Position numbers and translations under genes: made by a program
Assembly (NCBI GenBank): GCA_051881715.1
Contig: JBJEQK010000010.1
Location: 1-57,096, forward strand
Reading direction: 5' to 3'
From: Acutalibacteraceae bacterium
Lineage (GTDB): Bacteria; Bacillota; Clostridia; Oscillospirales; Acutalibacteraceae
Length of the DNA stretch: 57,096 bases
In this document: positions 1 through 57,096 of the stretch, piece after piece
Position numbering within the stretch: the first letter of the stretch is position 1
How the letters are laid out: every line of letters starts with the position of its first letter
Notes under the pieces: model-generated
What the model was told of the DNA's origin: nothing
What the model saw: only the letters and a program-made list of their open reading frames with translations
The model's database searches: none

Positions 1-486
1 GATGGTGGTGGGCTGTGCCGCCTGGAAATGCGTATACGCCAAAGACGGCAGATCTGCGTGCTTTTTGGCAAAGGCGGCAACCGCTTCAATACAGCTCAGC
101 AACAGCTCCCGGATGCGAAGCAAGCCCTTGTGCATCACGATGATGTCGGTGTTGTCCCCTACGTAACAGGATGTGGCGCCCAAATGGATGATTCCCTTGG
201 CGGAGGGGCACGCATCGCCGAAAGTGTGCACGTGCGCCATGACATCGTGCCGCATCTTGTGCTCGTACTCTGCCGCCTTGGCATAGTCGATGTTGTAGAT
301 ATTTTGGCGCATTTCCTCGATCTGCTCGTCTGTGATCGGCAGACCCAGTTCCTTTTCGCTTTCCGCCAGTGCGATCCACAGTTTACGCCATGTGCTGAAC
401 TTCGTGTCGTTGGAGAAGATTTCCTGCATCTCCCGACTGGCATATCTGGAACAAAGCGGATTCACATAAACCTGATTGTCCTGCAT
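1..486 (-). CDS. purB: adenylosuccinate lyase, N-terminal part (gene runs off the left edge)
   Basis: Absent from the ORF track because it is open at the window edge. Reverse-strand translation from ATG (486-484) gives [60 protein letters not shown]...[14 protein letters not shown], the conserved PurB N-terminus. GGGAG RBS 8 nt upstream. Confidence 0.85.
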
Positions 487-528
487 AGTCTAACTCCCAT
501 CTGTATAAAATACAAATTTAACCGTTGT

Positions 529-557
529 ATTATACCATACTTTCACACGCTTTTCAA
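529..557 (-). promoter_or_regulatory. sigma-A type promoter for purB
   Basis: Minus strand reads TTGAAA - 17 nt - TATAAT with an extended TG (TGgTATAAT), about 40 nt upstream of the purB ATG. The leader is too short for a purine riboswitch. Confidence 0.45.
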
Positions 558-613
558 TGCATAAATACATAATTATGACATTTTCAATGTTTTTTTCTGC
601 GGCAAATCACCGA

Positions 614-766
614 TTAAGCAAAAGGATCGTCTGCAATGATCTCATACATTGGATCCGAAACGGTACTGTCCTGCGCCGCTGTTGGCTGCGCCGAGCGGCA
701 GGATGCCAAAAGAAAAACGAGTGCCGTTACCGCCAATAGAAGCGCCGCTGTTCTCCAAACTTTCAT
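614..766 (-). CDS. small lipoprotein (50 aa), function unknown
   Basis: MKVWRTAALLLAVTALVFLLASC has signal peptide plus lipobox (LASC). GGAGG lies 5 nt upstream of the ATG at 766. The longer ORF-track start at 802 would run through the terminator at 791-820. Confidence 0.5.
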   Translation of the reverse strand: MKVWRTAALLLAVTALVFLLASCRSAQPTAAQDSTVSDPMYEIIADDPFA

Positions 767-790
767 AAATACCTCCGTCCTTTTTCCACG

Positions 791-820
791 AAAAAAAAGC
801 ACCTGTCCGAAAACAGGTGC
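791..820 (-). terminator. intrinsic terminator
   Basis: GCACCTGT/ACAGGTGC 8-bp stem (799-806/813-820) with a 6-nt loop, followed on the minus strand by an 8-U run (791-798). It lies downstream of the 850-972 ORF. Confidence 0.6.
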
Positions 821-849
821 ATGAAAATTCAGGCTTGGTCGCCACAGAA

Positions 850-972
850 TCAGTGATTCTCAGCGATTGCGCTCAATTCAAAGATGGCCAAAACCTTGCG
901 CCAAGAAAACTTCTTGTGCTCGATCTCTTTCATGAGCTCCTTTTCCAAAGCAAATACTTCTGTGTCTGTCAT
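850..972 (-). CDS. hypothetical small protein (40 aa)
   Basis: MTDTEVFALEKELMKEIEHKKFSWRKVLAIFELSAIAENH, with a GGAAGGA RBS before the ATG at 972 and a terminator after it. No family recognised. Confidence 0.3.
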   Translation of the reverse strand: MTDTEVFALEKELMKEIEHKKFSWRKVLAIFELSAIAENH

Positions 973-1224
973 TGTGTATCCTTCCTTTCTGTTGCTTTGT
1001 GGCTTTATTATAGCACATTTTATGCAAAAGTCAAGGCATTGTGCACAAATCATAGCAGTTCAATTTGTGCAAAATAACGAAAGAAACGATCGTAGGTTTT
1101 TCCGAAGGATATACAGTTTGCACACATTCAAGGTGATGTTTTTGTTAGTTTTGACGAACTCTTTGCACAAAAGTATCGCTTGAAACCATCAAGCAAGAAA
1201 TCGGGTGATAAAAGTTTGTAGGAT

Positions 1225-2589
1225 TTACCAACCGTATTTTTCAGGCCCCCAATGTTTTTCGCAGAGCTTTTGCTCCTGATAGAGCAGTGTGTTGTCCGGC
1301 ACATCCCGATTGAGCAGAACACCGGGACCGATCACGCTGTAAACACCGACCTTGACGCCCGGCATCAGGATGGCGTTCACGCCCGTGCGGCAGTAATCCC
1401 CCAAGAACACAGCGTCACCGTAGCCGTCATGGAACTCTCTGCGTCCCTTTACTCGCTGTATCGTGATGGAGTCATCGAACCGCAGACTGCCGCAAACGGT
1501 TGCGGCGCCGAGATCGGTATTCTCCCCGATCAAACCGTTCCACTCCATATAATGATAGAGATACACACGATCCATAATCATGCCGTCCAACTCCGCCGCA
1601 TGGCTGACAATGCACTCGTTGCCGACGGTGGAGAATCGCTCGATAAAGCAGGCGTTGCGGATTCGGCACCGATCGCCGATCACCACATTCTCGCTGAGGA
1701 TGGCGCCGTTCTTGACGATGGTATCGTCCCCGATGATCACATTGCCTTCGATAATCACATTTTTTCCGATGGATGAATTTTTGCCAAGCTGAACAAAGCC
1801 GTTCAACACAGCCGTTTCGTCTATGGAAGCGCCCTCGGCCAGAACGTTTTCCGTCAGCGCACCGCACTTTTTCGCATTCATCGCCGCATTGGCAGACAGG
1901 ATGTCCCACGGACGGTCAATGTCGTAAAACGGCTGCTGCGCAGTCACTGCGCAAAGCTTGACGCCACGGCGAAGCTCGTCCCCCAGCGTACTCTCCAGAT
2001 AGCCCTCGATGGGCGGCATCATGCCCACATCCGTATAGGAGAAACGGCAGGGGTTGTACTGCAACGCCTCGAAGATCGTCGGATGAAATGCGAATGCGGC
2101 AAAGTGATGAGTGCTGTCGTCCCGGGAGTGACCGAAAATCTCCGTGATCTCTCCGTTTGCAACATTACAACCGATATGCTCACTGCTTCTGTCCTTGATC
2201 TCCCCGACAAGCGCTGTGTTTTCTCCGTTCTTTTCAAAGGAAGTCGCCAGCATTTGCAGGTCGGATGTGTCCACAATCGTATCGCCGTACAGCAAGAGGA
2301 AATCCTCCTGCACAAAGGGTTCCGCTTTTAACAGAGAATAGGCCGTCCCCTTCGGCGCATCGTCCATAACGATCTGTACATTTTGCGCATCCCGAAAGTA
2401 TCGGCGAATTTCCTCATGAAATCTGCCGGCAACCAAAATAATTTTGTCGAAACCCAGTTCCGTCAGACTGTCCACAGCATAGGACACAATGGGACGGTTG
2501 GAGACAGGCACCATCGTTTTGTTGCGAATCTGGGCATAGGGCCAGATTTTCGTGCCGTTTCCGGCACAGAGGATCACAGCTGTTTTCAT
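1225..2589 (-). CDS. sugar-1-phosphate nucleotidyltransferase fused to a left-handed beta-helix (hexapeptide) domain, GlmU-like architecture
   Basis: N-terminal NTP-transferase loop AVILCAGNGTKIWP. C-terminal half has imperfect hexapeptide repeats (GKNVIIEGNVIIGDDTIVKNGAILSENVVIGDRCRIRN...). Stop/start is tightly coupled to the upstream GH84 gene. Confidence 0.8.
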   Translation of the reverse strand: MKTAVILCAGNGTKIWPYAQIRNKTMVPVSNRPIVSYAVDSLTELGFDKIILVAGRFHEEIRRYFRDAQNVQIVMDDAPKGTAYSLLKAEPFVQEDFLLLYGDTIVDTSDLQMLATSFEKNGENTALVGEIKDRSSEHIGCNVANGEITEIFGHSRDDSTHHFAAFAFHPTIFEALQYNPCRFSYTDVGMMPPIEGYLESTLGDELRRGVKLCAVTAQQPFYDIDRPWDILSANAAMNAKKCGALTENVLAEGASIDETAVLNGFVQLGKNSSIGKNVIIEGNVIIGDDTIVKNGAILSENVVIGDRCRIRNACFIERFSTVGNECIVSHAAELDGMIMDRVYLYHYMEWNGLIGENTDLGAATVCGSLRFDDSITIQRVKGRREFHDGYGDAVFLGDYCRTGVNAILMPGVKVGVYSVIGPGVLLNRDVPDNTLLYQEQKLCEKHWGPEKYGW

Positions 2590-2590
2590 G

Positions 2591-4267
2591 TCAAAGCACC
2601 TCTAAATTTAATATCGTTTCCACAGCAGCCTGAAACGCGAAGTCCGTCATCACTTCGGGCAAGCGCATAAACTGCTGTAATTTTTCGGTAATATTCGTTT
2701 TGCAGGCGAGATCGTCGCTGTGCAGATAGGCGCAGCATAGTGCAAGGATATCCTTCAGGACAAAAAACTTCTCTATCCAAGGGGCAAGCTCCGTGTAAAG
2801 CTCATCGCCTTTACGAGAATCCAGCATATCACAGCACGCCTGTATGCGGCGAAGATATGCCTCTAAGTGCAAGGTTGCAGCCTTTACACCCTGTGTTCTG
2901 CGAAGGGTGTCGAACTGAGAAAGCGCATCCACCATTCTCGGTGAAACCTCGGTTTTCAAACAGGAAACCGTCAGATGCTCTGCAAATAAGGCAAAAATTT
3001 CCGCGTCCTCTCCGACAACTTGAGACAGCGCATACTGCCAAGACTGTTTCTCGCTGTACTGCACAGGGTTCCAAAGATAGTCCGCCACCGTCAGAAGCGG
3101 AATGCGGTTGCAAAGAAAGTACGGCATACAGTTGACGATCACGCCCTGTGCATAACGGTACAGCTCCGGCTCTCGCCCGGTGTACCATCCCAAATGCATT
3201 TCATGGCACATTTCGGCATCATTGACGGGATAATTGTCCCAGTACAGCGGCCTGTGCCGTGTGCAGTCGGCAAAGCGGATAGCCTCGGGGACGGTCAGTT
3301 CCTGCGAACAGATATTGCGCCCCGTCCAAAACATTGGAATACGTCCGTCAATTCCCTGCCCCAGTTTGGAGATATAGTACTCGTCGCCTTTTCCGTGATA
3401 CTGCATCGGGCAGACAGCCAGCTGAATCCCGGCATCCAGATTTGTCAACGCATCAAACAAGCGGTTGACCAAGGAGATATGCGCCCGCACTGTCTCGCCA
3501 TAAAGCGCACGGTCACTTTCAAAATGCAATTCCGGCGTTATATCGTCGAGCAAAAGACCGAACCGGTGGACGCCGATGGCATAGAGCTGTGCACATTTGG
3601 CGACCAATGCCGCAAACTGCTTTTCATCACTATAGCAGATATCCAGCCCCGGTGCAATACAAAACCAAAAATCCACATGACATTCTTTTGCTTTATCCAC
3701 CACGCATTGCAGATGTGCCAAGGATTCGTTCGGGTACAGCTCGTTCCAGCGATCTCTGTGGTACGGGTCATCCTTCGGCGCATAGAAGTATGTATTCATC
3801 CGATAAGCCGACAGCCACTCCAGCATTTCCAGCCGCTGTTCCTGCTTCCACGGTGTGCCGTAAAAGCCCTCGATATAGCCTCGCATGGAAAACAGCGGAT
3901 ACTGCGTAACCGTACCCAGCCGAAACTCGCCGCTAAGAATAGAACGGTACAGGTCGCATAAGGCATAGTAAAGCCCGCGCTCTGCACTGAAAGTGATGTG
4001 CGCAAATAGTCTTCCGTCCTTAAATTCAGTCGCTAAAATGTATTTTTCCTCGGAAAGCGTTCTGCTTTCCTCGATATAGGTGAGAGTGCGGGAATCATCC
4101 TGCGCGGCACAGATCACCAAATTGCCGTTTTCATCGAACGGGATCTGTCGTTTTTGGAAGAAAAGTGTAATGTAATCTGCTTTACACCCTATTGTACATA
4201 CAGAAGATATGTCAAGTTTAAAAGCTTTACAAGTAATGCTTTCTTTCTGCGGATTGGAAAAGTACAT
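2591..4267 (-). CDS. GH84 beta-N-acetylglucosaminidase (O-GlcNAcase/NagJ-like), no signal peptide
   Basis: YIEGFYGTPWKQEQRLEMLEWLSAYRMNTYFYAPKDDPYHR and the catalytic-pair context FGLLLDDI are typical of GH84. The N-terminus MYFSNPQKESITCKAF is not hydrophobic. AGGAGG RBS. Confidence 0.85.
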   Translation of the reverse strand: MYFSNPQKESITCKAFKLDISSVCTIGCKADYITLFFQKRQIPFDENGNLVICAAQDDSRTLTYIEESRTLSEEKYILATEFKDGRLFAHITFSAERGLYYALCDLYRSILSGEFRLGTVTQYPLFSMRGYIEGFYGTPWKQEQRLEMLEWLSAYRMNTYFYAPKDDPYHRDRWNELYPNESLAHLQCVVDKAKECHVDFWFCIAPGLDICYSDEKQFAALVAKCAQLYAIGVHRFGLLLDDITPELHFESDRALYGETVRAHISLVNRLFDALTNLDAGIQLAVCPMQYHGKGDEYYISKLGQGIDGRIPMFWTGRNICSQELTVPEAIRFADCTRHRPLYWDNYPVNDAEMCHEMHLGWYTGREPELYRYAQGVIVNCMPYFLCNRIPLLTVADYLWNPVQYSEKQSWQYALSQVVGEDAEIFALFAEHLTVSCLKTEVSPRMVDALSQFDTLRRTQGVKAATLHLEAYLRRIQACCDMLDSRKGDELYTELAPWIEKFFVLKDILALCCAYLHSDDLACKTNITEKLQQFMRLPEVMTDFAFQAAVETILNLEVL

Positions 4268-4269
4268 TT

Positions 4270-5235
4270 TCAGTCCTCCTGCGGGGAATAGGTTGCACGG
4301 ATCGTTTGTAAAAGCGTGTCGTCCGCGCGGATGCCGATCTGTTTCATGGCGGCCAGCACGGCGCCGACCTCCGGCGGGCAGTCCAGCAGTGCGACTTTTT
4401 CATAACCCTGTTTCGCCAAACAGTCCATAAAGATGTTTCGGAAAAAGTGCGCATGGCAAAAAACGCCGCCCCAAAGTCCGATGCGTATTTCCTTTGGCAT
4501 ATCCCGAACCAGAGAAAGCACCGTTTCAGAAAAATCCTGTGCCTGGGATTGTAAAATGGAGCGTGCCACCGCATCCCCCTCTTCGGCACAGGCACAAACC
4601 GCCGGGAGAAACGCCGCCACATCCTGCCTGCGGATCGGGGGATCGTAAAAGCGCCCGATCAGAGCATCGGCATCCACAGCATCGAAATGGTGAAAGGCAG
4701 CCTTTGTCAGCGCTGTGGGAGCCGCTGTCCCCTCCGCACCACGCATTGCCGCACGAACCGCCTCCAGCGATATGGCATATCCGCTCCCCTCGTCGCCGAG
4801 CAAAAAGCCAAACCCGCCCCGGTGTGTTATCCTGCCATCCTCCCCTTTGGCAACAGCCATGGAGCCGGTACCGCAGATTGCAACAGCGCACGGCGGCTCT
4901 GTATGCATTGCCTCCAAGGCGATGAACAAGTCGCTGTCCATGCCCAGCGCCTTTGCCGAAAGAATGCCGTCGCAAAAAGAATGCAGTTCCTGCGCAGTAG
5001 CTGCACAATTCAGCGCTGACATCCCAATAAACGCACTCTCAAAGCTCCCGTTTTGTGTGTAGGGCATCATCTGCTCCACGATCTGCGACAGTTGTTCCCG
5101 TGCTTTGGACAGCGGGTTGGAATAGTAATTGATACTCCCAGCCTGTACACGATGTACAAACTGACCGTCCCGGGTAAAAAGAACCGCTGTTGTCTTGCTG
5201 CCGCCGCCGTCAATCCCAAGAATCATACGCTTCAC
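4270..5235 (-). CDS. BadF/BadG/BcrA/BcrD-type ATPase, N-acetylglucosamine kinase-like
   Basis: MILGIDGGGSKTTAVL phosphate-1 motif, ICGTGS, and GDEGSG typical of the GlcNAc kinase family. Its stop is 2 nt from the GH84 start. Confidence 0.8.
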   Translation of the reverse strand: MKRMILGIDGGGSKTTAVLFTRDGQFVHRVQAGSINYYSNPLSKAREQLSQIVEQMMPYTQNGSFESAFIGMSALNCAATAQELHSFCDGILSAKALGMDSDLFIALEAMHTEPPCAVAICGTGSMAVAKGEDGRITHRGGFGFLLGDEGSGYAISLEAVRAAMRGAEGTAAPTALTKAAFHHFDAVDADALIGRFYDPPIRRQDVAAFLPAVCACAEEGDAVARSILQSQAQDFSETVLSLVRDMPKEIRIGLWGGVFCHAHFFRNIFMDCLAKQGYEKVALLDCPPEVGAVLAAMKQIGIRADDTLLQTIRATYSPQED

Positions 5236-5409
5236 TCTCCCAAAGCAGAATAGCTTCGCACCTTTTCAATTCATTGTAGCACAGGAGTAAAAAATTGTAA
5301 ACCACTGTTTTTTGTAAAATAATTTCACATAAGAAAAATTCCTCAAATCTATTGTCCTTTTCGACAAATTTTGATAAAATACAAATGTATTTTATTAGGT
5401 GGTGTTACG

Positions 5410-6459
5410 ATGCTGCGTCGTGTGTTCTGTTTCCTTTGTCTCGCAGTTGTTTTGTCCGTTTCGGCATCGGCGGTAACGCTGGACGGCAACATTCACTTTC
5501 GCTCCGAGTACCAGGAAAACACTGCGATCCTTCAGCGGGACGATCTGATCTCCAACAACGGCGTATACAACGCTTATCTCTACTGGTACAACAATCCCGT
5601 TGAATATTCGCTCTATCTCGCTGTGCGATTCTACTGCAACGACTTTGTGCCGGACGGCGGAAAGAGCGGTGTGGAAGTCACGGTAAACGACATTCTCTGC
5701 ACGACCTTTTATGCCGACGGTACGATGGATGACGTCAATCCCAATTTTTTCGATGTTGAATCCAGCGACTTTTACATCCAAACCACCGAACCTGCCCATA
5801 TACAGAATGAAATGCGAATCGGGATCAAATACGGATTTCGAGAGGATATTACGGTGGGAATCCGCATTCTGGATTGTAGCGGCATACCGTCCAACTACTA
5901 TCTGCAAACCGTTTACACCCTCCCCACGACTGCACCGCCGGAGGAGACCACCGCCAAAACCACAACAGAAAAGCAGACCAAAACAACGACCACAACAACC
6001 TCCACGACCACCACGACAACGACCCAAAAGCGCACCACGGTGCCGGTGATCACCGCCGCCGTCGGAACGACCGCCGAGCCGGTCACCACAAAACCTTCTG
6101 TGCCGCAGACAGATCTGCCTGCGAAAACATCCACAACACGTGCCAAAACCACGAAAAAAGCCACGACCGCAAAACACTCCAAAACCACTGCTTCTGCATC
6201 CTCCACAGAGGAATCCGATACGGTTTCTTCCACAGAAGCAGAGTTTGATCCCTTTGCGATCCTATCCGAGACACAAACCACCCTGATCTCACCGGAGGAT
6301 GTATCCCCGTACAGACTCTACCGCATGAAAACGCTGGGGATTGCTCTCGCCGCTTCCCTTGTCACGGCCGCAGTAATGATTTCCCTGTTTCTCGGTATCG
6401 GCAGCCGCAAAAAAGAAAAAACATATTCCCCGCAAGAAGAACATCAGGATTTTGGTTGA
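5410..6459 (+). CDS. secreted/membrane-anchored protein with Thr-rich linker, function unknown
   Basis: Start chosen at MLRRVFCFLCLAVVLSVSASA (signal peptide). An unknown ~190-aa domain is followed by a ~100-aa Thr/Lys/Pro-rich tract and a C-terminal TM helix plus KKEK. Confidence 0.7.
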   Translation: MLRRVFCFLCLAVVLSVSASAVTLDGNIHFRSEYQENTAILQRDDLISNNGVYNAYLYWYNNPVEYSLYLAVRFYCNDFVPDGGKSGVEVTVNDILCTTFYADGTMDDVNPNFFDVESSDFYIQTTEPAHIQNEMRIGIKYGFREDITVGIRILDCSGIPSNYYLQTVYTLPTTAPPEETTAKTTTEKQTKTTTTTTSTTTTTTTQKRTTVPVITAAVGTTAEPVTTKPSVPQTDLPAKTSTTRAKTTKKATTAKHSKTTASASSTEESDTVSSTEAEFDPFAILSETQTTLISPEDVSPYRLYRMKTLGIALAASLVTAAVMISLFLGIGSRKKEKTYSPQEEHQDFG

Positions 6460-6513
6460 CTTATGCGCTCTGCGTTGCTACAATGTGTATATACTTCACA
6501 AGGAGTTTTATGT

Positions 6514-7032
6514 ATGAAAAAATTGCTATGCTGGATTCTTTCCGTCACTTTTGTTCTCTCTCTTTCCGCCTGCGGTGAAACACAGCCCGCAGTCTCCACA
6601 GACGTCACTGTCGCCGAGGCATCCTTTGACTTCATCGCCACGGACATCGACGGCAATGTCGTTCGGTTCGCCGATTTTCAGGATGCCAAGGTAATCATGA
6701 TCAACTTCTGGGAGCCGTGGTGCAATCCCTGCGTAAGCGAAATGCCTGCCATCGAACAGCTCTACACACAATACAGTTCCGACGGACTGGTCGTCCTCGG
6801 CGTCTTTACATCGACGGGCATGGACGATGACATCTGCGCTGTTCGGGAGGACTGCGGCATTACCTATCCTCTGCTTCGCGGTGAGGACGAAACGCTGCTC
6901 GCTTTGCAAACGGAATATGTTCCGACCACTGTTTTTTTAGACGCAAAGGGAAATATTCTGACGGACGAGCCTATAATCGGTGTGCGGTCGTATGAAGAAT
7001 ATGAAAGTCTTGTCAAGGAGTATCTGCGATGA
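6514..7032 (+). CDS. TlpA/ResA-family thiol-disulfide oxidoreductase lipoprotein
   Basis: MKKLLCWILSVTFVLSLSACG lipobox, and thioredoxin-fold active site FWEPWCNPCVSEMP. AAGGAG RBS before the ATG at 6514. Confidence 0.85.
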   Translation: MKKLLCWILSVTFVLSLSACGETQPAVSTDVTVAEASFDFIATDIDGNVVRFADFQDAKVIMINFWEPWCNPCVSEMPAIEQLYTQYSSDGLVVLGVFTSTGMDDDICAVREDCGITYPLLRGEDETLLALQTEYVPTTVFLDAKGNILTDEPIIGVRSYEEYESLVKEYLR

Positions 7033-7166
7033 AGCGATCTGTTTTGTCTGTTCTGCTTTTGGCCGCGGCGGTGGTTTGCATCGGCATCGGTATCTTCGAC
7101 AGCCAGCACACGACCGTTCTGACCAAAGCAATACATATTTGTCTGGAGTGTATCGGCATTGGATAG
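7029..7166 (+). CDS. 45-aa membrane peptide with C-terminal CXXC (CD1871A-family-like)
   Basis: Below the ORF-track size cutoff. MKRSVLSVLLLAAAVVCIGIGIFDSQHTTVLTKAIHICLECIGIG. Its ATG overlaps the TlpA stop (ATGA) and its end overlaps the next start. The TM helix plus ICLECIGIG tail matches my memory of the CD1871A family that accompanies 4Fe-4S membrane proteins. Confidence 0.55.
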   Translation: MKRSVLSVLLLAAAVVCIGIGIFDSQHTTVLTKAIHICLECIGIG

Positions 7167-8001
7167 CAAAAAAAGAACCTGCATTCAGGGTGTCGCCACT
7201 CTGCTGCAAAATGCCAATTTCAAAGGATTCTTTACCGGCAAAATTTTTCAGGGCGCAATCAAGAGCGTCTGCGTACCGGGGCTTAACTGCTATTCCTGTC
7301 CCGGTGCGGTGGGTTCCTGTCCCATAGGCTCCGTGCAAAATTTCCTATCTGCAAAAAAATTTCGCTTCCCCTACTATGTGGTCGGTCTGCTGATCTTTTT
7401 CGGCGTCCTCCTTGGCAGAGCTGTTTGCGGATTTCTGTGCCCGTTCGGTTTTTTGCAGGATCTGCTGCATAAAATACCGTTTCCGAAAAAGATCCATTCC
7501 TTTCGGGGCGACAGTCTTTTGCGCAAACTGAAATACGTTATTCTTTTGGTTATGGTCATTCTTCTGCCGATCTTCTGCAAACTCGTCCCCGTATTCTGCA
7601 AGTATCTGTGTCCCTCCGGCACACTGTCCGGGCTCCTTCTGTCCCTTGCCGATACACGGCTGTTCCGTGTGCTGGGCGGACAGTTCTTTTGGAAGCTCAG
7701 TATTTTATGTCTCGTTGTACTGGGCAGTGTACTGCTCTACCGCCCGTTCTGCAAGTATCTGTGTCCCTTGGGCGCCGTCTATGCCCCCTTTAACAAGATC
7801 TCCGTTTTGCAGATGCGCAAAGACGCCGACAAGTGCACGCAATGCGGCGCCTGTGCCGCCGTGTGCGAAATGTGCGTCGATCCATCCCATACGCCAAACA
7901 GTGCGGAATGCATCCGATGCGGCAAATGCGTCCATGCCTGCCCGGAAGACGCCTTGCAGTTTACCACGGTCTTTCATAAACAAGAAAATACAGAGGAGTA
8001 A
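7159..8001 (+). CDS. integral-membrane 4Fe-4S binding protein (NapH/MauN-like polyferredoxin)
   Basis: PGLNCYSCPGAVGSCPIG motif, repeated CP(F/S/L)G motifs inside TM segments, and a C-terminal ferredoxin motif CTQCGACAAVCE...CIRCGKCVHACP. Confidence 0.8.
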   Translation: MDSKKRTCIQGVATLLQNANFKGFFTGKIFQGAIKSVCVPGLNCYSCPGAVGSCPIGSVQNFLSAKKFRFPYYVVGLLIFFGVLLGRAVCGFLCPFGFLQDLLHKIPFPKKIHSFRGDSLLRKLKYVILLVMVILLPIFCKLVPVFCKYLCPSGTLSGLLLSLADTRLFRVLGGQFFWKLSILCLVVLGSVLLYRPFCKYLCPLGAVYAPFNKISVLQMRKDADKCTQCGACAAVCEMCVDPSHTPNSAECIRCGKCVHACPEDALQFTTVFHKQENTEE

Positions 8002-8003
8002 TT

Positions 8004-8996
8004 ATGTCTGTTGTTCGTTCAATCCTGACGCATTTCACCGCATTTCTGATGTCCATCCTTCTGACCGCCATCCCGTACAAGGGCTTGAAAGCACCCGTCA
8101 TCGACACGCTGGAGGACGATTGCCTTCTCAATGTGCAGCTGCTCTCCGACACACATATCGAAGCCAAAGAGCCTGTCCGTGCTTTCTTTCTCCGGCAGGG
8201 ACTGCGCAACATTTCCCGGGCAAAGACACCTGCGGACGCCGTTGCCATCGCGGGCGACCTGACAAATTATGCGGACGAGCCGGCACTGGAAAGATACTTC
8301 CGTATCCTCTCTGATTACAGTCCCGTCCCGGTGATCTCCGCACCCGGCAATCACGATATCGGTCATGCAGGCGACCGTGACGTCACGGACATCTCCCGCG
8401 AAGACGCCATGGCAAATTTTATCCGTTATCAAAACCTCTATGCCGGCACGCAAAACGATACCGTCTATTACAGCCAAGACATCCACGGCTACCGCTTCAT
8501 CGTACTCGGGGACGAGGTGCTTGACGGCGGACACTGGGACGATATCACCATGTCCGAACAGCAGCTTGCCTTTTTGGATAAGGCGCTTTCCGAGGGAACG
8601 AAGGACGGTAAACCCGTTTTTGTCCTTTGTCACTGGCCGATCCAGAACATCAACGGCGAACAGGTCATCTGGCCCGGCAACGGCATCCCGAGTGCATACG
8701 ACATCCCTGCTATCCTTGAAAAATACAGCAATGTGTTTTACATCAGCGGGCATTTGCACGCAGGCATCAAAGCAACTGCCGTCGAGGAGCTGTATGACCT
8801 GAGCAGCGCCGAGACCGTCAACGGCGTGACCTATATCAATCTGCCGACCTATGGGCTGGTCAATATGTTCGGTGCGCCGTGGTCGTGTATCGGTGCGCAG
8901 CTGGAGGTTTACGAGGACGAAGTAATTTTCCGCCCGAGAAATTTTCTGACAAACTACTGGTACGCAAACGCCGAATACCGTTTTGCACTCGTTTGA
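8004..8996 (+). CDS. calcineurin-like metallophosphoesterase with N-terminal membrane anchor
   Basis: Motifs LLSDTHIE, AIAGDLTNY, APGNHD, and VLCHWP/GHLH. Hydrophobic N-terminus. AGAGGAG RBS. Confidence 0.8.
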   Translation: MSVVRSILTHFTAFLMSILLTAIPYKGLKAPVIDTLEDDCLLNVQLLSDTHIEAKEPVRAFFLRQGLRNISRAKTPADAVAIAGDLTNYADEPALERYFRILSDYSPVPVISAPGNHDIGHAGDRDVTDISREDAMANFIRYQNLYAGTQNDTVYYSQDIHGYRFIVLGDEVLDGGHWDDITMSEQQLAFLDKALSEGTKDGKPVFVLCHWPIQNINGEQVIWPGNGIPSAYDIPAILEKYSNVFYISGHLHAGIKATAVEELYDLSSAETVNGVTYINLPTYGLVNMFGAPWSCIGAQLEVYEDEVIFRPRNFLTNYWYANAEYRFALV

Positions 8997-9012
8997 AAAT
9001 AGGAGGACAAAT

Positions 9013-10758
9013 ATGTCTGTGCTGGAGTACAAGGGAAACAAGTTTTTACTGGACGGCAAAGAATACACCATTCTCTCCGGCGCCATGCACTATTTCCGCA
9101 TTCCCCGTCCCTACTGGCGCGACCGGCTGCAGAAGCTGAGGGAATGCGGCTTCAACACCGTGGAAACCTACACCTGCTGGAACCTGCATGAACCGCAGGA
9201 GGGCGTATTTGACTTTTCCGGGATGCTGGATTTAGAAAGCTATATCGACATTGCCGCAGAGCTGGGACTGAATGTCATTTTGCGCCCCGGCCCCTATATC
9301 TGCGCAGAGTGGGAAATGGGTGGATTGCCGGCATGGCTTTTGCGCTACAAGGACATGGACGTCCGCTGTAACGACGCCGTCTTTCTCTCCAAGGTCGAGC
9401 GCTACTTTAAAGAACTGCTTCGCCGCATCGTGCCCAAGCTTTGTACCCACGGGGGTCCGATCCTCATGATGCAGATCGAGAATGAGTACGGCAGCTACGG
9501 CAACGACCACGAATATATGCAAAAAATCGCAGACATATACATTGAAAACGGTGTGGACTGCCTGCTGTTTACCTCTGACGGCGCCGGGTATTCCATGCTG
9601 TCCGGGGGTACACTGCCCCAATATCCCTGTGTGGCAAACTTCGGCTCCAAGCCGGAACAAAATTTCCGGGTTTTGGAGGACTTCCGCCCGAATCAACCGA
9701 AGATGTGCGGTGAATACTGGTGCGGCTGGTTTGACCACTGGTACGAAAAGCATCACGTTCGCGATGCCAAAGAGCTGGCCGGACTGTTTCGGGACATGAT
9801 CGACGCCGGCGCATCGCTCAATTTTTATATGTTCCACGGCGGCACCAATTTCGGCTTCATGAACGGCGCCAACTACTACGATGCATACGAGCCGACCATC
9901 ACCAGCTACGACTACAATGCCCTGCTTTCCGAGGCCGGCGACCTGACCCCTGCGTACCACGAGGTGCGCAAGATCATCGAGCAATTCTACGGAAAGAAGC
10001 TTCCTGCACTGACAGTCAAAAATACGCCGAAAGCCGCCTACGGTCGTGTAGAGCTGCCGGAGCGCTGTTCTGTTTTCGATGCGCTGAAAGATCCCATACA
10101 CACGGCGGCGCCGAAGTTTATGGAGGATATCGGGCAGTACTACGGCTACACCATGTACTCCACCGTGCTGCACGGTCCCATTGACCGGCAGAAGCTGCAA
10201 TTCGACGCAGTTCATGACAGAGCTATCGTTTATCTGGACGGCAAATATATGGGCTACTTTGAACGCAGCCGCCATGCGGACACCATCGAGATCGGACTAT
10301 CCAAGGGCGAATCCGCACGGCTGGATATTCTGTGCGAAAACATGGGTCGCGTCAACTACGGCACACGGATTTTGGACAGAAAGGGTCTGCGCGGCATCCG
10401 TTTTGGTCTCGCATACCACTTCGGCTGGGATATGTATCCCCTGCCCATGACCGACCTCTCCGCCTTACGCTTTCAAAAAGCAGAGGGCAAAACCAATACC
10501 GCTTCCTTTTTCCGAGGGTATTTGGATATTGACGGTGAACCCGCCGACACATTCATCCGTTTGGACGGATTGCACAAGGGCATTGTCTTTGTAAACGGAT
10601 TCAACCTCGGTCGCTACTACAACGACGCCGGACCGCAAAAGACACTCTACTGCCCAGCGCCCATGCTCAAAAGCGGCAAAAATGAGATCATCGTCTTTGA
10701 GTCGGACGGCATGAAAAAAGCGGTCATTCAATTTACGGACAAGCCCGATTTGGGGTAA
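9013..10758 (+). CDS. GH35 beta-galactosidase
   Basis: GAMHYFRIPRPYWRDRLQKLRECGFNTVETYTCWNLHEP and MMQIENEYGSYG are GH35 hallmarks. Start moved to the ATG at 9013, behind an AGGAGG RBS. Confidence 0.9.
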   Translation: MSVLEYKGNKFLLDGKEYTILSGAMHYFRIPRPYWRDRLQKLRECGFNTVETYTCWNLHEPQEGVFDFSGMLDLESYIDIAAELGLNVILRPGPYICAEWEMGGLPAWLLRYKDMDVRCNDAVFLSKVERYFKELLRRIVPKLCTHGGPILMMQIENEYGSYGNDHEYMQKIADIYIENGVDCLLFTSDGAGYSMLSGGTLPQYPCVANFGSKPEQNFRVLEDFRPNQPKMCGEYWCGWFDHWYEKHHVRDAKELAGLFRDMIDAGASLNFYMFHGGTNFGFMNGANYYDAYEPTITSYDYNALLSEAGDLTPAYHEVRKIIEQFYGKKLPALTVKNTPKAAYGRVELPERCSVFDALKDPIHTAAPKFMEDIGQYYGYTMYSTVLHGPIDRQKLQFDAVHDRAIVYLDGKYMGYFERSRHADTIEIGLSKGESARLDILCENMGRVNYGTRILDRKGLRGIRFGLAYHFGWDMYPLPMTDLSALRFQKAEGKTNTASFFRGYLDIDGEPADTFIRLDGLHKGIVFVNGFNLGRYYNDAGPQKTLYCPAPMLKSGKNEIIVFESDGMKKAVIQFTDKPDLG

Positions 10759-10797
10759 AAAACGCTTCGGTGGAGACGATCCATCGAAGCGCTTTTT
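10757..10797. terminator. bidirectional intrinsic terminator between convergent genes
   Basis: CGCTTCG/CGAAGCG stem (10763-10769/10785-10791), flanked by an A-run upstream and TTTTT downstream. Confidence 0.5.
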
Positions 10798-10822
10798 CTA
10801 TTCGATATGCTTTCCTTTTCCC

Positions 10823-11419
10823 TTATCCGACAAAAATCTGCACCCAGTAAGATCCCTGCACATTGTCCGCACAGCCCACGCCGATTTTTGTATAGGCCGG
10901 GTTCAGAATGTTTTCTCTGTGTCCCTTGGAATTCATCCACGCCTGCACGACTTCTTCTGCCGTGACCTGTCCAAAGGCAATATTTTCCCCGGCGTAGGAA
11001 AAGCGCACCCGGTTTTGCTCCAGCATCTCAAAGGGTGTACCGTAGGTGGGCGACGTATGACTGAAATAGTTGTGCGTGCACATATCGTCCGCCTTTTGTC
11101 TTGCGACACGGCTGATGGATGCCGTGCGGCGTACAGGCGCAAGTCCCCTGCTTTCCCGCTCCTGATTGACCAGCCGCACCACTTCCCTTTCCATCGCCCG
11201 TGCCTGCACTTTGCTGATGGGCACATAGACGAGACTGCCTTCCTGCAATTTGCCTGTCGTGTATGCAGGGTTATATTCCCGCAGTGCGGACAGAGGGACA
11301 CGGTTCTGCAGGGCGATCTTCACCATGCTGTCCCCCTGCCGGGTATAGTAATACTTAGAAGCACCGGCGGGCATCGTCAGCAGAGTGAGCAAAAAGACAA
11401 AGCAGAGAATCTTTTTCAT
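10823..11419 (-). CDS. secreted LysM + CAP/SCP (YkwD-like) domain protein
   Basis: Signal peptide MKKILCFVFLLTLLTMPAGAS, a LysM segment (YTRQGDSMVKIALQNRVPLSALREYNP), and CAP motifs NYFSHTSPTYG, GENIA and GHRENILNP. Confidence 0.85.
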   Translation of the reverse strand: MKKILCFVFLLTLLTMPAGASKYYYTRQGDSMVKIALQNRVPLSALREYNPAYTTGKLQEGSLVYVPISKVQARAMEREVVRLVNQERESRGLAPVRRTASISRVARQKADDMCTHNYFSHTSPTYGTPFEMLEQNRVRFSYAGENIAFGQVTAEEVVQAWMNSKGHRENILNPAYTKIGVGCADNVQGSYWVQIFVG

Positions 11420-11433
11420 ACTTTCCTCCCGAA

Positions 11434-12798
11434 TCATTCATTGCGCATGGCTTCCAACGCAGAGATTTTTACCGCTTTATTCGCCGGATAGAATCCTGCC
11501 GCCAATCCGATAAACACGGAGAACCCCAAGCCGAACAGAAACAGCCATACGGGAATGACCGATATGCGCTGCGGGGATGTGAACAGCATTTGAAAAACCG
11601 TCATCGTCTCTCCCGACTCCATAGACAGATGCTGTCCGGCGATCAGATTGATGATACAGGATATAATAAAGCTGGCCACAGACCCGATCAAACCGCCGAG
11701 AAAGCCGATAGACGCCGCCTCCAGCAGGAACAGCTTGCGAATATCCCGCACATAGCAGCCCACTGCCTTCATGATGCCGATCTCCTTCGTGCGTTCGGAA
11801 ACGGACATGATCATGGTATTGATGATGCCGATGGCCGCCACAAGCAGACTCACCGCACCGATACCGCCGAGCACCAGCTCGATCGTCGCCATTTCCTTCT
11901 GCGTGCTCTCACGCATACTCTCCATACTGCTGGTGGAGTAGCCGAGATTGCGGATCTCCTCCTCCAGCGCAGAAACATTGCGGATGTCGTCCGCCATGAC
12001 GGAAATGGATGTGATATAGGTGTTTTTCGGCTTTTGTCCCAGCGCTTTGCAGGCATCTTTTATAATGCGCCGCAGATCCTCCGCGCGCAGGATCAGCCCT
12101 TCGCAGGATTCATAGCCCACAGCGTAATCCTCCTTGACCTGTCCGCAGATGCGCAGTTCCGTGGAATACGCGATGTTTTCATTTTCGTCCAAAATCTCCA
12201 GCGTCACCGTATCGTTCATCATTTTTTGGTACGGATCCGGCAGTTCGCCTGCGTCCGAACTGTAAACGTACTCATAGTAGGAGATCTGGTTGCGCCCCTC
12301 GGGACGGCGGGAATCCATGAGCGTATATTCAAAATACTGTCCCATGGCGACCGTATCGCTCTTTTCGGGCAGTGTGCCGTCCAGCAGCTTGTACCCCACC
12401 CTGTCCATCACGTCCGTTTCATAGGCGGCGATCTCTGCATAAGGGACGGTATAGCGGCGGTTATTGCCGCAGGATAGGCGGAATGTCAGATCCGACATCC
12501 CGTATCTCGGCAGAACCGCATCCACGTGCTCCAGCGCACGAATGCTGCGTACCGTGTCCTCGTTGAGGGATGTCTCTTCCGTCCCCGTGGCGTCATAGTT
12601 GGTATACACGTCGATCTTGGTCAGATCGCCCATGCTTTTGAGCATTTCCTCGTTGGATGCATTCAGCCCCACGGCAATGGACAGCATCAGCAAAATGGAA
12701 CAGCAGCCGATCACCACGCCCAAAACCGAAAGAAACGTTCTGGCTTTTCGCCGGAAAAGATTTTCCCGGCACATACGCAAAAGATCAGCGGTTTTCAT
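11434..12798 (-). CDS. ABC transporter permease, FtsX/MacB family
   Basis: N-terminal TM helix, a large extracytoplasmic domain, and a C-terminal FtsX-type 3-TM bundle (ERTKEIGIMKAVGC...). Overlaps the upstream gene by 14 nt. Confidence 0.85.
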   Translation of the reverse strand: MKTADLLRMCRENLFRRKARTFLSVLGVVIGCCSILLMLSIAVGLNASNEEMLKSMGDLTKIDVYTNYDATGTEETSLNEDTVRSIRALEHVDAVLPRYGMSDLTFRLSCGNNRRYTVPYAEIAAYETDVMDRVGYKLLDGTLPEKSDTVAMGQYFEYTLMDSRRPEGRNQISYYEYVYSSDAGELPDPYQKMMNDTVTLEILDENENIAYSTELRICGQVKEDYAVGYESCEGLILRAEDLRRIIKDACKALGQKPKNTYITSISVMADDIRNVSALEEEIRNLGYSTSSMESMRESTQKEMATIELVLGGIGAVSLLVAAIGIINTMIMSVSERTKEIGIMKAVGCYVRDIRKLFLLEAASIGFLGGLIGSVASFIISCIINLIAGQHLSMESGETMTVFQMLFTSPQRISVIPVWLFLFGLGFSVFIGLAAGFYPANKAVKISALEAMRNE

Positions 12799-14293
12799 CG
12801 GACTTCACCTGCGGGTCACTTTCCGGAACACTCCAATCAAACTGCGGCAGTTCCTGCGCCGCTTTCTTTCTTTTCTTTTTGACTGCAACGATCACCACGG
12901 CGATCAGCACGATGGCTCCAACGGCCGCGATGATCCAGACCGCTCCCGATCTGCCGGACTCCTGCGGTTCTTCTGCAAAGGGTTCCTCCATCTCCATGGG
13001 CTCCTCCATCGCCGGATCCACGGAATACGGCACATCGATCTCCACGGTCTTTTCCTCGACCAATTCATTTTCATACGTCACCTGCACCTTGACGGATGCA
13101 CTGCCGCTCTCCATGGGAACAAAAAAGAAATCTATGGTACCGTTCTTGCCGGGTTCAATGTTGCCGAGGAGAGCTCGGGGCTGTTCGCAGTACAGCAGGG
13201 TCTCGTCATAGATCAACTGTGCCTGCACATTGCTCACGGTACTCTTGCTCTTGTTGATATAGGGCAAAGAGATCGTCATTTCCTGATTCTGTACACCGAT
13301 GGAATCCATCTCCGGCGCCGTCACCGTGAAGCGATCCGGGACATAGATCGGCACGGACAGCTTCTCGGAGGCAGACGCTTCCCCTCTCTCCCCGTTGTCC
13401 ACGTACTCGTAGCGGAAAGCGATGTCGATTCGCGTCCCTTCGGGACCGGCATTGGCAGAAACACGCATGGGAATGCGCTGGGATTGGGTCTTTCCGGCGG
13501 CAAGATTTTGAAAATAATATGTATTGGACGCCGAAGTGATGGACAGTCCGTCCCCTGTCTCCACGCTCATCACGATATTTTCCACTGCCGTCTTTTGGCT
13601 GGTGTTGCGAAACTGAAGATCGAGCGTAAATGCATCCCCGGCAGCAATAGTTCCGCCGTAGCTGTATTTGCTGACAATGATATTCGGCGTGGCATTTTTG
13701 GAGGCGGACGATGCTGCCGCAGAAGCCTGTACGGGCACGATCAGCTTCTCTGTAGCCTGCGCCGATTTCAGCCCCTCAGGGGTGCGGTAATTGTAGGAAT
13801 AGGTCACCGCCACAGACTGTGTGCCGGCGGCGGTATTTTTCGCGACGCGGAAATGGACAGGCACACTGCGCACGCTCCCCATGCCCAAAACGGACACGAC
13901 CTTGGACGAGGATTTCTCCTCGAGCACAAGACCCTCACTCGGCTCAAAGGACACCGAGCCATCTATCAAAGACACCTGATTGCTGTAATTGTGCAGAACG
14001 ATCGTGAGCACAAACGCTTCTCCCGCTTTCGGATCACGGGAAAAGCTTTCCCGGGTGATTTGCACGAAGGGCGGATCGATCTCCCGCGCCGTCGTCTCCC
14101 GCGTTGTTGCCGCAGAAGTCTCCGGGGTGAGCGTGCCCTTGGGCGTCGTTGTTTCCACCGCAGTCATCGTCGGAATCGGTTCCGTTTCCGGCTCTGTCTC
14201 CTGCTCGAAATCCTCTGCCATGGCAAGGGTGCAAAACTGCAGTGCCATGATACAGGCACAAAGCCACGCAAAAAACTTTTTAGAAACTTTCAT
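12785..14293 (-). CDS. surface protein with three Ig-like (CARDB/COG1361-like) repeats and a C-terminal TM anchor
   Basis: Signal peptide present. Three ~110-aa modules each carry a G(E/D)AF.L...N.S-type strand (AGEAFVLTIVLHNYSNQ, AGDAFTLDLQFRNTSQK, QEMTISLPYINKSKS). C-terminal TM helix plus KKKRKK. Translationally coupled (ATGA) to the ABC ATPase. Confidence 0.7.
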   Translation of the reverse strand: MKVSKKFFAWLCACIMALQFCTLAMAEDFEQETEPETEPIPTMTAVETTTPKGTLTPETSAATTRETTAREIDPPFVQITRESFSRDPKAGEAFVLTIVLHNYSNQVSLIDGSVSFEPSEGLVLEEKSSSKVVSVLGMGSVRSVPVHFRVAKNTAAGTQSVAVTYSYNYRTPEGLKSAQATEKLIVPVQASAAASSASKNATPNIIVSKYSYGGTIAAGDAFTLDLQFRNTSQKTAVENIVMSVETGDGLSITSASNTYYFQNLAAGKTQSQRIPMRVSANAGPEGTRIDIAFRYEYVDNGERGEASASEKLSVPIYVPDRFTVTAPEMDSIGVQNQEMTISLPYINKSKSTVSNVQAQLIYDETLLYCEQPRALLGNIEPGKNGTIDFFFVPMESGSASVKVQVTYENELVEEKTVEIDVPYSVDPAMEEPMEMEEPFAEEPQESGRSGAVWIIAAVGAIVLIAVVIVAVKKKRKKAAQELPQFDWSVPESDPQVKSDENR

Positions 14294-15024
14294 GGATGTA
14301 TGTTCTCCTTTTCGGTATATTCATCTTTCACGATACTGCCGTCACGCATGGTGATGATTCGGTCGGCATAGGACGCCAGCTCCGGGTTGTGCGTGACCAT
14401 GACCATCGTCTCCCGGTAGGTGCGCAAGAAACGCACCATCATCTCCATGATCTCCGTCGTCGTTCTGGAGTCGAGGTTGCCCGTCGGCTCGTCCGCAAAC
14501 ACGATACGCGGCTTCGCCACAAATGCCCGCGCAATGCCGGTCCGCTGCTGCTGACCGCCGGACATCTGGGTCGGGTAATGCTGTGTACGGTCTCCCAGTC
14601 CGACTTCCCGCAAAACTGCCCGCGCCGCCCGCAAGCGCGTTTTGCGCTCTACACCGCTGAAAGCAAGCGGAAGAGCCACATTTTCCTCCGCCGTCAGCGC
14701 CGGGAGCAGGTTATAGCTTTGGAACACGAAACCCATGTTCCTTTGCCGGAACGCCGCCATCTGGTTTTCATCCAGCTTCGTAATGGGCACACCGTCGATA
14801 AAAATCTCGCCGCAGTTGGGCTTTTCCATGCCTGCAAGCTGATTGAGCAGCGTACTTTTCCCCGAGCCGGACGCACCGAAGATACAGCATATTTCACCCT
14901 CGTAAATCGTCAGGTTTACATTGCGCAGCGCGATGACCTGCTCGGTGCCCATGCGATAGCCGCGGCAAAGATTCCGCACGACGATCAGCGGTTTCTTGGG
15001 TTGTGCCTCCACGTTTCCATTCAC
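14290..15024 (-). CDS. ABC transporter ATP-binding protein (MacB/LolD-type)
   Basis: Walker A GASGSGKST, Q-loop, signature MSGGQQQR, and Walker B IVFADEPTGNLD. Confidence 0.9.
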   Translation of the reverse strand: MNGNVEAQPKKPLIVVRNLCRGYRMGTEQVIALRNVNLTIYEGEICCIFGASGSGKSTLLNQLAGMEKPNCGEIFIDGVPITKLDENQMAAFRQRNMGFVFQSYNLLPALTAEENVALPLAFSGVERKTRLRAARAVLREVGLGDRTQHYPTQMSGGQQQRTGIARAFVAKPRIVFADEPTGNLDSRTTTEIMEMMVRFLRTYRETMVMVTHNPELASYADRIITMRDGSIVKDEYTEKENIHP

Positions 15025-15138
15025 CTCGCAACAGTAAAAATATTCGCAAAAACGTTCGATTATATTTAACCATACTCCACCTGATTAATCAATATGATGC
15101 CCTAAAAATTTGATAATTTTTTAGAATTATGCAGGACA

Positions 15139-15172
15139 CAAAAAGGACAGCAGCGCCATTGCCGCCACTGTC
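15139..15172 (-). terminator. putative intrinsic terminator after the DUF134 gene
   Basis: Minus strand reads GACAGUGGCG-GCAAUGG-CGCUGCUGUC (10 bp including 2 G-U pairs), followed by CUUUUUGUGU. Confidence 0.4.
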
Positions 15173-15214
15173 AAAAATATATGTATACAGCCGATCATTC
15201 CGCTTCGCAAACGG

Positions 15215-15571
15215 CTACACATCTGCGCCTGTACGCACCCTTCCGTGTTTACTGCATCCTCCGCATCCGCAGACTGTCTCCTCGCCGCTGCAGAGCGTAT
15301 AGTCGCCGCCCTCGATGCGTATGCCGATTCCGCTCACCAGCGCATCGGCAATCTTGCCTCGGGCATCGTTATAAATGGACTGCACCGTAGTGCGGGCAAC
15401 CTGCATATATTGCGCACATTCCTGCTGGGAAAAGCCTTCTTTGTCGATCAGGCGTATCGTTTCGTACTCATCGACGGTGAGGATGATCCGACGGTCGCAT
15501 CCGCCCTTGGGGCAAAAGTCTCTGACCGCCGGCAAACGGCAGACTTTCCTGCATTTTTTCGGTCTGGGCAT
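15215..15571 (-). CDS. DUF134/UPF0251 family predicted DNA-binding protein with Cys-rich tail
   Basis: [14 protein letters not shown]...F.P.G is the signature DUF134 N-terminus, followed by an HTH-like segment ([21 protein letters not shown]). The C-terminal tail is [14 protein letters not shown]. Confidence 0.8.
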
Positions 15572-15592
15572 AGACTCTTCCTTTCAAAATGA

Positions 15593-15621
15593 TTGACACA
15601 TACCCGGAAATATGATATGAT
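15593..15621 (+). promoter_or_regulatory. sigma-A type promoter for the 855-aa oxidoreductase operon
   Basis: TTGACA (15593-15598) - 17 nt - TATGAT (15616-15621). A ~90-nt leader contains the 10-bp palindrome GGCATATGCC. Confidence 0.5.
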
Positions 15622-15713
15622 ACATTTGATTTTCGGCATATGCCATTTATAGGCATTGTAGCACCTTTTAGGACATATGTCAACAACACAAAAAATAAGC
15701 GAGGTAGACCTTT

Positions 15714-18281
15714 ATGAAAGTCATTATCATCGGCGGTGTTGCCGCCGGCACGAAAGCTGCCGCCAAAATCAAGCGCGAGGATCGCGCCGCCCAGGTCGAG
15801 ATCTTCACCAAAAGCAGCGATATCTCCTATGCCGGGTGCGCTTTGCCGTACTATGTCGGCGGCGAGATCGAGACGCGGGACGAGCTGATCGTCAACTCCC
15901 CCAAAAAGTTTACCGCACTGACCGGCGCTGTCGTACACACCGGCAAGGAAGCTGTCCGTGTGGATCCGGCAAACAAAGCCGTCGTTTTCCGCAGTACAGT
16001 TGCCGGCGAAGAGGAAACGGTTACCTATGACAAGCTTATCCTTGCCTGCGGCGCCTCCCCGATCATCCCGGAAATAGACGGCGTGGAGCTGGACGGTGTG
16101 TTTACGGTACGCACCCCGGACGATGCCACCGCTATTCGCAGCTATATCGAAAGAAACAACTGCAAAAACGCAGTAGTTGTCGGTGCGGGCTTCATCGGCA
16201 TGGAGATGGCAGAGAATCTGGCGGCACAGAAGCTTTCCGTCTCCGTCGTGGATATGACCAGCCAGATCCTGCCGAATATTCTTGACCCGGAAATGGCAGG
16301 CTACGCCGCAAGAGAACTGCGTAAAAACGGACTGCGTATTCTGACCGGCACAGCGGTTTCCGCTCTTATGGGGGATGGTGCTGTGCGCTCTGTCGCCACC
16401 TCCGCAGGGGAGCTTGCGGCAGATGTGGTGATCTTGAGCATCGGCATCCGCCCCGCCACCGCATTCCTGAACGGTTCCGGCGTGGAACTGCTGCGTGGCG
16501 CCGTGGTCGTGGACGCCTGTCAGAAAACCAATCTGGACGATGTTTATGCGGTCGGCGACTGTGCCGTGGTGAAAAACCGCATCACGGGAGAGGCACAGTG
16601 GTCCGCCATGGGCTCCACCGCAAATATTACCGCAAGATGTCTCGCCAAAACCCTCACCGGCACCGAGAGCGCCTATGACGGCTGTCTTGGAACAGGTGTG
16701 GTCAAGCTCTCCGAAACGCTGAATGCCGGCAGAACAGGTCTCTCCGAACAACAGGCTTTGCAAGCGGGCTTCGATGTGCAGACGGTGGTCTGCGTCAGCG
16801 ATGACAAGGCGCACTATTATCCCGACGCTTCGACCTTTGTCACCAAGCTGATCGCCGATAAATCCACCAAAAAACTTCTCGGTATGCAGGTACTCGGCGG
16901 CGCCGTGGACAAAATGACGGACATTGCGGTGGTTGCCATTTCCGCCGGGTTAAAAGTGAGCGATCTGGACACCATGGACATGGCCTATGCCCCGCCCTTC
17001 TCCACGGCGATCCATCCCTTTGTGCAGGCGTGCTATGTACTGCAAAATAAAATGTGCGGCGCTTTGGAGACGATCTCCCCTGCGGAGTATCTTGCCGGCA
17101 AGGCCAAGGGCTATCGCGTCCTGGACGTACAGCCCGAAGCGAAAATCTTCGGTGCCACATGGGTCGATCTCGGCAAAGTCAACGGCGAGCTGGAGGGCAT
17201 CGGAAAGGACGAAAAGTTGCTGCTGGTTTGCACAAGGGGCAAACGCGGCTACCTGCTGCAAAACCGGCTGAAATATTACGGTTACACCCACACGAAGGTA
17301 TTGGAGGGCGGTGCATTCTTCAACACCGTCAAGGTGGATAATCCCACGGGAACGCTGTCCCCCACAGAGATCAAGCGGGTCAAGGGTCTCGGCTGTTTGC
17401 AGGACAAGCGCTTTGCCGATGTGTTCAATGTGCGCGTCATCACCAAAAACGGTAAGATCTCGGCATCGCAGCAGCGCACCATCGCAGAAGCGGCAGAGAA
17501 ATTCGGCAGCGGCGAAGTCACCATGACCTCCCGTCTGACGCTGGAGATTCAGGGCGTACACTACGCCGACATCCCCGATCTGCTGGCGTTTTTGCAAGCA
17601 AACGGTCTGCTCACCGGCGGCACAGGCTCTCTGGTGCGCCCGGTCGTCTCCTGCAAGGGTACGACCTGCCAGTACGGACTGATTGACACCTTCGGCTTGA
17701 GCGAAAAGATTCACGAACGGTTCTATATTGGCTATCACGACGTCACACTGCCCCATAAATTTAAAATTGCCGTCGGCGGCTGTCCGAACAACTGCGTAAA
17801 GCCCGATCTGAACGATCTCGGCGTTATAGGTCAGCGTGTCCCCGTACTGAATACACAGCTGTGCCGCGGATGCAAAAAGTGTCAGGTGGAAATGGCCTGT
17901 CCCATCCACGCCGCAAAATTGGAGGACGGCAAGCTGGTCATCGGCACGGACTGCAACAACTGCGGACGCTGCAGAAGCAAGTGCCCCTTCGGCGCGATCA
18001 CCGAATATACGGACGGCTACAAAGTATACATCGGCGGCAGATGGGGCAAGAAGTTTGCCAACGGCAGACCGCTCGACAAGATCTTCACCTCCGAAGAGGA
18101 AGTCATGGATGTGATCGAGCGCGCCATCCTCTTCTTCCGTGACGAGGGTATCTCCGGCGAACGCTTTGCTGACACCATCCAGCGTCTCGGCTTTGACTAT
18201 GTGCAGGACAAGCTCTTATACACTGCGATCGACAAGGAGTCCATTTTGCATAAAACGGTCAAGGGCGGTGCAAGTTGCTGA
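15714..18281 (+). CDS. three-module fusion: CoA-disulfide reductase/NADH-oxidase-like flavoprotein + rhodanese + AsrC/Dsr-like siroheme-[4Fe-4S] reductase domain with ferredoxin insert
   Basis: aa 1-445: GGVAAGTKAA FAD motif, redox Cys in SYAGC42ALPYY, VVGAGFIGMEMAE NAD motif, and YAVGDC. aa ~455-540: rhodanese loop LLLVC506TRGKRG. aa ~560-855: NIR/SIR-like region with C647-x4-C652 and C690-x3-C694, plus two ferredoxin motifs CRGCKKCQVEMACP and CNNCGRCRSKCP. Confidence 0.85.
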   Translation: MKVIIIGGVAAGTKAAAKIKREDRAAQVEIFTKSSDISYAGCALPYYVGGEIETRDELIVNSPKKFTALTGAVVHTGKEAVRVDPANKAVVFRSTVAGEEETVTYDKLILACGASPIIPEIDGVELDGVFTVRTPDDATAIRSYIERNNCKNAVVVGAGFIGMEMAENLAAQKLSVSVVDMTSQILPNILDPEMAGYAARELRKNGLRILTGTAVSALMGDGAVRSVATSAGELAADVVILSIGIRPATAFLNGSGVELLRGAVVVDACQKTNLDDVYAVGDCAVVKNRITGEAQWSAMGSTANITARCLAKTLTGTESAYDGCLGTGVVKLSETLNAGRTGLSEQQALQAGFDVQTVVCVSDDKAHYYPDASTFVTKLIADKSTKKLLGMQVLGGAVDKMTDIAVVAISAGLKVSDLDTMDMAYAPPFSTAIHPFVQACYVLQNKMCGALETISPAEYLAGKAKGYRVLDVQPEAKIFGATWVDLGKVNGELEGIGKDEKLLLVCTRGKRGYLLQNRLKYYGYTHTKVLEGGAFFNTVKVDNPTGTLSPTEIKRVKGLGCLQDKRFADVFNVRVITKNGKISASQQRTIAEAAEKFGSGEVTMTSRLTLEIQGVHYADIPDLLAFLQANGLLTGGTGSLVRPVVSCKGTTCQYGLIDTFGLSEKIHERFYIGYHDVTLPHKFKIAVGGCPNNCVKPDLNDLGVIGQRVPVLNTQLCRGCKKCQVEMACPIHAAKLEDGKLVIGTDCNNCGRCRSKCPFGAITEYTDGYKVYIGGRWGKKFANGRPLDKIFTSEEEVMDVIERAILFFRDEGISGERFADTIQRLGFDYVQDKLLYTAIDKESILHKTVKGGASC

Positions 18282-19237
18282 TGAAACGTTTCACTGCCTC
18301 CCTGCTCACCTTGCTGTTGCTGTGCCTTTGCGGATGCACAGCGCAGGAAAACACCGAAACTGCACCGACCTTCACCGAAGCGGTCACATTCACCGACGCA
18401 CTGGATCGGGTCGTCACCCTTTCCCGGCAGCCGCAGCGTGTCGCCGCTCTGCTGGGAAGCTTCGCAGACGTCTGGCTTTTGTCCGGCGGAACGCTTTGTG
18501 CCGCCCCGGAGGATGCATGGGATGACTTTGAACTGGAGCTTGGAGATGCCGTCAATCTCGGCGGTGCCCATTCTCCGAGTTTGGAAACGCTGCTCAGCGC
18601 CGACCCTGATTTTGTCATCGCCAGCGCATCCACTGCCGCTGACGTGGAAATGCAGGAAGTGCTGGAGAATGCCGGAATCCCTACAGCTTATTTTGACGTA
18701 GACTGTTTTGCGGATTATCTCGATATGCTGCGCATCTGCACCGACATCACCGGCAGGAAAGATCTCTACCGCCAAAACGGCACAGACCTGCAAGCACGCA
18801 TTGACACCGTTCGGGAGAACTGTCTGCGTGCCGACCTGTCCGAACACGAGCGCACAGTGCTTTTGCTCAGGACTTCCTCCGGCTCGGTCAAGGCTAAGGG
18901 AAGCGAGGGCACCATTCTCGGAGAGATGCTCTCCGACCTTGGCTGTATCAATATTACGGATAGGGACGACGCCCTGACGGATTCCCTGAGTGTGGAGAGT
19001 GTCATCCGCCAAAATCCCTACCACATTTTTGTCGTCACCATGGGAAACGATACGCAAAAGGCCATGGACAATCTGACGAATATGATGGATGAGGATCCTG
19101 CATGGGGAAGCCTCGATGCGGTTCGGGAAAACCGACTGTACGTCATGGACCGCAAACTGTTCAACACCAAACCAAATGCAAAATGGGCGGAATCGTATGA
19201 AGAACTCGGCAAAATACTGCTCGAAACAGACAAGTAA
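18281..19237 (+). CDS. ABC substrate-binding lipoprotein, iron-chelate/cobalamin (FecB/BtuF, cluster A-II) type
   Basis: MKRFTASLLTLLLLCLCGCT lipobox, and class-8 periplasmic binding protein features (RVAALLGSFADVW, PDFVIAS, NTKPNAKWAESYEEL). The ATG overlaps the upstream stop (TGATG). Confidence 0.85.
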   Translation: MKRFTASLLTLLLLCLCGCTAQENTETAPTFTEAVTFTDALDRVVTLSRQPQRVAALLGSFADVWLLSGGTLCAAPEDAWDDFELELGDAVNLGGAHSPSLETLLSADPDFVIASASTAADVEMQEVLENAGIPTAYFDVDCFADYLDMLRICTDITGRKDLYRQNGTDLQARIDTVRENCLRADLSEHERTVLLLRTSSGSVKAKGSEGTILGEMLSDLGCINITDRDDALTDSLSVESVIRQNPYHIFVVTMGNDTQKAMDNLTNMMDEDPAWGSLDAVRENRLYVMDRKLFNTKPNAKWAESYEELGKILLETDK

Positions 19238-20222
19238 AATTAAACGGCTGTATGCGGCGGGATTTTTGTTTCTCCTGCTCGCCGTTGCCGCCGGCTTGCT
19301 GCTCGGCAGTACGACCCTTTCCCTTGCGGAGATACGCCGGGCATTCACCGACGGCTTCGACGCTTCGGCAGGCACACGGATCTTTGCCTATGTCCGACTG
19401 CCGAGAACGGCGGCCACACTGCTTTGCGGTGCGGCGCTCGCCGTTTCCGGCGCAGTGATCCAAGCCGTTTTTGCCAACCGCCTCGCTTCTCCGAGCATCA
19501 TCGGCGTCAATGCCGGTGCGGGACTTGCTGTGACGGTATGTACGGCACTCGGGATCTACGGCGGGTGGCGGCTGTCCGCCTTTGCCTTTCTCGGCGCATT
19601 CGGCGCTGTGGCACTGGTCAGTCTGGGCGCGCGAAAATGGGGTGCGTCCCGTGGTACGGTGATCCTGATCGGCGTGGCGCTGAACAGTCTGCTGGGCGCG
19701 GTCAGCGACACGATCGTTACCTTCTGTCCCGATGTAGGCGTCATGCGCAACGATTTCAAGATCGGCGAATTTACGGCGGTGACCTACCCGAAGCTGATTC
19801 CTGCCGCAGTGCTGATTTTTCTCACTGTGGTCATTCTGCTTACCCTGACCAACGAGCTGGAAGTGCTCACCTTGGGCGAGGACAACGCCAAAGGGCTGGG
19901 GATGAATACATCGCTCATGCGCACACTGTTTCTGCTGTTGGCGGCACTCCTTGCCGGCTGCGCGGTCAGCCTTGCGGGGCTTTTGTCCTTTGTCGGGCTG
20001 ATCGTTCCCCACGCTGTCCGCCGTCTCGCCGGCAGTAAAGCTTCCGGGCTTCTGGGGCTGTGTGCCCTGTACGGCGCCGCTTTTGTGTGTCTGTGCGACA
20101 CCATTGCCAGAACGGCATTTGCCCCCTACGAGATCCCCGTAGGCATTATCATGGCCTTCCTCGGTGCGCCCTTCTTCGTGTTTATTCTCATTAAGGGAAA
20201 GGGAGGGCACGCCCGTGATTGA
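19197..20222 (+). CDS. FecCD-family ABC permease
   Basis: Typical FecCD sequence (LRLPRTAATLLCGAALAVSGAVIQ, LTLGEDNAKGLG, IPVGIIMAFLGAPFFVFIL). Start taken at the ATG at 19197; the longer track ORF lies inside the upstream gene. Confidence 0.8.
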   Translation: MKNSAKYCSKQTSKIKRLYAAGFLFLLLAVAAGLLLGSTTLSLAEIRRAFTDGFDASAGTRIFAYVRLPRTAATLLCGAALAVSGAVIQAVFANRLASPSIIGVNAGAGLAVTVCTALGIYGGWRLSAFAFLGAFGAVALVSLGARKWGASRGTVILIGVALNSLLGAVSDTIVTFCPDVGVMRNDFKIGEFTAVTYPKLIPAAVLIFLTVVILLTLTNELEVLTLGEDNAKGLGMNTSLMRTLFLLLAALLAGCAVSLAGLLSFVGLIVPHAVRRLAGSKASGLLGLCALYGAAFVCLCDTIARTAFAPYEIPVGIIMAFLGAPFFVFILIKGKGGHARD

Positions 20223-20970
20223 GCTGCAAAATATCACTGTCGGCTACGGCGAAAAACCCGTTTTAAACGAACTGTCACTGACACTCCCCAAGGGGAAACT
20301 CCTCTCCTTGATCGGCGCAAACGGTTCGGGAAAAAGCACACTGCTGAAAGCGATCGTCGGCATTGTGCAAAGCAGTGCAGGCAAAATCCTCATTGACGGC
20401 AAACCATCCACAGAGATGTCCCGCCGGGAACCGGCAAAAAAAATCGCCTATCTTCCTCAGGGCAAAAGTGTCCCGGACATGACGGTCGGGCAGATGGTTC
20501 TGCACGGACGGTTCCCTCACCTGCACTATCCCCGGCGATACAGCGAAAAGGACAGGCAGATCGCTCGGGACGCACTTCGGAAAATGGGATTGGAGTCCCT
20601 TATTGACAGACCGCTCTCCTCCCTTTCGGGCGGTATGCGGCAAAACGCCTATATTGCCATGGCGCTCACGCAAGACGCCGACTACATCCTTTTGGATGAA
20701 CCTACAACGTATCTGGACATTGCCAACCAAGTGGAGCTGATGCGCATACTGCGCGCACTCGCAAAGAACGGAAAAGGCGTTGTGACCGTTATGCACGATC
20801 TTCCCCTCGCCTTTGGCTTTTCCGACAGCATCGCCGCCATCCGCAACGGACACATCGCTGTCTGTGACACGCCGCAAGCCGTTTGCGGCACCGGCATTGT
20901 TTCGGATATTTTCGGTATAGAACTGCGATATGCCGCAGCCGAAAACGTATACCATTACCGATACATGTAA
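20215..20970 (+). CDS. ABC ATP-binding protein, FepC/FecE type
   Basis: GTG start behind a GGGAGGG RBS, overlapping the permease stop. Walker A GANGSGKST, signature LSGGMRQ, and Walker B ILLDEPTTYLD. Confidence 0.85.
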   Translation: MIELQNITVGYGEKPVLNELSLTLPKGKLLSLIGANGSGKSTLLKAIVGIVQSSAGKILIDGKPSTEMSRREPAKKIAYLPQGKSVPDMTVGQMVLHGRFPHLHYPRRYSEKDRQIARDALRKMGLESLIDRPLSSLSGGMRQNAYIAMALTQDADYILLDEPTTYLDIANQVELMRILRALAKNGKGVVTVMHDLPLAFGFSDSIAAIRNGHIAVCDTPQAVCGTGIVSDIFGIELRYAAAENVYHYRYM

Positions 20971-21057
20971 CCGCCGCTTTATGAAAAACCGGATCGCCCG
21001 TGCTAAATCTGCCCAAAAAGCGGTATACTATCCATAGCAGAAAACGGGAGGTTTGCT

Positions 21058-21978
21058 ATGGAACACATATACGATACGGTCATCCTCGGCGGCGGACCTG
21101 CGGGCTATACTGCCGCACTGTATGCGGCACGCGCAGGGCTGAACACGGTTTTGCTGGAGAAGATGTCCCCCGGCGGTCAAATGGCACTGACCGGCGAAAT
21201 CGACAATTATCCCGGCTTTGAAACCGGGATCGACGGCTTTACCCTCGGCATGAAAATGCAGAAAGCCGCGCAAAGCGTCGGTGCCGAAACACAATATGCC
21301 GAAGTTACAGGCACCGACCTGTCCGACAAGGTCAAAAGTCTACAGACCGCAAAGGGTATTTACCGTGCAAAAACCGTTATCCTTTCCACCGGCGCCGCTC
21401 CGCGCCCCCTCGGCCTCGAGGGAGAGCAGTCGCTTCTCGGCAGAGGGGTGCACTACTGTGCCCATTGTGACGGCAGATTCTATAAAGGCAAAATCGTTGC
21501 TGTGGTGGGCGGTGGAAATTCTGCCGCGGCAGATGCGCTGTATCTTGCGGGACTTGCCGAAAAGGTATACGTACTGCATCGGCGGGACATTTTGCGCTGT
21601 GCCCAAATCTATCGCAACGCTTTGCAACACGCAAAAAATGTGCAGATTCTCTTCAACTGCACCGTCGCCGCATGGATCACAGAGGGCAAACTCACCGGCA
21701 TCCAAGTGCAAAACACCCTCACGGGGAACATCTTCCCACTACGGTGTGACGGCGTATTTGTCAGTATCGGCAGAACGCCTGTCACCGGCTTTCTCTCGGG
21801 TGCAGTTGCACTGGACGAAAACGGGTACATTCTTGCCGATGAGTCCACCAAAACGAGCGTTCCCGGCGTGTTTGCCGCAGGCGATGTGCGCACAAAGCTT
21901 CTTCGGCAGGTCGTCACTGCCGCCGCAGACGGCGCTGTCGCGGCACACTGCGCCGAGATGTATTTAAGGCAAATTTGA
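21058..21978 (+). CDS. trxB: thioredoxin-disulfide reductase
   Basis: GGGPAGYTAALYAAR FAD motif, redox-active CAHCDG, and GGGNSAAADALYL NADPH motif. Confidence 0.9.
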   Translation: MEHIYDTVILGGGPAGYTAALYAARAGLNTVLLEKMSPGGQMALTGEIDNYPGFETGIDGFTLGMKMQKAAQSVGAETQYAEVTGTDLSDKVKSLQTAKGIYRAKTVILSTGAAPRPLGLEGEQSLLGRGVHYCAHCDGRFYKGKIVAVVGGGNSAAADALYLAGLAEKVYVLHRRDILRCAQIYRNALQHAKNVQILFNCTVAAWITEGKLTGIQVQNTLTGNIFPLRCDGVFVSIGRTPVTGFLSGAVALDENGYILADESTKTSVPGVFAAGDVRTKLLRQVVTAAADGAVAAHCAEMYLRQI

Positions 21979-23178
21979 GCGCAACTCCCTGCTTGCGCAA
22001 ACAAAACCCGAAAGCAAAAGCAGTGCGACACCCGAACCAATCATGATCCATTGCAGCGATACTTTGTCTGCCATCGGTCCGAATACAGCCATTCCCACGG
22101 GTAAAAAGCCGGAGTACATGGCGCCCAGAAGTCCGAATACACGTCCCTGCATAGACATTTCTGCTTTTTCCTGAATCCATGTGGTCGTTGCTGTCTGAAC
22201 CATCGTGATGGCTATACCATAAACAAACATCAGCACAAGGTACAGGATAAACTGCTTCGACAGTCCCATGCCCATCGCCAATGCGCCAAAAATGATCAGC
22301 CCAAGAGCCATGGTTTGGACACGGTTTTGAAATCCTCCCCAAGCGCTCATCAGCAGACCACCCACTACCATGCCGATAAATCCGGCCAATTCCACTGCGG
22401 TCAGATGCCAATAGGTTTCTCCGTAAACACGGCGCACAAACAGCTGTGAAAGGAAGCCCGCCGGCACACACAGAAAAATGAAAAGCCCGTAGACGGTCAA
22501 AATCTTCGCAAGAAGTCTATTGCCGAGGGTGTATTGAATACCTGTTTTTATGTCGGCAAGCACAGAAACTTCTTTGCTTTGCGGTGTCTGCTTTGGGAGC
22601 ATCACCGCCGAGAGCAGTCCAATGCCCACGAAAGCGGTCGCAATATCTATCATAAGCGTAGAACTTAGCGTGCTAACGCTCAGCAATGCTCCGGCTGCCG
22701 CAGGTGCTGCGAACTGCACGACCGATTGCATCGTGGCATTTATTCCGTTAAAGCGCATGATTTGATTCTCCGGCACAAGCTGTGGAATCACCGCATTCAC
22801 CGCCGGTGTTTGCACGCCTGCCCCGAAAGAACGGATGACAGACATCGCAAGCAAGCCGCGAAGAATGACGGTTTTATCCGTAATATGCCCAATGGCCGAT
22901 ACCATCAGGAGCGTTGCAAGGGCAATCACGGAATCGGCTCCGATAATCAGCTTTTTTCGGCTGTGGCGATCCGCCCATGCGCCCGCAGCAAAAGAAATCA
23001 AAAACTGCGGCAGATAAGAACATACGGTGAATGCGGCAACCCATGCCCCCGATGAAGTCTGCATCGTCACATACCACACGATGGCCATTTGAACGAGCGT
23101 TGAGCCAAATAATGTGATGCACTGACTTGTCAAAAACAGAATTGCTTGCTTTTTCCAGCTTTTTTGTGTTTCAGTCAT
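21964..23178 (-). CDS. MFS transporter (drug/enterobactin-exporter-like, 12 TM)
   Basis: Hydrophobic 404-aa protein with the MFS loop motif AGAWADRHSRKKL between TM2 and TM3. Its 3' end overlaps trxB convergently by 15 nt. Confidence 0.85.
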   Translation of the reverse strand: MTETQKSWKKQAILFLTSQCITLFGSTLVQMAIVWYVTMQTSSGAWVAAFTVCSYLPQFLISFAAGAWADRHSRKKLIIGADSVIALATLLMVSAIGHITDKTVILRGLLAMSVIRSFGAGVQTPAVNAVIPQLVPENQIMRFNGINATMQSVVQFAAPAAAGALLSVSTLSSTLMIDIATAFVGIGLLSAVMLPKQTPQSKEVSVLADIKTGIQYTLGNRLLAKILTVYGLFIFLCVPAGFLSQLFVRRVYGETYWHLTAVELAGFIGMVVGGLLMSAWGGFQNRVQTMALGLIIFGALAMGMGLSKQFILYLVLMFVYGIAITMVQTATTTWIQEKAEMSMQGRVFGLLGAMYSGFLPVGMAVFGPMADKVSLQWIMIGSGVALLLLSGFVCASRELRSNLP

Positions 23179-23202
23179 GATTTTTATCTCCTTTCCTTTT
23201 GC

Positions 23203-23238
23203 AAAAAAAGAATACCACCAACAGGAACATTGGTGGTA
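23203..23238 (-). terminator. intrinsic terminator after the MerR-like gene
   Basis: TACCACCAA/TTGGTGGTA 9-bp stem (23213-23221/23230-23238), followed on the minus strand by UUCUUUUUUUG. Confidence 0.55.
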
Positions 23239-23248
23239 AAATGGAGGG

Positions 23249-23992
23249 TTATAAAAATCTGACTTTCATCTCCTGCAGCATGGATAAAATTTTGCAGGCA
23301 TTGTCCTCCGCTGCAGACAAAGAAACGATCAGCCTGTCGCAGGCAGAAATAATGTCTGCGTCCGGGTTCGGCGTGTTCAGACTTTCCGCAATGTCTGTAT
23401 GCGGATTTTCGGAAAGTTGCCGAAGCATCTGCAAAATTGCCTGCAAAGAATAGTTGGCACATCGCAGAGAGCGAATAATGATCAGGCGCTGTATGTCCGC
23501 ATCCGTATAGACACGGTACCCATTCTGTTTCCTTTTGACCGTCAGCAGACCGTTCATCTCCCAATTTCTCAGAGCGTCCATGGAGATCCCTACGTATTCC
23601 GATGCTTCTTTTCTCTTGAGAAAATGCGTGCTTTCCGGCACATTTGCGGAAAGGATCTGCTCAACAATCCGGATTGCTTTCTCGGCATTGGCACGTTCCT
23701 GCCGAATCTGCAAAAGATACTCTTTCGCAAGAGAAAGCGCCGCTGTGAAATCCCCCGCGGCGGATGCTTTTACTGCCTGCAGCATTTTCTGCCTTAACCC
23801 ATTCTGTAAAATTTCCACCTGAAGCGCAAGTCGGACGAGCCGGAGTTGTTCGATATGAAAATCCGTAAACACCCTGTACCCGTTGGACTGTCGCTCCGGC
23901 TTAGGGATCAGCTCCAGCTTCTCATACAGCCGGACAGTGTTGGGATGGACGCCAACCTTTTTGGCAACCTCAGCGGTTCGATATGTACGCAT
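23249..23992 (-). CDS. MerR-family regulator with two tandem MerR HTH modules
   Basis: Start at MRTYRTAEVAKKVGVHPNTVRLYEKLELIPKPERQSNGYRVFT (module 1). The second module is EASEYVGISMDALRNWEMNGLLTVKRKQNGYRVYT. GGGAGGAG RBS. Confidence 0.8.
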   Translation of the reverse strand: MRTYRTAEVAKKVGVHPNTVRLYEKLELIPKPERQSNGYRVFTDFHIEQLRLVRLALQVEILQNGLRQKMLQAVKASAAGDFTAALSLAKEYLLQIRQERANAEKAIRIVEQILSANVPESTHFLKRKEASEYVGISMDALRNWEMNGLLTVKRKQNGYRVYTDADIQRLIIIRSLRCANYSLQAILQMLRQLSENPHTDIAESLNTPNPDADIISACDRLIVSLSAAEDNACKILSMLQEMKVRFL

Positions 23993-24152
23993 CTGCCAAT
24001 CTCCTCCCTTTTCGGGAACAGTATACCACACTGCAAAAGTCTGGTGTTATAGTGGATGGTTTATCCCATCCGAAAACGGACAGGCAACCGTGCCGTTCTT
24101 CCTGCTGTGATTATCTTTCGGCACACACAATAAATAGGAAAGTAAAAGAACA

Positions 24153-24187
24153 TAAAACAAAAATCCGCCCTCCTGTGAGAGCGGATT
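24153..24187 (-). terminator. intrinsic terminator after tRNA-Leu
   Basis: AATCCGC/GCGGATT stem (24162-24168/24181-24187), followed on the minus strand by UUUUGUUUU. Confidence 0.5.
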
Positions 24188-24193
24188 GTATTT

Positions 24194-24280
24194 TGGTGCC
24201 GGTGGCGGGGGTCGAACCCGCACGGTATCGCTACCACTGGATTTTGAGTCCAGCACGTCTGCCAATTCCATCACACCGGC
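24194..24280 (-). tRNA. tRNA-Leu (anticodon CAA), type II with long variable arm, CCA encoded
   Basis: Minus strand reads GCCGGTG...CTGGA-CTCAAAA-TCCAG...GCGGGTTCGACCCCCGC-CACCGGC-A-CCA. It has a 7-bp acceptor stem, anticodon loop CUCAAAA, a TTCGA T-loop and a 15-nt variable arm. Confidence 0.9.
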
Positions 24281-24336
24281 GAATCAGCTTATTTATTATA
24301 CTGCATACATTAGAAAAAATCAATAGGAAAATAAAA

Positions 24337-24627
24337 TTATTTGCTGATTTTATCCATCACCAGATCGTAGCCGCCTGTGCCGTAGTGCAGACAGCGGTTG
24401 ACGCGGGAAACGGTGGTCGTGGATGCGCCGGTACGCTGGGCGATGGCGGCAACGGTCTCCCCGCTTTTCAAAAGTCTGGCAACCTCCAAACGCTGGGCAA
24501 TGTCCCGAATCTCCTTGATGGTGCAGACATCCTCAAAAAAGCGATAACAATCCTCTTCGGTCTTGAGTGTAAGGATTGCCTGAAAAAGAAGATCGGTTTC
24601 CGGGGACTGAATTTTGCTGTCGTACAT
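24337..24627 (-). CDS. YerC/YecD family TrpR-like protein
   Basis: LFQAILTLKTEEDCYRFFEDVCTIKEIRDIAQRLEVARLL...TTTVSRVNRCLHYG matches the YerC/YecD pattern. Confidence 0.8.
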   Translation of the reverse strand: MYDSKIQSPETDLLFQAILTLKTEEDCYRFFEDVCTIKEIRDIAQRLEVARLLKSGETVAAIAQRTGASTTTVSRVNRCLHYGTGGYDLVMDKISK

Positions 24628-24688
24628 GGCGGCCTCCGATGTATATTACTGTAGAAACATAGTATCATAACAGTAAAAAAAAGTCAAG

Positions 24689-25429
24689 TCAGAATCCGTT
24701 TGCACGTTTGTATTCCATGCCCACGTTGCTGTCGGTGTACAGTGTGAATTCGGATGCGCGCACAGAGCTTCCGATTGTCTGCCCGCAAATATAGCCGAAC
24801 GCTCTTTCTCCGATATAGGAAACGGCTCCGGGCAAGGTCACGCTTTGAAGCGCAGGGTCATTGAAAAAAGCTTCTTTTTCGATTGTTTGAACGGGTGCGG
24901 AAAAAATCACCGTTTTCAGTTTCGGGCAATCCGCAAACGCCGCCTCACCGATTCGGCACACCCCGTCAATTTCCACCCTTTCCAATCGGGACATCCCGCT
25001 GAATGCACCCTCGGCGATCTCTGTTACATTCCCGGGAATCTTGATCTGCGTCAACTTCGGGCACTGGGAAAAGGCATATTGTCCCACATAATCGAGGGAT
25101 GACGGCAAAATCAGTTCCTCCAGTCCGTCACAGCCGTAAAAGGCATACTCCCCGATCCTTTGCACAGACGCCGGAAACTGCACAGATCGGACAGCGTGGT
25201 TTTCATAAAATGCTCGGTCGGAAACCGCAGTCACCCGTTTGCCCGCTATCTCCCCGGGCAGAACGACCTCACTCTTTGTGCCCGTATATAGGCAGATCAT
25301 TGCTGTGTCTGCGGAAAATGAATATTCAAAAAGCTTTTCTTCCGCACGCTCCCATCGTTGCACGGCAAGAAAAGCACTGCCGCACAAAACAGCGGCCGAA
25401 AGAAAAAATGCACAGGCTCTGCGCCACAT
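24689..25429 (-). CDS. BspA-type leucine-rich-repeat surface protein
   Basis: N-terminal anchor, then ~22-aa repeats of the form I.IP..V..IG..AF..C..L (for example LILPSSLDYVGQYAFSQCPKLTQIKIPGNVTEIAEGAFSG). Confidence 0.8.
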   Translation of the reverse strand: MWRRACAFFLSAAVLCGSAFLAVQRWERAEEKLFEYSFSADTAMICLYTGTKSEVVLPGEIAGKRVTAVSDRAFYENHAVRSVQFPASVQRIGEYAFYGCDGLEELILPSSLDYVGQYAFSQCPKLTQIKIPGNVTEIAEGAFSGMSRLERVEIDGVCRIGEAAFADCPKLKTVIFSAPVQTIEKEAFFNDPALQSVTLPGAVSYIGERAFGYICGQTIGSSVRASEFTLYTDSNVGMEYKRANGF

Positions 25430-25481
25430 ACGATCCCCTCCACAAATTTCATCCTATGAAACAGGGCAAAAGGATATGCAA

Positions 25482-25507
25482 AAACGGCACCCAATCAGAT
25501 GCCGTTT
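25482..25507 (-). terminator. distal copy of the duplicated oad-operon terminator hairpin (full U-tract)
   Basis: Minus strand reads AAACGGCAUCUGAUUGGGUGCCGUUU, followed by UUGC. The 9-bp stem is GAAACGGCA/UGCCGUUUC. It is a direct repeat of 25746-25771. Confidence 0.6.
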
Positions 25508-25745
25508 CAGACTGTCGATAAAGGCGCCCGAGCGCATACATGACAGTGCTAAAAAAGCCAGAAGCATCGGCAAAGACATAGGAAACACGAGCAGCGACAC
25601 GGCATCGAACCGTTTCGCTGCTCGTATGCTTGCCGCTTTTTCGGGCTCGGAGTACCCTTGTACGCCTATCGCCCGAAGAAAACGGCATCGGGCATCCTTT
25701 CTCGCCAGCCTGCCAGCTTGTCGAAAATGCTTTTTCGACAAGCTG
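25508..25745 (-). repeat. copy 1 (238 bp) of a structured terminator-associated repeat (MITE-like element or 3'-UTR ncRNA candidate)
   Basis: By eye ~85-90% identical to 39170-39406 and 34501-34704 when reverse-complemented. Sense strand starts CAGCTTGTCGAAAAAGCATTTTCGACAAGCT and ends ...TATCGACAGTCTG. Confidence 0.8.
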
Positions 25746-25771
25746 AAACGGCACCCATGCGGATGCCGTTT
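25746..25771 (-). terminator. proximal copy of the duplicated terminator hairpin, 12 nt after the oadB stop, U-tract truncated to UUU
   Basis: Minus strand reads AAACGGCAUCCGCAUGGGUGCCGUUU, followed directly by CAGC of the repeat. It differs from 25482-25507 only at three loop positions. Confidence 0.6.
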
Positions 25772-25783
25772 CAGATGACGTTA

Positions 25784-26956
25784 TTAACCGAACACGTACA
25801 GCAGGAAACCTGCCGCAACAGCGGAACCGATGACGCCGGCCACATTGGGTCCCATGGCGTGCATCAGAAGGAAGTTGGACGGGTTCGCTTTCTGTCCCTC
25901 TGCCTGTGCCACACGGGCAGCCATGGGAACAGCCGAAACACCTGCGGAACCGATCAAGGGATTGATCTTGCCGCCGGAAAGCTTGCACATCAGCTTGCCG
26001 AAAAGCAAGCCGCCAATGGTGGCAAAGCAGAACGCCAGCAGACCAAGAACAATGATCTTGATCGTTTCCCAAGAAAGGAATCGGTCATACACTGCCGTTG
26101 CACCGACCGAAATGCCTAAGAAAATCGTGATGATGTTCATCAGTGCATTCTGCGCCGTATCCGCCAATCTGTCCGTCACACCGCACTCCTTGAGCAAATT
26201 GCCGAGCATCAGACAGCCGATCAGGGATGCGACCGAAGGAAGAATCAACACAGTCAGGATCGTCACCGCAATGGGGAAGATGATCTTGACGGTTTTGGAA
26301 ACGGGCTTGAGGGTATCCATCTTGATCTCGCGTTCTTTCTTGGTGGTGAGCAAGCGCATCAGCGGAGGCTGGATCAGAGGGATCAGCGCCATGTAGGAGT
26401 ACGCCGCAATGGCGATGGGACCCAAATACTCGGGCGCCAAGGTCTTGGTCACGAAGATTGCCGTCGGGCCGTCCGCACCGCCGATGATGGCGATGGCCGC
26501 CGCAACATTGGTGTCAAAGCCCAGAACGACCGCCAGAATCAATGCGCAGTAAATACCGAACTGCGCCGCCGCACCGAGAAGCAGGGACTTCGGGTTGGAA
26601 AGAAGCGGTCCGAAATCCGTCATGGCACCGACGCCCAAGAAGATCAGCGACGGGTAGATGCCGGTTTTGACGCCGATATACAGGTAGTCCAAAAAGCCGC
26701 CGTCATGCAAAATGTCGGCATAGCTGATGCTTGTTCCACTCCACAGCTCCGGGTGGTACAACCCGGCCACCGGGAGATTGGTCAGCAGCATACCGAATGC
26801 GATACCGACGAGAAGAAGCGGTTCAAATTTTTTACGAATGCCGAGGTACAGCAGAGCACAGGCAATACCGATCATGACAAACTGACGCCAGTCAGCCAGA
26901 CCGAAAAAGCCGGAATTCTCCCACAAGCCTCGGAGTGAATCCACGATCATCTGCAT
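25784..26956 (-). CDS. oadB: Na+-transporting oxaloacetate decarboxylase beta subunit (OadB/GcdB/MmdB family)
   Basis: MQMIVDSLRGLWENSGF...FEPLLLVGIAFGMLLTNLP and the conserved segments IGGADGPT and GSAGVSAVPMAARV. Confidence 0.9.
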   Translation of the reverse strand: MQMIVDSLRGLWENSGFFGLADWRQFVMIGIACALLYLGIRKKFEPLLLVGIAFGMLLTNLPVAGLYHPELWSGTSISYADILHDGGFLDYLYIGVKTGIYPSLIFLGVGAMTDFGPLLSNPKSLLLGAAAQFGIYCALILAVVLGFDTNVAAAIAIIGGADGPTAIFVTKTLAPEYLGPIAIAAYSYMALIPLIQPPLMRLLTTKKEREIKMDTLKPVSKTVKIIFPIAVTILTVLILPSVASLIGCLMLGNLLKECGVTDRLADTAQNALMNIITIFLGISVGATAVYDRFLSWETIKIIVLGLLAFCFATIGGLLFGKLMCKLSGGKINPLIGSAGVSAVPMAARVAQAEGQKANPSNFLLMHAMGPNVAGVIGSAVAAGFLLYVFG

Positions 26957-26970
26957 CAGACGATCCCCCT

Positions 26971-27348
26971 TTAACCCAAAGTCACCAGCGGTGCGCCTGT
27001 GGTCACGGACGCGCCCTTGGAGGTATGGATCGCCTTAACAACGCCGTCATTCGGTGCAACGATCTCGTTTTCCATCTTCATCGCTTCGATCAGAAGAAGG
27101 ATCTGACCCTTTTTCACACTTTCGCCGACGCTGACTTTCACATCCACCACACTGCCCGGAAGCGGTGCGCAAACAGCATCTGCCCCTGCGGCCACGGGTG
27201 CCGCCGCAGCTGCCGCAGCAGGCGCAGCGGCGGGTGCTGCCGCTGACGGTGCGGGAGCCGCTGCCGCATACTCATCCACAAGGATCGCTTCGCCGCGCTC
27301 CACTTCCACCTCGTAGATCTTGTCTCTCAGCCGTACTTTATACTTCAT
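26971..27348 (-). CDS. biotin carboxyl carrier protein of the decarboxylase
   Basis: N-terminal MKYKVRLRDKIYEVEVE, an Ala/Pro linker, and the biotinyl-lysine motif LLIEAMKMENEI. Confidence 0.85.
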   Translation of the reverse strand: MKYKVRLRDKIYEVEVERGEAILVDEYAAAAPAPSAAAPAAAPAAAAAAAPVAAGADAVCAPLPGSVVDVKVSVGESVKKGQILLLIEAMKMENEIVAPNDGVVKAIHTSKGASVTTGAPLVTLG

Positions 27349-27646
27349 CTTTCTTCACCTCTCTGATCGAAATAAAACGCAGTTCCTCCAGCGGAATCCC
27401 GCTTTCGTCTGCCACGATCGCCATAATCATGGCGGCATCCCGTTCGGACACGTTTTGCAAAGTAACCTCCGGGATCTCCTTTTTAGCCGCCGGAGCCGGT
27501 GCCGATTCAGCCGCCGGCGCTTCCTCCGATTTTCTGATCGAAAACGCCTTGTTCATGACCGCGATAAACGCCATCAGAATCAAAAGCACAAGAAATACCA
27601 GAACAAAGCCGATCAGGGAGTTGGCCAGTAATGTCGTAAAGGACAT
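27338..27646 (-). CDS. oadG: OadG-like gamma subunit (single-TM)
   Basis: N-terminal TM helix LIGFVLVFLVLLILMAFIAVM, an Ala/Pro/Glu linker, and a C-terminal AAMIMAIVADESGIPLEEL segment typical of the OadG family. Its position in the operon also fits. Confidence 0.6.
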   Translation of the reverse strand: MSFTTLLANSLIGFVLVFLVLLILMAFIAVMNKAFSIRKSEEAPAAESAPAPAAKKEIPEVTLQNVSERDAAMIMAIVADESGIPLEELRFISIREVKKDEV

Positions 27647-27662
27647 TCTCTATTCCCCTTTC

Positions 27663-29045
27663 TCAATCAATGCGTTCAATGAAGTAGGACGCTTTGCGGT
27701 TTTCTTTTTCTGCGCGTTTTTCAAAGAATTTCTCTGCGACCTGCGGGAAAGCGATATAGGAAAGCACGTCCTCATCGCTGCGCACCTTGTCGCCAAGCTC
27801 CGCCTTTGTCTTTTCAAACAGAGGCTCTAAGGTGTCGGCAAAGCGACCCTGAATCGGTTTCTCGCCGTCCAAAATCTTTGCGGCGACTTCCTTGTTGATT
27901 TTGCCGGGCGCCTTGCCGTATTCGCCCCGGACATACGCCTTGACTTCCTTGGTCACGGTCTTGTACCGCTCACCGTTGAGCACGTTCTGGGTCGCCTGCA
28001 CACCGACCATCTGGCTCATGGGCGTCACAAGAGGCGGATAGCCGAGATCTGCACGGACACGGGGCGTCTCCGCAAGCACGTCGTTAAAGCGGTCAATGGC
28101 ATTGAGTGCCTTGAGCTGGTTGATCAGATTGGACAGCATACCGCCGGGGATCTGATAGTTCAGGCAGTCGGAATCCGTGGTAAGCACAATGGGGTCGAGA
28201 AGTCCCGACTCGATATATTCGTCCCGAATGGGCAGGAAGAAGTCCTTGACGTTCTTGATGACTGCCTGGTCAAGACCTGTGTCATAGCCCATCTGTGAGA
28301 GGGCAAAATGCAGAGACTCCGTTGCCGGCTGCGATGTGCCGCCGGAGAAGCAGGAGATTGCCGTGTCAATAACGTCTGCGCCCGCTTCCACAGCCTTCAA
28401 AACCGTCATGTACGCGAGACCTGCGGTGCAGTGCGTGTGTACCACCACGGGAAGCTTGACCGTTTCCTTGATAGCTTTCACCAGATCGTACGCCTCCTGC
28501 GGCGTCATCACGCCCGCCATGTCCTTGATGCAGATGGAGGACGCACCCAGCTTCTCCATCTCCTTGACAGTCTTGACGTAGTTTTCGATGGAATGCACAG
28601 GGCTGGTGGTGTAGGAAATGGTAGCCGACGCCTCTGCGCCGCACTTCACCGCTTCTTCCATGGCAACACGAATGTTGCGTGTGTCGTTCAATGCGTCAAA
28701 AATACGGATAATATTGATGCCGTTGGAAACGCTGTGCTGGATAAACTTGCGCACGACATCGTCCGGATAATGCTTGTAGCCCAAAAGATTCTGTCCGCGC
28801 AGGAGCATCTGCAGTTTGGTATTGGGCATCTTCTCGCGGATCTTGCGCAGTCTTTCCCACGGATCCTCGTCCAAAAAGCGCAGGCAGCTGTCAAACGTGG
28901 CGCCACCCCAGCACTCGACGGAGTAATACCCGGCCTTGTCCATTGTCTCTAAAATAGGTGCAAATTTTTCAAACGGAAGTCGGGTGGCGATCTGCGACTG
29001 GTTCGCATCCCGCAGTACCGTTTCCGTAAATCCAACCTTTTTCAT
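27663..29045 (-). CDS. oadA: oxaloacetate decarboxylase alpha subunit, carboxyltransferase domain only (no biotinyl domain)
   Basis: FTETVLRDANQSQIATRL...ECWGGATFD...HTHCTAGLA are HMGL-like/5S carboxyltransferase motifs. The 460-aa protein ends before any AMKM motif. Confidence 0.9.
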   Translation of the reverse strand: MKKVGFTETVLRDANQSQIATRLPFEKFAPILETMDKAGYYSVECWGGATFDSCLRFLDEDPWERLRKIREKMPNTKLQMLLRGQNLLGYKHYPDDVVRKFIQHSVSNGINIIRIFDALNDTRNIRVAMEEAVKCGAEASATISYTTSPVHSIENYVKTVKEMEKLGASSICIKDMAGVMTPQEAYDLVKAIKETVKLPVVVHTHCTAGLAYMTVLKAVEAGADVIDTAISCFSGGTSQPATESLHFALSQMGYDTGLDQAVIKNVKDFFLPIRDEYIESGLLDPIVLTTDSDCLNYQIPGGMLSNLINQLKALNAIDRFNDVLAETPRVRADLGYPPLVTPMSQMVGVQATQNVLNGERYKTVTKEVKAYVRGEYGKAPGKINKEVAAKILDGEKPIQGRFADTLEPLFEKTKAELGDKVRSDEDVLSYIAFPQVAEKFFEKRAEKENRKASYFIERID

Positions 29046-29085
29046 GTTCGCCTCCTAAATTCAATCCCAAATTTTTTCATTCTAT

Positions 29086-29113
29086 ATTATACCAAAAGTG
29101 TCCAAAAAGTCAA
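29086..29113 (-). promoter_or_regulatory. sigma-A promoter of the oad operon
   Basis: Minus strand reads TTGACT - 16 nt - TATAAT with an extended TG, about 40 nt upstream of the oadA ATG. Confidence 0.5.
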
Positions 29114-29160
29114 TAATAAAAATGGTAATAAAGGTATATTTTTGCAGATATGCCTTCCAT

Positions 29161-29198
29161 AAAACAGAAAAGCGCCGCTGCTTTGCTAGCAACGGCGG
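29161..29198 (-). terminator. putative intrinsic terminator after argD
   Basis: Minus strand reads CCGCCGUUGC-UAGCAAA-GCAGCGGCG, followed by CUUUUCUGUUUU. Confidence 0.45.
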
Positions 29199-29209
29199 TT
29201 GAAGCTATG

Positions 29210-30388
29210 TTACTGTTCGATGACTTCTTTCAAGATCGCAATGGCTTTTTCAAGCTGCTCCATCGGGATATTCAGCGCAGGAAGCAGACGCACCTTGGTT
29301 TTGGCAGTCAGGCAAATCACGCCTTTTTCCCGGCAGGCGTTCACGATCTCCCCAGCGGGTTTCTCCGTTTCGATACCGAGCATCAGTCCCAAGCCACTGA
29401 CGGACTTGACGCCCTTGGTATTTTGCAATGTTTCGCAGATATATGCACTCTTTTCCCGCACGGACTGCAAAAGCGCCTCGTCGATCTGCGAAAGAACGTA
29501 CAGTGCACCGGCCGCACAAACGGGATTGCCGCCGAAGGTGGAGCCGTGACTGCCGGCATCCAAGGTGTTCTGCACCTTTTCGCCGAACAGGGTCGCCCCC
29601 ATGGGCAGTCCGCCCGCAAGACCCTTTGCGGTGGAGACGATGTCCGGCTGAATGCCGTAGCGCATATAGGCATACAGCGCGCCGCAGCGACCGTTGCCGG
29701 TCTGCACCTCGTCGATGACAAGCAGCATATTTTTCTCTCGGCAAAGTGCCTGCACGCCGTGCACAAAATCTTCATCCAGACTGCACACGCCGCCTTCGCC
29801 CTGCACCAGCTCCATCATCACTGCACAGCAGTCGTTTTCTTCGGAAAGCTGTTTGACAGAGTCCAGATCATTGGCGGTAGCATAGACAAAGCCCGGCGTA
29901 AAGGGGTCGAACTTCGTATGGAACACGTCCTGTCCTGTTGCCGCCAAAGTCGTGACGGTTCTGCCGTGGAAGCTGTTTTTCAGCGTGATGATCGTGCTGT
30001 GGGATGCATCGCCGTAAAGGTCGAAGGCATACTTTCTTGCGCATTTGATCGCCGCTTCATTGGCTTCTGCGCCGGAATTGCCGAAGAAAACTTTCTTCAT
30101 CCCTGTGCGTGTGCAAAGAGTCTGCGCCAGCTCTGCCTGCGGGCCGGTAAAATACAGGTTGGAGGCGTGGGGCAGCTGATTCAACTGCGCCGTTACGGCT
30201 TCGACCCAGCCGTCATCCGCCACGCCGAGACCATTGACTGCGATTCCCGTGCCGAGGTCGATATATTCCTTGCCGTTCTCATCCCAAAGCAGGGAACCCT
30301 TGCCCTTTGTAAACAGTACGTCGGCACGCTTATAGGTGCCGGCAATATATTCCTTGTCCAGTTGCTGAATCTGCATAACTATCCTCAC
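29210..30388 (-). CDS. argD: acetylornithine aminotransferase
   Basis: Class-III aminotransferase with FFGNSGAEANEAAIK, LVIDEVQTGNGRCG and STAKGLAGGLP (PLP lysine). It is the last gene of the arg operon. Confidence 0.9.
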   Translation of the reverse strand: MRIVMQIQQLDKEYIAGTYKRADVLFTKGKGSLLWDENGKEYIDLGTGIAVNGLGVADDGWVEAVTAQLNQLPHASNLYFTGPQAELAQTLCTRTGMKKVFFGNSGAEANEAAIKCARKYAFDLYGDASHSTIITLKNSFHGRTVTTLAATGQDVFHTKFDPFTPGFVYATANDLDSVKQLSEENDCCAVMMELVQGEGGVCSLDEDFVHGVQALCREKNMLLVIDEVQTGNGRCGALYAYMRYGIQPDIVSTAKGLAGGLPMGATLFGEKVQNTLDAGSHGSTFGGNPVCAAGALYVLSQIDEALLQSVREKSAYICETLQNTKGVKSVSGLGLMLGIETEKPAGEIVNACREKGVICLTAKTKVRLLPALNIPMEQLEKAIAILKEVIEQ

Positions 30389-31239
30389 TTAATAAACATG
30401 GTTCCCAAACCTTCATCGGTCAGGATCTCGATGATAATGGAATGCGGCACTCTGCCGTCGATGATAAACACCTTATGTACGCCGCAGTGCAGTGCATGGA
30501 CACAGCAGTCCACCTTTGGGATCATACCGCCCTGAATGATCCCTTCCGCCTTATACTTCTCCACGTCCGCCATGGTAACGGTCTTGATCAGGGAGTCGGG
30601 ATCCTTGACGTCCCGCAGAAGCCCTGCGATATCGGTCATGCTGATGAGCGTCTCCGCACCCAGCGCACCGGCGATTTCCGCCGCCGCAGTGTCGGCGTTC
30701 ACGTTGTACACATTGCCCTCTGCGTCACACGCAACGGTAGAAACAACAGGAATATACCCCTTGTCCAGCACATCCAGAATCATCTGCGGATCCACGTGCT
30801 GTATGGCGCCGACAAAGCCGAGGGCTTCGTCCTGCATAGTCGCCTTGAGCATCTGTCCATCGATGCCGGAAAGCCCGATGGCCTTGCCGCCGTATGTGCC
30901 GATCAGGTTGACGAGGCTCTTATTGACCTTCCCCGCCAAAACCATCTGGACATATTCCGCTGTCTCCTCGTCCGTGACCCGCAGTCCGTTGACAAACTCG
31001 CTTTCCTTGCCCACAAGCTTGAGCAAGCCGGAGATCTCGGGACCTCCGCCGTGGATCAAGACGACCTTTAATCCCACAAGATGCAGAAGCACGATGTCCC
31101 GCATGACGGACTTTTTCAGTTCCGGGTCGATCATGGCGTTGCCGCCGTACTTGACGACAACGATCTTGTTGTGATACTTTTCAATATAGGGCAGTGCCTG
31201 CACCAAAATCTTCGCACGCTGTGCGTTGGTAAATTCCAT
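30385..31239 (-). CDS. argB: acetylglutamate kinase
   Basis: Start at MEFTNAQRAKILVQALPYIEKYHNKIVVVKYGGNAM, behind a GAGGAGGG RBS. GGGPEI and VNADTAA motifs are present. Confidence 0.9.
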   Translation of the reverse strand: MEFTNAQRAKILVQALPYIEKYHNKIVVVKYGGNAMIDPELKKSVMRDIVLLHLVGLKVVLIHGGGPEISGLLKLVGKESEFVNGLRVTDEETAEYVQMVLAGKVNKSLVNLIGTYGGKAIGLSGIDGQMLKATMQDEALGFVGAIQHVDPQMILDVLDKGYIPVVSTVACDAEGNVYNVNADTAAAEIAGALGAETLISMTDIAGLLRDVKDPDSLIKTVTMADVEKYKAEGIIQGGMIPKVDCCVHALHCGVHKVFIIDGRVPHSIIIEILTDEGLGTMFIK

Positions 31240-31252
31240 GGTATTGCCCTCC

Positions 31253-32464
31253 TCAGGTGCGGTAGTCGCCGTTGATCTTGACGTAGTCATAGGTCAAATC
31301 ACAGCCAAATGCGGATGCGCAGGCATCGCCGGACTTGAGGTCGATGTCGATGGATATCTCATCGCGCATCAGCACTTCCTTGGCAAGGGGTTCGCTGAAG
31401 TCGGTGCCCATCCCGTCCTTACAGACCAAAACGGAACCGGCGTCGGAGCGGAACTGCACATCAATTTTGTGAATATCCACGGGAGCGCCGCTGTAGCCGA
31501 TGGCGCAGAGAACACGTCCCCAGTTGGCGTCGGCGCCGAACATGGCGGCCTTCAAAAGGCTGGAGCAAATCACGGACTTGGACACCGTGCGGGCAATCGC
31601 ATCGGTCTGGGCGTGGGAAACATTGCACACCAAAAGCTTGGTCGCACCCTCCCCGTCTGCGGCGATCTTTTTGGAAATAATGGTGCAAAGCGACTTCAAA
31701 GCTTTGCAGAATGCATCGAAGTCCTCGCCAGCTTCGCAGATGCAGGGATTCTCCGCCATACCGTTGGCCAGGATAACCACCATATCATTGGTGGAGGTGT
31801 CGCCGTCAATGCTGATCATATTAAATGTATCGACAATGGTGGCAGAAAGCGCCTTTTGCAGCATTTCCGGGGTGATCGCCGTATCCGTTGTCAAAAAGCA
31901 AAGCATGGTCGCCATGTTGGGATGGATCATGCCGGAGCCCTTGGCGATGCCGCCCATGGAGCAAACCTTGCCGCCGACCTCGAAAGAAACCGCCACCTCC
32001 TTGAGCTGTGTGTCGGTGGTCATGATGGCGTGCGCCGCATCCTTGCTGTTTTCACCCAAGCCATCCACCAAGTTCTGCATCCCATCGGCGATGGGGTCAA
32101 GGGTCATCTGCTGTCCGATCACGCCAGTGGAGGCAACGACCACATCCTTTGCGCTGATGCCTGTATACTGCTCCACAAGACCGCACATCCCCTGCGCGAT
32201 CTCCGTACCGTTGGCGTTGCAGGTGTTGGCGTTTCCGCTGTTGCAGATCACCGCCTGGGCATAGCCGTCGGAAATGTTCGCCTTGGTCACGGCGATGGGA
32301 GCGCCCTTGACAAGGTTTGTCGTGTAGGTTGCCGCCGCAGCCGCACGAGTCTCGCTGACGATCAGCGCCAAGTCTTTCTTTGTTTTATTTTTACGGATGC
32401 CGCAATGCACACCCGAAGCTTGAAATCCCTTTGCGGCACAGATGCCGCCTTTTATCAATTCCAC
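31253..32464 (-). CDS. argJ: bifunctional ornithine acetyltransferase / N-acetylglutamate synthase
   Basis: GTG start behind an AAGGAGG RBS (VELIKGGICAAKGFQASGVHCGIRK). Autoprocessing site context ATMLCFLTTDA and C-terminal LTYDYVKINGDYRT. Confidence 0.9.
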   Translation of the reverse strand: MELIKGGICAAKGFQASGVHCGIRKNKTKKDLALIVSETRAAAAATYTTNLVKGAPIAVTKANISDGYAQAVICNSGNANTCNANGTEIAQGMCGLVEQYTGISAKDVVVASTGVIGQQMTLDPIADGMQNLVDGLGENSKDAAHAIMTTDTQLKEVAVSFEVGGKVCSMGGIAKGSGMIHPNMATMLCFLTTDTAITPEMLQKALSATIVDTFNMISIDGDTSTNDMVVILANGMAENPCICEAGEDFDAFCKALKSLCTIISKKIAADGEGATKLLVCNVSHAQTDAIARTVSKSVICSSLLKAAMFGADANWGRVLCAIGYSGAPVDIHKIDVQFRSDAGSVLVCKDGMGTDFSEPLAKEVLMRDEISIDIDLKSGDACASAFGCDLTYDYVKINGDYRT

Positions 32465-32478
32465 TGTTATATCCTCCT

Positions 32479-33411
32479 TTATTCCGTGACCAGTCCTGCC
32501 GTTTCCGCAAGCCCCAGCGCCAAATTCATGCACTGCATCGCCGCGCCGGAGGCACCCTTGCCCAGATTGTCAAAGCGGGAAACGAGCAGAAGCCTCTCTT
32601 CGTTGCCGTAGACGCCCACTTCCATGGTGTCCTTGCCGGACAGGCTGTCCGAGGCAAGGAATGTATTTTCCCCGCTGTACGGCAGTGCCTTCACCAGCTT
32701 GGAATTTGCATACTGCGATGCATAAACCTCCGCGATCTGCTGCGGCGTAACGCCGGGCAGCAAATGCATTTGCAGGGGTACCGTCACCTGCATACCGCTG
32801 TAATACGGCGCAACAACGGGCGAAAATACGGGCGCTCGCACAAGACCGGGAATCTTCTGCATTTCCGGCAGGTGCTTATGCGCTTGTCCCGTGCCGTACT
32901 GCCGGGGACTTTTCAGCCCCTGCTCGGCGGGATCCTCGTACTGTGCGATCATCTTTTTGCCGCCGCCGCTGTACCCTGTGAGAGAAAAACAGGTAAACGG
33001 AAAATCCGCCGGTACAAGTCCGCTCTGAACCAGCGGGTAAACCAGCGCAATAAATCCGCTGGCATGGCATCCCGGCACTGCAATGCGCTTGCCGGAACAA
33101 ATACGGCTTCGGTGTACGTCAGACAATTCGGCGAATCCGTATGCCCAGTCAGGCATGGTTCGGTGCGCAGTAGAAGTGTCGATCAAAATCGTGTCCGTGC
33201 CCTCAGCAAGGGCAACAGATTCCCGCGCCGCATCATCCGGCAGACAGAGAAAAGCCACATCCGCTTTTTCCAGCATCTGTCTGCGAGCCTCGGGAGATTT
33301 GCGCAGTTCCTCCGGCAGGCGAAGAATATTCAATTCCGTCCGCTCGGAAAGGCGTTCGGCAATCCGCAGTCCCGTCGTGCCTGCACTGCCGTCGATAAAA
33401 ACATTCCACAT
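32479..33411 (-). CDS. argC: N-acetyl-gamma-glutamyl-phosphate reductase (short type)
   Basis: MWNVFIDGSAGTTGLRIAERL NAD-binding motif and the catalytic Cys context IAVPGCHASG. Confidence 0.9.
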   Translation of the reverse strand: MWNVFIDGSAGTTGLRIAERLSERTELNILRLPEELRKSPEARRQMLEKADVAFLCLPDDAARESVALAEGTDTILIDTSTAHRTMPDWAYGFAELSDVHRSRICSGKRIAVPGCHASGFIALVYPLVQSGLVPADFPFTCFSLTGYSGGGKKMIAQYEDPAEQGLKSPRQYGTGQAHKHLPEMQKIPGLVRAPVFSPVVAPYYSGMQVTVPLQMHLLPGVTPQQIAEVYASQYANSKLVKALPYSGENTFLASDSLSGKDTMEVGVYGNEERLLLVSRFDNLGKGASGAAMQCMNLALGLAETAGLVTE

Positions 33412-33431
33412 AGTTTTTCACTCCAAATCTG

Positions 33432-33491
33432 CAATGCATATATTATACACCGAAAATTCAATTTGTCAACAATTTATGCATAAATATTCGT
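33432..33491. promoter_or_regulatory. two ARG-box-like AT-rich imperfect palindromes (possible ArgR/AhrC operator)
   Basis: CAATGCATATATTATACAC (overlaps the -10) and TTTATGCATAAATATTCGT (just upstream of the -35) resemble the TGAAT-w4-ATTCA ARG-box pattern. Eye match only. Confidence 0.35.
33442..33469 (-). promoter_or_regulatory. consensus sigma-A promoter of argCJBD
   Basis: Minus strand reads TTGACA (33469-33464) - 16 nt - TATAAT (33447-33442). Confidence 0.55.
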
Positions 33492-33510
33492 TTTTACATA
33501 AAAAATAGAT

Positions 33511-33539
33511 TTGACAGGACGGTTTTTTCGTGATACATT
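33511..33539 (+). promoter_or_regulatory. sigma-A promoter for the esterase gene
   Basis: TTGACA (33511-33516) - 17 nt - TACATT, with TG at the extended -10 position. Confidence 0.45.
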
Positions 33540-33558
33540 TATACAGAGGTGACAGTGC

Positions 33559-34464
33559 ATGAAACCTTTTCCCGATTCTACCGAACTGCTGGACAAGCTT
33601 TTATCCCATGCGGATAAAAAAAGAGACCCGGCACAATCCCCCGTTTTCGGCGTCCGAGCCGTGCAGGACGTCCCCTATCTGACGGACAACCGCAAGGTAC
33701 ATCTGACGGATATTTACTATCCGGCACAGCACAGCGGCGCCTTGCCGACCATTTTAAATATTCACGGCGGCGCTTGGATTCACGGCAGCAAGGAAAACAG
33801 CAGGTGTTACTGTATGTATCTCGCTTCCAAAGGGTTCGCCGTTGTCAATATCAACTACACCCTGGCGGAAAATAACGACCTGCGCACACAGGTCGAGGAC
33901 ATCAACTGCTGTATGCACTGGATATGCCGCCATGCAAAAAATTTCTCGCTGGATGCGCAGAGACTGTTTCTCTGCGGGGATTCCACCGGTGCGCATCTGG
34001 CACTTTTAAGCTACCTCGCCAATGGATCCGATACACTGCGCAAAATATACAAGCTGGAAAAAGCAGACGTCACCGTAAAGGCATTCGGACTGTCCTCCCC
34101 CGTGGCCGATCTGCACCTGTTCACGGACAGTATTTTGCCGAAGCGGGATCTGTGCCTGCGGCTGTTCGGTGCGCAGTACCGCAATTCGCCGTATTACTAC
34201 TGCTCCTCCATTCAGGATGTTCTGCGCGCCAGCACATCCCTTCCGCCGGTTTGGATGCTCTCCTCACAGGAGGATTTTCTCGCCAAGACATCCTTGCAGC
34301 TCGATCATCTGCTGACCCGGCGCAACGTGGAACACACCCTGCGCTACTACCCGAAGGGGAAATTCCATTCTCTTCCCCACGCTTTCAATGTGCTGTACCC
34401 CGAATATGCCGAGAGCCTTGCTGCCAACAATGAAATGCTCGATTATTTTTGCGCAAGGTTGTAA
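33559..34464 (+). CDS. alpha/beta-hydrolase, esterase/lipase (Aes/HSL-like)
   Basis: Oxyanion HGGAW motif (LNIHGGAWIHGS) and nucleophile elbow GDSTGAHL. Confidence 0.8.
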   Translation: MKPFPDSTELLDKLLSHADKKRDPAQSPVFGVRAVQDVPYLTDNRKVHLTDIYYPAQHSGALPTILNIHGGAWIHGSKENSRCYCMYLASKGFAVVNINYTLAENNDLRTQVEDINCCMHWICRHAKNFSLDAQRLFLCGDSTGAHLALLSYLANGSDTLRKIYKLEKADVTVKAFGLSSPVADLHLFTDSILPKRDLCLRLFGAQYRNSPYYYCSSIQDVLRASTSLPPVWMLSSQEDFLAKTSLQLDHLLTRRNVEHTLRYYPKGKFHSLPHAFNVLYPEYAESLAANNEMLDYFCARL

Positions 34465-34500
34465 GCGAACCCGTTTCAAAAACTGCACAGGCATAAAAAA

Positions 34501-34704
34501 CAGACTGGCGAGAAAGGACGCCCGATGCCGTTTTCTTCGGGCGATAGGCGTACAAGGGTACTCCGAGCCCGAAAAAACGGCAAGCATACAAGCAGCGGCA
34601 CGGTTCGACGCCGTGCTGCTGCTTGTGTTTCGTATGGTCTGCCAATGCTTCCGTCTATTCCCTGCACTGTCGTGTATGCGCTCGGGCGCCTTTATCGACA
34701 GTCT
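34501..34704 (+). repeat. copy 2 (204 bp, short variant) of the structured terminator-associated repeat
   Basis: Starts CAGACTGGCGAGAAAGG and ends CGACAGTCT(G). It lacks the 33-nt 5' hairpin module of copies 1 and 3, and is flanked by the 10-bp direct repeat GCATAAAAAA (34491-34500 and 34705-34714). Confidence 0.8.
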
Positions 34705-34706
34705 GC

Positions 34707-34740
34707 ATAAAAAAGGAGCTGTCCCATCGAGGCAGCTCCT
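34707..34740 (-). terminator. intrinsic terminator of the 34755-35651 lipoprotein gene
   Basis: AGGAGCTG/CAGCTCCT stem (34714-34721/34733-34740), followed on the minus strand by UUUUUUAUG. Confidence 0.55.
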
Positions 34741-34754
34741 GTAATTTTATACAT

Positions 34755-35651
34755 TTACCACTTGAAGTTGCTGAAAGTAACAGTGGTTGTGCCGGTTGCA
34801 TGGCCGGAAGAACCGTACACCTTGCTGATATCGAAGTTGATATCAAAGGTGACATCCATCTTGGTCAGGTTGCCGTTCTTGTCCACGGTTGCCTTGATGA
34901 CCGCATTGGAATAGCTCTCGTCGATCACAGCGCCGCTGGCCACATCGTCGATGGCGTCATAGACGTTCTGTGCCGTCTTGTGATCCCAATAGCCCTTGTC
35001 GTCTCTGCCGGCGCTGATGGCGCTCTTGTCCAGCGGGGCATTGAGCTTTTCATTGCTACCGCCGTTGATGGAGCTGCTGCCGCTCTTGACTTTGATCACA
35101 AGATCGAAGCCGCCGTCCGCATTCTTGGTGCAGGTCGCGTCGGTGATATCCGCTTCGGTCAGCGTGGATTTCTGGAAATAGTGGTCGTAACTACCGTCAT
35201 TCTTCGGCACATCCTTGACATAAGCGTTTTCGGCGCCGATGCCCATGAACTTGTAGACGATGCTCTTGAAGGTCTTGAGCGCCACACCGGCCTCATAGAC
35301 GCCCTCCTTGGTTTCGCGCTTTTTGGAAAAAGCGACTTTGCGGGAGGCAACCTTTTCCGTTGCGTCATTGTACAGCTTGAGAACCTCCGCCTTGTCCGCA
35401 GGTTCTTCCAGCTCCTGCGCCTCGGTGGTTTCCTCTGCGGCGGTGGTATCCTCCGCAGGCGTTTCCTCAGAGATATCCGTTTCGCTCTGCGCGGCGTCCG
35501 CTGTGGTCTCTGCCGCTTCCGTAATGGTTGCTTCGACAGCTTCCGTCGGTGCGGTGGTTTCGGGTGTCTCGGTTTTGCCGCAAGCCGCAAAGGAAGCAGT
35601 CATCAATGCCGCCAAAGCCAGTGCGATTGCACGGGTGATCTTTGCTTTCAT
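34755..35651 (-). CDS. lipoprotein, function unknown
   Basis: Start at MKAKITRAIALALAALMTASFAACG (lipobox), behind an AAGGAGAAG RBS. A Glu/Thr/Ala-rich linker precedes a ~210-aa domain I do not recognise. Confidence 0.65.
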   Translation of the reverse strand: MKAKITRAIALALAALMTASFAACGKTETPETTAPTEAVEATITEAAETTADAAQSETDISEETPAEDTTAAEETTEAQELEEPADKAEVLKLYNDATEKVASRKVAFSKKRETKEGVYEAGVALKTFKSIVYKFMGIGAENAYVKDVPKNDGSYDHYFQKSTLTEADITDATCTKNADGGFDLVIKVKSGSSSINGGSNEKLNAPLDKSAISAGRDDKGYWDHKTAQNVYDAIDDVASGAVIDESYSNAVIKATVDKNGNLTKMDVTFDINFDISKVYGSSGHATGTTTVTFSNFKW

Positions 35652-35858
35652 AATTAATCTTCTCCTTTTTATTCGATGTAAACGATTCGGGATGTTTAAA
35701 TTGTATAACATTGCGGCGAAAATGTCAATATATCGAATTCTTTACGGATTCTTTATTTTTTCCTTACCGTTTTCGGGATTTTTTATGGTTGAATACAGTC
35801 ATCGGGTTTTACTTTCACGAGCCGATATGCTATACTGTATGCAAGGGAGATGATGAAG

Positions 35859-36548
35859 ATGTACAAAGTTCTCGTCTGCGACGACGACGCGGCGATTCTG
35901 GACTCCGTGGAAATTTATCTCAAAGCCGAGGGCTACAGCGTTTTGAAAGCCGGCAACGGGCTGCAGGCCTTGGAGCTGCTGAAAGAAAATGAGATCCACT
36001 GCATGGTGCTGGACATCATGATGCCGCAGATGGACGGTCTGACCGCCATGATGAAAATCCGCAACACGCACAACTTCCCCATCATTCTGCTCTCCGCCAA
36101 AAGCGAGGACACGGACAAAATTGCCGGACTATCCTTCGGCGCAGACGACTATGTCACAAAGCCGTACAATCCTCTGGAGCTGGTGGCGCGGGTGAAGTCC
36201 CAGATTCGACGGTACGTGCGGCTCGGAAGTATGCAGGAAAAGGAAAGCCTGCTGACGACCGGCGGGCTGTCTCTGGACAGAGACACCAAAATCGTCACCG
36301 TGGACGGGGAGCCGGTCAGTCTGACCGCGCGGGAATACGGCATTCTCTGCTTCCTGATGGAAAACATGGGACGTGTCCTTTCCAGCTCGCAGATTTACGA
36401 AGCCGTTTGGAACGAACCATCCTTCCGAACCGAAAAAACCGTCACAGTGCATATCCGCAATATTCGTGAAAAGATCGAAATCAATCCCAAAGACCCGAAA
36501 TACTTAAAGGTGGTGTGGGGCCTTGGCTACAAAGTCGAAAAACTTTAA
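35859..36548 (+). CDS. OmpR-family response regulator
   Basis: Receiver domain (KVLVCDDD, MVLDIMMPQMDG, SAKSE) and winged-helix output (LTAREYGILCFLMEN...YLKVVWGLGYK). ATGs at 35850 or 35853 are alternative starts. Confidence 0.9.
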   Translation: MYKVLVCDDDAAILDSVEIYLKAEGYSVLKAGNGLQALELLKENEIHCMVLDIMMPQMDGLTAMMKIRNTHNFPIILLSAKSEDTDKIAGLSFGADDYVTKPYNPLELVARVKSQIRRYVRLGSMQEKESLLTTGGLSLDRDTKIVTVDGEPVSLTAREYGILCFLMENMGRVLSSSQIYEAVWNEPSFRTEKTVTVHIRNIREKIEINPKDPKYLKVVWGLGYKVEKL

Positions 36549-39132
36549 AGGAATTTTCTTTGTTAAAACACTTTGCGTGATCCTTTCCGCACTGTGCGCA
36601 GGTGTGCTGTCTTTTTTCTTTGTCTATTTCTACGAGAACGAAAGCTATATTACCGACCGCACAAACAGCTGGAACAATCCGCTGCCGTCCTTTACGCAGT
36701 CCGGGCACATGGAGAAACTGCTGGATTCCGATCTGTACTTCGTTTCGCAGATTTTGAAAAACAGCGACATTCAGCAGAAACTCGGCGCTTTGGAAGCGCA
36801 GAAAAGTGAAGTCGTGCAAGTGAATCTGGAGCGTTATCTGGACAACAAAGCGCAGATTATTCACGACGAGCTGTACTATGTGGCAACGAACTATGACGGC
36901 ACAGGGTATGATCTCGACGAATACGCAGAATCCGGCGAGACAACGACCCTCACGACCACAGTTATAGACACGCAGGAAACGGGTGCGGAAATCAAAGAGA
37001 CCGCGACACAGCTGTTCGTGATCGACGAACACGCCCCGTACAACGCCCGCTACTGTCAAAAGCTGCTGAACACCGTGTCCGGCCGTGATTTTTTGAAGTA
37101 CGATTATCTCGTGCGTAAGGAAGCGTTCCAAGAGAAGGAATTTGTCATCAACTTTTATTCCCTTCCCGGAGACTTTTCGCTTCTTGACGGGTACGAAAAC
37201 CGCATTTATCAATACATGGATTACTCGGAAAATGAAGATGCGGCGAAGCGGAGCATTGAGAATTGCTTTGACAGCTTCCTGCAATTTATCCGGGACGAGC
37301 AGAAAAATCAGTACAGTACCGCCGTCGGCACATTGCACAGTGAGCCGTCCAATCTACGGTACCTTACCGTTGCCGAAAACGGAAAAAAATTCACCAATAT
37401 GCCTGCCGAACAGCGGAGTTCCGAAGCGATTCTGTCCCACGAGAATGCACTGATCTGCAAGGACGGAAAGATCACTGCCAAGGGAGCGTTTGATACAGAT
37501 ATGCTGCGAGGCAGTGCAGACCTTCTGTTCCCCGATGGCACCGTATACCTGTACTTGGAGGATACACTGCTGCCGGGCGATAAATACGATTCCGCCGCCG
37601 CATTCTACAACTTGTTCACGCCGTTCACGCCCTTAACGGCACTGCTGCTCTGCATTGCGGCGGTACTGCTGCTTGTGGTCTGCGCTGTATGTCTGCTGGT
37701 TTTGTGCGGGCACAAGTCCGGCACAGAGGGCATTCACCTGTGCTTTACAGACAGGGTTCCTGTTGATCTGCATTTTCTGTTCAGCGGCGGCGCCTGTATT
37801 GCCCTTGCGTGTACTTTCTACTGGATATTTATCCGCATCCTCGAAATGAACTTTTGCTGGGACGGAAACCGCTACTATTACTCCGACTCCGGCGCAAGAA
37901 TCGAAATCAAATACATCGCACTTGGTGCATTGTGCCTGATCGCCGCTGTGTTTACACTCCTTTTGCTGGAGTGGCTCACCTCCATGGTACGTCTGAAAAA
38001 AGCCCACGAATCCTGGCTGCGGCACTGCATCCTTTGGAAAATACCCGTTCTGCTTTGGAAAGGGTGCAAAAAGGTGTTCGCATGGATTCGCCGTGGATGC
38101 AGAAAGCTAAAAAAGGGCATCGTGTTTCTTTTGGGCAAGCCGCAAAAAATACGCTATACTGCCGTGGGCGTGATCCTCGCATTTCTCGGCGCACAGCTGA
38201 TCATTTTTCTGCTGTGCGTGGCCGATGACAGGTTGGAATTGGCGCTGTTCCTGTTCATACTGCTTTGGATCGGTTTCGGCGTACTATGCGTGTGGTACCT
38301 GCGCATGATCGACCGCATCATTGAGGCGTCCTGCGACCGTGCATCCCTGCCTGTCAAGGGCACGGAAACCATGCCCAAACACCTGAAAACGCTGGCAGAG
38401 AATCTGACCGTCACCAGCCATGAACTGGATGTGGCCGTTGCCGACGCCGTGCGCAACGAACGCACCAAGGCGGAGCTGATCACCAACGTTTCCCACGATC
38501 TGAAAACGCCGCTGACCTCCGTGATCTCCTACGTCGATCTGCTGAAAAAATGCGACATTACCGACGAGACCGCCATCGGTTACCTGAATATTTTGGACGA
38601 GAAGTCTGCCAAGCTGAAACGGCTGATCGAGGATCTGATCGAGGCAAGCAAGGTCAACACAGGCAACGTGAAACTGCAAATCATTCCGCTGAACCTCTCC
38701 GAACTGGCCATGCAGGCTGTCGTGGAAGCGACCCCTGACTTTGAAAAGCAGGAGCTGGACATCCGCTTTACCCAGCCGGACGTCTCCCCTGTCGTTTTCG
38801 CCGACGGCACAAAGACCTACCGTGTTTTGGAAAATCTGCTCTCCAACGCCAAAAAATATTCCGCCCGTGGTTCCAGAGTGTATGTGCGCATTGGGGACGA
38901 AGCGGAGTACGGCGTGTTCGAGATCAAGAACGTTTCCCGGGAACCCCTTGACCTGTCCCCGGACGAACTGACGGAACGTTTCGTCCGAGGCGACCGCTCC
39001 CGCAGTGAAGACGGCAACGGATTGGGGTTGTCCATCGCAAAACAACTCTGCACCCTGCAGGGCGGCAGTCTGGACATATCCATTGACGGCGATCTGTTCA
39101 AGGTCACGGTTCGTCTGCCGAAAAATAAATAA
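36523..39132 (+). CDS. sensor histidine kinase with a very large N-terminal extracytoplasmic and multi-TM sensor region
   Basis: H-box VSHDLKTPLTSVISYVDLL, N-box LENLLSNAKKYS, and G-boxes GLGLSIAKQL. About 560 aa precede the H-box. The TTG start at 36523 is uncertain; GTG at 36577 is an alternative. Confidence 0.85.
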   Translation: MATKSKNFKGIFFVKTLCVILSALCAGVLSFFFVYFYENESYITDRTNSWNNPLPSFTQSGHMEKLLDSDLYFVSQILKNSDIQQKLGALEAQKSEVVQVNLERYLDNKAQIIHDELYYVATNYDGTGYDLDEYAESGETTTLTTTVIDTQETGAEIKETATQLFVIDEHAPYNARYCQKLLNTVSGRDFLKYDYLVRKEAFQEKEFVINFYSLPGDFSLLDGYENRIYQYMDYSENEDAAKRSIENCFDSFLQFIRDEQKNQYSTAVGTLHSEPSNLRYLTVAENGKKFTNMPAEQRSSEAILSHENALICKDGKITAKGAFDTDMLRGSADLLFPDGTVYLYLEDTLLPGDKYDSAAAFYNLFTPFTPLTALLLCIAAVLLLVVCAVCLLVLCGHKSGTEGIHLCFTDRVPVDLHFLFSGGACIALACTFYWIFIRILEMNFCWDGNRYYYSDSGARIEIKYIALGALCLIAAVFTLLLLEWLTSMVRLKKAHESWLRHCILWKIPVLLWKGCKKVFAWIRRGCRKLKKGIVFLLGKPQKIRYTAVGVILAFLGAQLIIFLLCVADDRLELALFLFILLWIGFGVLCVWYLRMIDRIIEASCDRASLPVKGTETMPKHLKTLAENLTVTSHELDVAVADAVRNERTKAELITNVSHDLKTPLTSVISYVDLLKKCDITDETAIGYLNILDEKSAKLKRLIEDLIEASKVNTGNVKLQIIPLNLSELAMQAVVEATPDFEKQELDIRFTQPDVSPVVFADGTKTYRVLENLLSNAKKYSARGSRVYVRIGDEAEYGVFEIKNVSREPLDLSPDELTERFVRGDRSRSEDGNGLGLSIAKQLCTLQGGSLDISIDGDLFKVTVRLPKNK

Positions 39133-39139
39133 TGTCAAA

Positions 39140-39169
39140 AGGAGCTGCGCGCATGGCGTCAGCTCCTTT
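39140..39169 (+). terminator. proximal copy of the duplicated HK/HAD terminator hairpin (A-run kept, U-tract cut to UUU)
   Basis: AGGAGCTGCGCGCATGGCGTCAGCTCCTTT, 8 nt after the HK stop, identical to 39407-39436. Confidence 0.6.
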
Positions 39170-39406
39170 CAGCTTGTCGAAAAAGTATTTTCGGCAAGCT
39201 GGCAGACTGGAGAGAAAGGATGTCCGATGCCGTTTTCTTCGGGCGATAGGCGTACAAAGGTACTCCGAGCCCGAAAAAACGGCAAGCATACAAGCAGTGG
39301 CACGGTTCGACGCCGTGCCACTGCTTGTGTATCGTAGGGTCTGCCGATGCTTCCGACTTTTCCTACACTGTCGTGTATGCGCTCGGGCGCCTTTATCAAC
39401 AGTCTG
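39170..39406 (+). repeat. copy 3 (237 bp) of the structured terminator-associated repeat
   Basis: Starts CAGCTTGTCGAAAAAGTATTTTCGGCAAGCT and ends TATCAACAGTCTG. It is bracketed by a perfect 30-bp direct repeat. Confidence 0.8.
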
Positions 39407-39436
39407 AGGAGCTGCGCGCATGGCGTCAGCTCCTTT
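39407..39436. terminator. distal copy of the duplicated terminator hairpin (full T-run); contains the HAD stop codon
   Basis: AGGAGCTGCGCGCATGGCGTCAGCTCCTTT plus TTT. The stop codon of the minus-strand HAD gene (39426-39428) and its last 4 codons lie in the 3' arm and T-run. Confidence 0.6.
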
Positions 39437-40088
39437 TTTCAGTCAATATGTAGTTTTTAAGCGCCTGCACATCCTGTGCGAAACGGGAGGCTCCTGCTTT
39501 TTCCAAAGTGTCCTTGTCTCTGAACCCCCAGAGGACAGATACGGTATCTATGCCGGCGTTCAAGCCGGTCTGCACATCCGTCTCGGAATCGCCGACATAC
39601 AGAACCCTTTGCGGCTTTGTGTGCAACACCTCTGCGATGAAGTGCAGTCCCCTCGGGTCGGGCTTTTTGGGTACATCTTCGGTGGGGCCCGTGGCATAAT
39701 CCAGCCAGTCTCCGAAGTAATGCACACACAGCGGGCGGACTGCGTTGTCCTGCTTGTTGGAGAATACCGCCGTCCGAATCCCTGCCGCCCGTAGTGCTTG
39801 CAGCAGCTCGGAGACTCCCTTGTACGGCGCCGTTTTCACTCGGGAATGGGCAGTGTAGTATGCATCGTAGGTTTTATAAAACCGTGCAAATTCTTCTTCG
39901 TTCACACTCTCGGGCAGCGCACGTTCCAGAAGCTTCACCGCCCCGTTTCCCACAAAGCGCCGTATTTCATCCACCGTTCTTTCAGGATACCCGAACGAAC
40001 GCAGTGCATAGTTTACGCCGTCGGCAATATCCTGCAATGTATTGAGAAGCGTTCCGTCCAGATCAAAAATCACTGCTTCATATTTCAT
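39426..40088 (-). CDS. HAD-superfamily phosphatase (phosphoglycolate phosphatase-like)
   Basis: Motif I AVIFDLDGTLLNT, motif II SNK, and motif IV YVGDSETD. Confidence 0.85.
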   Translation of the reverse strand: MKYEAVIFDLDGTLLNTLQDIADGVNYALRSFGYPERTVDEIRRFVGNGAVKLLERALPESVNEEEFARFYKTYDAYYTAHSRVKTAPYKGVSELLQALRAAGIRTAVFSNKQDNAVRPLCVHYFGDWLDYATGPTEDVPKKPDPRGLHFIAEVLHTKPQRVLYVGDSETDVQTGLNAGIDTVSVLWGFRDKDTLEKAGASRFAQDVQALKNYILTEKRS

Positions 40089-40100
40089 GTGTCTGCCCTC

Positions 40101-42461
40101 TTACACCTTTTCGAGTTTTGCGTATTTTGCCATGACTTTCTTTGTGCCTGCCTTTTCAAAGGCGATCTCCAAAAGCAGGTCGTTACCCATGCTCTTGACG
40201 GAAAGGACTACGCCCTGCCCGAAGGCCTTGTGCAGGACACCGTCTCCGACAGAAAAGCGCATCTCCGATTGTAAAGCGGATTCCTTTACATTTGAGAAGC
40301 CGCGATCCACCTTGTTTTTCTGTAAAGGCTTTGACCTTTCCATCGAAACAGACACCGTACTGCGTTTGAAAGAGGAGCCGGTCTGCTCCAAAAGTGTATG
40401 GGGAATCTCCGCAATGAAGCACGAGGGCGGATTGAAATTCGTACTGCCGAACATCATACGAGATCGTGCATTGGTCATGACCAATTTTTTCTTGGCTCGG
40501 GTGATGGCAACATAGGCAAGGCGCCGTTCTTCCTCCATGTCCTGCGCATCATACTGGGACTGGGCGCCCGGGAAAACGCCGTCCTCCATGCCCACAAGAA
40601 ACACATTGTTGAATTCCAACCCTTTGGCGGCATGGATGGTCATCAAAACCACGCTGTCGGAATCCGCATTGAACGCATCAATGTCGGTCATCAGCGCGAC
40701 CTCCTCCAAAAATCCATTCAGGGACGGCTCCTGTGCTTCCGCTTCATATCTCTGCAAGTTGGCGGCAAGCTCGTTCAGGTTTGCGGCACGATCCACAAAT
40801 GTCGCAGGGTCCGCCTCCAGCGATTGCAGATAGCCGCTGTCCTCCAAAACGAACCGCAACAGCTCCGCAAGGGATGTGGTGTCCACTTTTTGCTGATAGG
40901 ATTCAATCATTTCTGTAAAGCTTTTCAGCCTTACAGAGGAGCGGGACAGGCTCGGAAAATCCTCCGCCTGTTTCAGCACTTCAAAAATACTGATGCCGAG
41001 ACCTGCGGCAATTTCTGCGGCATGATTGACAGTGGCCTCCCCGATCCCACGCTTGGGTTCATTGATAATGCGGCGCAAGCGCACATTGTCCGCAGGGTTT
41101 CCGACAACGGTCAAGTATGCGATGGCGTCCCGAATCTCCTTGCGCTCATAAAAGCGATGTCCGCCGATGATTCGGTAAGGGATGCCGGAGCGAACCAGCG
41201 CATTTTCCATGGAGTTGGACAGGGCGTTCATGCGGTAAAGCACGGCATTGTCGTTCCAGCGACCGCCCTCATGCACAAACTGTGCCATGCGGTTGGCCAC
41301 ATAGCGTGCCTCCTGGATCTCATCATCTGCCGTGTGCAGGACAATTTTGTCCCCCTGCCCGTTTGCCGTCCAGAGATTTTTGCCCTTTCGCTGGGCATTG
41401 TGGGCGATCACTGCATTGGCCGCATCGAGAATCGTCTGCGTGGAGCGGTAGTTCTGCTCCAAACGGATGGTGCGTGCGTTGGCGTACTGATCCTCAAAAT
41501 TTAGGATATTTTCGATGGTTGCACCACGGAATTTATATATACTCTGATCATCGTCTCCGACGACGCAGATATTTTGGTGTTTCGCCGCCAAAACGGAGGT
41601 CAGGCGGTACTGGGCGTAGTTGGTGTCCTGATACTCATCCACCATGATGTAGCGGAACCGATTTTGGTAGTAAGAACGAACCTCCTCGTTCTCCTCCAGC
41701 AGGCGCACCGTGTTCATGATGATATCGTCAAAATCCATGGCGTCCGCCGTTTTCAAAAGCTTTTGGTAGCATTCGTAGGCGTCGGCAATGCGGCGCAAAC
41801 GGATATCTCCCGCCGCCTCTTCGGCGTATTCCTCGGGGGTGATCATCTGATTCTTGGCATTGCTGATCTCCCGCAGGATGGTTTTTCTGGACAGAAACTT
41901 TTCGTCGATCTCCAAAATGCGCTGGCATTCCTTCATCACACGCTGGGAATCATCCGTGTCGTAGATGGTGAAATGGGAGGTATAGCCCAAAAGGGTGCCA
42001 TATCGGCGCAGAATGCGGGCGCAGGCGCTGTGAAACGTGCACGCCCAAATATCCTGAATCCCCTCCACAGTGCCCTCCAGCTTTGCCACGATACGTTCCT
42101 TGAGTTCGTTTGCCGCTTTGTTGGTGAACGTGATGGCTAAAATCTCCCACGGCTTCGCCGGGCGCACAGCTAAAAGATCCGTCAATTCCTCGGCGTAGGG
42201 TGCGCCGTCTATGTACGCCTGCATCAGCGCAATATCTGTGGACGTGGGTTCATAACGGACATATTCGGAGGATGCGGCAGAACCGAATTTTAGAAGGTTG
42301 GCGATACGGTTGACAAGCACAGTCGTCTTTCCGCTTCCCGCTCCCGCAAGAACCAAAAGCGGTCCTTCCGTAGAAAGAACCGCTTCTAATTGCTTATCAT
42401 TCATTCTGCCGAAATCTTTTTCGATAACCTGCCTGCGCAGTGTCAAAAATTCATTCTGCAT
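40101..42461 (-). CDS. pcrA: ATP-dependent DNA helicase PcrA/UvrD
   Basis: Start at MQNEFLTL...LNDKQLEAV. Walker A AGAGSGKTT, DEYQDTN, QNYRST and VTLMTIHAAKGLEF-type motifs are present. Confidence 0.9.
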   Translation of the reverse strand: MQNEFLTLRRQVIEKDFGRMNDKQLEAVLSTEGPLLVLAGAGSGKTTVLVNRIANLLKFGSAASSEYVRYEPTSTDIALMQAYIDGAPYAEELTDLLAVRPAKPWEILAITFTNKAANELKERIVAKLEGTVEGIQDIWACTFHSACARILRRYGTLLGYTSHFTIYDTDDSQRVMKECQRILEIDEKFLSRKTILREISNAKNQMITPEEYAEEAAGDIRLRRIADAYECYQKLLKTADAMDFDDIIMNTVRLLEENEEVRSYYQNRFRYIMVDEYQDTNYAQYRLTSVLAAKHQNICVVGDDDQSIYKFRGATIENILNFEDQYANARTIRLEQNYRSTQTILDAANAVIAHNAQRKGKNLWTANGQGDKIVLHTADDEIQEARYVANRMAQFVHEGGRWNDNAVLYRMNALSNSMENALVRSGIPYRIIGGHRFYERKEIRDAIAYLTVVGNPADNVRLRRIINEPKRGIGEATVNHAAEIAAGLGISIFEVLKQAEDFPSLSRSSVRLKSFTEMIESYQQKVDTTSLAELLRFVLEDSGYLQSLEADPATFVDRAANLNELAANLQRYEAEAQEPSLNGFLEEVALMTDIDAFNADSDSVVLMTIHAAKGLEFNNVFLVGMEDGVFPGAQSQYDAQDMEEERRLAYVAITRAKKKLVMTNARSRMMFGSTNFNPPSCFIAEIPHTLLEQTGSSFKRSTVSVSMERSKPLQKNKVDRGFSNVKESALQSEMRFSVGDGVLHKAFGQGVVLSVKSMGNDLLLEIAFEKAGTKKVMAKYAKLEKV

Positions 42462-42471
42462 TTGAAAATCC

Positions 42472-43434
42472 TCAGATAGAAATTTCGTAAGAAATATCAA
42501 ACAGCTCTCTGTCCAGTGTCTTGGTCTGGGACAGCGCCTCATAGATATCCATGTCGAAGATCTGCTCGTTCTTCATGCCGACGACGCGGTTGCCAATACC
42601 GTCCAGCAGAAGCTTGACCGCTCTGTTGCCCATCTGGCTGGCCACGACTCTGTCCTTGCAGGTCGGCGCACCGCCGCGCTGTACATGGCCGAGAATGACC
42701 GCTCTGGATTCGACCTGCGTCTCCGCTTCGATCTTGCGTGCCAGCTCCTCCACGCCGCCGATGCCCTCGGCGACCATGATGATGAAGTGGCGCTTGCCGG
42801 TCTTTTGGGTTCTGCGCATACGTTCGATCACGTCACGCTCGATGTCAAAATCAAATTCGGGAACCAAAATCGTCGTGGCGCCAACTGCAATACCGGCGTT
42901 GAGCGCCAGATAACCTGCTCTGCGACCCATGACCTCGATCACGCTGCAGCGGTCATGGGACTCGGTGGTGTCACGCACACGATCCACCATTTCCATGATG
43001 GTGTTCAGACAAGTGTCGTAGCCGATGGTGTAATCCGTGCAGGCGATATCGTTGTCGATGGTGCCGGGAACGCCGATACACGGAACGCCGCGCAGAGAAA
43101 GATCCCGTGCGCCGCGGAAAGAGCCGTCGCCGCCGATCACGACGATACCCTCGATATCATTATCCTTGCAGGTCCGGACGGCCTTCTGAATGCCGGCTTC
43201 CTCTTTAAACTCCAAGCAGCGGGCAGAATACAGGATGGTGCCGCCTCTGTGGATGATATCGGAAACCGAGCGGATATTCAGCTCTACCATATCCCCGTTG
43301 ATAAGACCCGTGTAGCCACGGCGAATGCCGACGACCTCCATACCGTTTTCACACGCTGTGCGGACAACGGCACGCACAGCCGCATTCATGCCGGGCGCAT
43401 CGCCGCCGCTTGTTAAAACACCGATTTTCTTCAT
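42472..43434 (-). CDS. pfkA: ATP-dependent 6-phosphofructokinase
   Basis: MKKIGVLTSGGDAPGMNAAVRAVVR, GGDGS, PGTIDND and MGR motifs. Confidence 0.92.
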   Translation of the reverse strand: MKKIGVLTSGGDAPGMNAAVRAVVRTACENGMEVVGIRRGYTGLINGDMVELNIRSVSDIIHRGGTILYSARCLEFKEEAGIQKAVRTCKDNDIEGIVVIGGDGSFRGARDLSLRGVPCIGVPGTIDNDIACTDYTIGYDTCLNTIMEMVDRVRDTTESHDRCSVIEVMGRRAGYLALNAGIAVGATTILVPEFDFDIERDVIERMRRTQKTGKRHFIIMVAEGIGGVEELARKIEAETQVESRAVILGHVQRGGAPTCKDRVVASQMGNRAVKLLLDGIGNRVVGMKNEQIFDMDIYEALSQTKTLDRELFDISYEISI

Positions 43435-43529
43435 TTTCGGTTCCTCCTTGTAATGCTAATCAGCTAATTCTACAACAAATCCGCCGCAATGTCAAACAAA
43501 AAAATACTTTTTTAGACAGTTTTTTAAAT

Positions 43530-46500
43530 TTATTCCACCAATACGACATTCTTTTCCCCGAGAATGCTTCGCAGTTCCCGAAGCAAGGGTTCATTCACAT
43601 CCAGACAACACTCCACAGGACGCGGATCATATTTGCCTGTGTCGGTATAATAATAGTATAACCGGGTATTTCCCTCAAAAATACGCATCAGTTTTTCTGC
43701 CCGGACACGCTCGGGACAGTGCTGGGTCGGCAGGCGGAGAAACAATCCCCTGCGCCGCTTCGAGCTTTGAGGGGCTGCCGCTGTCTGCGGAACTTTTTCC
43801 GCTGCAAAGGGTTCCATGTGGTCGCACACCACCTTGGGATCCTCGTCCTCGCGAATGCTGGCTTTGCCGTAAATCAGCACGATTTTTCCCTCGGCAATAA
43901 AGGCACCGCACTCGGACAGTGTTTTCGGAAACACCAGCGTTTCCACAGCGCCGGTCATATCCTCCACCGTAATAAACGCCATAGTCGCATTGCTTTTGGT
44001 GATTTTCTTTTTGACGGAAGTAATGATGCCCAGCACCTTTACCGGGCGATTGTCCGCCGCAGACTCTGCGCTGAGGATACTACTCACCGTATCCGCGTGC
44101 AGTGCCGCAGCCTCACGGACATATTTTGCCATGGGATGCCCGGAAATATAAAGCCCCGTCACCTCTTTTTCCATCGAGAGCAGTTCCTCATGCGCCAGCT
44201 CCTTCGCCTCTGGCGGCTGAGGCTCCGCCTCCGTAACGCCTGCCACATCGAAAAATCCCATCTGTCCGTCGATGCTGCGCCGCCGCGTATCGTCCAAACT
44301 CTCCATGACCTGCGGCAGCATCAGCAGCATCTGGTGACGGTTGGCACCCAGTCCGTCCAATGCGCCGCATTTAATGAGACTTTCTGCGGCACGCCGGTTA
44401 AACTCCTTGCCGTGCAGGCGCTTGCAGAATGTATAGAATGTTTTGTACGGTCCGCCTCTTTCCCGCTCGGCGATGATCTGGCGGATGAAGCCTTTGCCCA
44501 GATTCTTGATCGCCAGCAGACCAAACCGAATGCCGCTCCCGCTGACGGTAAAGCGTTCAAAGCTCTCGTTCACGCTCGGCGGCAAAACCTGAATTTGCAG
44601 TCTGGTGCATTCGGCGATATATCCGGCGACTTTATCCGTGCGATCCAGCACACTGCTGAGGATCGCCGCCAAAAACTCCTTGGGATATTTATTTTTCAGC
44701 CACGCCGTTTGGTATGCGATGTACGCATACGCCGCCGCATGGGATTTGTTGAAGGCATAGGACGCAAAAGAGGACATATCGTCGAAAATGCTGTTTGCCG
44801 TCCGTGCATCCACACCGCGGCGAACAGCGCCTTCCACCTCCACCGTACCGTCCTCTTTCGTAAGTCCGTGGATAAAGACCTCCCGCTCCCGCTCCATGAC
44901 GTCATGCTTTTTCTTGCTCATGGCGCGGCGAACGATGTCCGCGCGCCCGAAGGAATATCCCGCCAGCTTCTGAAAGATCTGCATGACCTGTTCCTGATAG
45001 ACCATGCATCCGTAGGTCACGTCCAAAATACTTTCCAAGAGCGGCGTCTTGTAGGACACCCGTTCCGGATGGTGACGGTTTTCAATATAGGTCGGGATGG
45101 AATCCATGGGACCCGGACGGTACAGGGAGATCACGGCGATCAAATCCTCCAGACTTTCCGGCTCCAGTCCCATCAGCGTTGCCCGCATACCGGGAGATTC
45201 AAACTGGAAAACGCCCTCGGTCATGCCGCCCGACAGCATGGCAAAGACGTCTTTGTCCTGAAAATCGATCTTTTGCAGATCAAAGTCCGGCTCATGCACA
45301 CGAATCATCTGGACGGCGTCGTTGATCACCGTCAGATTGCGCAAACCCAAAAAGTCCATTTTCAGCAGTCCCAGTTCCTCCAATGTGGTCATGGTAAACT
45401 GGGTCACAACAACATCGTCGTTCATCGCCAGCGGCACATAGGTCGCCACAGGATCCCGTGCGATCACGACACCTGCCGCATGGGTGGATGTGTTGCGGGG
45501 CATTCCCTCCACACTGCGGGCAGTGTCCACAAGATCCTTGATCTGCGGGTTCGTATTGTACAGGTCGGCAAGCTCTTTGGACTTTTCCAAAGCCTTGTCG
45601 ATGGTCATTTTCAGCTCATTCGGAACCAGCTTCGCCACCTGATCCACGGTTCCGTAAGGCAATCCGAGCACACGTCCCACATCCCGAATGGCCGCCCTCG
45701 CCGCCAGCGTGCCGAAGGTTACGATTTGGGCAACGTGGTCGTAGCCGTACTTGCGGTTGACGTATTCGATCACCTCCGCGCGCCGCTCGATGCAGAAATC
45801 CACGTCAAAGTCCGGCATACTGACACGCTCGGGATTGAGGAAACGCTCAAACAAAAGGTTGTACTTCATCGGATCGATGCCCGTGATCCCGATACAGTAC
45901 GCCGCAAGACTCCCTGCGCCGCTTCCACGCCCGGGACCTACAGGGATGCCGTTGTCTTTGGCATACTGGATGAAGTCATGCACGATCAGGAAATAGTCCA
46001 CATAGCCCATTTTCTGAATCACGCCCAGCTCATAGTCCAGACGCTCCACATATTCCTGCGGTGGGTTGTCCCCGTAGCGGCGGAACAGTCCCAGATAGCA
46101 CTTCTCGGAGAACCACTCAAAATGATCCCGTCCGTCCGGGACATCGAAATGCGGGATCTTCGTTTTGCCGAATTCAAAGGTGACATTGCACCGCTCGGCG
46201 ATGTCCGCCGTATTGCTCACTGCCTGCGGGCAAAGAGGAAACAGCGGCACCATCTCCGCTTCGCTCTTGACATACAGCTCGTCCGACGAAAACTCCAGTC
46301 CCGTGTCGTCTCCAAGCTGGTGGTTGGTGGCAATGCAGATCAGCACCTGCTGTGTGCGGGAATCCTCCCGCCGTATATAGTGCGCATCATTGGTCGCCGC
46401 AAGAGGGATGCCCGTTTCCTCGGACAGGCGCACCAGCAGCGGATTGATTTCCAGCTGTTCGCGCAGACCGTGATTTTGTATTTCCAGATAATAGTTTCCT

Positions 46501-47000
46501 TCGCCGAAAATATCCCGATATCGCAGGGCAACTGTTTTCGCTTCTTCGTAGTCCCCTCTCTGCAATGCCTTGGACACTTCGCCGAACATACAGCCCGAAA
46601 GGGCGATCAATCCCTCATGATGCTCCCGAAGCAGTTCCAGGTCAATGCGGGGTTTTACATAAAAGCCCGTTGTCCAACTCTCCGAGACCATGGCGATCAG
46701 GTTTTGGTAGCCCACATTGTTTTCGCACAGCAAAATCAGATGAAACCGTTCGCTGTCGGGTCCGTGAAGCTTGTCGTGTCTGGAGCGGGGCGCCACATAG
46801 CACTCGCAGCCGATGATCGGCTTGATTCCCCGTTCCAGCGCAGCCTTATAAAAATCAATCACGCCGTACATGACGCCGTGATCGGTAATTGCCATGGCGG
46901 TCTGCCCCAGCTCCTTGGCACGATCCAGTGCTGCGCCGATGCGGCAGGCGCCGTCCAGCAGACTGTATTGGGTATGCAGATGTAAATGCACAAACGCCAT
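43530..47000 (-). CDS. dnaE: DNA polymerase III alpha subunit (DnaE type)
   Basis: PHP domain start MAFVHLHLHTQYSLLDGA, polymerase core (GPGRGSGAGSLAAYCIGIT, PDFDVDF), and a C-terminal OB fold. 1156 aa. Confidence 0.95.
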   Translation of the reverse strand: MAFVHLHLHTQYSLLDGACRIGAALDRAKELGQTAMAITDHGVMYGVIDFYKAALERGIKPIIGCECYVAPRSRHDKLHGPDSERFHLILLCENNVGYQNLIAMVSESWTTGFYVKPRIDLELLREHHEGLIALSGCMFGEVSKALQRGDYEEAKTVALRYRDIFGEGNYYLEIQNHGLREQLEINPLLVRLSEETGIPLAATNDAHYIRREDSRTQQVLICIATNHQLGDDTGLEFSSDELYVKSEAEMVPLFPLCPQAVSNTADIAERCNVTFEFGKTKIPHFDVPDGRDHFEWFSEKCYLGLFRRYGDNPPQEYVERLDYELGVIQKMGYVDYFLIVHDFIQYAKDNGIPVGPGRGSGAGSLAAYCIGITGIDPMKYNLLFERFLNPERVSMPDFDVDFCIERRAEVIEYVNRKYGYDHVAQIVTFGTLAARAAIRDVGRVLGLPYGTVDQVAKLVPNELKMTIDKALEKSKELADLYNTNPQIKDLVDTARSVEGMPRNTSTHAAGVVIARDPVATYVPLAMNDDVVVTQFTMTTLEELGLLKMDFLGLRNLTVINDAVQMIRVHEPDFDLQKIDFQDKDVFAMLSGGMTEGVFQFESPGMRATLMGLEPESLEDLIAVISLYRPGPMDSIPTYIENRHHPERVSYKTPLLESILDVTYGCMVYQEQVMQIFQKLAGYSFGRADIVRRAMSKKKHDVMEREREVFIHGLTKEDGTVEVEGAVRRGVDARTANSIFDDMSSFASYAFNKSHAAAYAYIAYQTAWLKNKYPKEFLAAILSSVLDRTDKVAGYIAECTRLQIQVLPPSVNESFERFTVSGSGIRFGLLAIKNLGKGFIRQIIAERERGGPYKTFYTFCKRLHGKEFNRRAAESLIKCGALDGLGANRHQMLLMLPQVMESLDDTRRRSIDGQMGFFDVAGVTEAEPQPPEAKELAHEELLSMEKEVTGLYISGHPMAKYVREAAALHADTVSSILSAESAADNRPVKVLGIITSVKKKITKSNATMAFITVEDMTGAVETLVFPKTLSECGAFIAEGKIVLIYGKASIREDEDPKVVCDHMEPFAAEKVPQTAAAPQSSKRRRGLFLRLPTQHCPERVRAEKLMRIFEGNTRLYYYYTDTGKYDPRPVECCLDVNEPLLRELRSILGEKNVVLVE

Positions 47001-47013
47001 ACCGCCGTCTCCT

Positions 47014-47907
47014 TTACTCGATTTCTTTGGCGATCTGCACCAGCCGGTTCAGCCGATGATTGATCCCGGAGCGGGAAAGCTTGCCTTGCAGAACTTCCTC
47101 CAGCTCATTGAGAGAGGCTTCCGGGTTGTCGAGCCGAATTTGAGCGATCTCCCGAAGCCCATCGGAAAGTGTGTCCAGTCCCACGGCGGCATCAATTTTG
47201 CGGATAGCTTCCAGCTGCAATGCGCCGGCGTTGACACAGCGGTCGATGTTCGCCGTTTCAAAGTTGATGCGGCGATTGACATGGTTGCGCAGATCCTTGT
47301 CGATCTTGACGCCGATCAGCTTGAGCGTGGAATTCGTCGCACCCATCAGCGTCAGCAGATCCTCGATGCTCTCGCTGTCCTTAAAGTAAACCACATGGTA
47401 TCCCTTGCGCACGACCTGCTTTGGATGAAAGCCGATCTCCTCCAAAAGCGTGCAAAGATCGCCGGTCAGTTTCAAAAACGGCACAACAAACTCCAAATGA
47501 TAATTTTTTTCCGGCGTGCTGACTGTACCGCAGGATAAAAAGACACCGCGCAGAAACGCCGAGAAACAGCAGTCCTGGGCAAGATTGGCACGGTTGATCC
47601 GCAGGGATGCTTCCCCTGTACCGTGACCGAACGCGGCCAGAACCTTTTTACGCTGTGCCGACATGGGCACCTGCACAATGGCCATTTTGCCCTCCTGCGC
47701 CGTATACTCCGGCTCTTCCCCCAGAATTTCCCGAATACACCGGGCGTAACGCTCGGAAACCTGCCGGTTTTCTGCCGCAAAAGAGAGAGAAGAAACCGAA
47801 AAGCTCCTGCCGAACAGGAGCAGTCCGTACGCCTCGGCGTGCTTGCAGCAGTCCGAGACGATGGGTATAGACAGCAGTTCTTTTTTCACGTCGGAAGAAA
47901 ATGACAT
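47014..47907 (-). CDS. whiA: DNA-binding sporulation/cell-division regulator WhiA
   Basis: Start at MSFSSDVKKELLSIP. LAGLIDADG-derived domains and the C-terminal HTH LSRSGINHRLNRLVQIA are present. Confidence 0.9.
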   Translation of the reverse strand: MSFSSDVKKELLSIPIVSDCCKHAEAYGLLLFGRSFSVSSLSFAAENRQVSERYARCIREILGEEPEYTAQEGKMAIVQVPMSAQRKKVLAAFGHGTGEASLRINRANLAQDCCFSAFLRGVFLSCGTVSTPEKNYHLEFVVPFLKLTGDLCTLLEEIGFHPKQVVRKGYHVVYFKDSESIEDLLTLMGATNSTLKLIGVKIDKDLRNHVNRRINFETANIDRCVNAGALQLEAIRKIDAAVGLDTLSDGLREIAQIRLDNPEASLNELEEVLQGKLSRSGINHRLNRLVQIAKEIE

Positions 47908-47955
47908 CCTGATCACCTTTAAGGCAACACCGCACAATTAGGGTGTGCGGAAAAC

Positions 47956-48813
47956 TTATTTTGTAATATCCCGATGATTGACCGAGCAAAGCAGTCCGTT
48001 TTGCATCAAATGCTGGTTCAGCTTCTCCGTGAATACCACAGAGCGGTGCCGCCCGCCGGAACAGCCGATAGCGATCACCAACTGCGTTTTGCCCTCCTTT
48101 TCGTACAAGGGGACTAAAAAGTCGATCATGTCGTAAAGCTTCGTGAGCATCGTCTGCGCCACGTCCCACTTCAGGACATACTCCCGCACAGGCGCCTCCA
48201 ATCCTGTATGCTCCTTCAGCTCGTCCACATAAAAGGGATTTGGCAGACACCGCACGTCAAACATCAGATCCGCATCCGTCGGCACACCGTGTTTAAAGCC
48301 GAAGGACATACAGTGTATATGCATTTTCGTGGACGGATTCTCCAAAAACAGCGCCGCGATCCGCTCCCGGCAGTCCTTGGGCGAGAGGTGCGAGGTGTCG
48401 ATGATGTAATCCGCGCACTGGATCGCAGGACGCAGACGCTCCCGCTCCAAGGTGATGGCTTCATTCAGCAGTCCGTTGCAAAGCTCAGCAAGGGGATGTT
48501 TGCGCCGCGTGAGCTTGTAGCGGCTTTGCAGTGTTTCATCGTCCGCCGTGACAAACAGAAGCTTGTATGCAATGTGCGCCGCCTTCATTTCCGACAGACA
48601 CTGCGCCAAAGAATCCGCAGAAAGACCCGCCCGAATATCGGTCACAACGGCAATTTTATCCCGCTGTTCCTTGGAATTCAGGATAAGCTGGATAAACGTC
48701 GGGATCAGCTTCGGCGGCATATTGTCCACGCAGAAAAAGCCGATATCCTCCAAAGCGTCGATCACTCTGGATTTGCCTGCCCCCGAAAGTCCTGTGACAA
48801 GGATCAGTTCCAT
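47956..48813 (-). CDS. rapZ: RNase adapter / nucleotide-binding protein RapZ (YvcJ)
   Basis: Start at MELILVTGLSGAGKSRVIDALEDIGFFCVDNMP. C-terminal AIGCSGGRHRSV motif. Confidence 0.9.
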   Translation of the reverse strand: MELILVTGLSGAGKSRVIDALEDIGFFCVDNMPPKLIPTFIQLILNSKEQRDKIAVVTDIRAGLSADSLAQCLSEMKAAHIAYKLLFVTADDETLQSRYKLTRRKHPLAELCNGLLNEAITLERERLRPAIQCADYIIDTSHLSPKDCRERIAALFLENPSTKMHIHCMSFGFKHGVPTDADLMFDVRCLPNPFYVDELKEHTGLEAPVREYVLKWDVAQTMLTKLYDMIDFLVPLYEKEGKTQLVIAIGCSGGRHRSVVFTEKLNQHLMQNGLLCSVNHRDITK

Positions 48814-48970
48814 TGTGCGGCACATCCCTTCATTTGGAAATATATTTAAGGCAACACCGCACAAATTGCGGCGCACGCCTTGCTTGAATCTTATTCCGTC
48901 AGCTTACACAAAAATCCCTTGACTTGCGTCAGCAAGTCGGCGGTCTTTCTGTGCAACCTGACGAAAAATC

Positions 48971-49903
48971 TTACTTTGCAATTCGCACACCCCAATTGTG
49001 CGGTATTGCCTTGATCTCCGGCTCGAGCAGGACGCCTGTCTGTCCCTGAACCGTTTTTTGAATATACTCGACAAGGCGCAGCACGTCCCTTGCGGATGCG
49101 CCGCCCCGGTTGACGATGAACCCGGCGTGTTTCTCGCTGACCTGTGCGCCGCCGACAGCGAAGCCTTTCAGCCCGCACTGCTCGATCAGCGCACCGGCAA
49201 AATGCCCTTGGGGACGTTTGAATGCGGAGCCTGCGCTGGGGAAATTCAACGGCTGCTTCTCTTTGCGCCTGGAAAGGATGTCGTCCATCCTTGCGCGGAT
49301 CTGTGCACTGTCTCCCTTTTGCAGGGAAATCAGGGCAGACGAAACGACCCAGCCGTTTTTTTGCAAAATGCTGGTTCTGTAGTCAAACGCCAGCTCTTTT
49401 GCAGAGAGGGTGTGCTCTTTGCCCGCTTTGTCGATGCAGATACAGGACGCCACCACATCTTTCATCTCTCCGCCGTAGGCGCCTGCGTTCATAAACACAG
49501 CGCCGCCCACGGAACCGGGGATGCCGTAGGCAAACTCCAAACCGGTCAGGGAGCTGTTCAGCGCAGCCATGCACAGCTTTACCAGCGGCAGTCCGGCTTC
49601 GCACTCGATCTGCGTGTCGGAAACCTGTTGGCACGAGAGCATTCTGTCCGTGCAGATCGTCACGCCCGCAAGACCGCTGTCTGCAATGAGCAAATTGCTG
49701 CCCTTGCCCAGTATAAACGGCTGTGTGTCCACCTGCGCACAGAACGCCAGCAACTGCCGCAGCATCTCCCGACTGCTGGGAAACAGCATCAGCTCCGCCG
49801 GTCCGCCGATGTGAAAGGTGGTGTAGGCAGACAGCGGCTCGCCCTCCTTGAAGGCACAGTGTATGGATGCGGCAAAGTCACGGAATTGTTCTGTTACAGA
49901 CAC
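48971..49903 (-). CDS. murB: UDP-N-acetylenolpyruvoylglucosamine reductase
   Basis: TTFHIGGPAEL, GKGSNLL, AYGIPGSVGGAVFMNAGAYGGE, and SAGSAFKRP. Confidence 0.9.
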   Translation of the reverse strand: MSVTEQFRDFAASIHCAFKEGEPLSAYTTFHIGGPAELMLFPSSREMLRQLLAFCAQVDTQPFILGKGSNLLIADSGLAGVTICTDRMLSCQQVSDTQIECEAGLPLVKLCMAALNSSLTGLEFAYGIPGSVGGAVFMNAGAYGGEMKDVVASCICIDKAGKEHTLSAKELAFDYRTSILQKNGWVVSSALISLQKGDSAQIRARMDDILSRRKEKQPLNFPSAGSAFKRPQGHFAGALIEQCGLKGFAVGGAQVSEKHAGFIVNRGGASARDVLRLVEYIQKTVQGQTGVLLEPEIKAIPHNWGVRIAK

Positions 49904-49927
49904 AAAAAGCCCCCCAGAAAAATAAGA

Positions 49928-50878
49928 TTAGCAATTCAGCAGTGCGGCGCCGTAAATACCAGCGTCATTGCCCAGCTCGGCCACGACGATCTTTGTCTGG
50001 CGCTTGGCATGGATGCTGTAACGCTCACGCTCCACCATCTTGCGCAGCGGCGCCAGAAGCGACTCGCCCTGATTGCAGATACCGCCGCCGATGCATACGA
50101 TCTCCGGCTGGAAAATGTTCACAACATTGGTAAGTCCCATCGCAAGATAGTATATGTAATTGTCCACCACTTCTTTCGCCGCCGCATCGCCCTTTTCCAT
50201 GGCGTCAAAGGCTGTGCGTCCCGAAACGTTGAAAATGGAATTGTCGCACAGATCCCACATCACGGAGTCGTGGTGGTGCTTCATGGCATCCTTCGTCTGT
50301 GCAATCAGCGCCGTTGCGGACGAGTAGCACTCCCAGCAGCCGCGCCGACCGCAGTTACACTGCGGACCATCCGTATGGATGACCATATGTCCCATCTCAC
50401 CGCCTGCAAAGTTGATGCCTGTCAAAACCTTGCCGTCGATGACGATACCGCTGCCGACGCCTGTACCCAGCGTGATCGCGATAAAGCTGGAAACGCCGTG
50501 GCCTGCGCCGACGATCGCTTCCCCCAGCGCCGCCGCATTGGCATCGTTGTCCAAATAAATGGGCATTTCCCCCAAGCGCTCCACAAGCATCTCTCTGGCA
50601 GGCACGTTGAAAAAGCGGAAGTTGTTGGAAAACTCAATAATTCCCGTGTCCTTGTTGATGGTACCGGGTGCACCGATGCCGATGCTCTGCACGTCTCCCA
50701 TGGTGATGCCGGCGTTTTTGACCGCAATGCGGCAGGCTTCGGCGATGTCGTCAAAAATCTCCTCTGCCGGTCTCGGCAGCTTTGTTTTCAGGTTGCCTCT
50801 GCCGACGATCTTCCTGTTTTCGTCCAAAACGCCGACCGCAATATTGGTTCCGCCCAAATCTACACCAATTCTATACAT
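49928..50878 (-). CDS. glk: ROK-family glucokinase
   Basis: IGVDLGGTNIAVGV, DNDANAAALGE, and the ROK zinc motif GHMVIHTDGPQCNCGRRGCWE. Confidence 0.85.
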   Translation of the reverse strand: MYRIGVDLGGTNIAVGVLDENRKIVGRGNLKTKLPRPAEEIFDDIAEACRIAVKNAGITMGDVQSIGIGAPGTINKDTGIIEFSNNFRFFNVPAREMLVERLGEMPIYLDNDANAAALGEAIVGAGHGVSSFIAITLGTGVGSGIVIDGKVLTGINFAGGEMGHMVIHTDGPQCNCGRRGCWECYSSATALIAQTKDAMKHHHDSVMWDLCDNSIFNVSGRTAFDAMEKGDAAAKEVVDNYIYYLAMGLTNVVNIFQPEIVCIGGGICNQGESLLAPLRKMVERERYSIHAKRQTKIVVAELGNDAGIYGAALLNC

Positions 50879-50911
50879 TTTTTGACTCCTCCGTTAATAT
50901 ATTCTATTGCA

Positions 50912-51880
50912 TCAGTCGCCCCACAGTTCCAGTTCCCGTTCCTGCGGCGCAAATTCTTCGTCTGTCATGCCGAGCTTGTGCAAAAGCTCTCTGGCGGCAT
51001 TGTAGCCCATCTTGCGCTGGCGGTTGTTCATGGCCGCCGCTTCGATGATAATGGAAAGGTTTCGTCCCGGGCAAACCGGCACCACCGTTACGGGCACCTT
51101 ATTGCCGAGGATCTCTGCGTAGTCCTCGTCCATGCCCAGCCGCTCATAGACCTTGTCCTTGTCCCACGGCTCCAGCTGAACGATCATGTCGATCTTCTCT
51201 GTCATCTTGACGGAGCCCATACCGAAAATGCGGCGGGCATTGATGATACCCACACCGCGAAGCTCCATAAAGTGGCGGATATTGTTGGGCGCCGAACCGA
51301 GAAGCGTCGTCGATGACACCTTGCGGATCTCGACGGCATCGTCGGCGATCAGTCTGTGACCGCGCTTGATCAGCTCCATGGCCGTTTCGCTCTTGCCGAT
51401 GCCGCTGTCGCCGAGGATCAGCACACCCTCGCCGTACACCTCGATCATCACCCCGTGGCGCACGATCCGTTCCGCCAGCTCACGGCTGAGATAGGGAATG
51501 ATCTCGGACATACAGCCGGAGGTGGAATTTGCCGTGCGGATCACAGGCACACTGTACTGATCCGCTAAGGTCAGCATTCCCTCCAAGCACGGCAGGCTCC
51601 GTGTCACGATAATCAGCGAGGGACGCTTTTCAAACAGGCGCTCCATGGCTTCGTACCGCTTTTCGGGCGTCAGGCTTTTCAGGTATTCCATTTCGTTCAA
51701 GCCCATGAACTGCGCACGCTTGCTGTCGAAATAGGCATCGTAGCCCACAAAGACCAGACCGGGTCGGTTGACCTCCTTGGAAGAGATGTAGATCTTTCCC
51801 GCTTCCTGCGGCAGGTACACCACCTCAAAGCGCAGATCGTCCATCATTTTTTTTAAAGAGACAGAATATTCACTCTGCAT
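50912..51880 (-). CDS. hprK: HPr kinase/phosphorylase
   Basis: Walker A-like LGDSGIGKSETAMELIKRGHRLIADD and the signature ELRGVGIINARRIFG. Confidence 0.9.
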   Translation of the reverse strand: MQSEYSVSLKKMMDDLRFEVVYLPQEAGKIYISSKEVNRPGLVFVGYDAYFDSKRAQFMGLNEMEYLKSLTPEKRYEAMERLFEKRPSLIIVTRSLPCLEGMLTLADQYSVPVIRTANSTSGCMSEIIPYLSRELAERIVRHGVMIEVYGEGVLILGDSGIGKSETAMELIKRGHRLIADDAVEIRKVSSTTLLGSAPNNIRHFMELRGVGIINARRIFGMGSVKMTEKIDMIVQLEPWDKDKVYERLGMDEDYAEILGNKVPVTVVPVCPGRNLSIIIEAAAMNNRQRKMGYNAARELLHKLGMTDEEFAPQERELELWGD

Positions 51881-51889
51881 CAGACCACC

Positions 51890-52540
51890 TCAAATTTGTT
51901 TTGCGTGATAGCGGATGGGTTTCGCCGGAACGCCGACCGCCGTGCAATGCGCCGGAATATCGCGCACAACAGCTGCCCCTGCACCGACAATGGAACCTTC
52001 CCCCACGGAAAGCCCCTGAATAATACTGCTGCCGACGCCCATCTCACAGCCTGCGCCGAGATGCACGCTGCCGGAAATATGCACACCGGGGTAAAGGGTG
52101 ACAAAGTCGTCCAGCCGTGCGTCATGGCCGATGTTGCAGCCGTTGCTGACCAGAACAAAATCGCCGAGGGCAATATCCACCGTGATGCTCGCACAAAAGC
52201 CGACGATACAGCCCTTGCCGAACCGCACACGGTCGGAGCATACAGCGCCCGGCGCGATCACCGTCGGGAAAGAAAGGTGCGGATTGCGGCACAGCTTTTC
52301 GTAGACCGCACGCCTTGCACAGGGACTTCCCAGCGCGAGCAATACGCAGGTATCGCTTTCGCGTGCGAGCAATCCGTCACAGTCGCACAGCACCGGGAAC
52401 CCGTCTGCCTGCTGTCCCTGCAGATGGTCGTCCGCGAAGCCGAGAATGCGATATTCTCCGCTGTGCTTGTTGTGTTCCTGCATCTGAAAAAGCATTTCCC
52501 GACCCAATCCGCCGGCGCCGAAAATGATCAGATCTTTCAA
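51890..52540 (-). CDS. NeuD/PglD-family sugar acetyltransferase (hexapeptide repeat)
   Basis: Rossmann-like N-terminus LIIFGAGGLGREM and a C-terminal LbH domain (IGHDARLDDFVTLYPGVHISGSVHLGAGCEMGVGSSI...). Confidence 0.8.
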   Translation of the reverse strand: MKDLIIFGAGGLGREMLFQMQEHNKHSGEYRILGFADDHLQGQQADGFPVLCDCDGLLARESDTCVLLALGSPCARRAVYEKLCRNPHLSFPTVIAPGAVCSDRVRFGKGCIVGFCASITVDIALGDFVLVSNGCNIGHDARLDDFVTLYPGVHISGSVHLGAGCEMGVGSSIIQGLSVGEGSIVGAGAAVVRDIPAHCTAVGVPAKPIRYHAKQI

Positions 52541-52683
52541 AAATCCACACTCCCGTCCATTATATAGTTGATTATACCAAAAGCCAAATTTAAAATCAAG
52601 ACCGCTGTTACAAATTGACGAAAAAATCTCCTTTTTTATCCATAATTTCTGTTATTTTTTTTCGTACAATTTGTCTGATTTTG

Positions 52684-52712
52684 TTGAATTATGCATCCGC
52701 CTGTGCTATAAT
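52684..52712 (+). promoter_or_regulatory. sigma-A promoter for the SGNH lipoprotein gene
   Basis: TTGAAT (52684-52689) - 17 nt - TATAAT (52707-52712), with an extended TG. Confidence 0.5.
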
Positions 52713-52752
52713 AATTTTCACATTTTGATTTGAAGTAAGGTTTGATATATAC

Positions 52753-53748
52753 ATGAAAAAAGTATTGGCGATACTTAGCGTTCTGACGCTTCTTTTCTCT
52801 GTGGGCTGTACACAAAAAACGACTGCGCCAGCCACAACGACCGAATCTGCATCCTCTGTCCCGCAAACGACAGAGTTTGTCCCCTCCACCGAAGCTACGA
52901 CTGAGGAGACAACTGTTTTCTCCCGTCCTGAAACGACCGTTTCCGCTGTGCAGTCTACAGCAACGCAGACCGAAACCACCGTCCCGGAAAAGACAACGAC
53001 GCAGACAAAGCCGACCCAGACCCAGCCGGAGACAACTACCGCCGCCACACAGAGAACAAACGTTTTTGACAAAATCAAAGAAGGCTTGGAGAATGTGCGC
53101 ATAGATGTACCGCAAATAAAGTCCAAGGATTTTTTCAACGACGTTGTTTTTGTCGGCGACAGTGTGACGCAGGGGCTGAAGAATTACACCAACTCCCGCC
53201 GCAACAAAGGCGAAGAGTGTCTGGGCACGGCACAGTTCCTGTGCTGCGGCAGTATGAGCTACACCAACGCGCTGAATCCCGTTTCCAAGAACAGTCTTCA
53301 CCCCACCTACCACGGTCAAAAGGTTTCCGTGGAGGACGGCATTGCGCAGAGCGGCGCCGGCAAAGCTTTCATCATGCTGGGCATGAACGATTTCAGCGCC
53401 TACAATGAAAAAACATGGCGTCAAAGTGTACAGACGCTCATCGACCGCATCATCGAAAAGAACCCCCGTGTTCAAATCTACATCGAGTCCGTTACCCCTA
53501 TTGTAAGCGGCATGGAACATGGCGCCTTCAGCAATGCCAATATTGATAAATTCAATGCATACCTCAAAGAATTCTGCGCCCAGCGTGGTCTTACATATGT
53601 GGACATCAGCACCAATGTCATGCAGGACGACAGCGGACATCTGAAAAAGAGCTACTGCGGCGATCCCGGCGCCATGGGCATCCACATGAGCAACGCCGGC
53701 AGTGATGCATGGGTACAATATCTGACCGCAGAATTCTGCGGCAATTAA
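52753..53748 (+). CDS. SGNH/GDSL hydrolase lipoprotein with Thr-rich linker
   Basis: Lipobox LLFSVGCT, a ~85-aa Thr/Glu/Gln-rich linker, SGNH block I FVGDSVTQG, block III GMNDF, and a C-terminal D..H region. Confidence 0.8.
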   Translation: MKKVLAILSVLTLLFSVGCTQKTTAPATTTESASSVPQTTEFVPSTEATTEETTVFSRPETTVSAVQSTATQTETTVPEKTTTQTKPTQTQPETTTAATQRTNVFDKIKEGLENVRIDVPQIKSKDFFNDVVFVGDSVTQGLKNYTNSRRNKGEECLGTAQFLCCGSMSYTNALNPVSKNSLHPTYHGQKVSVEDGIAQSGAGKAFIMLGMNDFSAYNEKTWRQSVQTLIDRIIEKNPRVQIYIESVTPIVSGMEHGAFSNANIDKFNAYLKEFCAQRGLTYVDISTNVMQDDSGHLKKSYCGDPGAMGIHMSNAGSDAWVQYLTAEFCGN

Positions 53749-53758
53749 GGAGTAACCG

Positions 53759-54226
53759 ATGAAAAAAACGATTTGCTTTATCCTCGCCATAGTTCTTTGT
53801 TTATGCTTTGCATCCTGCGGCAAAAAAGCCGAACCGCCTCAGGTTCCCCTGTCCACGGTCATGCAGGAGATCCGTTCCAGCGTCTCTTTGCCGGAGATGA
53901 TGGATCTGACAGCGGAAAATCTACAGGATTACTTCGGCATTGACGATGGGGAAATCACCGATTTTGCCGTGTGCATCAATGCCAACGGCTTTGAAAAAGA
54001 GGAGATCGTCCTTCTGCGTGCCTCGGACGCCGCTTCGGCAGAGAGCTTGGTGCAAAAGCTGAACCTCTCTTTGGAAAATGCCGCCGCAGAAATGCAGAAT
54101 TACCTGCCCGAACAATATGCTCTGGTAAAGCAAAGCGCCGTCCGCACAGACGGGCTGACCGTTTCCCTGTGCATCTCCGAAAACGCCCAACAGATCGCAG
54201 CCATTTTGGACAAATACTTTAAATAG
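53759..54226 (+). CDS. small lipoprotein, DUF4358-like
   Basis: Lipobox LCFASCG. Its size (155 aa) and position next to an SGNH hydrolase resemble DUF4358 proteins; the family call is from memory. Confidence 0.55.
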   Translation: MKKTICFILAIVLCLCFASCGKKAEPPQVPLSTVMQEIRSSVSLPEMMDLTAENLQDYFGIDDGEITDFAVCINANGFEKEEIVLLRASDAASAESLVQKLNLSLENAAAEMQNYLPEQYALVKQSAVRTDGLTVSLCISENAQQIAAILDKYFK

Positions 54227-54238
54227 TTTACATTTTTC

Positions 54239-54268
54239 TCTCCGTGCTGTGTCACGGAGATTTTTTTA
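54239..54268 (+). terminator. intrinsic terminator
   Basis: TCTCCGTG/CACGGAGA stem (54239-54246/54253-54260) with a 6-nt loop, followed by a TTTTTTT run. Confidence 0.6.
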
Positions 54269-54342
54269 TTTCCTTGTGTTCCAAATTATTACAAAAAAGT
54301 TAATTTTTGTTATATATAATGGAACGGCAAGGAGGTGATTTC

Positions 54343-54573
54343 ATGGCAATTTGTTTAAAACTGCATTCCGACACCTACACCGATGCCCATGGCAAGACCT
54401 ACACCGGCTACGGTCTGACGGCTTGGCGCAACGAAACTGAGCCGCTGTTTTCCTGGGAAAACATTTCCCCGAACAAAACAGAGATCCTTGACCTGATCGG
54501 CCTGTTGGAGAACGAAACGGTCGGCGCAGAAAGGTTTGCACATATGCTCGATGAATTGCATTTTGGGGTTTGA
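54343..54573 (+). CDS. hypothetical 76-aa protein
   Basis: AAGGAGGTG RBS 5 nt before the ATG at 54343. MAICLKLHSDTYTDAHGKTYTGYGLTAW... No family recognised. Confidence 0.45.
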   Translation: MAICLKLHSDTYTDAHGKTYTGYGLTAWRNETEPLFSWENISPNKTEILDLIGLLENETVGAERFAHMLDELHFGV

Positions 54574-54618
54574 CTTGCGGTGGAAATTTTTGTATACTGT
54601 CTTTCGAGGTGATTCCCG

Positions 54619-56940
54619 ATGAAAGACAGTGAACTTTTATATTACAACCGCCCCTCTCGGCGCTGGACGGATGCCCTGCCCCTTGGCAACGGAAGCCTCG
54701 GCGCCATGGTATTCGGCACCACGGATGCGGAGAAATTGTCTCTGAATCTGGACACGCTGTGGTCCGGCTATCCGCATTATGAGGAAAACCCCAGAGCCAA
54801 AGCCGCTTTTGAGACGGTGCGCAAGCAGGTTTTCACAGACGGTCAAATCCCTGCCGTCACAGAGCGTTTGATTGCCGATATGCAGGGCTACGACAGCGAA
54901 AGCTATCTGCCTTTGGGCGATCTTATCCTGCGCGATCCTGTCTGCGGTCCTGCCAAGGTGTGTGCATACAGCCGCACCCTCGACCTGTCCACTGCGGTAC
55001 AAACCGTAAAATATCAGCGGGACGGCGCAGACTACAGCGAAGAGTGGTTCATTTCCTACAGCCGCCATGTGCTGGTCGGACGCATTCGCTGTGAGGAGCC
55101 TATTGACTGCCAGATCATGCTACAAAGTATGCTCGACCACCACGCCTATACCCAGCAGAACTGTCTGATTCTGGACGGGCAGGCACCCGGTGGGATGCAC
55201 CCGTACCGAACCGCTTTCCTCCCACAGAGCGACGACCCTGCCAAACAGGGGATGTTTTTCCGCACGGCCGTCAAGGTGAAAGCGGACGGCAAAGTCCACT
55301 ATGAGGGCTGTGTGATCTCTTTGGAGGACTGCACCGACACGATGATCGTTCTGGCGGCGGAGGATTCCTTCAACGGATTTGACAAGCATCCTGTTTTGCA
55401 GGGCAAACCCTACAAGGAAGTTGTTTTACAGCGCATCGACGAAGCACTTGCTGTGCCCTATGATGCCCTTTTGCAGGAGCATATCGCAGAGCATCAGGCG
55501 GTCTATAAGCGTGTGTGTCTCGATATCGGCTCCGCCGGCATGGAAAATGTACCGACCAACGAGCGGCTGAATGCGTTCGGCACTGGCACCAATGACCCGG
55601 GTCTGTATACCCTGCTGTTCAACTACGGACGCTACCTCGCCATCAGCGCATCCCGTCCCGGCTCTCAGGCGATGAACCTGCAGGGAATCTGGAACCACCG
55701 TCTGCGTGCGCCTTGGGCATCCAACTACACGGTGAATATCAACACGGAAATGAACTACTGGCCGGTGCTGATGTGCAACATGGCGGAGTTGAACGAACCG
55801 CTGGTACATATGATGCAGGATCTTTCCGTGGCAGGCAGACGTGTGGCGCAGGAGTACTACGACGCAGAGGGCTTTACCTGCCACCACAACAGCGACATCT
55901 GGAGAATGTGCGTCCCGACCACGGGTAACCCCAGCTGGTCTTTCTGGTACAACGGCGCCGGCTGGATGTCCCGCCACCTTTTCGAGCAGTACGAATACAC
56001 CATGGACAAGGATTTCCTGCGGAACACGGCTTTGCCGGTTCTGAAGGGCTGTGCTGAGTTCTATCTCTCCATACTCACCGAAGCGCCGGACGGCAGTCTC
56101 GTTTGTGCACCGTCCACATCCCCGGAGAACCTGTATGTCCTCGGCGATTCGGAATATGCGGTTTCGCAGACAACGACCATGACCATGAGCATTTGCCGTG
56201 AAGTGCTGCAAAATACTGCCTGCGCCTGTGAGATTCTCGGCGTGGAAGATGCTCTGCTGGGCAGAATCCGTGATGTTCTGCCTCGCCTGTTCCCCTTGCG
56301 CACAGGAAAAGACGGCAGACTGCTGGAATGGTACAAAGAGGAAACCGAGGAGGATATCCATCACCGTCACGTCTCCCACCTATATGCCCTGCATCCCGCA
56401 AACCTGATCTCCGCAGAGAAAACGCCTGCGCTGGCGGATGCCTGCCGCAAAACGCTGGAAACCCGCGGCGACGACGGCACGGGCTGGAGTCTCGGGTGGA
56501 AGATCAACTTCTGGGCAAGACTGCGCGACGGCAACCGTGCCCTCCGCCTGCTGAACACACAGCTTCGCTATGTGGACGAGGAAAACGTCCAGTACACACG
56601 GGGCGGCGGCACCTATGCCAATCTTTTTGACGCCCATCCCCCTTTCCAGATCGACGGCAATTTCGGTGCAACCAGCGGCATTGCGGAAATGCTGCTGCAA
56701 AGTCTGGACGGGAAGGTATATCTCCTCCCCGCACTGCCCGATGCATGGAGCTGCGGCAGTGTGACCGGGCTGCGTGCCAAGGGCGGACTGACCGTTTCCA
56801 TCTATTGGGACAACGGTACGCTCTGCAAAGCCGAGATTTCCGGCGACAATGACTGCGTGACCCTGCGCTGTGCCGATCGGGAAACCACGATGCCCGTACA
56901 CGGAACCGTCGTTCTGAATGCAAATTTAGAAACAATCTGA
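54619..56940 (+). CDS. GH95 alpha-L-fucosidase
   Basis: GH95 N-terminal signature W.DALPLGNGSLGAMVFG....E.L.LN.DTLWSG. Catalytic-region segments NLQGIWN, YTVNINTEMNYWP and GWSLGWKINFWARL. Confidence 0.9.
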   Translation: MKDSELLYYNRPSRRWTDALPLGNGSLGAMVFGTTDAEKLSLNLDTLWSGYPHYEENPRAKAAFETVRKQVFTDGQIPAVTERLIADMQGYDSESYLPLGDLILRDPVCGPAKVCAYSRTLDLSTAVQTVKYQRDGADYSEEWFISYSRHVLVGRIRCEEPIDCQIMLQSMLDHHAYTQQNCLILDGQAPGGMHPYRTAFLPQSDDPAKQGMFFRTAVKVKADGKVHYEGCVISLEDCTDTMIVLAAEDSFNGFDKHPVLQGKPYKEVVLQRIDEALAVPYDALLQEHIAEHQAVYKRVCLDIGSAGMENVPTNERLNAFGTGTNDPGLYTLLFNYGRYLAISASRPGSQAMNLQGIWNHRLRAPWASNYTVNINTEMNYWPVLMCNMAELNEPLVHMMQDLSVAGRRVAQEYYDAEGFTCHHNSDIWRMCVPTTGNPSWSFWYNGAGWMSRHLFEQYEYTMDKDFLRNTALPVLKGCAEFYLSILTEAPDGSLVCAPSTSPENLYVLGDSEYAVSQTTTMTMSICREVLQNTACACEILGVEDALLGRIRDVLPRLFPLRTGKDGRLLEWYKEETEEDIHHRHVSHLYALHPANLISAEKTPALADACRKTLETRGDDGTGWSLGWKINFWARLRDGNRALRLLNTQLRYVDEENVQYTRGGGTYANLFDAHPPFQIDGNFGATSGIAEMLLQSLDGKVYLLPALPDAWSCGSVTGLRAKGGLTVSIYWDNGTLCKAEISGDNDCVTLRCADRETTMPVHGTVVLNANLETI

Positions 56941-56980
56941 GAATGACCCCTCTTTTCTGTGAATTTTTTCGACAATCATA

Positions 56981-57009
56981 TTGAAAAGTTTGTCGAATTG
57001 TGGTATTAT
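56981..57009 (+). promoter_or_regulatory. sigma-A promoter with overlapping inverted repeat
   Basis: TTGAAA - 17 nt - TATTAT with an extended TG. It is flanked and overlapped by the inverted repeat TTCGACAA (56968-56975) / TTGTCGAA (56990-56997). Confidence 0.4.
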
Positions 57010-57031
57010 TTCACAGACGGAGGGGTAATGT

Positions 57032-57096
57032 ATGCAAATTTATAGGTTCATCACGGATTTTTGTGGGATGAAGATCGAACGGCGGGGATTGAGAGA
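57032..57096 (+). CDS. start of an unidentified gene (runs off the right edge)
   Basis: GGAGGGG RBS 7 nt before the ATG at 57032. MQIYRFITDFCGMKIERRGLR... Only 21 codons are visible. Confidence 0.3.
   Translation, partial: MQIYRFITDFCGMKIERRGLR

Follow-up and report, generated by a model that had tools for sequence, protein, structure and literature searches.

The 238-nt element downstream of oadB in the window (the whole stretch of DNA analysed, 57,096 nt from an Acutalibacteraceae bacterium) is mobile and bounded by inverted repeats, and its family inserts at hairpins that are selected by structure irrespective of orientation, duplicating the whole hairpin in the process. At the oadB site, the duplicated hairpins have since drifted in their loops and not in their stems. 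The element is a MITE, a non-autonomous DNA transposon without room for a transposase gene: it is small, it carries terminal inverted repeats, it lies within a target-site duplication (TSD) for which empty sites exist, and it occurs in multiple dispersed copies.

Insertion of the element at the oadB terminator

The oadB ORF (25784–26956, minus strand) encodes the beta subunit of oxaloacetate decarboxylase, as indicated by a match to the Pfam family OAD_beta (PF03977, E=1e-159) and by the operon context. Read on the minus strand, the ORF is followed by the hairpin AAACGGCATCCGCATGGGTGCCGTTT (25746–25771), which is the oadB terminator and corresponds to the single ancestral copy present in the related contig L257. 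Next comes the full-length element, copy A (25508–25745, minus strand), which extends from CAGCTTGTCG to GACAGTCTG. The second copy of the hairpin, AAACGGCATCTGATTGGGTGCCGTTT (25482–25507, minus strand), adjoins the other end of the element and is followed by TTGC, the T-tract thereby being kept. Neither hairpin was listed by a simple terminator scan, presumably because the A3/T3 extension of the stem consumes part of the T-run.

In order to compare this site between genomes, related contigs were chosen by their near-identical OadB proteins. In L257, in which OadB is 99% identical, one hairpin, AAACGGCATCCGAATGGGTGCCGTTTTTTT, is found between oadB and the next gene, and there is no element. 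In L255 and L256, whose OadB protein is the same as in L257, the element lies between two identical copies of the L257-type hairpin. A single hairpin with a different stem, again with no element, is present in L259 and L260 (OadB 98% identical). Since the site is empty in L257 and occupied in L255 and L256, the hairpins flanking copy A constitute a TSD, and comparison of the empty and occupied alleles demonstrates that insertion duplicated exactly the 26-nt palindrome.

The two 26-mers around copy A differ at exactly three positions, all of them within the 6-nt loop. Under uniform mutation, three substitutions would be confined to the loop with a probability of C(6,3)/C(26,3) = 0.008. The loop reads CCGAAT in L257, L255 and L256, and the loops in the window, CCGCAT and CTGATT, are therefore derived from CCGAAT, with one substitution in the left copy, two in the right copy and no change in either stem. 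Post-insertion drift at copy A has affected the loops and not the stems. Compared with copy A, the related copy in L255 is younger, its hairpins still being identical.

These results bear on several claims of the first-pass annotation, which was made from the sequence of the window. The coordinates and sequences that it gave for the region between 25482 and 25771 are all correct. It had taken the hairpins to be host-derived duplications generated by insertion, a reading borne out by the empty sites of copy A and of copy B (see below). It had further suggested an older insertion in which both stems were maintained, and the drifted loops and intact stems at copy A, set beside the identical copies in L255, agree with this.

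Architecture of the element and related forms

The element starts with a perfect 14-bp hairpin, followed by CAGGCTGGCGAGAAAGG, and closes with the inverted counterpart of the latter, CCTTTATCGACAGTCTG. In copy A, the terminal hairpin CAGCTTGTCGAAAA-AGCA-TTTTCGACAAGCTG (25714–25745, minus strand) is composed of the outer inverted repeat and its own inverted copy. The inner left inverted repeat (25696–25712, minus strand) pairs with the right end, and the right inverted repeat (25508–25524, minus strand) is common to all subfamilies. An end motif of ~15 nt is present three times at the left end (forward, reverse, forward) and once at the right end, and the ends of the family read CAGCTTGTCGAAAA on the left and TTTATCGACAGTCTG on the right. 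There are three main subfamilies, of ~160 nt, ~246 nt (the copy A type) and ~242 nt, within a size range of ~160 to ~260 nt.

A number of related forms were encountered. In L088, a 1582-nt composite (3611–5192) consists of a ~163-nt MITE, 1.4 kb of AT-rich DNA containing small ORFs, and a second right end. It is bracketed by a 34-nt hairpin duplication and shows that the system is able to carry cargo. Having the same ends, this composite was considered as the autonomous parent of the family, and was rejected in this role because its cargo encodes no transposase. ‘Solo’ terminal hairpins of ~32–37 nt, in which the two ends stand back to back, were seen in L194 (~3490–3535) and L036 (~4150–4220). 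Each is centred within a host palindrome, whose arms lie to its left and right, and could represent either a minimal element at a palindrome centre or a footprint. A related MITE that differs in its interior is present in ~40 copies in Subdoligranulum variabile TSDC17.2-1.1 (PLSDB OY7258xx), among them one in L002 (1509–1728) with a duplicated hairpin of ~32 nt and one in L196 with a duplication of 38 nt. These PLSDB OY7258xx entries include many large unannotated contigs labelled ‘plasmid’ that look like chromosome pieces.

Two further copies in the window

A repeat finder and an alignment revealed both of these copies. Copy C (39170–39406, plus strand; 39140–39436 in total with its duplications) is located between convergent histidine-kinase and HAD-hydrolase genes. 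It is flanked by identical 30-nt hairpin duplications, AGGAGCTGCGCGCATGGCGTCAGCTCCTTT (39140–39169 and 39407–39436, plus strand), which are unrelated to the hairpin of copy A, and its junctions are the same as those of copy A.

Copy B (34501–34705, plus strand; whole site 34492–34739) is 205 nt long. The first 33 nt and the terminal hairpin are missing, and the copy starts at the third end motif of the full-length form. Its duplication is the 9-nt sequence CATAAAAAA (34492–34500 and 34706–34714, plus strand), which abuts an intact terminator hairpin (34715–34739). The duplication stops exactly at the 5′ foot of this hairpin, and the hairpin itself is uncopied. Empty sites in L384 (1494–1616) and L385 (1020–1142) establish that the 9-nt duplication is genuine. 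Copy B represents a second insertion mode, and this one case hints that the terminal hairpin may act as a switch between the whole-hairpin and the 9-nt modes.

Apart from the element, the window contains a 45-nt direct repeat (4747–4791 and 40800–40844, 73% identity) located inside long ORFs, which is probably paralogous coding sequence or chance.

Choice of target across the family

To survey the family, one genome per GTDB species was scanned with the exact stem arms of the terminal hairpin and a variable loop, a design that takes in only copies carrying the terminal hairpin. The hairpin was detected at at least 119 genome loci, and among the matches listed all were from Oscillospirales (Oscillibacter, Acutalibacteraceae, Ruminococcaceae and related MAGs). 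Oscillibacter valericigenes An860 and An890 are examples of carrier strains. Short-read assemblies tend to break inside the element, leaving contigs that end ~20–100 nt into it, as seen in L001, L382 and L383 (Logan SRR30616851) and in the GTDB contigs L014, L045, L046, L070, L083, L104 and L106. Copy number in MAGs is therefore underestimated.

Sites with at least 350 nt on either side were treated as fully testable, which gave 69 sites among the matches listed. At 51 of them (74%), a duplication abutted both ends of the element, and in every one of the 51 the duplicated stretch was a hairpin of at least 6 bp. The duplications ranged from 18 to 39 nt in length, with a median of 27, and their sequences were unrelated. 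At the 42 overlapping gap-free sites, the unpaired overhang, or distance to the G+C-rich foot of the stem, was 0–1 nt in ~85–90%, and no spacer was present in 25 of the 51. At a few sites with long palindromes (L096, L081), the duplication ended inside the stem and not at its base. A stagger of fixed length was considered and rejected, as the duplications of 18–39 nt track the stems.

Terminator-like features, in the form of an A-rich head and/or a T-rich tail, accompanied 44 of the 51 targets. When scored relative to the orientation of the element, 16 targets had a T-tail only, 15 had an A-head only, 13 had both and seven had neither. Since the palindromes are unrelated and there is no orientation bias, targeting is by structure and is orientation-neutral. 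What the element reads is the structure of the hairpin and not the U-tract or a ‘third T’; the same absence of bias led us to reject recognition of the U-tract.

The first-pass annotation had argued for recognition of terminator structure or the U-tract rather than of a sequence. The 51 unrelated palindromes sustain the first half of this proposal, whereas the second half falls with the split of 16 against 15 in orientation. It had also put the site of insertion behind the third T of the U-tract, for which we find no rule: the duplication usually ends within 0–1 nt of the G+C-rich stem foot, and the TTT at copies A and C is a part of the palindrome that pairs with the upstream AAA. As a description of the event, staggered cleavage to either side of the palindrome is preferable to insertion at one point. 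The original proposal would have been refuted if most copies lay away from terminator hairpins or lacked flanking duplications; with 51 of the 69 sites duplicated, all of them at hairpins, it survives this check.

In five cases (L048, L059, L063, L084 and L099), all at the flanks of ~160-nt elements, the loop is inverted between the duplicate hairpins, for example AAAA versus TTTT or TTTG versus AAAG, and in L099 this is accompanied by a compensating stem change. Loop flipping was considered as a step of the mechanism and discarded, these five pairs, checked by eye, being probably the result of secondary inversion by the hairpin arms.

A candidate mobilising enzyme and mechanism

From the results presented thus far, it seems probable that a DDE transposase supplied in trans mobilises the MITE. 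This enzyme, most likely a member of the IS1182 family, would choose palindromes by their shape and join the element near their feet, gap repair then duplicating the hairpin. As no autonomous parent was found, we infer the assignment to the IS1182 family, which we favour with a little less assurance, from the ends of the element and from its target habit.

According to this model, the transposase would recognise by shape a palindrome that is extruded or extrudable, such as the hairpin of an intrinsic terminator. Two strand transfers would occur on opposite strands, at or near both feet of the palindrome, and these feet would be adjacent once the palindrome was extruded as a cruciform. When the two single-stranded gaps were repaired, the entire palindrome would be copied, leaving a hairpin on each side of the element. 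Joining at the feet followed by gap repair would account for a duplication whose length tracks the hairpin, for random orientation and for the retention of a terminator by both neighbouring genes. With the upstream gene still terminated and the element itself bracketed by terminators, insertion would be nearly harmless, perhaps accounting for the success of the family.

We compared the ends of the element by eye with those of IS1182-family members: the IS1272 end TCAGGCTGGGACATAAA shares 8/8 nt, CAGGCTGG, with the inner left end, in which GCAGGCTGGCGAG matches the IS1272 end TCAGGCTGGGACA; the right end, CAGACTGTCGATAAA, resembles the GGGGCTGTCGCATTAA-type ends of full-length IS1182-family elements; and the core CTGTCG.A..AA is common to GGGGCTGTCGCA-type IS1182 ends and the element. 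Viral contigs and plasmids yielded ~40 IS1182-family elements of full length, whose ends are of the type (A/G)GGGCTGTCGCA..AA. Many full-length members of the family have a terminal hairpin consisting of the end and its inverted copy, as is the case here, and their flanks often open with a T-run or correspond to the two halves of a palindrome. By this comparison, the MITE resembles the IS1182 family in end architecture and target habit. The direct repeats recorded in ISfinder for IS1182 span 0–60 bp.

Searches for the enzyme itself gave IS1182-type genes at two places in the hosts, a 73-aa fragment at a contig end in L081 and a full copy in S. variabile (L201). When five and then nine IS1182-family transposases were used in tblastn searches against all loci, only the L081 fragment was recovered; it is unlinked to element ends, and a protein search with it returned no match. 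Similarly, no IS1182-type DDE transposase linked to the ends of the element was detected, the S. variabile copy having different ends. Autonomous elements bounded by CAGCTTGTCG...GACAGTCTG were found neither in ~770 kb of genome loci nor in the viral contigs or S. variabile. In the genome loci, no end pairs spaced 0.6–5 kb apart were found, and the recurrent ORFs were host genes only. In the viral contigs, the hairpin pattern without the A-tract yielded only chance matches in coding DNA, and the right-end 15-mer yielded mostly chance matches together with a few more MITEs and no parent.

The S. variabile copy (L201 ~2400–4262; OY725878) is a single-copy, AT-rich IS1182-like element with a 535-aa transposase and the ends GGGGGCTGTTGCAAAAG and GGGGGTGTCGCAAAATC. 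It is located directly after the stop codon of a gene, with TTTTT right after its right end, and looks as if it had replaced the terminator hairpin of this gene in the manner of IS1272.

Several observations count against mobilisation in trans by an IS1182-type enzyme. No autonomous partner was found in the loci searched, and whole-hairpin duplication was seen at none of the ~40 full-length IS1182-family elements inspected, which look as if inserted into palindrome centres or replacing hairpins; nor is it a feature of the published IS1272 events. The duplication ends within the stem in the few long palindromes mentioned above, and that of copy B is an ordinary one of 9 nt. Furthermore, the element has a strand-asymmetric, covarying fold that would be superfluous for plain cut-and-paste transposition of double-stranded DNA.

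A conserved single-strand fold and a shared apical module

The existence of this fold raises a different possibility, which we consider unlikely overall, namely that the functional unit is the conserved fold and not only the ends, the element being either a mobile gene for a structured RNA or a single-stranded DNA element that is strand-specific. As an RNA, it could then be a cofactor in its own transposition or regulate it, or serve as a small RNA useful to the host; alternatively, it could transpose via one folded DNA strand. Hairpin duplication would still occur in this case, structure guiding the choice of both donor and target.

The fold was analysed in 14 diverged copies of the ~246-nt subfamily. 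It comprises five helices formed by a single strand, with 64 pairs, and 96.1% of the cells in the 14 copies are paired, a degree of conservation that speaks for a structured RNA or folded strand. Helix 1, the terminal hairpin, is invariant across the diverged copies, and helix 2 is formed by pairing of the imperfect terminal inverted repeats across the element (20 pairs, 94.6% of cells paired in the 14 copies). Changes on both sides were observed in 26 of the 64 pairs, compared with 16.7±1.9 in shuffled alignments (0/500 reach 26) and at most 11 in slid controls, and all nine pairs of helix 5, which lies outside the inverted repeats, covary. Both results favour a functional fold, as do the excess of G·U over A·C (32 versus 6 cells, 12 versus 4 columns) and the better folding of the top strand in 15/15 copies, although base composition could be part of the reason for this strand asymmetry.

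The tip of helix 3/4 carries a conserved 21-mer, GGCGTACAAGGGTACTCCGAG in copy A (25646–25666, minus strand), and this apical module is found at 34547–34567 in copy B and at 39249–39269 in copy C (both plus strand). In a metagenome scan, the 21-mer GGCGTACAARGGTACNYCGAG was present at at least 120 loci (L262–L381). Its conservation extends to at least 32 other, unrelated sequence contexts, where it caps hairpins whose outer stems differ, a further point on the side of a functional structure. Many of these contexts are MITE-like and have other IS1182-like ends, and in one cluster of at least 53 contigs the module is part of a ~105-nt near-perfect hairpin, AAAAATAAATAACGCGTGCG...CGCACGCGTTATTTATTTTT. 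The register of the internal loop in the outer stems of the module varies between contexts. Among the matches listed, no IS1182 transposase was found within ~7 kb of the 21-mer, which is also absent from the full-length IS1182-family elements examined and corresponds to no Rfam family.

Other features count against an RNA gene or a strand-specific element. No promoter-like site is present in or around copy A, and the orientation of the element is random relative to host transcription. With Rfam 15, at gathering as well as permissive thresholds, no family was assigned to the element and the matches at E values up to 10 were at chance level. (The sole Rfam match above threshold in the window is a tRNA gene at 24197–24280 on the minus strand, 51.4 bits.) The ~160-nt subfamily lacks the apical module and has the opposite strand bias, yet it generates the same hairpin duplications.

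The fold may nevertheless mark a role for single-stranded DNA or RNA, and together with the widely shared module it suggests a function beyond the ends. One way to combine it with the transposase model, which we put forward as a speculation and rate below the RNA-gene or folded-strand alternative, is that structure guides IS1182-type transposition in both of the partners involved. On the target side, a four-way or hairpin DNA junction would be the docking site of the enzyme, which would join at the feet of this junction and thereby make the duplication equal to the palindrome. The non-autonomous passengers would be selected for a multi-helix fold of one strand, capped by the module GGCGUAC-AARG-GUACNYC with GA/GA flanks, that serves as a single-stranded DNA or RNA cofactor. 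If true, structured mobile elements of this kind would form a previously unrecognised class that is widespread among gut bacteria.

Terminator-seeking elements of other kinds, such as a degenerate class C group II intron, an IS200/IS605 or REPIN/RAYT element or a member of the IS110/IS1111 type, would also account for insertion directly at hairpins and for a highly structured element, but this explanation is largely refuted and we regard it as very improbable. These elements make no target duplication and are without terminal inverted repeats, both of which are present here; 238 nt is too small to hold a ribozyme and a reverse transcriptase; and no group II, HEARO or other family was detected at E values up to 10. 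Least probable of all is an origin of the flanking hairpins other than transposition, either as part of the element itself or through tandem duplication or recombination at the site, since, although palindromes are prone to slippage and loop-inverted pairs do occur, the hairpins are wholly different between loci while the element is constant, the duplication abuts both ends at 51 independent loci, and the orthologous empty sites, with exactly one copy each, refute it.

Significance and relation to known systems

Returning to mobilisation in trans by a transposase that selects palindromes by shape, the family offers dozens of independent insertion events, together with empty sites, as a natural data set. 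These events show that secondary structure in DNA can serve a transposase as a ruler: it is the target hairpin, rather than the enzyme, that determines the length of the TSD. In carrier genomes, the doubling of terminators is systematic, with consequences for terminator prediction, for operon calling and, because many contigs break at the element, for assembly. The behaviour suggests a ‘safe-harbour’ logic of insertion in which both neighbouring genes stay terminated.

In its geometry, although only by analogy, the event is reminiscent of Cas1–Cas2 and casposon integration, where staggered attack on either side of a ~30-bp, often palindromic, sequence duplicates that sequence; in the present case, however, there are no cas1-like genes and the ends are IS1182-like. 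The Correia, RUP, ERIC and REPIN repeats are likewise intergenic, multicopy, foldable and often located near gene ends, and are generally described as having short fixed duplications (e.g. TA) or none. To our knowledge, duplication of a whole terminator is unreported for classical bacterial MITEs and repeats (for reviews, see PMC3184786 and PMC10969869).

Closer parallels exist within the IS1182 family. The ISMac2-related MITEs of Methanosarcina are also small IS1182 derivatives, with inverted repeats of 25–26 nt, but their direct repeats are of 0 or 4 bp and neither hairpin targeting nor a conserved internal fold is described for them (PMC3852290). For IS1272 and TnSha1, the targets are terminator-like hairpins, which are entered in either orientation and irrespective of primary sequence, and the published events delete the hairpin (PMC4923244, PMC5678879). 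The present family resembles these elements in its hairpin targets and in its inner left end, which begins (T)CAGGCTGG as their ends do, and the 238-nt element has extra left-end copies like those of the IS1272L form. The two differ in that IS1272 deletes or replaces the stem-loop and makes no duplication, whereas the MITE family duplicates the whole stem-loop. They also differ in kind, IS1272 being an autonomous 1.9-kb element of staphylococci with a 548-aa transposase, while the element described here is 238 nt long, non-coding and found in gut Clostridia.

Overall, targeting of hairpins by the IS1182 family is known and whole-hairpin duplication has been drawn as a possibility, whereas a large natural family with consistent whole-hairpin duplication, empty sites and a structured core appears to be undescribed in the literature searched. 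The possibility in question is pathway b of structure-dependent transposition (Wan et al., 2017, Fig. 13; PMC5678879), a hypothetical scheme that has the element joined to the 5′ feet of a cruciform and the whole stem-loop duplicated as a consequence. It predicts exactly the whole-palindrome duplication found here, and this branch, presented without examples in that work, is now matched by 51 natural examples and by empty sites.

Follow-up and report, generated by a model that had tools for sequence, protein, structure and literature searches.

A family of mobile repeats inserted at terminator hairpins in gut Clostridia carries a conserved fold with a preferred strand

Introduction

The DNA analysed here, a stretch of 57,096 nt that we call the window, contains three copies of a sequence of about 205 nt. 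Substitutions among these copies had led an earlier note to propose a conserved RNA fold and a functional RNA, or a single-stranded intermediate, in the orientation of the upstream gene. The locus raises the question of what the copies are, how they came to lie where they do, and whether their fold is conserved as RNA or as DNA.

Results

Three copies with defined ends

The copies C1, C2 and C3 showed pairwise identities of 90-93% over ~205 nt, a similarity that chance does not come near to explaining, and indels between them were visible in the alignment. Their extents and ends were determined as follows.

34501..34705, + strand: copy C2, short form S, 205 bp, from CAGACTGGCGAGAAAGG to CCTTTATCGACAGTCTG; the region of the finding
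39170..39406, + strand: copy C3, long form, 237 bp, in which palindrome P (39170-39201) is joined through a G to S (39203-39406)
25508..25745, - strand: copy C1, long form, 238 bp, in which P (25714-25745) is joined through a G to S (25508-25712)
39170..39201, + strand: palindrome P of C3, CAGCTTGTCGAAAAAGTATTTTCGGCAAGCTG, two more terminal-repeat copies face to face
34501..34525, + strand: 5' strand of helix P1, the left terminal inverted repeat of C2, pairing with 34681-34705 in the MFE fold
34681..34705, + strand: 3' strand of helix P1, the right terminal inverted repeat of C2, from the terminal-repeat pattern search and the MFE fold

C2 had been placed at 34501-34704, and its end should be 34705. 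The ends of the short form S (~205 bp) are 17-nt terminal inverted repeats, CAGACTGKCGAKAAAGG; in C2, CAGACTGGCGAGAAAGG and the reverse complement of CCTTTATCGACAGTCTG are identical at 15 of 17 positions. The long form (~237 bp) is S preceded by an extra 32-bp palindrome, P, whose right arm meets the left end of S tip to tip across a 1-nt spacer. P was present in all long copies and missing from C2 and from two copies outside the window, L001 and L023. A pattern search of the window for the terminal repeat, of the type written CAGMYTGKCGAWAAAG, gave seven matches against 0.41 expected; six lie at copy ends, and the sole extra match has three mismatches.

Coding capacity was absent, in agreement with the earlier non-coding assignment: a single frame, of 61 codons, is open in C2, and it hits a stop in C3. 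A coding remnant was also rejected, as the frame is broken in this way, the apical motif described below is invariant at all codon positions, and its flanks covary as a stem. At 205-238 bp and without coding capacity, the window copies have the size and content of a MITE.

Insertion at terminator hairpins

Through flanking-gene homologues at 94-95% identity we reached the empty sites of two copies, the loci concerned being a histidine kinase/HAD locus and an esterase locus; exact-protein look-ups of the flanking genes returned only short contigs breaking inside the repeat. The features flanking the three copies (unstranded) are listed below.

34492..34500: left 9-bp target-site duplication of C2, CATAAAAAA; a single CATGAAAAAA is found at the empty site in L020 and L021
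34706..34714: right 9-bp target-site duplication of C2, abutting the terminator hairpin
34714..34740: terminator hairpin at C2, a terminator-like site also present in the empty site of L020 and L021
39140..39169: upstream 30-bp duplication of C3, the terminator hairpin AGGAGCTGCGCGCATGGCGTCAGCTCCTTT, its stem followed by TTT only
39407..39436: downstream 30-bp duplication of C3, which with 39437-39439 keeps the full T-tract TTTTTT
25746..25771: upstream (5') 26-bp duplicated terminator hairpin of C1, AAACGGCATCCGCATGGGTGCCGTTT
25482..25507: downstream (3') duplicated hairpin of C1, AAACGGCATCTGATTGGGTGCCGTTT, with the stems of the upstream copy and a drifted loop

At the C2 locus, the element is absent from L020 and L021, and CATAAAAAA flanks both sides in the window allele. 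The insertion point is an A-tract immediately 5' of the terminator hairpin, which separates the convergent genes 33559-34464 (+) and 34755-35711 (-). The empty C3 allele, found in L018 and L019, reads GTCAAAAGGAGCTGCGCACATGGCGTCAGCTCCTTTTTTCAGG and holds a single hairpin copy; the filled allele in the window reads GTCAAA, the 30-bp hairpin, the 237-bp element, the same 30 bp and TTTCAG, and its two hairpin copies are 100% identical. A BLAST comparison of L018 with the window broke exactly at 39169/39407, with a 30-nt overlap within L018. The C1 insertion also occupies the orthologous site in MAG SUG1305 (L025; flanks 92% identical), where the hairpin loop is intermediate, CCGAATGG. C1 is an old, shared insertion, and its two hairpin copies differ in the loop only, because they have drifted since that insertion, which it has in common with SUG1305.

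Because empty sites exist in close relatives, the window copies are proven to be mobile-element insertions with terminal inverted repeats and target-site duplications. The proposal of functional RNA copies stands as regards the conserved fold and the strand bias described below, but the copies are not paralogous RNA genes. As for the orientation of the upstream gene, C1 is informative, but C2 and C3 lie between convergent genes, where either orientation fits.

Two types of duplication were found, 9 bp beside a hairpin or the whole hairpin (20-34 bp), and most long copies sit between duplicated target hairpins of 20-34 bp. The hairpin-covering duplications measured 26 bp at C1, 30 bp at C3, 25 bp at L008, 29 bp at L014, ~30 bp at L011a and ~34 bp at the L004/L005 pair; these hairpin sequences are unrelated from site to site, and no short sequence common to all flanks was found. 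Since the duplications either cover or adjoin the hairpin, the joins fall at the two feet of the dyad. After the stem, upstream hairpin copies retain one to three T and downstream copies three to six. Insertion thus takes place at or beside intrinsic terminators, and the variable duplications spanning or adjoining dyad symmetry are the behaviour of YPAL and IS1630.

No recognisable duplication was present at the two short copies L001 and L023, L024 has two different flanking hairpins, and in the distant families introduced below the hairpin duplication was not recognisable. The missing duplications at L001, L023 and the distant families, the mismatched hairpins of L024, and the occurrence of both 9-bp and 20-34-bp duplications, which is unusual for a single transposase, speak against a MITE.

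Elements of the IS200/IS605 type lack inverted-repeat ends and target duplications and insert 3' of a fixed tetra- or pentanucleotide. This type was rejected, since inverted-repeat ends and duplications are present here and the flanks share no short sequence.

A conserved fold with a preferred strand

The sense strand of C2 folded at -109.3 kcal/mol (z = -9.4), and none of 200 shuffles was as good; the z-score of the antisense strand was also strong, at -7.35. The parts of the fold inside the terminal helix P1 are the following.

34526..34582, + strand: P2 (long helix GCCGUUUUCUUCGGGC / GCCCGAAAAAACGGC) and apical domain; three pairs changed on both sides within the family
34542..34567, + strand: 26-nt motif CGATAGGCGTACAAGGGTACTCCGAG, with an internal loop (GAUA facing GA) and a mini-hairpin of 7 bp, GGCGUAC-N4-GUAC.CC
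34584..34589, + strand: 5' strand of P3, GCAUAC, which can pair with GUAUGC at 34674-34679 (tentative)
34586..34628, + strand: hairpin 2, containing the 15-bp hairpin 34589-34625; up to 19 bp in C2, with nine of 16 pairs changed on both sides

Twelve copies, from the window and from related MAGs, were aligned, and 12 of the 63 pairs were changed on both sides. Shuffled alignments gave 4.1 ± 1.3 such pairs, with none of 500 reaching 12, and slid controls gave 1-4, so that the conserved, covarying fold first read from three copies was recovered on this larger set. Nine of the 12 pairs lie in the 15-bp hairpin region and three in the long helix. The details read from the three copies were reproduced: the 15-bp hairpin occurs in each (34589-34625, 39291-39327 and 25624-25588) with the sequences as quoted, C1 has G-C at pair 2, where the other two copies have A-U, and A-U at pair 10, where these have G-C; U-A replaces C-G at pair 8 in C3 alone, and pair 9 is a G-U wobble in C2. 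C1 additionally has an A.G mismatch at pair 11. The two further wobbles assigned to C1, U-G in the long helix (from AAAAAGCGGC) and G-U in the closing helix (from CAGGCUG), were also found. The pairing of the closing helix, P1, exists, but its strands are the terminal inverted repeats and show zero compensatory changes within the family of the window copies (family A).

The P3 hexamers are kept in nearly all family A copies, four of which carry one substitution in one hexamer. P3 appeared in the MFE fold of L024 and not in that of C2; tentatively, hairpin 2 and the variable region would lie inside it. Hairpin 2 is followed by a U-rich tail (UGUGUUUCGUAU) and looks like a terminator in the sense orientation, and a terminator-like hairpin with a U-rich tail was found in this orientation in most families. 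A K-turn reading of the GAUA/GA internal loop was dropped, as the polarity of the bulge is wrong.

The sense fold was more stable than the antisense fold by 6-17 kcal/mol in 15 of 16 elements, drawn from six families. The robust helices contained ~11 G.T pair types versus ~2 A.C types, and position G29 of the mini-hairpin pairs with U in six of the 11 core-alignment sequences. The fold is therefore strand-specific, as had been claimed, although part of the excess of G.T could stem from C-to-T mutation biased to one strand and passed on by source copies, and not from selection. The GC skew has one sign over the whole window, yet C1 is inverted relative to C2 and C3, so that the strand asymmetry tracks the orientation of the element and not the direction of replication. 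Neither the three window copies nor the DNA next to them showed a promoter-like (sigma-70-like) site.

Distribution and the shared apical motif

Further copies were found at at least 13 loci in two Oscillospiraceae MAGs, many of them at contig ends: at least 11 loci in SUG1305 and two copies in SUG1318, compared with three copies in the 57 kb of the window. Copies are thus dispersed in all three sequences, as those of a MITE are. MAGs are the source of most extra copies; in such assemblies repeats lead to chimeric joins, and L005 and L010 look recombinant. The family is one of pig- or animal-gut Oscillospiraceae, gut Clostridia.

It belongs to a wider superfamily in which the architecture is the same and the 26-nt motif at the apex, CGAUAGGCGUAYANNRRUACNNCGAG, hardly varies. 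The ends differ between families (CAGACTG.., GGGGC.., GCTGACGG..), and the P2 arms have an entirely different sequence with complementarity kept: six of seven inner pairs are changed on both sides, and the cross-family covariation score of P2 was 0.416 versus 0.162 in shuffles, with none of 500 shuffles reaching it. The motif is near-invariant across the matched copies, the deviations being GAC for GAT in one L011 copy and AGAG for CGAG in L008; in the divergent copy L012:62-131 the internal loop differs. The P1/P2/P3 architecture was present in the MFE folds of five more families. That families with different ends share one internal motif also speaks against a MITE, as a shared interior would be unexpected if it were a mere remnant of one insertion sequence.

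Scans with the 22-mer motif gave zero matches in the JGI metagenomes (first scan) and IMG/VR. A relaxed motif scan gave nine loci, including a chance match inside a coding gene (L028), and the open frame of the element, used as a protein query, reached just three more.

Searches for known families and an autonomous partner

With Rfam 15 at gathering thresholds, the sole hit in the whole window was a tRNA. Permissive searches gave only noise, both around C2 (E up to 10; best 17.5 bits versus a threshold of 78) and at seven related loci of distant families (E up to 1). The strand-specific folded core is absent from Rfam, in line with the earlier note, which had matched it to none of the Rfam families. 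Known RNA families, ribozymes, group II introns and HEARO/omega-RNA were rejected, all falling below the Rfam thresholds. BLAST of plasmid and phage collections with the element and its right end gave nothing or noise.

No transposase domain was found by Pfam in the ~35 window ORFs tested, and no transposase or autonomous element with matching ends was found in the window, the fetched related loci or IMG/VR, a result that likewise counts against a MITE. The fetched related loci held one terminal-repeat match, a stray, and two IMG/VR scans for an autonomous partner gave one chance hit, in a coding region.

Discussion

A probable transposon with a putative structured transcript

On balance, we consider that the family is probably a non-autonomous transposon (MITE) that inserts at dyad symmetry in the manner of YPAL, EFAR or IS1630, with structural selection acting on its read-through transcript. 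A DDE transposase with its gene elsewhere would bind the terminal repeats and mobilise the element. The target would be captured by its structure, as an extruded hairpin or cruciform, and the hairpin would be duplicated by subsequent gap repair. The upstream hairpin copy would then be severed from most of its own T-tract, so that the transcript of the upstream gene would read into the element; the short T-tracts upstream (1-3 T) and the lack of a promoter-like site at the window copies are compatible with such read-through. It is in this sense that we infer an element RNA. The transcript would end either at hairpin 2, which resembles a terminator, or at the downstream copy of the target hairpin, which is intact, and could adopt a compact three-way fold, with P1 formed from the two ends, the motif-capped P2, and P3 around the variable hairpins. 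Lineages keeping this fold in the sense transcript may persist and spread, which would yield compensatory changes and an excess of G-U over A-C. The invariant P2 cap (CGAUAGGCGUACAAGGGUACUCCGAG on a stem) is most likely a putative protein-binding site on the sense RNA, recognised by a host factor or by the transposase.

Alternative readings

The order of cause might be reversed, the three-way fold being a functional non-coding RNA needed for the spread of the element and the inverted repeats being its basal stem P1. Such an RNA could be copied back into DNA (SINE-like, target-primed), or could act as cofactor or guide of a recombinase. Motif and architecture are retained across families with wholly different ends, between which P1 covaries, and the strong bias to the sense strand, the sense-oriented internal terminator of most families and a duplication length that varies as in target-primed retroelements would all suit this reading, as would the failure to find a matching transposase. 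However, neither a reverse transcriptase nor another candidate enzyme was seen, and the element lacks both a promoter and a 3' tail. P1 is conserved without compensation in family A, as for a DNA end recognised by a protein; P consists of terminal-repeat copies only, and its tip-to-tip junction is typical of DNA transposons. The known DNA elements YPAL and IS1630, moreover, already duplicate their targets in the same manner. We regard an RNA-first origin as unlikely.

An opposite reading, to which we give equally little credence, needs DNA only. The hairpins would act as cruciforms or transposase-binding hairpins, or their symmetry would be kept by repair inside the palindrome, and the G-U pairs would be mutational noise. 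On paper, every MITE with inverted repeats yields a good fold, and the antisense strand scores strongly as well (z = -7.35); no promoter was found at the window copies, and between convergent genes the two strands would be read through alike. Yet what double-stranded DNA requires is symmetric, whereas the sense strand is favoured in all but one of the elements by the margin given above, G.T types exceed A.C types, G29 pairs with U in the majority of core sequences, and the bias follows the orientation of the element rather than the replication strand.

It is also doubtful, though conceivable, that the fold and the P2 cap represent an undescribed class of structured RNA across gut Clostridia repeat families that is itself required for mobility; this RNA could then serve a SINE-like retroelement of bacteria as template or a hairpin-reading recombinase as cofactor, and the repeats would differ from the usual MITEs moved by a transposase.

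Template switching without a transposase, in which a stalled polymerase would jump from the terminator hairpin to the foot of P1, copy the element and return upstream of the target hairpin, so that the hairpin is copied twice, is the least probable of these readings: it would account for duplications that match a stall-prone hairpin and vary with its length, for element boundaries at the foot of a ~25-bp stem, for the like behaviour of families with unrelated ends and for the transposase not found, but it leaves unexplained the exact 9-bp duplication beside the C2 hairpin, the fact that the terminal 17 nt are strictly conserved among family members and the existence of P, microhomology between target and element ends is not evident at C3, and the mechanism is undocumented for dispersed repeats with precise ends.

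Implications

Repeats of this type break metagenome assemblies and go unannotated. A family model lets the copies be masked and also serve as strain markers, because two of the three window insertions are polymorphic among relatives that are 93-95% identical. The copies form a natural series of insertions in which the duplication is the target hairpin, which favours the idea of transposition machineries that read DNA shape at terminators. Each insertion would rebuild the 3' end of a gene as a weakened hairpin, a structured RNA and an intact hairpin, and for dozens of genes of abundant gut anaerobes the insertions could change how transcripts terminate and how stable the mRNA is. The 26-nt motif, carried on a covarying stem, common to families with different ends and outside Rfam, is a candidate protein-binding RNA module.

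Relation to known elements

One of the closest descriptions is that of YPAL/RU-2 of Yersinia, which duplicates 3-26 bp at targets spanning or adjoining dyad symmetry and shares transcripts with upstream genes (De Gregorio et al. 2006, via PMC2229807). YPAL is also non-coding, roughly 170-200 bp long, not A+T-rich and present in many copies, with filled and empty sites among close relatives, a location downstream of genes and robust stem-loops. The likeness is one of description; YPAL is gammaproteobacterial and the present element clostridial. The inverted repeats of YPAL are internal, whereas ours are terminal, and neither a cross-family conserved motif nor a P module is described for YPAL.

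IS1630 and ISMhom-1 are IS30-family elements of Mycoplasma. For IS1630, duplications of 19-26 bp are given (PMC2853133, PMC3317919, PMC7648426), and PMC3317919 also gives 16-26 bp. These elements are autonomous, 1.3-1.4 kb long and transposase-encoding, whereas the element described here has no ORF; no IS30-type gene was found, and the likeness is one of description. Both reportedly target inverted repeats derived from rho-independent terminators. IS30-type elements use abutted end-to-end junctions, which the junction between the right arm of P and the left end of S resembles. The usual IS30 duplication is 2-3 bp, which the 9-bp duplication of C2 does not fit.

EFAR, ERIC, Correia/NEMIS, bcr1 and RUP are palindromic insertion sequences of small size, found in Firmicutes and in other bacteria, that lie beside stop codons, and EFAR and other structured MITEs are transcribed with their neighbours and act through RNA stem-loops (PMC3733652, PMC2229807). 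ERIC, Correia/NEMIS, bcr1 and RUP duplicate TA or a few bp, unlike the present element, and none of the five is reported to have a long invariant motif in its interior that is common to families whose ends differ. EFAR are said to integrate at unrelated stem-loop sequences and mostly to replace the target stem-loop, duplication not being the rule. Group IIC introns reportedly home to sites directly past terminator hairpins, oriented with transcription; they are much larger ribozymes without target duplication, in contrast to the present element, which has duplications and inverted-repeat ends and gave no Rfam intron hit.

Copies of the element and their termini

The region under study (C2) represents one copy of a MITE-like element that targets terminators and whose predicted sense-strand fold is under selection. 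It is non-coding, as the earlier note had argued, and belongs to a set of three copies in the window that are 90-93% identical across their common 205 nt.

34501-34705, plus strand: element copy C2
39170-39406, plus strand: element copy C3
25508-25745, minus strand: element copy C1

The 205-nt core S, which alone makes up the short form, starts with CAGACTGGCGAGAAAGG and ends with CCTTTATCGACAGTCTG. These ends are 17-nt terminal inverted repeats matching at 15 of 17 positions, and the terminal-repeat pattern has seven matches in the window versus 0.41 expected by chance, six of them at the ends of C1, C2 and C3. In C1 and C3, the long form, S is preceded by an additional 32-bp palindrome P (CAGCTTGTCGAAAAAG.ATTTTCG.CAAGCTG), which consists of two further copies of the S terminal repeat. 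Two terminal repeats meet tip to tip here, the right arm of P being separated from the left end of S by a single G.

39188-39219: tip-to-tip repeat junction in C3
25696-25727, minus strand: tip-to-tip repeat junction in C1

This arrangement is similar to the abutted ends in circles and dimers of IS30, IS21 or IS3. P also contains two inverted heptamers matching or near TGTCGAA (window 39175-39196 and 25719-25740), the consensus "0A box" bound by Spo0A in spore-forming Firmicutes; the match may be coincidence. The direct repeats that flank these two copies measure 30 bp at C3, where they are perfect, and 26 bp at C1; each is a terminator hairpin, and the hairpins duplicated at the two sites differ in sequence.

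Empty and filled insertion sites

Orthologous C2 and C3 loci in relatives were reached through homologues of the flanking proteins. The C3 locus was found on one Logan and one ENA contig (HAD protein P0001, 94% identical). At its empty site, the HAD and histidine-kinase genes are 26 nt apart with a single hairpin copy, GTCAAAAGGAGCTGCGCACATGGCGTCAGCTCCTTTTTTCAGG; in a BLAST comparison of the empty-site contig with the window, the alignment breaks at 39407 and restarts at 39169, with 30 contig nucleotides used twice. The C2 locus was found on two Logan contigs (esterase P0121, 95% identical), both of which carry the empty site CACAGGCATGAAAAAAGGAGCTGTCCC, versus CACAGG[CATAAAAAA]-S-[CATAAAAAA]GGAGCTGTCCC in the window. 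The short and long forms are therefore both insertions, polymorphic among relatives: the long form inserted with duplication of the entire hairpin (C3), and the short form with a 9-bp duplication directly beside the hairpin (C2).

C1 is an older insertion than C2 and C3. The Oscillospiraceae MAG SUG1305, which matches the window at 92% identity over 8 kb, shares it, and the hairpin copies available at this locus, three in all, vary in the loops only. A third C2-site allele was seen in a relative without C3 (L018 11083-11142, corresponding to about window 34700-34760); left of the shared hairpin it matches neither the filled nor the empty version, and the contig stops there. The ENA record of locus L019 is named XIAO16-1_SAMEA3663126_METAG, and this name alone points to a catalogue of pig-gut metagenomes as the source of the close relatives.

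Copies beyond the window

A search with an exact core 22-mer retrieved 15 loci, many at contig ends, in three MAGs (two Oscillospiraceae and one Eubacteriales), and full and partial copies were delimited with nhmmer. The long copies at L008, L011, L014 and in the L004/L005 pair lie between duplicated hairpins (25-34 bp) whose sequences are unrelated between sites, and differences between the two hairpin copies at one site are located in loops or are wobble-compatible. The upstream copy has just 1-3 T left before the element; the downstream copy keeps its T-tract. The short forms L001 and L023 have no recognisable duplication, L007 retains part of P, L024 has two unlike flanking hairpins, and L005 and L010 look recombinant or chimeric. 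The 231-nt copy at L010 1179-1444 joins two subfamilies at a 9-nt internal repeat (CCGATGCTT) and reflects either genuine recombination or chimeric assembly. L005 also carries a stray terminal-repeat-like CAGACTGTCGAAAAAG, ending 54 nt upstream of the start of P. Several elements in SUG1305 have beside them a short repeat of another, unrelated family, which carries a hairpin of its own (..CAAGCCTTTTCAAAGGCTTG..).

L005 1924-1999; L009 5782-5855 and 6060-6132; L001 1054-1192; L013 207-288; L007 6048-6116: second short repeat family

Predicted fold and covariation

The C2 sense-strand RNA is predicted to fold at -109.3 kcal/mol (z = -9.4) and the opposite strand at -98.8 kcal/mol (z = -7.35). 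The earlier note had read a conserved RNA from the three window copies. All the substitutions that it listed are present, including three double compensatory changes in a 15-bp hairpin, a G-U at pair 9 of that hairpin in C2, and two wobbles in C1 (U-G in the long helix, G-U in the closing helix); its list lacks the A.G mismatch that C1 has at pair 11 of the hairpin. The conserved fold holds on an alignment of 12 copies. Limiting the pair counts to four robust helices of the C2 fold, we found 96.6% of cells paired and 12 pairs changed on both sides, versus 4.1 ± 1.3 after shuffling (0 of 500 shuffles reached 12); slid controls gave 1-4. Of the 12 pairs, nine lie in hairpin 2, which contains the 15-bp hairpin, and three in the long helix P2. 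The terminal helix P1, formed by the inverted repeats, has zero both-side-changed pairs in the 12 copies, as expected if a protein reads its sequence. The robust helices contain about 11 G.T pair types versus about 2 A.C types.

The observation was confirmed, and its interpretation is supported in part. The note had placed the RNA, or a single-stranded intermediate, in the orientation of the upstream gene; because the copies mostly sit between convergent genes, this argument is informative for C1 only.

A wider superfamily with a shared core

In the divergent copies L023 and L024, the mini-hairpin (GGCGUAC..GUACUCC to GGCGUAU..AUACGUC) and the top of P2 (GGGC/GCCC to GGAC/GUCC) covary too. The relaxed pattern CGATAGGCGTAYANNRRTACNNCGAG matched nine metagenome loci, one of which (L028) was rejected as a chance match inside a coding gene with unpaired flanks. 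The eight remaining loci and the Eubacteriales MAG copies (family B) represent several more families, which have a common plan and whose ends (GGGGC.., GCTGACGG.. and others) are unrelated. P1 is built from the two ends and is followed by a purine-rich joiner; the P2 arms are wholly different in sequence yet complementary, with a nearly invariant cap; and P3, in which an A-rich strand is paired to a U-rich one close to the 3' end, encloses variable hairpins, one of them sense-oriented and terminator-like.

In an 11-sequence core alignment, 6 of 7 inner P2 pairs show both-side changes, and the covariation score is 0.416 versus 0.162 shuffled (reached by 0 of 500 shuffles). A covariance model from this alignment recovered all copies and one extra divergent copy with a compensated mini-hairpin (GCCGUAC..GUACGGC) and a different internal loop. 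Of the 16 full elements, 15 fold more stably as sense than as antisense, by 6-17 kcal/mol. GC skew has a single sign throughout the window, and C1 points the opposite way to C2 and C3; the strand bias therefore tracks the element and not the replication strand. Rfam gave zero matches for any family (window, C2 region and related loci).

L034 2800-3134 (minus strand) contains two tandem 161-nt units of a distant family, both with a terminator at the end, and after them part of a third unit; the array is convergent with rpsT and near ffh and rpsP. In the Eubacteriales MAG family, a variant has its conserved motif interrupted by about 87 inserted nt, directly after GGTACGTC.

L002 1886-1958; L003 2867-2939; L006 5209-5281: variant with the ~87-nt insertion, all three at contig ends

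Proposed mechanism

The duplications equal or abut terminator hairpins. We propose that a transposase supplied in trans would recognise the element ends and join one to each foot of an extruded hairpin, which repair would then duplicate. The upstream hairpin would be deprived of its U-tract, and transcripts of the upstream gene would therefore acquire the element as a 3' extension, with read-through terminated at hairpin 2 or at the intact downstream hairpin. Lineages with a compactly folding sense RNA would persist, and our best guess is that the invariant P2 cap is a protein-binding site on the RNA. The main gap of this transposon model is that no transposase was found by Pfam among about 35 window ORFs, and no autonomous relative in the window, the fetched loci or IMG/VR scans. 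That the RNA itself drives the mobility is a minority reading; we favour transposition in trans.

Other features of the window

24197-24280, minus strand: tRNA gene (Rfam, 51.4 bits; 84 nt)
7594-7620 and 7747-7773: 27-nt direct repeat, 93% identical, starts 153 nt apart

The tRNA is probably of the long-variable-arm type because of its length; the LRR-protein gene next after C1 is about 400 nt upstream of it. The direct repeat lies within a 4Fe-4S ferredoxin-domain gene (7159-8001) and is probably an internal domain duplication. A 166-nt stretch (48847-49012) takes in the start of a rapZ-like gene together with the spacer before it. Its counterpart in SUG1305 (L015 6849-7014) is 92.8% identical and has flanks that are unalignable to the window; the stretch reflects a local rearrangement or else a conserved regulatory segment.

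Comparison with known elements

In Yersinia, YPAL/RU-2 generates 3-26 bp duplications at targets spanning or adjoining dyad symmetry; it is transcribed together with upstream genes (PMC2229807). Duplications of 19-26 bp are generated by IS1630, an IS30-family element (PMC2853133, PMC3317919, PMC7648426), and EFAR and other structured MITEs lie at gene ends and act via RNA stem-loops (PMC3733652). Variable dyad-spanning duplications are common to the present element, YPAL/RU-2 and IS1630, and since they are already documented, its insertion behaviour is of a known kind. What is new is the element family itself, which occurs in Oscillospiraceae, and the P module, with its terminal repeats abutting tip to tip. 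The chief novelty is a deeply conserved structured core, not in Rfam, that is common to families with different ends.

Follow-up and report, generated by a model that had tools for sequence, protein, structure and literature searches.

What lies between two identical copies of a transcription terminator, and how did it come to be there? The question is posed by a locus in a 57,096-nt stretch of an Acutalibacteraceae contig (JBJEQK010000010.1; 'the window' below refers to this entire stretch), in which an HK ORF ending at position 39132 converges on a HAD ORF on the minus strand (39426-40088). Between them the 30-bp sequence AGGAGCTGCGCGCATGGCGTCAGCTCCTTT is present twice without a single mismatch, at 39140-39169 and 39407-39436, and according to both the repeat listing and folding each copy constitutes a G+C-rich stem-loop of the form AGGAGCTG-loop-CAGCTCCTTT. 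CAAAA stands before the left copy and TTT, then C, after it, while the right copy runs directly into TTTTTT and harbours the HAD stop codon. All of this had been read correctly in a preliminary description of the locus, save for one detail: the right copy holds not the last four HAD codons but the stop codon, two full codons and part of a third (39426-39436). A chance origin of the repeat is excluded, because an exact 30-bp match at a distance of less than 300 bp has a probability of about 4^-30 per position pair. Nor is the arrangement an assembly artefact, since the junction from HAD through the hairpin into the intervening sequence was recovered in an independent short-read assembly (locus L036).

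The preliminary description had proposed an insertion with a 30-bp target duplication, and the HK-HAD loci of relatives bear this out, as they carry one hairpin only. A single hairpin is found at loci L027 and L028, whose HAD is 94% identical, as well as at L030 (HAD 77% identical). In the close relatives this empty-site terminator reads AAAA-hairpin-TTTTTT and is located between the same HK and HAD genes; it is the same structure (A-run upstream, hairpin, T-run downstream) that is reconstructed when 39170-39436 is deleted from the window, just as had been predicted. The empty site has exactly one hairpin, the filled site two perfect copies, and the insertion hit a bidirectional intrinsic terminator common to the two convergent genes.

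The inserted segment is 237 bp long (39170-39406). It is probably, with a probability that we put at roughly 0.7, a non-autonomous DNA transposon (MITE) mobilised by an IS1182-type transposase that attacks the 5' feet of a cruciform. The element is short and has no transposase gene, it has terminal inverted repeats (TIRs), a target duplication with a corresponding empty site, and dispersed copies, all of which are properties by which MITEs are recognised. MITEs as a kind of element are already known, but the family to which this one belongs is previously undescribed.

The element is no one-off: two further copies are present in the window, giving three within 57 kb, and many relatives were found elsewhere. 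The second copy (c2, 25508-25745, minus strand) is an older insertion of the long form and is flanked by diverged 26-bp terminator hairpins at 25746-25771 and 25482-25507, which are identical at 23 of 26 positions; the three mismatches all fall within the loop. The same insertion occurs in the MAG SUG1305, a sister lineage (loci L001 and L043), where both hairpin copies have the same loop, and the loop differences at c2 are therefore the result of later drift. The third copy (34501-34705, plus strand) is of a short form lacking the left-end hairpin described below; it is bordered by an exact 9-bp duplication, CATAAAAAA (34492-34500 and 34706-34714), it sits immediately 5' of another terminator hairpin, and its junction was also seen in an independent assembly (locus L037). 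Copies of the element break metagenome assemblies, with contigs ending inside them, and at the site of copy c3 the contig of a relative comes to an end.

The element is highly structured on either strand, with folding z-scores against shuffled sequences of -12.9 (plus) and -11.4 (minus). Its left end is a hairpin, here called X (39170-39201, plus strand), which is made up of the outer left TIR CAGCTTGTCGAAAAAG at 39170-39185 and, after it, an inverted copy of this TIR at 39188-39201; the inverted repeat spans 14 nt with 93% complementarity. Hairpin X is kept in nine long-form copies among the 12 that were aligned, the only changes being from U-A to U-G, and the same architecture recurs in unrelated relatives (L024, L025, L026, L032 and L044). 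An inner left TIR, CAGACTGGAGAGAAAGG (39203-39219, plus strand), follows; it is 17 nt long and 82% complementary to the right TIR at 39390-39406 (minus strand; reverse complement CAGACTGTTGATAAAGG), a match that amounts to 15 of 17 positions in the family consensus. This inner TIR is the end used by the short-form copies, and the copy at 34501-34705 starts exactly there. The right end is, over 34 nt, the most conserved stretch of the family. Overall, the TIRs are 16-17 bp long and imperfect. They are real, as had been suspected, but the earlier figure of 7 matches in 10 was too low: when the right end is reverse-complemented (CAGACTGTTGATAAAG), 12 of its 16 positions agree with the outer left TIR CAGCTTGTCGAAAAAG, and for the consensus right end of the family, CAGACTGTCGATAAAG, the figure is 13 of 16.

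Two further hairpins occupy the interior. The first (39229-39283, plus strand) is a conserved subterminal stem-loop in which a variable, covarying stem surrounds the conserved loop GAYAGGC-GTAC-AAAG-GTAC-NYYGA. Across 11 diverse copies compensatory changes affect 9 of its 13 pairs, and 92% of the cells are paired compared with 74% in shuffles, a value that was reached in none of 500 shuffles; slid controls gave 29-54%. The second, a central hairpin (39290-39328, plus strand), has a perfect 16-bp stem (100% complementary); in other family members its sequence is replaced while the hairpin is retained, and several of its pairs covary (alignment A2). The G-U pairs in the covarying subterminal stem-loop occur on the plus strand only (pairs 21/38 and 22/37, with several more in another alignment). 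Covariation of this one-strand kind would be unexpected for a recognition site that is read purely as double-stranded DNA and hints at a stage as RNA or single-stranded DNA.

These properties raise the question of whether the element is first and foremost a structured RNA with a function, for instance a small RNA derived from a 3' UTR or a stem-loop with a regulatory role, which has been spread by transposition and whose conservation would reflect a function for the host or at the RNA level. Such a role would be compatible with the MITE reading, and it draws on the very strong folding, on the one-strand G-U covariation and on the incomplete T-runs of the gene-proximal hairpins, which make it plausible that flanking transcripts cross the element. 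As the primary identity of the element it is nonetheless unlikely. A search of the whole window against Rfam at the gathering threshold returned one tRNA elsewhere and left the element unmatched, and at E <= 10 the interval 39000-39600 gave nothing relevant, the best hits being chance matches to miRNA hairpins with E-values of at least 0.25. A pattern scan found no promoter-like site and did not call the duplicated hairpins as terminators. Moreover, a rough ORF-based scan suggests that copies occur in both orientations relative to the neighbouring genes (e.g. L007 and L011), with no orientation bias evident. The conserved stem-loop could equally well be left over from the 5' leader of a transposase, or be a site that a transposase binds.

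A protein-coding function fares no better. The element contains short, non-conserved ORFs only, and a reading of the frame MPFSSGDRR... as a gene was discarded: this frame is not conserved, being interrupted in copy c1, in L011 and in L024, the last of which has an in-frame stop. With this ORF as bait a protein search retrieved only three tiny hypothetical proteins; such elements are sometimes annotated as hypothetical proteins.

The ends of the element are suggestive of the enzyme that may mobilise it. Its TIR tips follow the motif AGNCTG(T/G)(C/G) (CAGACTGTCGATAAAGG, CAGGCTGGCGAGAAAGG and TCAGCCTGTCGAAAAAG), and the same motif is found at the tips of five insertion sequences (ISs), namely IS1272 (TCAGGCTGGGACATAAA), its 98.9% identical variant ISSau3 (TGAGTCTGGGACATAAA), the phiKM1 IS (GCAGCCTGTCGGG), ISKpn6 (GGAGCCTGCGCGG) and an IS on the gut contig L051 (AGGCTGTCTCAAA); in addition, the L025 element shares a 10-nt identity, CAGCCTGTCG, with the phiKM1 IS. 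A tip match of this length to IS1182-family ends may be considered supportive only. Two NCBIfam models serve as reference here, NF033551 (IS1182) and NF033559 (IS1634). The transposases of IS1272 and phiKM1 score above the NF033551 cut-off, and that of IS1272 reaches 451.9 bits on the IS1182 model vs 21.2 bits on the IS1634 model. ISKpn6 has NF033551 as its best match but falls below the cut-off because it is a fragment, and its full gene is annotated as IS1182-like by RefSeq; the L051 IS was assigned only by tblastn to the IS1272 transposase. Besides the end sequence, the element displays two other features of the IS1182 type, stem-loop targets (11 of 11 duplicated targets) and direct repeats of variable length. 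The direct repeats of the IS1182 family range from 0 to 60 bp in the ISfinder family table.

The parallel with IS1272, a member of the IS1182 family, extends to behaviour. IS1272 enters terminators and inverted-repeat structures whatever their sequence (PMC5678879, PMC4923244), and like the element it has stem-loop targets that are often intrinsic terminators just downstream of genes, recognised without primary-sequence specificity (PMC5678879, PMC4923244); both have TIRs of about 16-17 bp with the tip motif given above. The left end of IS1272L is duplicated, and so is that of the long form of the element, where the duplication is inverted (the TIR and its inverse make a hairpin) rather than tandem. 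The element differs in that it encodes no transposase. It also differs in outcome: where insertions of IS1272 and TnSha1 have been documented, the hairpin is lost or replaced and no duplication is made (PMC5678879, PMC4923244), whereas the element duplicates it. In a model put forward by the IS1272 authors, the whole stem-loop is expected to be duplicated if the 3' ends make their attack at the 5' feet of a cruciform (PMC5678879).

No autonomous IS with the ends of the element was detected in the window or in 54 retrieved loci, in which repeats break the MAG contigs, and the family link therefore consists of an end similarity of about 8-10 nt together with shared behaviour. A right-end scan of viral contigs for a parent IS yielded none among the matches listed, four gut contigs encoding IS1182-family transposases were without the full ends of the element, and pRE25 has no IS1182 copy. 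At the copies examined, ISKpn6, the phiKM1 IS and the L051 IS had no hairpin duplication. ISAs1 was considered as a source on account of its 8-10 bp target site duplications (TSDs) and 'CAGGG' ends, and then dropped: no TIR could be detected for E. coli YhhI, and the ends of an ISAs1-like gut IS proved to be unrelated.

A DDE-type end motif also bears on a different route of mobility, in which the element would travel as single-stranded DNA or as a folded hairpin, akin to the PATEs derived from IS200/IS605 or to integron attC sites, with hairpin X and the covarying stem-loop as the recognition structures. The left end is indeed a hairpin, the targets are hairpins, and the loop sequence is conserved while the stem covaries with G-U pairs on the plus strand only. 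Yet this route is improbable, somewhat more so than the RNA role discussed above. The element has clear TIRs and target duplications, one of them an exact 9-bp repeat, and we know of no IS200/IS605 element with either; PATEs are defined by subterminal hairpins only, without TIRs or target duplication, and the element does not have this constitution. Furthermore, none of the copies is accompanied by an HUH or integrase gene, and the end motif matches those of the DDE-type IS1182 family.

The strongest regularity of the MITE family concerns the length of its target duplications. Eleven copies bearing hairpin X could be followed on single contigs, and in all of them the repeats on either side are two copies of a stem-loop, 17-36 bp in length; in the clean cases the duplicated stretch is delimited by the two feet of the stem. 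The two flanking hairpins match at 30/30, 23/26, 24/25, 29/30, 27/27, 17/17, 25/25, about 35 nt (L026), 20/24, 18/22 and 18/22 positions. The target sequences are mutually unrelated and some have no T-run, and the palindrome is therefore the feature that the targets have in common. Because the duplication coincides with the stem-loop, foot to foot in the clean cases, it is the structure of the target that sets its length. The one short-form copy with an exact 9-bp TSD widens the observed range to 9-36 bp overall, and this single example suggests that the same system duplicates 9 bp where the target is ordinary duplex DNA.

A duplication of 30 bp, far longer than the 2-14 bp usual for bacterial IS and MITE elements, had led the preliminary description to an analogy with the IS1634 group, for which long and variable direct repeats have been reported; the duplications of the element do vary between copies, from 9 to about 36 bp. 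That they were made by an IS1634-like or IS4-like transposase, whose stagger would be long and variable by nature and for which the hairpin would be incidental, is very unlikely. A structure-blind cut would not place the boundaries at the two feet of a stem, whereas the repeats of the element follow the stem-loop; the TIR tips resemble IS1182-family ends, the transposase of IS1272 favours the IS1182 over the IS1634 model by the scores given above, and end sequences and behaviour alike are closest to IS1272 and the IS1182 family.

About six copies (L001, L004, L008, L011, L044 and arguably L007) lie between two different hairpins, which needs either recombination between copies or chimeric assembly; for L001 the matching right half is found on another contig, L043. 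The non-identical hairpins of L004, L008, L011 and L044, and the often differing loops of the two copies, could be taken to mean that the second hairpin arose after insertion by template switching or palindrome recombination next to a hairpin, or that one hairpin was carried along, in either case without staggered cleavage, but there is very little to be said for this given that one copy in the empty site faces two perfect copies in the filled one, that SUG1305 retains identical loops at c2, and that the flanking hairpins differ from site to site and are hence not cargo of the element.

How an IS1182-type transposase could generate this pattern may be envisaged as follows. The TIRs would be bound by a transposase acting in trans, most probably an IS1182-family relative of the IS1272 enzyme, which presumably acts by DDE chemistry. 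Its target would be recognised by shape and not by sequence, either as a palindrome extruded into a cruciform or as a hairpin at the replication fork. The transposase would then attack the two 5' feet of the extruded cruciform, and repair synthesis across the two single-stranded stem-loops would duplicate the entire hairpin, so that the length of the duplication (17-36 bp; 30 bp at the HK-HAD locus) would equal that of the stem-loop rather than being fixed by the enzyme. More tentatively, and at somewhat less than even odds, the copies may represent a gut-Clostridia superfamily of palindrome-homing MITEs, in which a shape-reading transposase leads to the duplication of a whole stem-loop of any length, while the hairpin-shaped left end and the covarying stem-loop serve as structure-specific cis signals that are read as RNA or single-stranded DNA and not as duplex sites.

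Several known systems are reminiscent of parts of this picture. The bacterial MITEs Correia, RUP, bcr1 and MITEAba12 are, like the element, short (44-260 bp), non-coding, multi-copy, intergenic and highly structured, with TIRs and target duplications. Typical MITEs, however, have a short duplication of fixed length where the element duplicates a whole target stem-loop of 17 to 36 bp, and their left end is not a hairpin formed from the TIR. Cas1-Cas2 spacer integration and the casposons have the same formal outcome, in that a repeat, often a palindrome, is attacked in staggered fashion at its two borders and is duplicated as a whole once the gaps are repaired; they differ in that a different enzyme family is involved, and the element has no cas genes or CRISPR array, enters arbitrary palindromes and has TIRs of the DDE type. 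Group IIC introns home to sites adjoining intrinsic terminator stem-loops (PMC1702495). Being large ribozyme retroelements, they differ from the element, and they insert behind the hairpin and leave it unduplicated; the element has no Rfam intron match.

For the genes concerned the insertion probably does next to no harm, as both of them retain a hairpin on the 3' side. As the proximal hairpin copies lose most of their T-run, read-through transcription is plausible, and with it a discrete, hairpin-bounded 3'-UTR RNA, as judged from the arrangement of the site. If the proposed mechanism is true, the regeneration of the hairpin on both sides would amount to a built-in safe landing at terminators. 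In abundant gut Oscillospiraceae the elements alter the 3' ends of convergent genes, and long overlapping 3' UTRs may be the result. To our knowledge, an insertion that duplicates a whole hairpin has been predicted for IS1272 but never documented. With more than ten independent insertions and an empty site, the family provides a natural data set in which the target structure, not the enzyme, sets the duplication length, and direct genomic evidence for cruciform- or hairpin-directed transposition that complements the hairpin-deleting behaviour of IS1272. It also represents a defined substrate with which to find and test a structure-specific transposase.

The family is abundant in Oscillospiraceae and other gut Clostridia. 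Twelve loci are located in two Oscillospiraceae MAGs, further families with the same TIRs occur in metagenomes, and relatives are present in human faecal contigs and in IMG/VR. Blastn searches with the element gave chance matches only against plasmids, and against phages they recovered three relatives in gut contigs designated 'Bacteriophage sp.'.

The 30-bp sequence AGGAGCTGCGCGCATGGCGTCAGCTCCTTT occurs as an exact direct repeat at 39140-39169 and 39407-39436, and folding and inverted-repeat analysis identifies both copies as G+C-rich stem-loops. They lie between two convergent genes, a histidine kinase gene upstream (HK; 36523-39132, + strand, with HisKA and HATPase_c domains) and a HAD hydrolase gene (39426-40088, - strand), and enclose 237 bp (39170-39406) that fold far more stably than shuffled controls on both strands (z = -12.9 and -11.4). 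Orthologous HK/HAD loci were obtained by a HAD protein search, followed by retrieval of the contigs that encode the closest relatives; they come from a 94%-identical lineage (L027, a Logan assembly, and L028, from ENA) and a 77%-identical lineage (L030). All three have one hairpin only in the ~26-40 bp between HK and HAD, and in L027 and L028 the intergenic sequence reads ...taatgtcaaaAGGAGCTGCGCACATGGCGTCAGCTCCTTTTTTcagg... The 39-kb copy is therefore an insertion whose empty site exists in relatives, and the exact repeat together with the single-hairpin sites bears out the preliminary description, which had proposed that the shared terminator was the site of an insertion with a 30-bp duplication; the bidirectional AAAA-hairpin-TTTTTT terminator that it had reconstructed by deletion is present in L027 and L028. 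The filled junction is also seen in an independent short-read assembly, SRR30616851, in which the contig (L036) terminates within the element, as expected of a repeat. The HK C-terminus differs between the lineages: in the window it ends ...LPKNK* (39117-39132), while the 94% relative (L027, 4690-4720) has 12 additional nucleotides, a short tandem repeat (AAGTCAATCGAAAAGTCAAT) directly before the stop codon.

The element belongs to a family, a point missed initially. A BLAST search of the window with the 39-kb copy shows two more copies, one at 25 kb (25508-25745, -, 88% identical) and one at 34.5 kb (34501-34705, +, 93% identical over the part in common); scans of other collections found further copies in metagenome-assembled genomes (MAGs) and metagenomes. 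When species-representative genomes were scanned for a conserved 23-mer, at least 12 loci came up, all from the Oscillospiraceae MAGs SUG1305 and SUG1318 among the matches listed. No described Rfam family matched the element (the best local matches, at E >= 0.25, are to hairpins and due to chance); the sole gathering-level match in the window is a tRNA gene at 24197-24280 (-), ~1.2 kb from the 25-kb copy. Judging from an inverted-repeat search and an alignment of copies, the long form of this miniature element (MITE) has five parts: the outer left terminal inverted repeat (TIR) CAGCTTGTCGAAAAAG with its inverted copy immediately after it, forming hairpin X with a 14-bp stem (39170-39201); one base further on, the inner left TIR CAGACTGGAGAGAAAGG (39203-39219); a conserved stem-loop (39229-39283); a central hairpin (39290-39328), replaced in sequence with retention of pairing in other family members; and the right TIR, reverse complement CAGACTGTYGATAAAGG (39390-39406), the terminus of a highly conserved right end. 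The 34.5-kb copy is a short form that begins at the inner left TIR. Left and right TIRs differ consistently across families, with left ...G[G/C]CGAGAAAGG and right ...GTCGATAAAGG.

The length of the duplication is dictated by the target hairpin, which had also been overlooked. In 11 X-bearing copies on single contigs the stem-loop on the left recurs on the right, and in the clean cases the repeat starts at its 5' foot and stops at its 3' foot. The flanks match at 30/30 positions for the 39-kb copy, 23/26 for the 25-kb copy, 24/25 in L006, 29/30 in L009, 27/27 in L032, 17/17 in L024 (an A+T-only palindrome), 25/25 in L025, over about 35 nt in L026, and at 20/24 in L015, 18/22 in L017 and 18/22 in L007. 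In the last three, the weakest, a border is left with one or two bases unpaired, and for the flanks of L007 an inverted arrangement is no worse a fit than a direct one. No sequence relationship links the targets of the 11 copies, and several lack a T-run, so the shared feature is the palindrome and not terminator function. The short form at 34.5 kb has an exact 9-bp duplication (CATAAAAAA) directly 5' of another terminator hairpin. About six copies (L001, L004, L008, L011, L044 and arguably L007) are bounded by two different hairpins; for L001 the true right half is located on a separate contig from that MAG (L043), which demonstrates a chimeric join, and in the remainder either chimeric assembly or recombination between copies may be responsible.

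The 25-kb insertion is common to the window and SUG1305. In SUG1305 both hairpin copies have an identical loop (TCCGAATGGG); in the window the loops have diverged (TCCGCATGGG versus TCTGATTGGG) and the stems are intact, one change yielding a U-G pair on the transcribed strand. Four positions distinguish the two flanking hairpins of L026 (about 1783-2016); they make up two base pairs, each with a compensatory change from G-C to A-T. Both copies thus remain hairpins over time, which fits either continued terminator use under selection or palindrome-templated, arm-to-arm correction. The 39-kb insertion, with identical hairpin copies and absent from the 94% relative, is younger than the one at 25 kb.

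The preliminary description had likened the duplication to those of IS1634-group elements; a better analogue, in both stem-loop targeting and tip motif, is the IS1182 family. Its member IS1272 targets inverted-repeat or terminator stem-loops of 21-38 bp without sequence specificity and exists in a variant whose left end is duplicated; in the authors' model, a cruciform attacked at its 5' feet would have the whole stem-loop duplicated, and one attacked at its 3' feet loses it, the outcome seen with IS1272 itself (PMC5678879; PMC4923244). The targeting behaviour is thus a close match, but IS1272 deletes the hairpin whereas the MITE duplicates it. The MITE ends (CAGACTGTCGATAAAGG, CAGGCTGGCGAGAAAGG, TCAGCCTGTCGAAAAAG) have the tip motif AGNCTG(T/G)(C/G) in common with five insertion sequences: IS1272 (L048; NF033551 451.9 bits against a cut-off of 270 bits for assignment to the family; end TCAGGCTGGGACATAAA), ISSau3 (L049; transposase 98.9% identical to that of IS1272, annotated IS1182-like; TGAGTCTGGGACATAAA), an IS of phiKM1 (L050; 342.5 bits; GCAGCCTGTCGGG), ISKpn6 (L039; a fragment with NF033551 as best match below the cut-off, the full gene being annotated IS1182-like; GGAGCCTGCGCGG and GGAGTCTGCGCGG) and an IS on human-gut contig L051, assigned solely by tblastn to the IS1272 transposase (AGGCTGTCTCAAA). 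Identity within the MITE ends extends to 8 nt with IS1272 and 10 nt with the phiKM1 IS, a supportive but short match, so that membership of the IS1182 family is tentative. An ISAs1-like gut IS was dismissed as their source, its ends being unrelated. No autonomous partner emerged from a TIR-pair scan of all fetched loci, and a protein search baited with the MITE ORF returned three tiny hypothetical proteins only.

Mechanistically, an IS1182-type DDE transposase acting in trans would pair the outer left TIR with the right TIR and attack the two 5' feet of an extruded cruciform; gap repair would then copy the stem-loop left single-stranded on either side. On B-form DNA an active site of fixed geometry should be unable to bridge staggers of 17-36 bp, but the two feet would be adjacent in a four-way junction regardless of stem length, and this adjacency would account for the foot-to-foot rule. 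In a literature search, neither IS1182-type MITEs nor documented whole-terminator duplications turned up. Both this mode of targeting and the predicted route to duplication are already in the literature, however, and the MITE is therefore a variant, not a new class.

The conserved internal stem-loop was aligned across 11 diverse copies, including families with stems that share no sequence (CAACTCACACGC/GCGTGTGAGTTG in L017, CCGCTCC/GGAGCGG in L024). A variable stem surrounds the conserved loop GAYAGGC-GTAC-AAAG-GTAC-NYYGA, with compensatory changes in 9 of 13 pairs and G-U pairs on the strand shown; 92% of cells are paired, versus 74% in shuffles (0/500 reach the observed value), and structures shifted by 1-3 columns give 29-54%. 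The inner GTAC/GTAC stem covaries to GTAT/ATAC in L044 and L045. The stem-loop may be a cis-acting site from the parent IS, e.g. a transposase leader or binding site; RNA or single-stranded DNA may also be the form in which it is read. Its 5' arm contains an ATG preceded by a Shine-Dalgarno-like AAAGGA, opening a basic ORF of 36-79 aa (MPFSSGDRRT...; 25440-25688, -, and 34525-34710, +, in the window; P0121-P0123) that is annotated as a hypothetical protein in at least one Oscillospiraceae MAG; it is most likely spurious, as the downstream frame is not conserved among copies.

HK and HAD each retain a hairpin directly after the stop codon, followed by UUUC instead of UUUUUU on the HK side and by CAGACUGUUGAU on the HAD side. 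From these tracts, both transcripts probably run ~270 nt through the MITE to the distal hairpin, which would create overlapping antisense 3' UTRs. A pattern scan of the 39-kb region found no promoter and did not call the duplicated hairpins as terminators, because their loops exceed its limit.

A right-end 20-mer scan of metagenomes recovered other small elements with common ends and different interiors, including a 157-bp element from the human gut and a 44-bp element that consists solely of one left and one right TIR (CAGACTGTTGAGAAATGTGCAGATGCGCCTTTATCGACAGTCTG; L013 1919-1962, L014 3790-3833). The latter has no evident target duplication in either contig and may represent the minimal substrate for the MITE's transposase. 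Three more relatives occur in human faecal 'Bacteriophage sp.' contigs, and another one in IMG/VR. In a diverged SUG1318 subfamily (L011 6264-6446, -; L009 7259-7423) the central hairpin is swapped for another or mostly deleted, with the left stem-loop and both ends retained. In SUG1305 an additional repeated module, CCGAAAGTTTGGTTTTACAAAGCGAA followed by hairpin AGCCCTCCCTGCGAGGGAGGG, adjoins several copies, and in L004 a solo TIR (CAGACTGTCGAAAAAGT) abuts a hairpin (L004 1880-1960, -; L008 1120-1180; L001 about 6480-6545), which suggests nested or serial insertions. Short-read contigs regularly end within the MITE (L036 and L037 from Logan SRR30616851, L003, L005, L010, L012), and the family therefore systematically causes assemblies of Oscillospiraceae MAGs to break or to be joined chimerically.
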